Part shown: positions 1 through 15,809 of the stretch, one piece after another
Position numbering within the stretch: position 1 is the stretch's first letter
How the letters are laid out: each line of letters begins with the position of its first letter
Assembly (NCBI GenBank): GCA_045106895.1
Contig: JBGCFM010000068.1
Coordinates: 1 to 15,809, forward strand
Source: Polyangiales bacterium
GTDB taxonomy: Bacteria; Myxococcota_A; Polyangia; Polyangiales; Houyiibacteriaceae
Reading direction: 5' to 3'
Length of the DNA stretch: 15,809 bases
Translations under genes and position numbers: made by a program
Notes under the pieces: model-generated
What the model saw: the letters and a program-made list of their open reading frames with translations, nothing else
What the model was told of the DNA's origin: nothing
Databases searched by the model: none

Positions 1-435
1 GCCCGCATCCTTCGGAGGTGCAGCGTCCGTCGGGCATCCGAAGGACTTCGCCCAGTCTTCAACGTGCCTTCGCGTCCCGACAACGACACGAGAGAATGAG
101 CCGCCTCGGACGAGCTCAACGGCCAAGGCGAGCTCCTCGGAGAAAACGCGAACCCAAAGCGCCGTGGTGAAGAGATGATTCGCCATGAGCGCAGGCGTCG
201 AGGACTCACCGAGCCCGATCCCAGCCGCACCGTCGGCGGAGTCGACAACCGCCCACCATCCGTTCTGCGGCTTGTGAATCGCCACCCCCACCTCGCCTTT
301 TGAGCCGAGCCCCTCCAGTGATCGCGGGTCGGCCTTGCTCAGACGCCCGTCCGCGCGCAACTTCTTCAGCAGCACGTTGGCGGTAATGTCTTCGGCTTCT
401 CGAAAGAAGAGACCCCCAGATATGCGATCGCTCAT
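1..435 (-). CDS. Hypothetical protein, 3' end runs off the window (145+ aa; MSDRISGGLFFREAEDITANVLLKKLRADG...)
   Basis: Translated by hand: stop-free frame from ATG at 435 to base 1. Absent from the ORF track because the stop is outside the window. Extended -10 TGtTATTGT lies 7 nt upstream of the ATG. No family recognised. Confidence 0.65.
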   Translation of the reverse strand, partial: MSDRISGGLFFREAEDITANVLLKKLRADGRLSKADPRSLEGLGSKGEVGVAIHKPQNGWWAVVDSADGAAGIGLGESSTPALMANHLFTTALWVRVFSEELALAVELVRGGSFSRVVVGTRRHVEDWAKSFGCPTDAAPPKDAG

Positions 436-510
436 GCGATGGACAATAACAACACTTCGCGATGACAACCCTGCCCATGTTTTTGGCCGCCCCTGATAGA
501 ACGACAAGAG

Positions 511-1261
511 ATGTATGATCCCAAGGGCAACAGCCGAGAGCGGGCCGCCGCGGCGGTTCAGTTCGCAGAGACTGAGCCCCCACAGCACCTGCGCAGTTTT
601 GTGCACCGCTTCTTGGAGCTCAAGACCGACGGCGTTCTTCCCAGCGAGTATCGCTTTCATGCTCTGCCGGACGCGTGCACCTATGTAGTCTTCGATCAAG
701 ACGACCCGAAGATCGCCGGCACCACGCGCCTCCGCGCATCGTCCGAAGAGCTAAACCTAGGCACACGCTTTCACTACATCAACATCCGCTTTCTTCCGGG
801 CGTTTGGCAGCGCGAAAAGTCGCCCGTGTCCTACGCCATGGTCGACAGCGATTACGCGGGTGAGCTGCCTTTGCTCGAGACAAATCTTCTGCTTCAGGCC
901 CATTCGTTTGAGGACTGCCAAGTGATCTTGACGCGCTTCGTCGAGGAGCTCGCCGCGCGAGAACTGCTCGTGGCCAACCCAATGACCGAGAGGATCTTTG
1001 GGCGCCTCGACGATATCCGACGATATCAACTCCGTCGCCGATATGGCCGAGGCCGCGGGGCTCTCCGCCCGTCAGCTCCAGCGCTCCCTGAAACGAACAA
1101 CGGGTTTCACGCCCCACGACTTTCTAAAGGTACTTCGCCTCCAGCAGGCCCTTCGCGGCGACGCGTCCCTCTCCTACGCCGACCAGTCTCATTTCATTCA
1201 TTCGTTTCGAAAGGCGACGGGCTACACGCCAGGAAAATACGCAAAAAAGTTCGATGTCTGA
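511..1261 (+). pseudogene. AraC-family transcriptional regulator (N-terminal sensor region + HTH), frameshifted by a 10-bp tandem duplication at 1008-1027
   Basis: The N-terminal part (LPDACTYVVF, IRFLPG) is in the 511 frame. The AraC HTH (SVADMAEAAGLSARQLQRSLKRTTGFTP...YADQSHFIHSFRKATGYTPGKY) is in the 998..1261 frame. Removing one CGACGATATC copy gives an intact 246-aa ORF. Confidence 0.85.
1008..1027 (+). repeat. Perfect 10-bp tandem duplication CGACGATATC x2
   Basis: Read directly at 1008-1017 and 1018-1027; coincides with the frameshift point. Confidence 0.95.
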
Positions 1262-1332
1262 AATCTACAATACAGCCCTCGAGTGCCTCGCTACAAAGTC
1301 GTCATCACAAACAACCCAAGAGGGAAACGACA

Positions 1333-1716
1333 ATGACGACGAAGATGAACGCAGCCGGCTGGTTTGATATCTATGTAGAAGACCTCACGCGCGCGGTGAC
1401 TTTCTACGAGGCCGTTCTGGGCCACAAGCTTGCGCCCATCGGCGATCCAACGGGCGAGACTCAGATGATGAGTTTCCCAGCAGATATGGGCGCGTATGGC
1501 GCAGGTGGCGCGCTGACGAAGTCGCCGCACGGCAGGCCCGGCGCGGGCGGCACCGTTATCTACTTTTCGTGCGAAAACTGCGCTGCGGAAGAAGCACGTG
1601 TCGTCGACGCGGGTGGCGTCGTGATCCGTCCAAAGTTCTCCATCGGCGAATTTGGCTGGGTGACCCTCATTCAAGACACCGAAGGGAATATCGTCGGGCT
1701 TAGCTCCATGCAGTAA
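1333..1716 (+). CDS. VOC/glyoxalase/bleomycin-resistance family protein (127 aa)
   Basis: WFDIYVEDLTRAVTFYEAVLG...VIYF...AGG...IGEFGWVTLIQDTEGNIVGL is a typical VOC pattern. It has its own SD-like GAGGG and ATG at 1333. It forms the C-terminal part of the chimeric 511..1716 ORF. Confidence 0.9.
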   Translation: MTTKMNAAGWFDIYVEDLTRAVTFYEAVLGHKLAPIGDPTGETQMMSFPADMGAYGAGGALTKSPHGRPGAGGTVIYFSCENCAAEEARVVDAGGVVIRPKFSIGEFGWVTLIQDTEGNIVGLSSMQ

Positions 1717-1785
1717 CTCCGTGGCTTAGCGGCGTGAAATCGAAGGAGCGCGGCCGAGGGCCCATCGCTCTGATACACTGCAGTC

Positions 1786-2895
1786 GTGTCACTGAAGATC
1801 GGACAGGACCACACTCGCTTCCGAAACATCGTTCGCGGAAAGATCCGTAAGAACCTGAAGAAGTACGTCTCCCAAGGCGAACTCATCGGTCGCCAGGGCA
1901 AAGACACCGTCTCCATCCCTATTCCGCAAATTGACATACCCAAGTTTCGCTTCGCCGATGAGCAGCAAGGCGGGGTAGGTCAGGGCGAAGGCGAAGAAGG
2001 AGACGGCGTCGGCCAGGGCCAGGGGAAACCCGGCGATGGAAAAGAAGCGGGCCAAGGCGCCGGCGAGCACATGTTGGAAGTCGAGGTCACCCTCGACGAG
2101 CTCGCCGACATCTTGGGCGAGGAGCTAGCGCTGCCGGCCATCGAGCCGAAGGGCAAAGCCACCGTCGTCGACCAGAAAGATCGTTACGTCGGTATTCGAA
2201 GCGTCGGACCCAACTCGCTGAGGCACTTCAAGCGCACCTTCAAGATTGCGCTGCGGCGCCAGATCGCTTTGGGGAGCTACGACAAGGAGCGGCCCATCAT
2301 CATCCCAACGAAAGACGACATGCGCTTTCGTTCGTGGAAGACCGACGAAGAGCCCGTGGCCAACGCCGCCATTATCTACATGATGGATGTGTCCGGTTCG
2401 ATGGGCGACGAGCAGAAAGAGATCGTCCGCATCGAGTCGTTCTGGCTCGATACCTGGCTAAAGAAACAATACAAAGGCATCGAGACGCGCTTCGTCATCC
2501 ACGACGCGGTGGCTCGCGAAGTCGACCGCGACACGTTCTTCTCCACGCGCGAGAGCGGCGGCACCATGATCTCAAGCGCGTACAAAGCGTGCGCCGACAT
2601 CATCGACGCGGACTACCCGCCGAGCGAGTGGAACATCTACCCCTTCCATTTCTCCGACGGCGACAACTGGTCCGTCGATGACACGCTCCTCTGCGTCGAC
2701 ATCCTCAAGAACAAGCTCCTGCCGGCATCGAATGTCTTCTGTTATGGCCAGGTCGAGAGCCCCTACGGCAGCGGTCAGTTCATCAAAGACCTCAAAGAAC
2801 ACTTCGGCGACGACGAGCGTGTCATCACCAGCGAGATCGCCGACCGCGAAGCGATCCTCGGCTCCATCGGTGACTTCCTGTCCAAGGGTAAATAG
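1786..2895 (+). CDS. yeaH: YeaH/YhbH (DUF444) family vWA-domain protein
   Basis: DHTRF N-terminus, Gly-rich GQGEG linker, MDVSGSM MIDAS motif, [11 protein letters not shown] and FSDGDNW motifs; directly upstream of spoVR. Confidence 0.93.
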
Positions 2896-4437
2896 ATGAG
2901 CGCGTTCAAGTTCCAGCGCAGGCTGCCCACGTATCTCCTCGAAGAGCAGAAGCGCGTCGAAGGCTTCGCGCGAGAAGCCGGTCTCGACTTCTATCCGACG
3001 ATGTTCGAGATGCTGGCTTACGACCAGATGAACGAGATCGCTGCCTACGGCGGTTTCCCCACGCGCTACCCGCATTGGCGCTTTGGCATGGAGTACGAGC
3101 AGCTCAGCAAGAGCGCGGAGTATGGCCTCTCGAAGATCTACGAGATGGTCATCAACAACAATCCGTCCATCGCCTACCTCCTCGAAGGCAACAGCCTCGT
3201 CGATCAGAAGCTCGTAATGGCCCACGTGTACGGGCACGTCGATTTCTTCAAGAACAACTTCGCCTTCTCCGCGACGGATCAAGGCAAAAACCGGCGCACC
3301 GGCGCGGCGGTCCGCAAGTGGGTCGACACCATGGCCAACCATGGGTCCATCGTTCGCAAGTGGAGCGGACGCATCGGCGTGGAGAACGTCGAGTCTTTCC
3401 TCGACGCGTGCCTGAGCCTTGAGAACCTCATCGATCCGCAGAAGCCCTTCGAGCCACCACCGGCGAACACCGCGCAGTCGTCCACGGACGAGCCAAGCGA
3501 GGACAACGACGAGCTGCACCTCCTTCGGGTGGAACGCGACTACATGGAGTCCTTCATCAACCCCGATGAGTTCGTCCAAGCGGAGCGAGCGCGTATGGAG
3601 CGGGAGAAGGCCGCCGCGAAGACCTTCCCGGGTTCGCCAGACCGCGACGTCCTCGGGTTTCTGATTCGCCACGCGCCCCTCGATCGCTGGGAACGCGACG
3701 TGCTCACGGTGATTCGTCGCGAGGCCTACTATTTTTTGCCGCAGATGCAGACGAAGATCATGAACGAGGGGTGGGCGAGCTACTGGCACTCTCGTTTGAT
3801 GACGGAGAAGATCTGCGACGCCTCGGAGATCATCGACTACGCCGAGCGTAACGCCGGCGTCATGGCGACCTCCGGCGGACGGCTCAACCCCTACAAGCTC
3901 GGCGTCGAGCTCTATCGGAACGTCGAAGAGCGATGGAACCGCGGACAGTTCGGCAAAGAGTGGGACGAGTGCGACGACTACGACGCACGACGCCACTGGG
4001 ACAGGCGCACGGGTCTTGGCCGCGAGAAGATCTTCGAAGTCCGCAAGCTCTACACCGACGTCACCTTCGTCGCCGAATACCTCACGCCGGACTTCGTGGC
4101 CCAGCAGAAGATGTACGCGTTTGGTTTCAACGACCGAAACGGCCGCTACGAGATCGAGACCCGGCAGTTTGAACAGGTCAAAAAGCGACTCATCTCGCAG
4201 CTCACGAACGCCGGTAACCCCGTGATTCGTGTCCTCGACGCCAACCACGGCAACCGCGGCGAGCTGCTCATGGGCCACGACCACCAAGGCGTGGACCTGC
4301 GCCTCGACTGGGCCCAGGAAGTCATGAACTCCGTGTCTCGGGTTTGGAAACGACCCGTGGAGATCCACACCGTCGTCGACAAGAAGCCCACGACGCTTCG
4401 CTTCGACAAGGGCGAATACACGCAGAAGCCGCGCTAG
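2896..4437 (+). CDS. spoVR: SpoVR/YcgB family protein
   Basis: YPHWRFG, IYEMVIN, AHVYGHVDFFKNN, YFLPQMQTKIMNEGWASYWH and NPYKLG motifs. The ATG immediately follows the yeaH stop. Confidence 0.95.
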   Translation: MSAFKFQRRLPTYLLEEQKRVEGFAREAGLDFYPTMFEMLAYDQMNEIAAYGGFPTRYPHWRFGMEYEQLSKSAEYGLSKIYEMVINNNPSIAYLLEGNSLVDQKLVMAHVYGHVDFFKNNFAFSATDQGKNRRTGAAVRKWVDTMANHGSIVRKWSGRIGVENVESFLDACLSLENLIDPQKPFEPPPANTAQSSTDEPSEDNDELHLLRVERDYMESFINPDEFVQAERARMEREKAAAKTFPGSPDRDVLGFLIRHAPLDRWERDVLTVIRREAYYFLPQMQTKIMNEGWASYWHSRLMTEKICDASEIIDYAERNAGVMATSGGRLNPYKLGVELYRNVEERWNRGQFGKEWDECDDYDARRHWDRRTGLGREKIFEVRKLYTDVTFVAEYLTPDFVAQQKMYAFGFNDRNGRYEIETRQFEQVKKRLISQLTNAGNPVIRVLDANHGNRGELLMGHDHQGVDLRLDWAQEVMNSVSRVWKRPVEIHTVVDKKPTTLRFDKGEYTQKPR

Positions 4438-4805
4438 CTCGGCGGATCCTGTGCGTCTTTCCGCAGCTCGGAGAAATCGATGGCGTCATCAAGGTTGCCA
4501 AGGTCGACGGTGCCGCCGCCCTGATCCGGCGTCCAGCCTCGCGCCAGAGCAATGAGGATGGTCTGTCGGGTCACATAGGGCGGGACCGTGTCAAACCCGC
4601 GACGCATAGAATGGCCGACGGCGTGGTAGGCGTCCTCAATGATGGAAAACGTGTAGTCCGCACAGACTTTTTGGCGCGCGTCGTCGGCCCGCTCGATGAT
4701 CATGTGGCAGAAGTCCTCACCATCGTCCTTCCAGCCATGCGCCATGTACCGATAGGTCGTTCCATGAACATGAATGGTGCGCGTGCCCTTCTTCGGAAGT
4801 GCCAT
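4434..4805 (-). CDS. Hypothetical protein (123 aa; MALPKKGTRTIHVHGTTYRYM...)
   Basis: ORF fills the gap. Its stop overlaps the spoVR stop (CTAG). ATG 4805 chosen because TAAGAT lies 7 nt upstream. Confidence 0.7.
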   Translation of the reverse strand: MALPKKGTRTIHVHGTTYRYMAHGWKDDGEDFCHMIIERADDARQKVCADYTFSIIEDAYHAVGHSMRRGFDTVPPYVTRQTILIALARGWTPDQGGGTVDLGNLDDAIDFSELRKDAQDPPS

Positions 4806-4878
4806 GGAGACAATCTTAGCCGAAGAGGCCCCACTCGGAGAAGTTGCGCTCTGTGCGGCGAATGCGCACCCTGAATGC

Positions 4879-5187
4879 ATGTTTCGGACGTTAGTGCTCA
4901 TCGCGGGGGTTGTTCTGGTCGCGCCTTTCGACGCGATGGCCGACGAAGTCGAAGGACCACGCTGCGTCGAGGTTCGTAAGTCCGCCCCTTACCGCGGTTT
5001 CGGTCACCACCACATCGTCACCGTTCGCAACACCTGTGACGACGATGTCCGCTGCCGAATCTCCACGAATGTCACGCCGCAGACCCACAGCATCACGGTG
5101 GCCGCAGGCGAAGAAGACAGCGTGATCACGCGAACAGGCTCGCCGGCGTCGGTTTTCGAAGCCCTCGTGGACTGCGAAACGCAATAG
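4879..5187 (+). CDS. Small secreted protein with four Cys (102 aa)
   Basis: Signal peptide-like N-terminus MFRTLVLIAGVVLVAPFDAMA with an AMA cleavage site; beta-rich mature region with 4 Cys. Confidence 0.75.
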   Translation: MFRTLVLIAGVVLVAPFDAMADEVEGPRCVEVRKSAPYRGFGHHHIVTVRNTCDDDVRCRISTNVTPQTHSITVAAGEEDSVITRTGSPASVFEALVDCETQ

Positions 5188-5210
5188 GCGGACTGCGAAA
5201 CGTCATAGGG
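5169..5210 (+). repeat. Imperfect 21-bp tandem repeat spanning the stop codon
   Basis: GGACTGCGAAACGCAATAGGC / GGACTGCGAAACGTCATAGGG, 18/21 identical. Confidence 0.85.
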
Positions 5211-5260
5211 AGCACGAATTCTCGCGAGTCCTGGGCGGCCGCTGCTAAGGTCGCTCTCCA

Positions 5261-6814
5261 ATGAAGCGCGACATCTACGCCGATCTCTTGAGTGACACGC
5301 GCGGAATGCGCCGTGACCAGGCGAAGGCGCGTGACCGCTGGTATGCAGAGCTTGAGCTCGACCAAAAAGAGGCGCGTCTTTTCGAGCTTGAGATGCTCCT
5401 CAAGAGCTTCGCCTGCTTTACAAACCCGAGAAATCACACGGGTGTTCCAGGCTCCATCGCCATCGCCGCGCACGACTATCGGCACGAGTTGCGTGTGATC
5501 AGCGCCGGCGTCGAGCGAGCCAGTCACTGCATGCGTGACCTGCTGGGTGAACGCGACCGAGCGTTTGTCTTTAGCCGCTACTTAGAGACGGTGATGCCCG
5601 AAGACGGCGCCCGGCATGAGCTGCTGCAACACCAGCTCACGCAGTTCACCCCCGAGGAGTCACTCTTTGTGCTGCGAAATGCCTTCGCCGCGTTTGGTGA
5701 GCTCGCCTCGGGCCTTCGTGATCTCGGACGCATTCCTCATCGCGTTCACACCTCGCTGACCAACACCATCACGCGAGAGATCGCGCGCAGTGACTACTTC
5801 AACCCCTTGGTCACGCTCGAGTTTCGCCCCGAATTCGATCGAATTCGCAGCGCGCCAATCCTGACAGCGCTCCACTCGGCGACGGCCCACGCACATCGCG
5901 TCCTCGCGCTGACTTTCCTGGCGCTCTTTCGCCTGATTCGTTACCTCAACCTCGTAGACACCTACGCCAAGGACCCACGAACAGAGCGACTGGCTCTTTT
6001 GATCCTCGCGGTCTTCCGAAGCGACGCCCGCGCACTCTGCTACCAGCTTGAAGAACGAACCGGCGGCGCGCTGGCAAAGAGCTTCGAGGAACGCATCTAC
6101 TCCGTCTCCGCCGTGAGTATTCATCGCGAGCACGAGACACTTCACAAAGAGATGGAGACGCTCGACTCACTTCGCGGAACCCTCGAAGCCGTGGGCCAGA
6201 GCATTCGCCTCGAAGGCGCGCTCGTCCTCACCAACGAGCTGCCGACCCCCGAAGAAGCGCCGCGCGACGGTACTCTGGGCCCCCGCCTGGTCATCGCAAG
6301 CGCCTCACTTCGGGCGATTCTCCACCATGGAATCGTGAGCGTGGCGAACGAACTTGACGACTCTTTGGAGCTTGGAGACCTCGGCTCCCAAGAGAAGCTC
6401 GCCCTCGAATCAAGCCTCCGACTTCGCCGCGACGTGTGGGGCTTCCGCCAGGTGCTCCGCGCGTTCCTCGCGAAAGCCGACGGCGCCGCCGTGGTCACAG
6501 ACCAATGGAATAGCTACGCGAACTTCTCCTACGTGCGTGAGTTCCTCGAACACTTTCGCGCCATCGGTTACCAGCTCGCGCGACGAAGCGACTACCCCGC
6601 CTTCGACCGCTTCCTCGACAGCGTCGGACGACTTCGTGAGGTCGACCTCCTCGACCCAGAGCGCATGGACGAAGTCATCGAAGAGTGCCGCCGCTTCATG
6701 AAGTACCTCGGCGAGCTTTTCCGGCGCATCAACCGCCGAGCCGACCTCGCTCCGCATCCATTCGACCGCTTGCAGGCAGCGGAGCACCTCCGGCTCTACC
6801 TCGGCGCCGCCTGA
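5261..6814 (+). CDS. Hypothetical, probably alpha-helical protein (517 aa)
   Basis: Long ORF with protein-like, Leu/Arg/Glu/Ala-rich composition; no recognised motif. Confidence 0.85.
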   Translation: MKRDIYADLLSDTRGMRRDQAKARDRWYAELELDQKEARLFELEMLLKSFACFTNPRNHTGVPGSIAIAAHDYRHELRVISAGVERASHCMRDLLGERDRAFVFSRYLETVMPEDGARHELLQHQLTQFTPEESLFVLRNAFAAFGELASGLRDLGRIPHRVHTSLTNTITREIARSDYFNPLVTLEFRPEFDRIRSAPILTALHSATAHAHRVLALTFLALFRLIRYLNLVDTYAKDPRTERLALLILAVFRSDARALCYQLEERTGGALAKSFEERIYSVSAVSIHREHETLHKEMETLDSLRGTLEAVGQSIRLEGALVLTNELPTPEEAPRDGTLGPRLVIASASLRAILHHGIVSVANELDDSLELGDLGSQEKLALESSLRLRRDVWGFRQVLRAFLAKADGAAVVTDQWNSYANFSYVREFLEHFRAIGYQLARRSDYPAFDRFLDSVGRLREVDLLDPERMDEVIEECRRFMKYLGELFRRINRRADLAPHPFDRLQAAEHLRLYLGAA

Positions 6815-6843
6815 GCTGTTCCGCCAGGCCTGTTCGGGCCGCT

Positions 6844-7146
6844 CTAGCGGACCGGCGTGGATTCCTGTGGGAACTGGAAGACAAGTTCGCCATCGCGGAC
6901 CATGCCCAGCTCATCGCGGGCGACGGACTCAATGGCGTTCGGATCGTTACGAAGGCGCTCTACCTGGCGCATCAGCGCGCCGGCGCGGCGGTCCAGTTCG
7001 ACATTCCGCTCTTTGACCTGCTCAAGCTCCGTACGCAGCTGGCGGTAGCGCGGCAGACCTTGCTCATCGAGGATCTGCAAGGGCACGACGACGACCGCCA
7101 TGACGAGGAGCGCAAAGGGGAGCACCCACGCTGAAGAACCCTGCAT
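6844..7146 (-). CDS. ftsB: Septum formation initiator FtsB/DivIC family protein (about 100 aa)
   Basis: Single N-terminal TM helix, coiled coil, and C-terminal IESVARDELGMVRDGELVFQF matching the FtsB/DivIC signature. The start is uncertain (7146 vs 7182). Confidence 0.85.
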   Translation of the reverse strand: MQGSSAWVLPFALLVMAVVVVPLQILDEQGLPRYRQLRTELEQVKERNVELDRRAGALMRQVERLRNDPNAIESVARDELGMVRDGELVFQFPQESTPVR

Positions 7147-7264
7147 GGGTGGACCGTCGCAAAAGTACTCCTTCGCCGCCAATTATCGGCCAGATTTGCA
7201 GTTCTGCCCTCGCCAAAAGGCGCCCAAGGGCGGTCTTGCCAAGGCCGTGCTACTTTCCGCCCTT

Positions 7265-8299
7265 GTGAGTGAGCTGAGCCACCGAGGACGTCGCATCCTC
7301 TACGTTGCGATCACCGAGTATATCCAGAGCGGTGAGCCCGTCGGCTCGCGGACGCTGGCCAAACGTGACGGCATCGACCTCTCGCCCGCCACGATTCGCA
7401 ACGAGCTCGCCGACCTCGAAGAAGCAGGCTTTCTCCACCAGCCCCACACGTCCTCCGGCCGCGTGCCGACGACAAGGGGTTTCCGGGTATTCGTGGACGC
7501 CCTGGTGCAGATGCGCGAGGTCTCCGCGAGCGACCGGGCCGTGGTGATGCAACGCCTCGACAAGATGCAGCCCGGCAGCGACGTGCTCAGTGAGGCGGGC
7601 GAACTCCTCAGCGCACTCACCGGCGCCGCCGCCGTCGTCACCGGGCCCAAGCCGGAAGAAGAGCGGCTCGCTCAGCTACGTTTCATGCCGCTTCGCGAAG
7701 GCCAGCTCCTGGCCATCCTGGTGACCAAAGGCGGCGCGGTTCAGAATCGCGTTGTGGCCATCCCGGACGGGTTTGACCCAGAGGGCGTTGAGCGGATTCA
7801 TAACCTCTTGGACGAGCTCCTCCAGGAGGCGCCGCTGAGCCTTGTCGCGGTGCGCGATGAGCTCGCCAGTGAGATCGGCGCCGCCGAGGGAGCCGTCAAG
7901 AGCCTCCGAGAGAAGGCCCGAGCCATCATCGACGCCGCCGTCGACAACGACCAGCAGCCCACCTCGCTCGTCATCGAAGGCCAAGATCGCCTCTTCGACC
8001 GCCCTGAATTCCTCGATGCGGACAAGATTCGCCGCTACCTGCGGGCATTTGACGACAAAGGCCGGCTCGTCGATCTCCTCGAAGAGACCCTTGCCGCGGG
8101 AGGCGTCCGCGTGCTTATCGGCTCCGAAGCTGGTCTCGGCGACGTGGAAGACGTCAGCATCATCTCCAGCAGTTTCCGGAAGAGCGGCTCCCTTGGGGTC
8201 ATCGGGCCCACCCGAATGGACTATGGCAAAGTAGTGCCACTCGTAGAATTTACCGCAAAAGCGGTAGGTCAGGTCCTTGCGAACGCGGACGAAGACTGA
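7265..8299 (+). CDS. hrcA: Heat-inducible transcription repressor HrcA (344 aa)
   Basis: EPVGSRTL, LSPATIRNELADLEEAGFLHQPHTSSGRVPT and LGVIGPTRMDY motifs. GTG 7265 gives the usual N-terminus. Upstream of grpE-dnaK. Confidence 0.96.
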   Translation: MSELSHRGRRILYVAITEYIQSGEPVGSRTLAKRDGIDLSPATIRNELADLEEAGFLHQPHTSSGRVPTTRGFRVFVDALVQMREVSASDRAVVMQRLDKMQPGSDVLSEAGELLSALTGAAAVVTGPKPEEERLAQLRFMPLREGQLLAILVTKGGAVQNRVVAIPDGFDPEGVERIHNLLDELLQEAPLSLVAVRDELASEIGAAEGAVKSLREKARAIIDAAVDNDQQPTSLVIEGQDRLFDRPEFLDADKIRRYLRAFDDKGRLVDLLEETLAAGGVRVLIGSEAGLGDVEDVSIISSSFRKSGSLGVIGPTRMDYGKVVPLVEFTAKAVGQVLANADED

Positions 8300-8392
8300 A
8301 CGAAAAGTGAACGCCGTTTTCCTCACAGGTTCTGTGACTCATGCGCCCAAATCGAGTTATCGTCCCCTCTGATTTCCAGGAGTGACAGGCAC

Positions 8393-8956
8393 GTGACGAC
8401 ATCGACCGAAGAGACTGAAAATACGATCCCCCAGCCCGCGGCGGATGGCGAGCCTTTAGAGCAAGTTGAAGTAGCCCCTGAGGTGGAAGAAAAGCCGAAG
8501 GGACCCGACGCGCAGGCGCAGATCACACGTCTGAAAGAGCAGCTTCTGCGAACCGCAGCGGACTTTGACAACTTTCGGAAGCGAGCGCGCAGAGACGTCG
8601 AGGAAGCATCCCGACGTTCCAAAGAGCAGGCGGTCTCCGAGCTGCTCCCCTTGGTCGACAACCTCGAACGAGCGGTGGAATCCGCTGGGGGTGCAACGGA
8701 TGTCGAAGCCGTCACGAGCGGTATCAAGATGGTGCTGCGCTCGTTCTCCGACATCGCCGGCAGGCTCGGCCTGGAGCGCGTAGACGCAGTGGGCCAAGTC
8801 TTCGACCCCAACCTGCACGACGCCGTGCAGCAGGTGGAAACCGATGAGCACCCGCCCGGAACCATCGTCACCGAGATCACGCCCGGCTACCGGCTTGGTG
8901 ACAAGCTTCTTCGTGCGGCGCTCGTCGTCGTATCTCGCCCCCCATCTGGAAACTAA
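8393..8956 (+). CDS. grpE: Nucleotide exchange factor GrpE
   Basis: LRTAADFDNFRKR, LLPLVDNLERA, FDPNLHDAV and GYRLGDKLLRAALVVV motifs; SD AGGAG at 8378-8382. Confidence 0.96.
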   Translation: MTTSTEETENTIPQPAADGEPLEQVEVAPEVEEKPKGPDAQAQITRLKEQLLRTAADFDNFRKRARRDVEEASRRSKEQAVSELLPLVDNLERAVESAGGATDVEAVTSGIKMVLRSFSDIAGRLGLERVDAVGQVFDPNLHDAVQQVETDEHPPGTIVTEITPGYRLGDKLLRAALVVVSRPPSGN

Positions 8957-8969
8957 GGGGAGCTGAACG

Positions 8970-10811
8970 TTGGGAAAAGTCATCGGAATTGACTTGGGGA
9001 CCACCAACTCATGCGTCGCGTTTGTCGACAACGGTGAGCCGGTGGTCATTCCCAACGCCGAAGGTTCACGAACGACTCCGTCCGTTGTCACCGTCACCAA
9101 AGACGGAGACCGCCGCGTCGGCAGCGTCGCTAAGCGACAGGCCGTCACGAACGCCACGGACACCATTTTCGCCGTAAAGCGGCTGATGGGCTTGGAGTTC
9201 GACAGCGACGACGCCCGTCGCCAAGCATCCCTCGTTCCCTACAAGGTGATTCAAAACACCAACGGGGACGCCTGGGTGCAGGCAGGTGGGAAGGATTACT
9301 CCCCGCCTGAGATCTCGGCGATGATCCTCCAGAGCATGCGTGACATCGCCGAGGCTTATATCGGCGAGTCCGTCACCGAAGCTGTGGTTACGGTTCCTGC
9401 GTACTTCAACGAAGCGCAGCGAGCCGCCACAACGGCCGCCGGTAAAATCGCCGGACTCGATGTGAAGCGCATCATCAACGAGCCCACCGCCGCTGCCCTC
9501 GCCTACGGCTTCGAGGAAAAAGACGGCAAGCGCATCGCGGTCTACGACCTCGGTGGCGGCACCTTCGATATCTCGATCTTGGAGATCGCCGGCGGCGTCT
9601 TCAAAGTTCGCTCCACCTCCGGGGATACACACCTCGGTGGCGAAGACATCGACATGCTCCTCGTCGAAGAGCTGGCCCGCCGCTTCAAAGAGAGCAGCGG
9701 CATCGACCTTCGTGAAGACCGTGTCGCTCTGCAGCGCCTCAAGGAACAAGCTGAGAAGGCGAAGCACGAGCTGAGCACATCGCTTGAGACCGACGTGAAC
9801 CTGCCCTTCATCGCGGCGGACGCCACCGGGCCCAAGCATCTTGAGACACGCATCAAACGTAGCGAGCTTGAGATCTTGGTGAGTGCGCTCATCGATCGAA
9901 GCCTAGAGCCTTGCAAGCAAGCCCTCGCAGACTCTGGTCTCACAGCCGCAGATATCGACGAAGTGCTCCTCGTCGGTGGTCAGACCCGCATGCCGATGGT
10001 GCGCAAGAAGGTCGCAGACTTTTTTGGTCGTGAACCCTACAAGGGCGTGAACCCCGACGAGGTTGTCGCGATGGGCGCGGCTCTCCAAGGTGCAGCGATG
10101 ACCGGCGAGGTCGCCGAGGTTCTGCTCCTCGATGTCACGCCTCTGAGCTTGGGCGTAGAAACTGGCGGCGGCGTGTTCACCGCGATCATTCCCCGCAACA
10201 CCACGATTCCGACGCGCGCCAAAGAGATCTTCACGACGAGCGTCGACAACCAGCCCTTCGTGCCTATTCACGTCCTCCAGGGCGAGCGCGATATGGCGGC
10301 GGACAACACGACGCTCGCGAAGTTTGAGCTCGCGCCGATCTTGCCCGCGCCGCGCGAGGTTCCGGAGATCGAGGTGTCCTTCGACATCGACGCCAACGGT
10401 ATGGTGGAGGTGACGGCGCGGGATCTTCGCTCCGGCAAGGTACAGAGCATTCGAGTTGTCGCCTCTTCGGGTCTCACCGCCGAAGAGCTGGACCGAATCA
10501 TCGCAGAATCGGACCAGCACAAAGAGAGCGACCTCAAACGCAAGGAGCTCGCCGAGCTTCGAAACAGCGCGCAAGGCCTGCTCTACACGAGCGAGCAGGC
10601 GGCGGCGGAGTGCGCCGACTTGGTCGACGCCGAGATCATCGAGCAGGTCCAGACAGATGCGAAGGACCTGCGCGACCTCATCGAAGGTGATGGCGACGCC
10701 ATCGCGATTCGCGACGCCCTTCAGACGCTTGAGCTGAGCGCCTACCGCATCGCTGAGTCTATGTACTCAGAAGACCCGCCAGCTGCGGACCCCGCTCCCG
10801 AAGAGGGTTAG
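8970..10811 (+). CDS. dnaK: Molecular chaperone DnaK (Hsp70)
   Basis: [36 protein letters not shown] and [11 protein letters not shown] motifs; TTG start with GGGGAG SD. Confidence 0.98.
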
Positions 10812-10827
10812 TAGAGTACTACTCTGC
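10811..10827. terminator. Short hairpin between the convergent dnaK and regulator genes (possible terminator)
   Basis: GTAGAGT-ACT-ACTCTGC forms a 7-bp stem with one G-U pair. There is no clear U-tract. Confidence 0.35.
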
Positions 10828-10835
10828 GGCGCGAT

Positions 10836-12194
10836 TTAGCGCTGAATCTCGAGGGCGCGCATCTTCTTGTAGAGGTGGCTGCGCTCGAGGCCGAGGTCCT
10901 TCGCCGTGTTCGTCGCGTGACCCTTGTGATGCTCCAGCGCCCGGATGATGAGTTCGCGCTCCACCGTCTCGAGCATCTCCCGAAGGGGCGTGCCTGGCCG
11001 GTAGTGCGTCCCGCCACCACCTCCGCTGCCCATGGGCAGCAGGCCTCGGACTTCGGACTCGATGACTTCGTCCCCAGGCGTCAGAATGACGATGCGTTCG
11101 ACGAGGTTTCGGAGCTCTCGGACATTGCCAGGGTAGTCGTAGCCGCTGAGAAGGTTCATGGCGCCGGTCGTCAGTGACTTTCCGCGGCGGTCGTTGTTGA
11201 TGCACGCCTGGCGAAGAAAGTGTGCGACGAGGAGTGGAATATCCGAGGTGCGCTCGCGCAGCGCCGGCACGCGGATCGGCAACACGTTGAGCCGGTCGTA
11301 GAGATCAGCGCGGAAACGTCCTTCTTCGATCTCTTTGTGCAGGTCCTTGTTCGTCGCCGCCACGACACGAACGTCGACGTTGATCAGCTCGGAGCCACCA
11401 ACGCGTTCAAGTTCGCCTTCCTGGAGGACACGAAGCAGCTTCGCCTGCATATTCGTGGGCATATCGCCGACCTCGTCGAGGAAGAGTGTGCCTGCGTCGG
11501 CGCGTTCGAACTTGCCTCGGCGCTGTTTCGTCGCGCCGGTGAACGCGCCAGCCTCGTGACCAAAGAGCTCGCTCTCGATGAGTTCCGCAGGAACCGCCGC
11601 GCAGTTGAGCTTCTCGTAGCTCTTCTTGGCGCGCTTGCTGCCGAGGTGAATCGCCCTGGCGACGAGCTCCTTGCCCGTGCCACGCTCGCCGATGACGAGG
11701 ACATTGGCGTTGGCGTCACTGGCGAGATGAATGCGCTGCCGGAGTTCCTGAATGGCGCTGCTCTCACCGAGGATCTCGTGGGTGGCGCCGGCTCGCTCGC
11801 GAAGTGAGCGGTTCTCTTCCGCGAGCTGCGCGAAGCCGAGGCCATTGCGAAGCGCGAGGAGCAAGCGCTCGGTGCTGATGGGCTTCTCAAGAAACGTGAA
11901 CGCCCCGAGCTGCGTCGCCTCCACCGCCGTCTCAATGGTCCCGTGGCCACTCATCATGATGACCGGGACGTCGTTCTTCTGCTCGCGAAGCGAGCGAAGA
12001 ATGCTCAGGCCGTCCCCATCCGGAAGCTGAACGTCGAGGAGCAAGAGGTCATACGCCTTCTGGGCGACCTTCTCGTGGGCAATAGCGGCGTTCCCCGCCA
12101 CGTCGACGTCGTAGTCTTCGACGCGCAACGCGCGGGAGAGCGTCGAGAGGATGTTCTTTTCGTCATCGACGATGAGCACGCTTGCGAGGGCCAT
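10836..12194 (-). CDS. Sigma54-dependent response regulator, NtrC/NtrX family (REC-AAA+-Fis HTH; 452 aa)
   Basis: REC domain (VLIVDDE, LLDVQLP, FLEKP), Walker A GERGTGKE, ESELFGHEAGAFTGA, LFLDEV, YPGNVREL and C-terminal HTH (TAKDLGLERSHLYKKM). ATG 12194 has TAGGCT 7 nt upstream. Confidence 0.95.
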   Translation of the reverse strand: MALASVLIVDDEKNILSTLSRALRVEDYDVDVAGNAAIAHEKVAQKAYDLLLLDVQLPDGDGLSILRSLREQKNDVPVIMMSGHGTIETAVEATQLGAFTFLEKPISTERLLLALRNGLGFAQLAEENRSLRERAGATHEILGESSAIQELRQRIHLASDANANVLVIGERGTGKELVARAIHLGSKRAKKSYEKLNCAAVPAELIESELFGHEAGAFTGATKQRRGKFERADAGTLFLDEVGDMPTNMQAKLLRVLQEGELERVGGSELINVDVRVVAATNKDLHKEIEEGRFRADLYDRLNVLPIRVPALRERTSDIPLLVAHFLRQACINNDRRGKSLTTGAMNLLSGYDYPGNVRELRNLVERIVILTPGDEVIESEVRGLLPMGSGGGGGTHYRPGTPLREMLETVERELIIRALEHHKGHATNTAKDLGLERSHLYKKMRALEIQR

Positions 12195-12228
12195 GCGCCG
12201 GAGCCTAGCGCGAGTCTTGGCTTGGGCG

Positions 12229-12924
12229 CTAGATGCGCGCGCCGTGGCCGCCGACGAAGAACACAGCGCCGACGAGAACAGCCGCCGCGGGCACGTAGAT
12301 GCCAACGGTGCTCAGATCGCGTAGTAGCGCGTTGTCGGGTCCTGCGGCAGCGTTGACCAGACCATCGATGGCGTTGTCCGACGAAAAGACAAGCTCACGG
12401 TCGCGAAAGCAGCCCTCCATCGTGATGTCGCCATTGAGCGTGAAGCGCTCGTCCGTATCGATGTCTCGGAACGCGCAGTCCATGCGGATCGTGCCGGCGC
12501 CGCCTTCGTCGTAAGAGATGAGGTCGAAGGAGCATGGCCGGTCCTGAAAACCCTCGAGCCTTCGGCCCTGATAAGAGATGGCGCCGATGAGCCTGGGGGT
12601 GTTCTCTACGATGTCGTCCGCGTCGACGGAATCCCCGATCATCTGAACGCTCAGCTCCAGGTCGAGATTGGGACCGGCCAGAAGAACCAGCAGCGGCAAG
12701 TCCTCGCGGAGCAGGCTTGGCGTTGCGCACATGATCTGGTTCTGCTCAAGCGCGCCGTTCGCAAGCTCGAGGTCGACGATCTGAACAGCATCCCCGCCGT
12801 CCGCTTCGACTTGAAGCGCCCCGGTCACATATGCGTCGTCGACGCTGCGGTAGAGGTCGACGCTGCACCCGCCAAGGAAGCAAACGCAGAGAGAGAAGCG
12901 GAGAAAATGGTTGGAGTTCGTCAT
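12229..12924 (-). CDS. Hypothetical lipoprotein with C-terminal hydrophobic helix (231 aa)
   Basis: Lipobox-like FLGG-C at residue 20; acidic mature domain with several Cys; C-terminal VGIYVPAAAVLVGAVFFVGG. Confidence 0.7.
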   Translation of the reverse strand: MTNSNHFLRFSLCVCFLGGCSVDLYRSVDDAYVTGALQVEADGGDAVQIVDLELANGALEQNQIMCATPSLLREDLPLLVLLAGPNLDLELSVQMIGDSVDADDIVENTPRLIGAISYQGRRLEGFQDRPCSFDLISYDEGGAGTIRMDCAFRDIDTDERFTLNGDITMEGCFRDRELVFSSDNAIDGLVNAAAGPDNALLRDLSTVGIYVPAAAVLVGAVFFVGGHGARI

Positions 12925-12939
12925 GGTGGTGCAGACCAG

Positions 12940-12955
12940 TGCAGAGGTTGTGCCA
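12940..12955 (-). promoter_or_regulatory. Sigma54 (-24/-12) promoter for the lipoprotein gene
   Basis: Minus strand TGGCAC-AACCT-CTGCA has exact GG-N10-GC spacing against the consensus TGGCAC-N5-TTGCW. Confidence 0.7.
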
Positions 12956-13123
12956 GGGCGATAACCCGGGGCTTTGCGGCCGTCGCGGACTTGTGTTCAC
13001 GCATCCAGGGTGAATAGGAGGCACACTTCACAACACGCGCCATCTGTATATGGACGTATCCCGCCATATCCACTCGAGTGTTGAGAGTCTACGTTTTGGC
13101 GTAGTTTTTACCAGATTCGGTGT

Positions 13124-13139
13124 TGGCACATCTCCTGCG
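13124..13139 (+). promoter_or_regulatory. Sigma54 (-24/-12) promoter for the ncRNA-TROVE unit
   Basis: TGGCAC-ATCTC-CTGCG with GG at 13125-13126 and GC at 13137-13138. The predicted TSS near 13150 is just upstream of the RNA 5' end at 13156. Confidence 0.75.
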
Positions 13140-13155
13140 ATGTACTGGAGCACAT

Positions 13156-13286
13156 ACCGGGGTAGCTCAGTGGTTAGAGCGCGTAAACATCCCGCCTCGT
13201 TGTTCTCCGCTCCGGCGGCAGTGAGTGGGCGGGTTACTTCATTTTGGATGACGAGGTCGCTGGTTCGAACCCAGTCTCCGGTACCA
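13156..13286 (+). ncRNA. tRNA-like RNA with a 55-nt insertion in the anticodon stem; probable Y RNA (YrlA-like) partner of the adjacent Ro60/TROVE protein
   Basis: Acceptor ACCGGGG/CTCCGGT + A + CCA; TA linker; D arm GCTC-AGTGGTTA-GAGC; variable region AGGTC; T arm GCTGG-TTCGAAC-CCAGT; hairpin insertion at 13185-13239. It ends 40 nt before the TROVE ATG. The cloverleaf is seen directly; the Y RNA identity is inferred from context. Confidence 0.85.
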
Positions 13287-13326
13287 AGCCAACAGTCGAA
13301 AACGACGCGTACGAAAGGACGCAGCC

Positions 13327-14934
13327 ATGTCTCGTTTCCACTCCACCCGCGCTCGCTCCAAGGCGACGCACAAGAACTTCATGGGCGGCGCATCCCACTG
13401 GATCCTCGACCCTATTACGCGCCTTCGCGTCGCGGCATCGAGCTGCTTCTTTGGCGAGCCTCAATACTACCGCCGTGACGAGAAGGACACTCGCCCTTCG
13501 CGTTACGCGATGCCTATTCGCCAGTCGGACGTTCGCCGACTTCGCAAGTTGCTCGGGGCTCTGGAGCCAACGGCGTGGAGCGGTGTGACTCCTTCGGAGC
13601 GCATGGAAATGGCCATCGACGCAGCCCTCGACTTCGACGTGGAGCGCACGCTGCGGGAGGCCGTTCGACTTCGCACCGAAGCGTACATTCGCACGACACC
13701 TCAGGTGATTCTCGTTCGCGCGGCAAACCACCCGAAGGCAAAAGGAACGGGTCTGGTTCGCAAGTATGCGCGGCAGATCATCGCTCGCGCCGACGAGCCA
13801 AGCGTGGGCCTCGCCTACCAGCTCTGGCGTTACGGAAAGCCTATCCCGAACTCGCTGAAGAAGGCGTGGCGGGACGCGCTGCAGGGCGCGAAAGTCTACC
13901 ACTTGGCGAAGTACCGAATGGACTCGCGCGACGTAAAGACCGTGGACGTCGTCAACTTGGTCCACGCGAAGAGCGACGCAGTCAACTCGCTGACGCAGGG
14001 TGAGCTCAAGCAGGACGGATCTACGTGGGAGAGCATCCTGAGCGGGCCTGGCGCAAAGACGAACTCTTGGCGACGCGCGCTACCGGTGATGGGTCATATG
14101 GCCTTGCTCCGAAACCTGCGGAACTTGATGACGGCCGGAATCGCGACGGACAAGCTCATCGCGCAGCTCCTGGACGGCGCGAAAACCGGAAAGCAGCTCC
14201 CTTTTCGCTACTACAGCGCCTACCGCGCGATCAAAGCGACGGGTCAAGCGCCAGGCGTGCTTCTCGACGCGGTCGAAGAGTGCCTGATGCTGAGCCTGAA
14301 GAACCTGCCTACGTTCCGTGGCCGTGTGATGTCGCTCTGTGACAACTCCGGCAGCGCGCGGGGAACAGCGACGTCCTCGATGGGAACGATGCAGATCTCG
14401 ACCATCGCGAACCTCCAAGCTGTGCTCACGGGCATGGTCAGCGAAGACGGCCACGTTGGCGTGTTCGGCGACAAGCTCGATACCTTTGCGATTCGTCCGA
14501 AGGCGAGCCTCTTCGATCAACTCGACGCGACAGAACAACGCGGAACACGCGTTGGCGCAGGCACCGAGAACGGCGTCTGGCTCTTCTGGAACCAGGCGAT
14601 TCGAGCGCGACAGCGCTGGGACCACGTGTTCGTGTACTCGGACATGCAGGCCGGCCACGGCGGGCTCTTCGGCAAAAGCCCAAGTGAATACAAGGACTTC
14701 ACCTGGGGCACGCGGCACATCGATGTCTCGAAGCTCGTGGCAGAGTACCGCCGCAAGGTGAACCCAAAGGTCCACGTGCACCTCGTGCAGGTGGCGGGCT
14801 ACCAAGACACGATTATGCCGGAACACTACGATCGCACGACCATCCTTGGCGGTTGGGGCGATGGCCTACTCCGCTTTGCGGCGGAGTTGGCGCACCTCCG
14901 AGACGGCAACCACGCCGTCAGCCTCGCTCAGTAG
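13327..14934 (+). CDS. TROVE-domain RNA-binding protein (Ro60/Rsr-like) with C-terminal vWA domain (535 aa)
   Basis: TWES, MGHMALLRNLRNL and KQLPFRYYSAY TROVE motifs; vWA MIDAS DNSGS and YSDMQ; C-terminal LGGWGDGLLRF; SD GAAAGGA. Confidence 0.9.
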   Translation: MSRFHSTRARSKATHKNFMGGASHWILDPITRLRVAASSCFFGEPQYYRRDEKDTRPSRYAMPIRQSDVRRLRKLLGALEPTAWSGVTPSERMEMAIDAALDFDVERTLREAVRLRTEAYIRTTPQVILVRAANHPKAKGTGLVRKYARQIIARADEPSVGLAYQLWRYGKPIPNSLKKAWRDALQGAKVYHLAKYRMDSRDVKTVDVVNLVHAKSDAVNSLTQGELKQDGSTWESILSGPGAKTNSWRRALPVMGHMALLRNLRNLMTAGIATDKLIAQLLDGAKTGKQLPFRYYSAYRAIKATGQAPGVLLDAVEECLMLSLKNLPTFRGRVMSLCDNSGSARGTATSSMGTMQISTIANLQAVLTGMVSEDGHVGVFGDKLDTFAIRPKASLFDQLDATEQRGTRVGAGTENGVWLFWNQAIRARQRWDHVFVYSDMQAGHGGLFGKSPSEYKDFTWGTRHIDVSKLVAEYRRKVNPKVHVHLVQVAGYQDTIMPEHYDRTTILGGWGDGLLRFAAELAHLRDGNHAVSLAQ

Positions 14935-14948
14935 AGCGAAACTACCCA

Positions 14949-14987
14949 GGCCGCTTTCGTTTCTAGAGAGAACGGGAGCGGTCTTTT
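14949..14987 (+). terminator. Rho-independent terminator after the TROVE gene
   Basis: GGCCGCTTTCGTTT-ctagaga-GAACGGGAGCGGTC forms a 14-bp stem followed by TTTT. Its G-U pairs form only in the + strand transcript. Confidence 0.75.
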
Positions 14988-15809
14988 CTATGTTGGGGCG
15001 ACCTCTTCGTTCGCGTCCACGCGTCGGAGCAGGCCCGGAACATGCGCGCCCAGCGTCAACGTCCGCGCCACGTAGTGAACGTAGAACGCCGCCCAGAGAC
15101 CGTGGTTTTCGTAGGGCAGGAGCAGCCACCAAGCGGCGAAGAAAAGTCCCGTGCTCAGGAGCATGCTGTTCCGCATCGCCGGGCCTTGAGTCGCGCCGAT
15201 GAACACTCCGTCGAGCTGAAAGGCGAGGACGCCGGCGAGGGGGGCCAGCGCCGCCCACAGCATGTAGTCTCGGGCGACCTGGCGCGTCTGCACGTCGACG
15301 GTCAGCGCGTCGATGATGTGCGCGCCGAAGAGCAAGAGGACAAGAGTCGCGACGCCGGCAAAGAGCGCGGCCCAGAACGTCGTGCGGAGAGCAGCGGCGC
15401 GGAACGTCTTGCCATCACGCGCTCCGAAGGCACGACCCACCAGCGCCTCGGCTGCGTAAGCGAGGCCATCCAGGAAATACGCGGAGGTGTCGATGAAGTG
15501 CATGAGCACGGCGTTAGCCGCGAGGACTTCGTTGCTGATAGAGGCCCCCTGTGCGCTGAAGAATACGAACACGACGACCAGCGCCATGGAGCGGACCATG
15601 ATGTCGAAGTTGACGGCGAGGGTGCGCTTTAGACGGGCGCGGTCCATGAGCCGCGCCCAGGTTGGGATCCCTTGGATGTGGCGACTCGCGACGACGAGGC
15701 CGACGACGGCGGCAAACCACTCTGCGGCGACGGTGCCGTATGCGACGCCCTCCACGCCCCATTCGAAGCCCAGCACGAAGAGCGCGTCGAGGGCCATATT
15801 CGTCAGGTT
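14988..15809 (-). CDS. MATE-family efflux transporter (DinF-like), 5' part outside the window
   Basis: N-x-x-LD-x-LFV, GVEGVAYGTVAAEW, LAANAVL, FLDGLAYAAEALVG, FQLDGVFIGAT and NHGLW motifs; many TM helices; the frame is open to the window edge. Confidence 0.92.
   Translation of the reverse strand, partial: NLTNMALDALFVLGFEWGVEGVAYGTVAAEWFAAVVGLVVASRHIQGIPTWARLMDRARLKRTLAVNFDIMVRSMALVVVFVFFSAQGASISNEVLAANAVLMHFIDTSAYFLDGLAYAAEALVGRAFGARDGKTFRAAALRTTFWAALFAGVATLVLLLFGAHIIDALTVDVQTRQVARDYMLWAALAPLAGVLAFQLDGVFIGATQGPAMRNSMLLSTGLFFAAWWLLLPYENHGLWAAFYVHYVARTLTLGAHVPGLLRRVDANEEVAPT

Follow-up and report, generated by a model that had tools for sequence, protein, structure and literature searches.

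What is a tRNA gene whose anticodon stem is interrupted by 55 nucleotides, and what does the interruption do? The question is raised by a 15,809-nt stretch of DNA from a Polyangiales bacterium (the window), in which positions 13156–13286 carry a 131-nt tRNA-shaped RNA in native tRNA topology, here called RNA1 (all features are on the forward strand unless stated). An earlier note on the window had described this split frame, and its coordinates and letters hold as first given. RNA1 has a 7-bp acceptor stem (13156–13162 paired with 13276–13282), D and T arms, a split anticodon arm, and a variable loop of 5 nt; A73 (13283) follows the acceptor stem, and CCA is encoded at 13284–13286. DNA contigs of X1, X2, and X5 carry the stretch without indels; X2 has it in one piece with five listed differences (and seven other letters there), none of those listed lying inside 13156–13286, a result that bears on neither splicing nor expression.

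The tRNA frame of RNA1 is supported by the Rfam tRNA model, by our own model of the family (R1), and by covariation. The Rfam tRNA model runs end to end over 13156–13283 (model positions 1–71) and finds the elements in their native order, that is, acceptor 5′ strand, D, anticodon, T, and acceptor 3′ strand. Its score of 44.3 bits exceeds the gathering score of 29 only by skipping 66 nt in the anticodon arm, where the model expects 11. Beyond tRNA, no Rfam family matched the window or any of 13 related loci. R1 scores 128.9 bits on RNA1, its sole long match in the genome. Across 15 homologues, 95.9% of the cells are paired, compared with 39–46% in slid controls, and 14 of the 31 pairs show compensatory changes, although the homologues are kin and such counts overestimate their independence. 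In the family the D arm does not vary, the acceptor and T stems covary, and so does the Levitt pair 15:48 (G:C in 11 members and A:U in 4). That RNA1 is a decayed tRNA gene with a chance insertion and no function is thus extremely improbable. Such a gene would suit the lack of an ARAGORN call on the intact 131-mer and a minimum free energy that does not stand out from that of shuffles (z −0.59), but it fits neither the compensatory changes nor an RNA that is conserved across families of the phylum, with a conserved promoter motif and a fixed linkage to a TROVE gene (see below).

A more specific proposal of the earlier note was that the insert (13185–13239) could be excised and the ends rejoined by an RtcB-type ligase. 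Removal of these 55 nt in silico does restore a 76-nt tRNA, which ARAGORN calls tRNA-Gln(ttg) with a 5-bp anticodon stem and a 7-nt loop. However, ARAGORN accepted 72 of the 96 deletion variants tried for the window, and because so many others were accepted, the program is permissive on such variants and its call is no test of one splice site. The insert interrupts the 5′ strand of the anticodon stem (position 28/29 or 29/30) rather than the loop, and it is not an intron of the group I type, both as the note had it. The note was also right that the body is not a tRNA-Gln by identity: its first acceptor pairs are A–U (1:72), C–G (2:71), and C–G (3:70), with A73, and the nearest tRNA in its own genome is Gly(UCC). 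The body is unlike the genome's tRNA-Gln, for which ordinary genes exist, two with UUG and two with CUG.

If the 55 nt were an intron, cut out by some endonuclease, and the halves were joined by RtcB, RNA1 would yield a working tRNA-Gln(UUG). Deletion gives a textbook cloverleaf whose CCA is encoded, and RtcB genes were found at two places in the genome, although their presence alone says nothing for splicing. Introns of the archaeal type require a bulge–helix–bulge and a splicing endonuclease. RNA1 resembles archaeal non-canonical tRNA introns and permuted tRNA genes in that the insertion is inside the anticodon stem and its deletion restores a cloverleaf. Unlike in those introns, no bulge–helix–bulge was seen at the insert junctions, where 6-nt single strands lie beside the 6-bp P2 helix of the insert; the PF01974 endonuclease was not found in the 96%-complete genome, with a positive control in four archaeal genomes; and the insert is itself the conserved part, being better conserved than the "anticodon." Several homologues would moreover yield anticodons with A34 (ACA, AUC, AGG, and AUU), and two normal tRNA-Gln(UUG) genes are already present. 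With the insert covarying and standing without exons in 14 related loci, as set out next, we consider splicing very unlikely, and this part of the earlier note is not supported.

Alignment, RNAalifold, and pair counts indicate that the insert is a folded module of two helices that branches off the 5′ strand of the anticodon stem. Its layout in the family is AAACAC-P2-GUUCUC-P1-GcAGUGAG-P2′-GGUUACUUC, and in the window it reads AAACAU-P2b-UCGUU-GUUCUC/P1-loop-P1′/GcAGUGAG-P2a-UUACUU. P2b (13191–13196, CCCGCC) pairs with P2a (13228–13233, GGCGGG), with changes on both sides in three of five pairs. Between them, GUUCUC, the P1 hairpin, and GCAGUGAG occupy 13202–13225 (96% of cells paired; compensatory changes in two of five pairs); P1 itself is formed by 13205–13209 and 13216–13221 with C13219 bulged and a loop at 13210–13215. 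P1 and P2 both covary by RNAalifold and pair counts, and they are separated by a conserved asymmetric internal loop with UGAG on one strand and GUU on the other. GUUCUC, GCAGUGAG, and GGUUACUUC are near-invariant in the family alignment.

The module is autonomous, as it stands without the tRNA body in relatives. In an order sample of 201 genomes, 14 of the 15 loci with an orthologous TROVE gene have RNA1 upstream of it, and in 14 of the 15 RNA1 is followed by RNA2, a circularly permuted copy of the module that has no tRNA arms, retains P1 with its bulged C, and shows compensatory changes in 9 of 14 pairs. The arrangement of RNA1 and TROVE gene also occurs in L001, where R1 scores 132.7 bits although the Rfam tRNA model is below its gathering score, and in L044, which belongs to another family of the phylum and likewise has RNA2 after RNA1. 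A related-locus search with a single protein gave one locus; the series of loci came from the genome search. The Rfam tRNA threshold is passed by 10 further long RNAs of the RNA1 kind.

The gene that follows RNA1 gives the element a context. It starts 40 nt 3′ of RNA1 on the same strand (13327–14934) and encodes a 535-residue TROVE-domain protein of the Ro60 fold (Pfam TROVE, E = 1e−8), the probable partner of RNA1. This gene, which we regard as the key to the element, is absent from the earlier note. The protein is laid out as a HEAT-repeat ring followed by a vWA domain with a DxSGS motif, and Pfam TROVE is matched in 19 of 19 aligned relatives, whereas Pfam vWA_Ro60 was not detected in the window protein and was detected in 6 of the 19. 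By phmmer against the PDB, the best match is the Ro60 of phage phiLo (E = 6e−15), whose DxSGS aligns with DNSGS of the window protein. An AF2 model (pLDDT 77.9) gave 12 Foldseek matches at E ≤ 3e−10 (ranks 1–13), all of them Ro60, with TM up to 0.73.

A motif of the sigma-54 −24/−12 type, TGGCAC-ATCTC-CTGC (13124–13138; TGGCAC-N5-CTGC), lies 17 nt upstream of the 5′ end of RNA1 and is probably its promoter. Its −24 GG and −12 GC elements have the spacing of the consensus TGGCAC-N5-TTGC. TGGCAY-N5-NNGC is found 15–46 nt upstream of RNA1 in 16 of 16 loci tested, and the strict motif occurs 44 times in the genome (15.4 Mb, counting both strands). A search of 12800–15200 for sigma-70-like sites found none. 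Upstream, a divergent gene on the reverse strand (10836–12305) encodes an NtrC-family sigma-54 activator with receiver, AAA+, and HTH_8 domains (Pfam, NCBIfam); it is 98% identical in L001, where it also adjoins the RNA, and this adjacency alone makes its product a candidate regulator of the RNA1 promoter. Just after the TROVE stop codon, a terminator-like hairpin with a T-rich tail (14948–14984; 15 pairs, 7 of them G–C) is probably the end of the RNA1–TROVE transcription unit.

This arrangement raises the possibility that RNA1 acts in cis, staying in the 5′ untranslated region of the TROVE mRNA as a feedback site through which the TROVE protein would act on its own synthesis or on mRNA stability. 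RNA1 ends only 40 nt from the TROVE start codon, no promoter-like site was found between the two, and the leader in relatives contains RNA1 as well as RNA2. A conserved and covarying acceptor stem of 7 bp with discriminator and CC(A/G) is, however, what end-processing enzymes need, and in other lineages (L046, L048, L051, and L056) long tRNA-like RNAs lie downstream of the Ro60 gene. The published YrlA RNAs, the tRNA-like Y RNAs of other bacteria, are also free RNAs in the available part of PMC4201824. A role as a leader is compatible with the reading that we prefer; as an explanation of RNA1 we regard it as unlikely.

The reading that we consider probable, on the evidence of sequence and gene neighborhood, is that RNA1 is a YrlA-related tRNA mimic of the Y RNA type and acts as partner to the Ro60-like TROVE protein whose gene begins 40 nt downstream. 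YrlA (RF02553) is a tRNA-like Y RNA bound by bacterial and phage Ro60/Rsr, according to the available parts of Chen et al. 2014 (PMC4201824) and of a preprint by Wang et al. 2018 (10.1101/312249). The accessible text of the preprint describes YrlA as circularly permuted (T arm, closed acceptor stem-loop, D arm), ending in a Ro60-binding stem, and without a free CCA end or an anticodon loop. The YrlA-II seed, as given in supplementary text 2 of PMC4201824, runs in the order binding strand, P2a, GGUUAC, small hairpin, GGUC, T arm, acceptor, D arm, AAAC, P2b. Compared by eye with this seed, RNA1 has the same order of motifs, and only the position of the break differs, being in the binding stem of YrlA-II and in the acceptor stem of RNA1.

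Further likenesses with YrlA can be named. RNA1 lies close to a Ro60/TROVE gene (same strand, less than 4 kb away), its D and T arms are conserved, its 15:48 pair covaries, and its putative binding rod branches from the tRNA body at the anticodon stem. The junction motifs ..CGGUUAC.., AAAC before P2b, and GGUC before the T arm are common to both, and each system has a second partner RNA without a full tRNA body, YrlB in YrlA systems and RNA2 in the RNA1 family. Unlike YrlA, RNA1 has an open acceptor stem with A73-CCA, a rod that is closed by a loop, and a retained anticodon arm of 5 bp and 7 nt. Its binding-strand motif is GCAGUGAG rather than GNCGAAN0–1G, with five of eight positions in agreement at the equivalent place, and RF02553 has no match in the window at the gathering score or at E ≤ 10. 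RNA1 would thus be a bacterial tRNA mimic of the known Y RNA kind but with a new layout, in native tRNA topology. We found no description of an unpermuted, Ro60-linked tRNA-like RNA in the literature searched, in which coverage of reviews of bacterial Ro60 was incomplete.

Two other systems are instructive for comparison. Yrn1 of Deinococcus radiodurans, as portrayed in the available text of PMC4201824, has D-like and T-like arms arranged as in a tRNA and separated by a 5-bp "anticodon arm." RNA1 shares with it a tRNA-like form and a candidate partnership with a Ro60-family protein, which for Yrn1 is Rsr. In Yrn1, by the same partial source, the Rsr-binding stem replaces the acceptor stem, the D arm is questionable, and the loop is 6 nt long, whereas RNA1 has a true 7-bp tRNA acceptor stem and a rod that branches off the anticodon stem. 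The second is Ro60 of the Thermus phage phiLo (PDB 9KOP and 9L5Y; PMC12135203), the solved protein closest to the window TROVE protein. Its RNAs, Yrl1 and Yrl2, are directly upstream of the Ro60 gene like RNA1 and RNA2, and the portion of PMC12135203 available describes them as stem–bulge–stem structures with a CGAA motif and mentions no tRNA frame, which RNA1 has.

Elsewhere in the phylum, other long unpermuted tRNA-like matches adjoin canonical TROVE plus vWA_Ro60 genes in seven of eight loci, and five of these seven carry a YrlA-like GNCGA(N) motif by eye; such distant long matches score only 60–74 bits with R1, compared with about 65 for ordinary tRNAs, and were assigned by length, neighborhood, and motifs by eye. 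Among named phages, the closest TROVE proteins are those of Bacillus phage G (gp540, 40% identity) and of a Desulfovibrio phage (38%); a search up to 2.5 kb from the gene found neither the module nor a long tRNA-like RNA. A pattern scan of viral contigs returned 90 stretches, a number that by rough estimate is attainable by chance. In the 80 viral loci examined there were 84 matches, 22 of them with a flanking feature, of which about 15 look module-like by eye.

What, then, of the anticodon arm? The distal part of the arm (13240–13253, CA-UUUUGGA-UGACG) is recognized by ARAGORN on the 76-mer and by a comparative stem count, and C13182, G13183, and U13184 (CGT in the DNA) complete the 5-bp stem, with the "anticodon" UUG at 13244–13246. 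The comparative count is the stronger evidence. All 17 family members have the composite 5-bp stem, with two to three pairs before the insert and two to three after, and 16 have the 7-nt loop; when the 3′ strand was swapped for a shuffled strand of another member, the stem formed in a mean of 2.2 of 17 and in at most 6 over 200 trials. By eye, the loops have Y32–U33, mostly U33, and mostly R37. The earlier note had asked whether homologues conserve the stem-loop and which anticodons they carry: the stem-loop is kept and the triplet is not, as the dominant ARAGORN anticodon takes 13 different forms among the 17 members, with only CCU recurring (four members) and two members giving no clear call. 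With neither the anticodon nor tRNA-Gln identity elements conserved among orthologues, RNA1 does not appear to be a decoder tRNA. A well-shaped anticodon loop is nonetheless retained, which a role purely as a scaffold leaves unexplained.

The same loop bears on the other suggestion of the earlier note, that the anticodon arm is a decoy or sensor. In such a scheme, a toxin or stress nuclease would cut the anticodon loop, and the cut RNA would signal via the TROVE protein. In favor of this scheme, anticodon stem-loop geometry is kept in 17 of 17 members, mostly with U33. The anticodon nucleases known to us, however, are specific for their anticodon, a poor fit with a triplet that varies freely and already differs between the window (UUG) and its closest relative (UCG), and Pfam on the window shows no nuclease gene adjoining the locus. 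A precedent for a response of this kind is the Salmonella rsr-yrlBA-rtcBA operon, which, in the available part of PMC7790460, responds to damaged tRNAs. On balance, a decoy or sensor is quite unlikely.

For RNA1 as a Y-RNA-type partner of the TROVE protein, we can propose a sequence of events. The sigma-54 promoter, probably activated by the divergent NtrC-type protein, would give one transcript with RNA1, the TROVE mRNA, and the terminator. The tRNA-like body is predicted to adopt an L shape, as suggested by covariation of the acceptor and T stems and by the tertiary pair 15:48, and tRNA end-processing enzymes probably excise it, given the 7-bp acceptor stem, A73, and CC(A/G). The P2–P1 rod, flanked by AAACAC and GGUUACUUC, would project from the 5′ strand of the anticodon stem (28/29 to 29/30), take the place of the Ro60-binding stem of YrlA, and likely serve as the docking site of the TROVE ring. 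Because the rod is the candidate docking site, the so-called intron would be the working part of RNA1, and the tRNA frame with its generic anticodon arm would be the scaffold. In Deinococcus, Y RNAs tether Ro60 to PNPase; by analogy, the tRNA-shaped part of RNA1 would present the TROVE ring to a tRNA-binding effector.

It is also conceivable, though we hold it doubtful, that RNA1 is bifunctional. With its open acceptor stem and its anticodon arm, it may still travel the tRNA pathways (RNase P and 3′ processing or CCA addition, which would provide true tRNA ends, and then modification enzymes, a synthetase, EF-Tu, or the ribosome) while carrying the Ro60 ring, or cleavage at the stem junction may yield a tRNA along with a free Y RNA; as part of the same doubtful proposal, RNA1 would be an unpermuted, ancestor-like form of YrlA. 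If RNA1 were bifunctional, RNA surveillance would be tethered to the translation machinery. If it were ancestor-like, Y RNAs would have arisen by insertion of a Ro60-binding hairpin in the anticodon stem of one tRNA and not from a dimeric tRNA transcript.

Elsewhere in the genome is a second TROVE gene; ahead of it lie two permuted YrlA-like RNAs that carry a GGCGAAUG motif, and the strict GNCGAAN0–1G motif is present in these RNAs. RF02553 matches the genome only in C125, below threshold (50.3 and 48 bits against a cut-off of 69). Since the second gene has permuted RNAs of its own, two protein–RNA pairs with different motifs coexist in this genome. Permuted and unpermuted systems side by side, each with its own TROVE gene, constitute a natural test of partner specificity.

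Overall, the RNA1 family would change the picture of what a bacterial Y RNA may look like. To our knowledge, the bacterial Y RNAs described so far are tRNA mimics in circular permutation that lack both a free acceptor end and an anticodon loop. The RNA1 family would have the same parts in native topology, namely an acceptor stem of 7 bp followed by a discriminator and CC(A/G), an anticodon arm of full size, and a putative protein-binding side rod. For annotation, genes of this type will appear as tRNAs with large inserts or introns and should not be counted as decoders. The compact module (P1 with its bulged C, the UGAG/GUU loop, P2, and GGUUACUUC) is a candidate for the site that a divergent, phage-like clade of Ro60 proteins recognizes. 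RNA1 makes it testable whether tRNA mimics bound by Ro60 make use of the tRNA enzymes for end processing, CCA addition, or charging, and which part of the tRNA shape an effector reads. It also makes testable whether Y RNAs originated from a single tRNA by insertion or from a tRNA dimer, the latter being a model cited in the available part of 10.1101/312249.

The tRNA model of Rfam matches 13156–13286 on the + strand (RNA1, 131 nt) over model positions 1–71 with 44.3 bits against a gathering score of 29, and the match passes over 66 nt in place of the expected 11. RNA1 lies in a window of 15.8 kb that is an entire contig of a draft genome (7.7 Mb); among public sequences, the locus has its nearest relative in a Polyangiales MAG (Myxococcota). 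The coordinates of the earlier note were all correct when checked on the sequence. ARAGORN calls no tRNA in the intact window; after in silico deletion of the insert (13185–13239) it draws a tRNA-Gln(UUG) 76-mer whose anticodon stem is CGUCA/UGACG and whose loop is UUUUGGA, with A73 and CCA. Because ARAGORN is permissive on this window, also accepting 72 of 96 other deletion variants, this single-sequence test is weak, and the weight of the argument rests on comparative data.

When 201 genomes of the order were searched at the protein level, 15 of them, the window's own included, had a close orthologue (57–65% identity) of the TROVE protein encoded next to RNA1. At 14 of these 15 loci, the TROVE gene has on its 5′ side a tRNA-like RNA carrying this kind of insert, L015 being the sole one with no RNA1-type RNA upstream. 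RNA1 is also found at the related locus L001 and, in two copies, at L044, which belongs to a different family in the phylum. In an alignment of 15 RNA1 sequences, 95.9% of cells in the proposed structure are paired, versus 39–46% with slid partners. Compensatory changes occur in 14 of 31 pairs of this alignment, on which RNAalifold was also run, although such counts overstate independence because the homologues are kin. Five of the 14 fall among the seven acceptor stem pairs, and the remainder include the T stem and both insert helices. The tertiary 15:48 pair covaries, being G:C in 11 sequences and A:U in 4. The pairing and the 15:48 covariation are strong evidence for the L-shape of tRNA, an argument also made for YrlA, the known tRNA-like Y RNA of Ro60 (PMC4201824).

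The earlier note's picture of a complete anticodon arm interrupted by an insert generalizes to the family, with the module as a side branch from the 5′ strand of the arm. The 5-bp anticodon stem assembles in all 17 RNA1 members from 2–3 nt directly after position 26 (0–5 in L044) and the rest directly after the insert, and the loop has 7 nt in 16 of them; with the 3′ strand shuffled in from another member, a stem forms in a mean of 2.2 and at most 6 of 17. The loop triplet varies among the 17. The dominant ARAGORN calls are UUG in the window, UCG in L001, CAU in L003, CCU in L004, L005, L007, and L009, CCA in L008, ACA in L010, AUC in L011, UAU in L012, AGG in L013, AUU in L014, UCU in L016, and UCC in the L044 copy at 1501, with no clear call for L006 or the L044 copy at 1248. 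Several of these calls have A34, which to our knowledge is almost never used by bacterial decoders. The genome contains two normal tRNA-Gln(UUG) genes, the ordinary counterpart that the earlier note had raised, and the RNA1 body is closer to its tRNA-Gly(UCC) than to its tRNA-Gln.

The insert is the best conserved part of RNA1 outside the tRNA body. It runs AAACAC, P2b, ~4 nt, GUUCUC, loop, P1′, UGAG, ~3 nt, P2a, GGUUACUUC; helix P1 is opened by the CUC of GUUCUC, and P1′ ends G-C-A-G with the C bulged. A second RNA, RNA2, lies 3′ of RNA1 in 14 of the 15 loci of the order sample and in L044, and is absent from the window and L001. RNA2 is the insert module circularly permuted, with tRNA arms absent, in the order P1a, CAGUGAG, P2a, UUACUUC, small hairpin, AACAC, P2b, GUUCUC, P1b, and 9 of its 14 pairs show compensatory changes. 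The window's genome has the module once. Since the module keeps its sequence and pairs and exists without exons, it is most likely a functional element of the RNA, not an intron. The earlier note had offered excision of the insert and rejoining by an RtcB-type ligase encoded elsewhere, and RtcB is indeed present at two loci of the genome, one adjoining an RtcR-like activator gene. Nothing supports splicing, however, and much is against it: a tRNA splicing endonuclease domain was not found in the genome (96% complete) by a search whose control was positive in four archaea, and the insert junctions have no bulge-helix-bulge in their sequence. The RtcB loci are C149:20274-24371 (L033, L034) and C113:42448-43701 (L032), on other contigs of the genome. 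The former sits beside a sigma-54 activator-like gene (49% identical to the window's activator over the AAA+ part), likely an rtcR-rtcB pair apart from both TROVE loci.

The TROVE ORF (13327–14934, +; 535 aa; Pfam TROVE match) starts 40 nt 3′ of RNA1. Among proteins of solved structure, its product is closest in sequence to Thermus phage phiLo Ro60 (E 6e-15). When the product was modeled with AlphaFold2 from 19 relatives (pLDDT 77.9), the 12 matches that Foldseek gave at E<=3e-10 (ranks 1–13) were exclusively Ro60 structures: those of phiLo (TM up to 0.73), of Deinococcus (Rsr), and of Xenopus and human. A sequence match to the sigma-54 −24/−12 motif (TGGCAC-N5-CTGC) lies 17 nt 5′ of RNA1, and such a motif precedes RNA1 in 16 of 16 loci tested; its strict form occurs 44 times in the genome on both strands. 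No sigma-70-like site was found in 12800–15200. A strong terminator-like hairpin directly follows the TROVE stop codon, and the divergent upstream gene codes for an NtrC-family sigma-54 activator. We infer one sigma-54-driven unit running from RNA1 through the TROVE mRNA to the terminator.

Leaders between motif and RNA1 measure 33–39 nt in L003, L004, L005, L007, L009, L014, and L016 and have ..CUCUGCGUCGG.. and a small hairpin in common; the 17-nt window leader has neither. Just 5′ of the motif, a hairpin at 13089–13109 (+; CUACG-UUUUGG-CGUAG, then UUUUU) resembles a terminator shielding the unit against read-through; the UUUUGG of its loop is also present in the RNA1 anticodon loop, probably by chance. 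Between activator gene and RNA1 lies a 231-aa ORF (12229–12924, −) with a lipoprotein-like N-terminus (..CFLGGCS..), no match in Pfam or NCBIfam, and no tblastn relative in L001, where the activator gene is 98% identical and ends ~170 nt from the RNA. The window also carries stress-related genes at 1786–10811: a DUF444 gene and SpoVR-like genes are followed by hrcA, grpE, and dnaK.

In two reports (PMC4201824; 10.1101/312249), YrlA-class bacterial Y RNAs are tRNA mimics encoded next to Ro60 genes. There YrlA is described as a circularly permuted tRNA that has its acceptor stem-loop closed and lacks both a free CCA end and an anticodon loop; its Ro60-binding stem, formed by the paired 5′ and 3′ ends, exits the body at the anticodon stem. 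Compared by eye with the YrlA-II seed alignment in supplementary text 2 of PMC4201824, RNA1 has the same motif order once the acceptor loop is opened and the binding stem closed: binding strand, P2a, GGUUAC, small hairpin, GGUC, T arm, acceptor, D arm, AAAC, P2b. Among the actinobacterial sequences of that alignment, the hairpin named V by the authors has a 7-nt loop and, in our own reading, forms with two nucleotides after the D arm a 5-bp stem, as in RNA1. The window has GCAGUGAG in place of the YrlA GNCGAAN0-1G, agreeing at 5 of 8 positions, and the Rfam YrlA model (RF02553) finds no match in the window. RNA1 thus departs from YrlA as now described in three defining features: permutation, strict motif, and Rfam model. 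Judged from sequence comparison, RNA1 is a tRNA-shaped Y-type RNA with native tRNA topology. Its probable protein partner is a Ro60 of a divergent, phage-like type, and it would work like a YrlA, with expression, processing, Ro60 binding, and effector all inferred. Its layout is not described in the literature searched, a search that left the main review of the field outside.

Our own RNA1 model (R1) found, among the 150 top-ranking matches listed from a 151-genome sample, long (109–145 nt) unpermuted tRNA-like matches elsewhere in the phylum. Seven of the eight loci examined (all except L054) have canonical TROVE and vWA_Ro60 genes alongside on the same strand, and in 5 of these 7 a GNCGA(N) motif precedes GGUUAUCG-like letters (by eye). 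Because R1 scores at TROVE loci (60–70 bits) are near those of ordinary tRNAs (up to ~65 bits), this wider grouping rests on length, neighborhood, and motifs. Two viral contigs carry clear RNA1-type members, L135:355-503 (72.2 bits) and L080:162-290 (69.3 bits, ACCA end). Phage-like contigs carry the CAGUGAG...GGUUACUUC...GUUCUC module too, with RNA2-type modules in the viral contigs L137, L089, L093, L103/L105/L123, and L131; in L137 it stands in tandem 5′ of an ORF whose start, MSRFNT.., resembles that of the TROVE gene.

Other arrangements were also observed. In viral L147, a third arrangement has GGUUACUUC continuing directly into a D arm. In a TROVE paralogue group (31–35% identity to the window protein), each locus has a 75-nt tRNA-like gene (L017:193-267, L022:219-293, L023:3552-3626, L024:180-254, L025:243-317, L026:3434-3508) with a CUGUUAA loop (GUU), most without encoded CCA. 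Several further tRNA-like matches occur in paralogue loci L019 and L049, the latter with ~13 in a row next to a Ro60 vWA gene. Beside a distant TROVE homologue, L030:2662-2833 has a D-arm start and T-arm end 172 nt apart, a long unrelated insert, and acceptor pairing of 6/7 (R1, 25.6 bits), and may be another long-armed tRNA-like RNA.

On another contig of the window's genome (C125:8900-12400, − strand; loci L162, L163, L166) lies a second TROVE gene. Two permuted YrlA-like RNAs lie 5′ of it, with arrays of tRNA and tRNA-like genes also upstream. These two RNAs score 50.3 and 48 bits with RF02553, below its cut-off of 69, and contain the GGCGAAUG motif, a T arm, a closed acceptor hairpin, and a D arm. 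Permuted RNAs on C125 and a native one in the window thus coexist as layouts in one genome, each with its own protein and motif.
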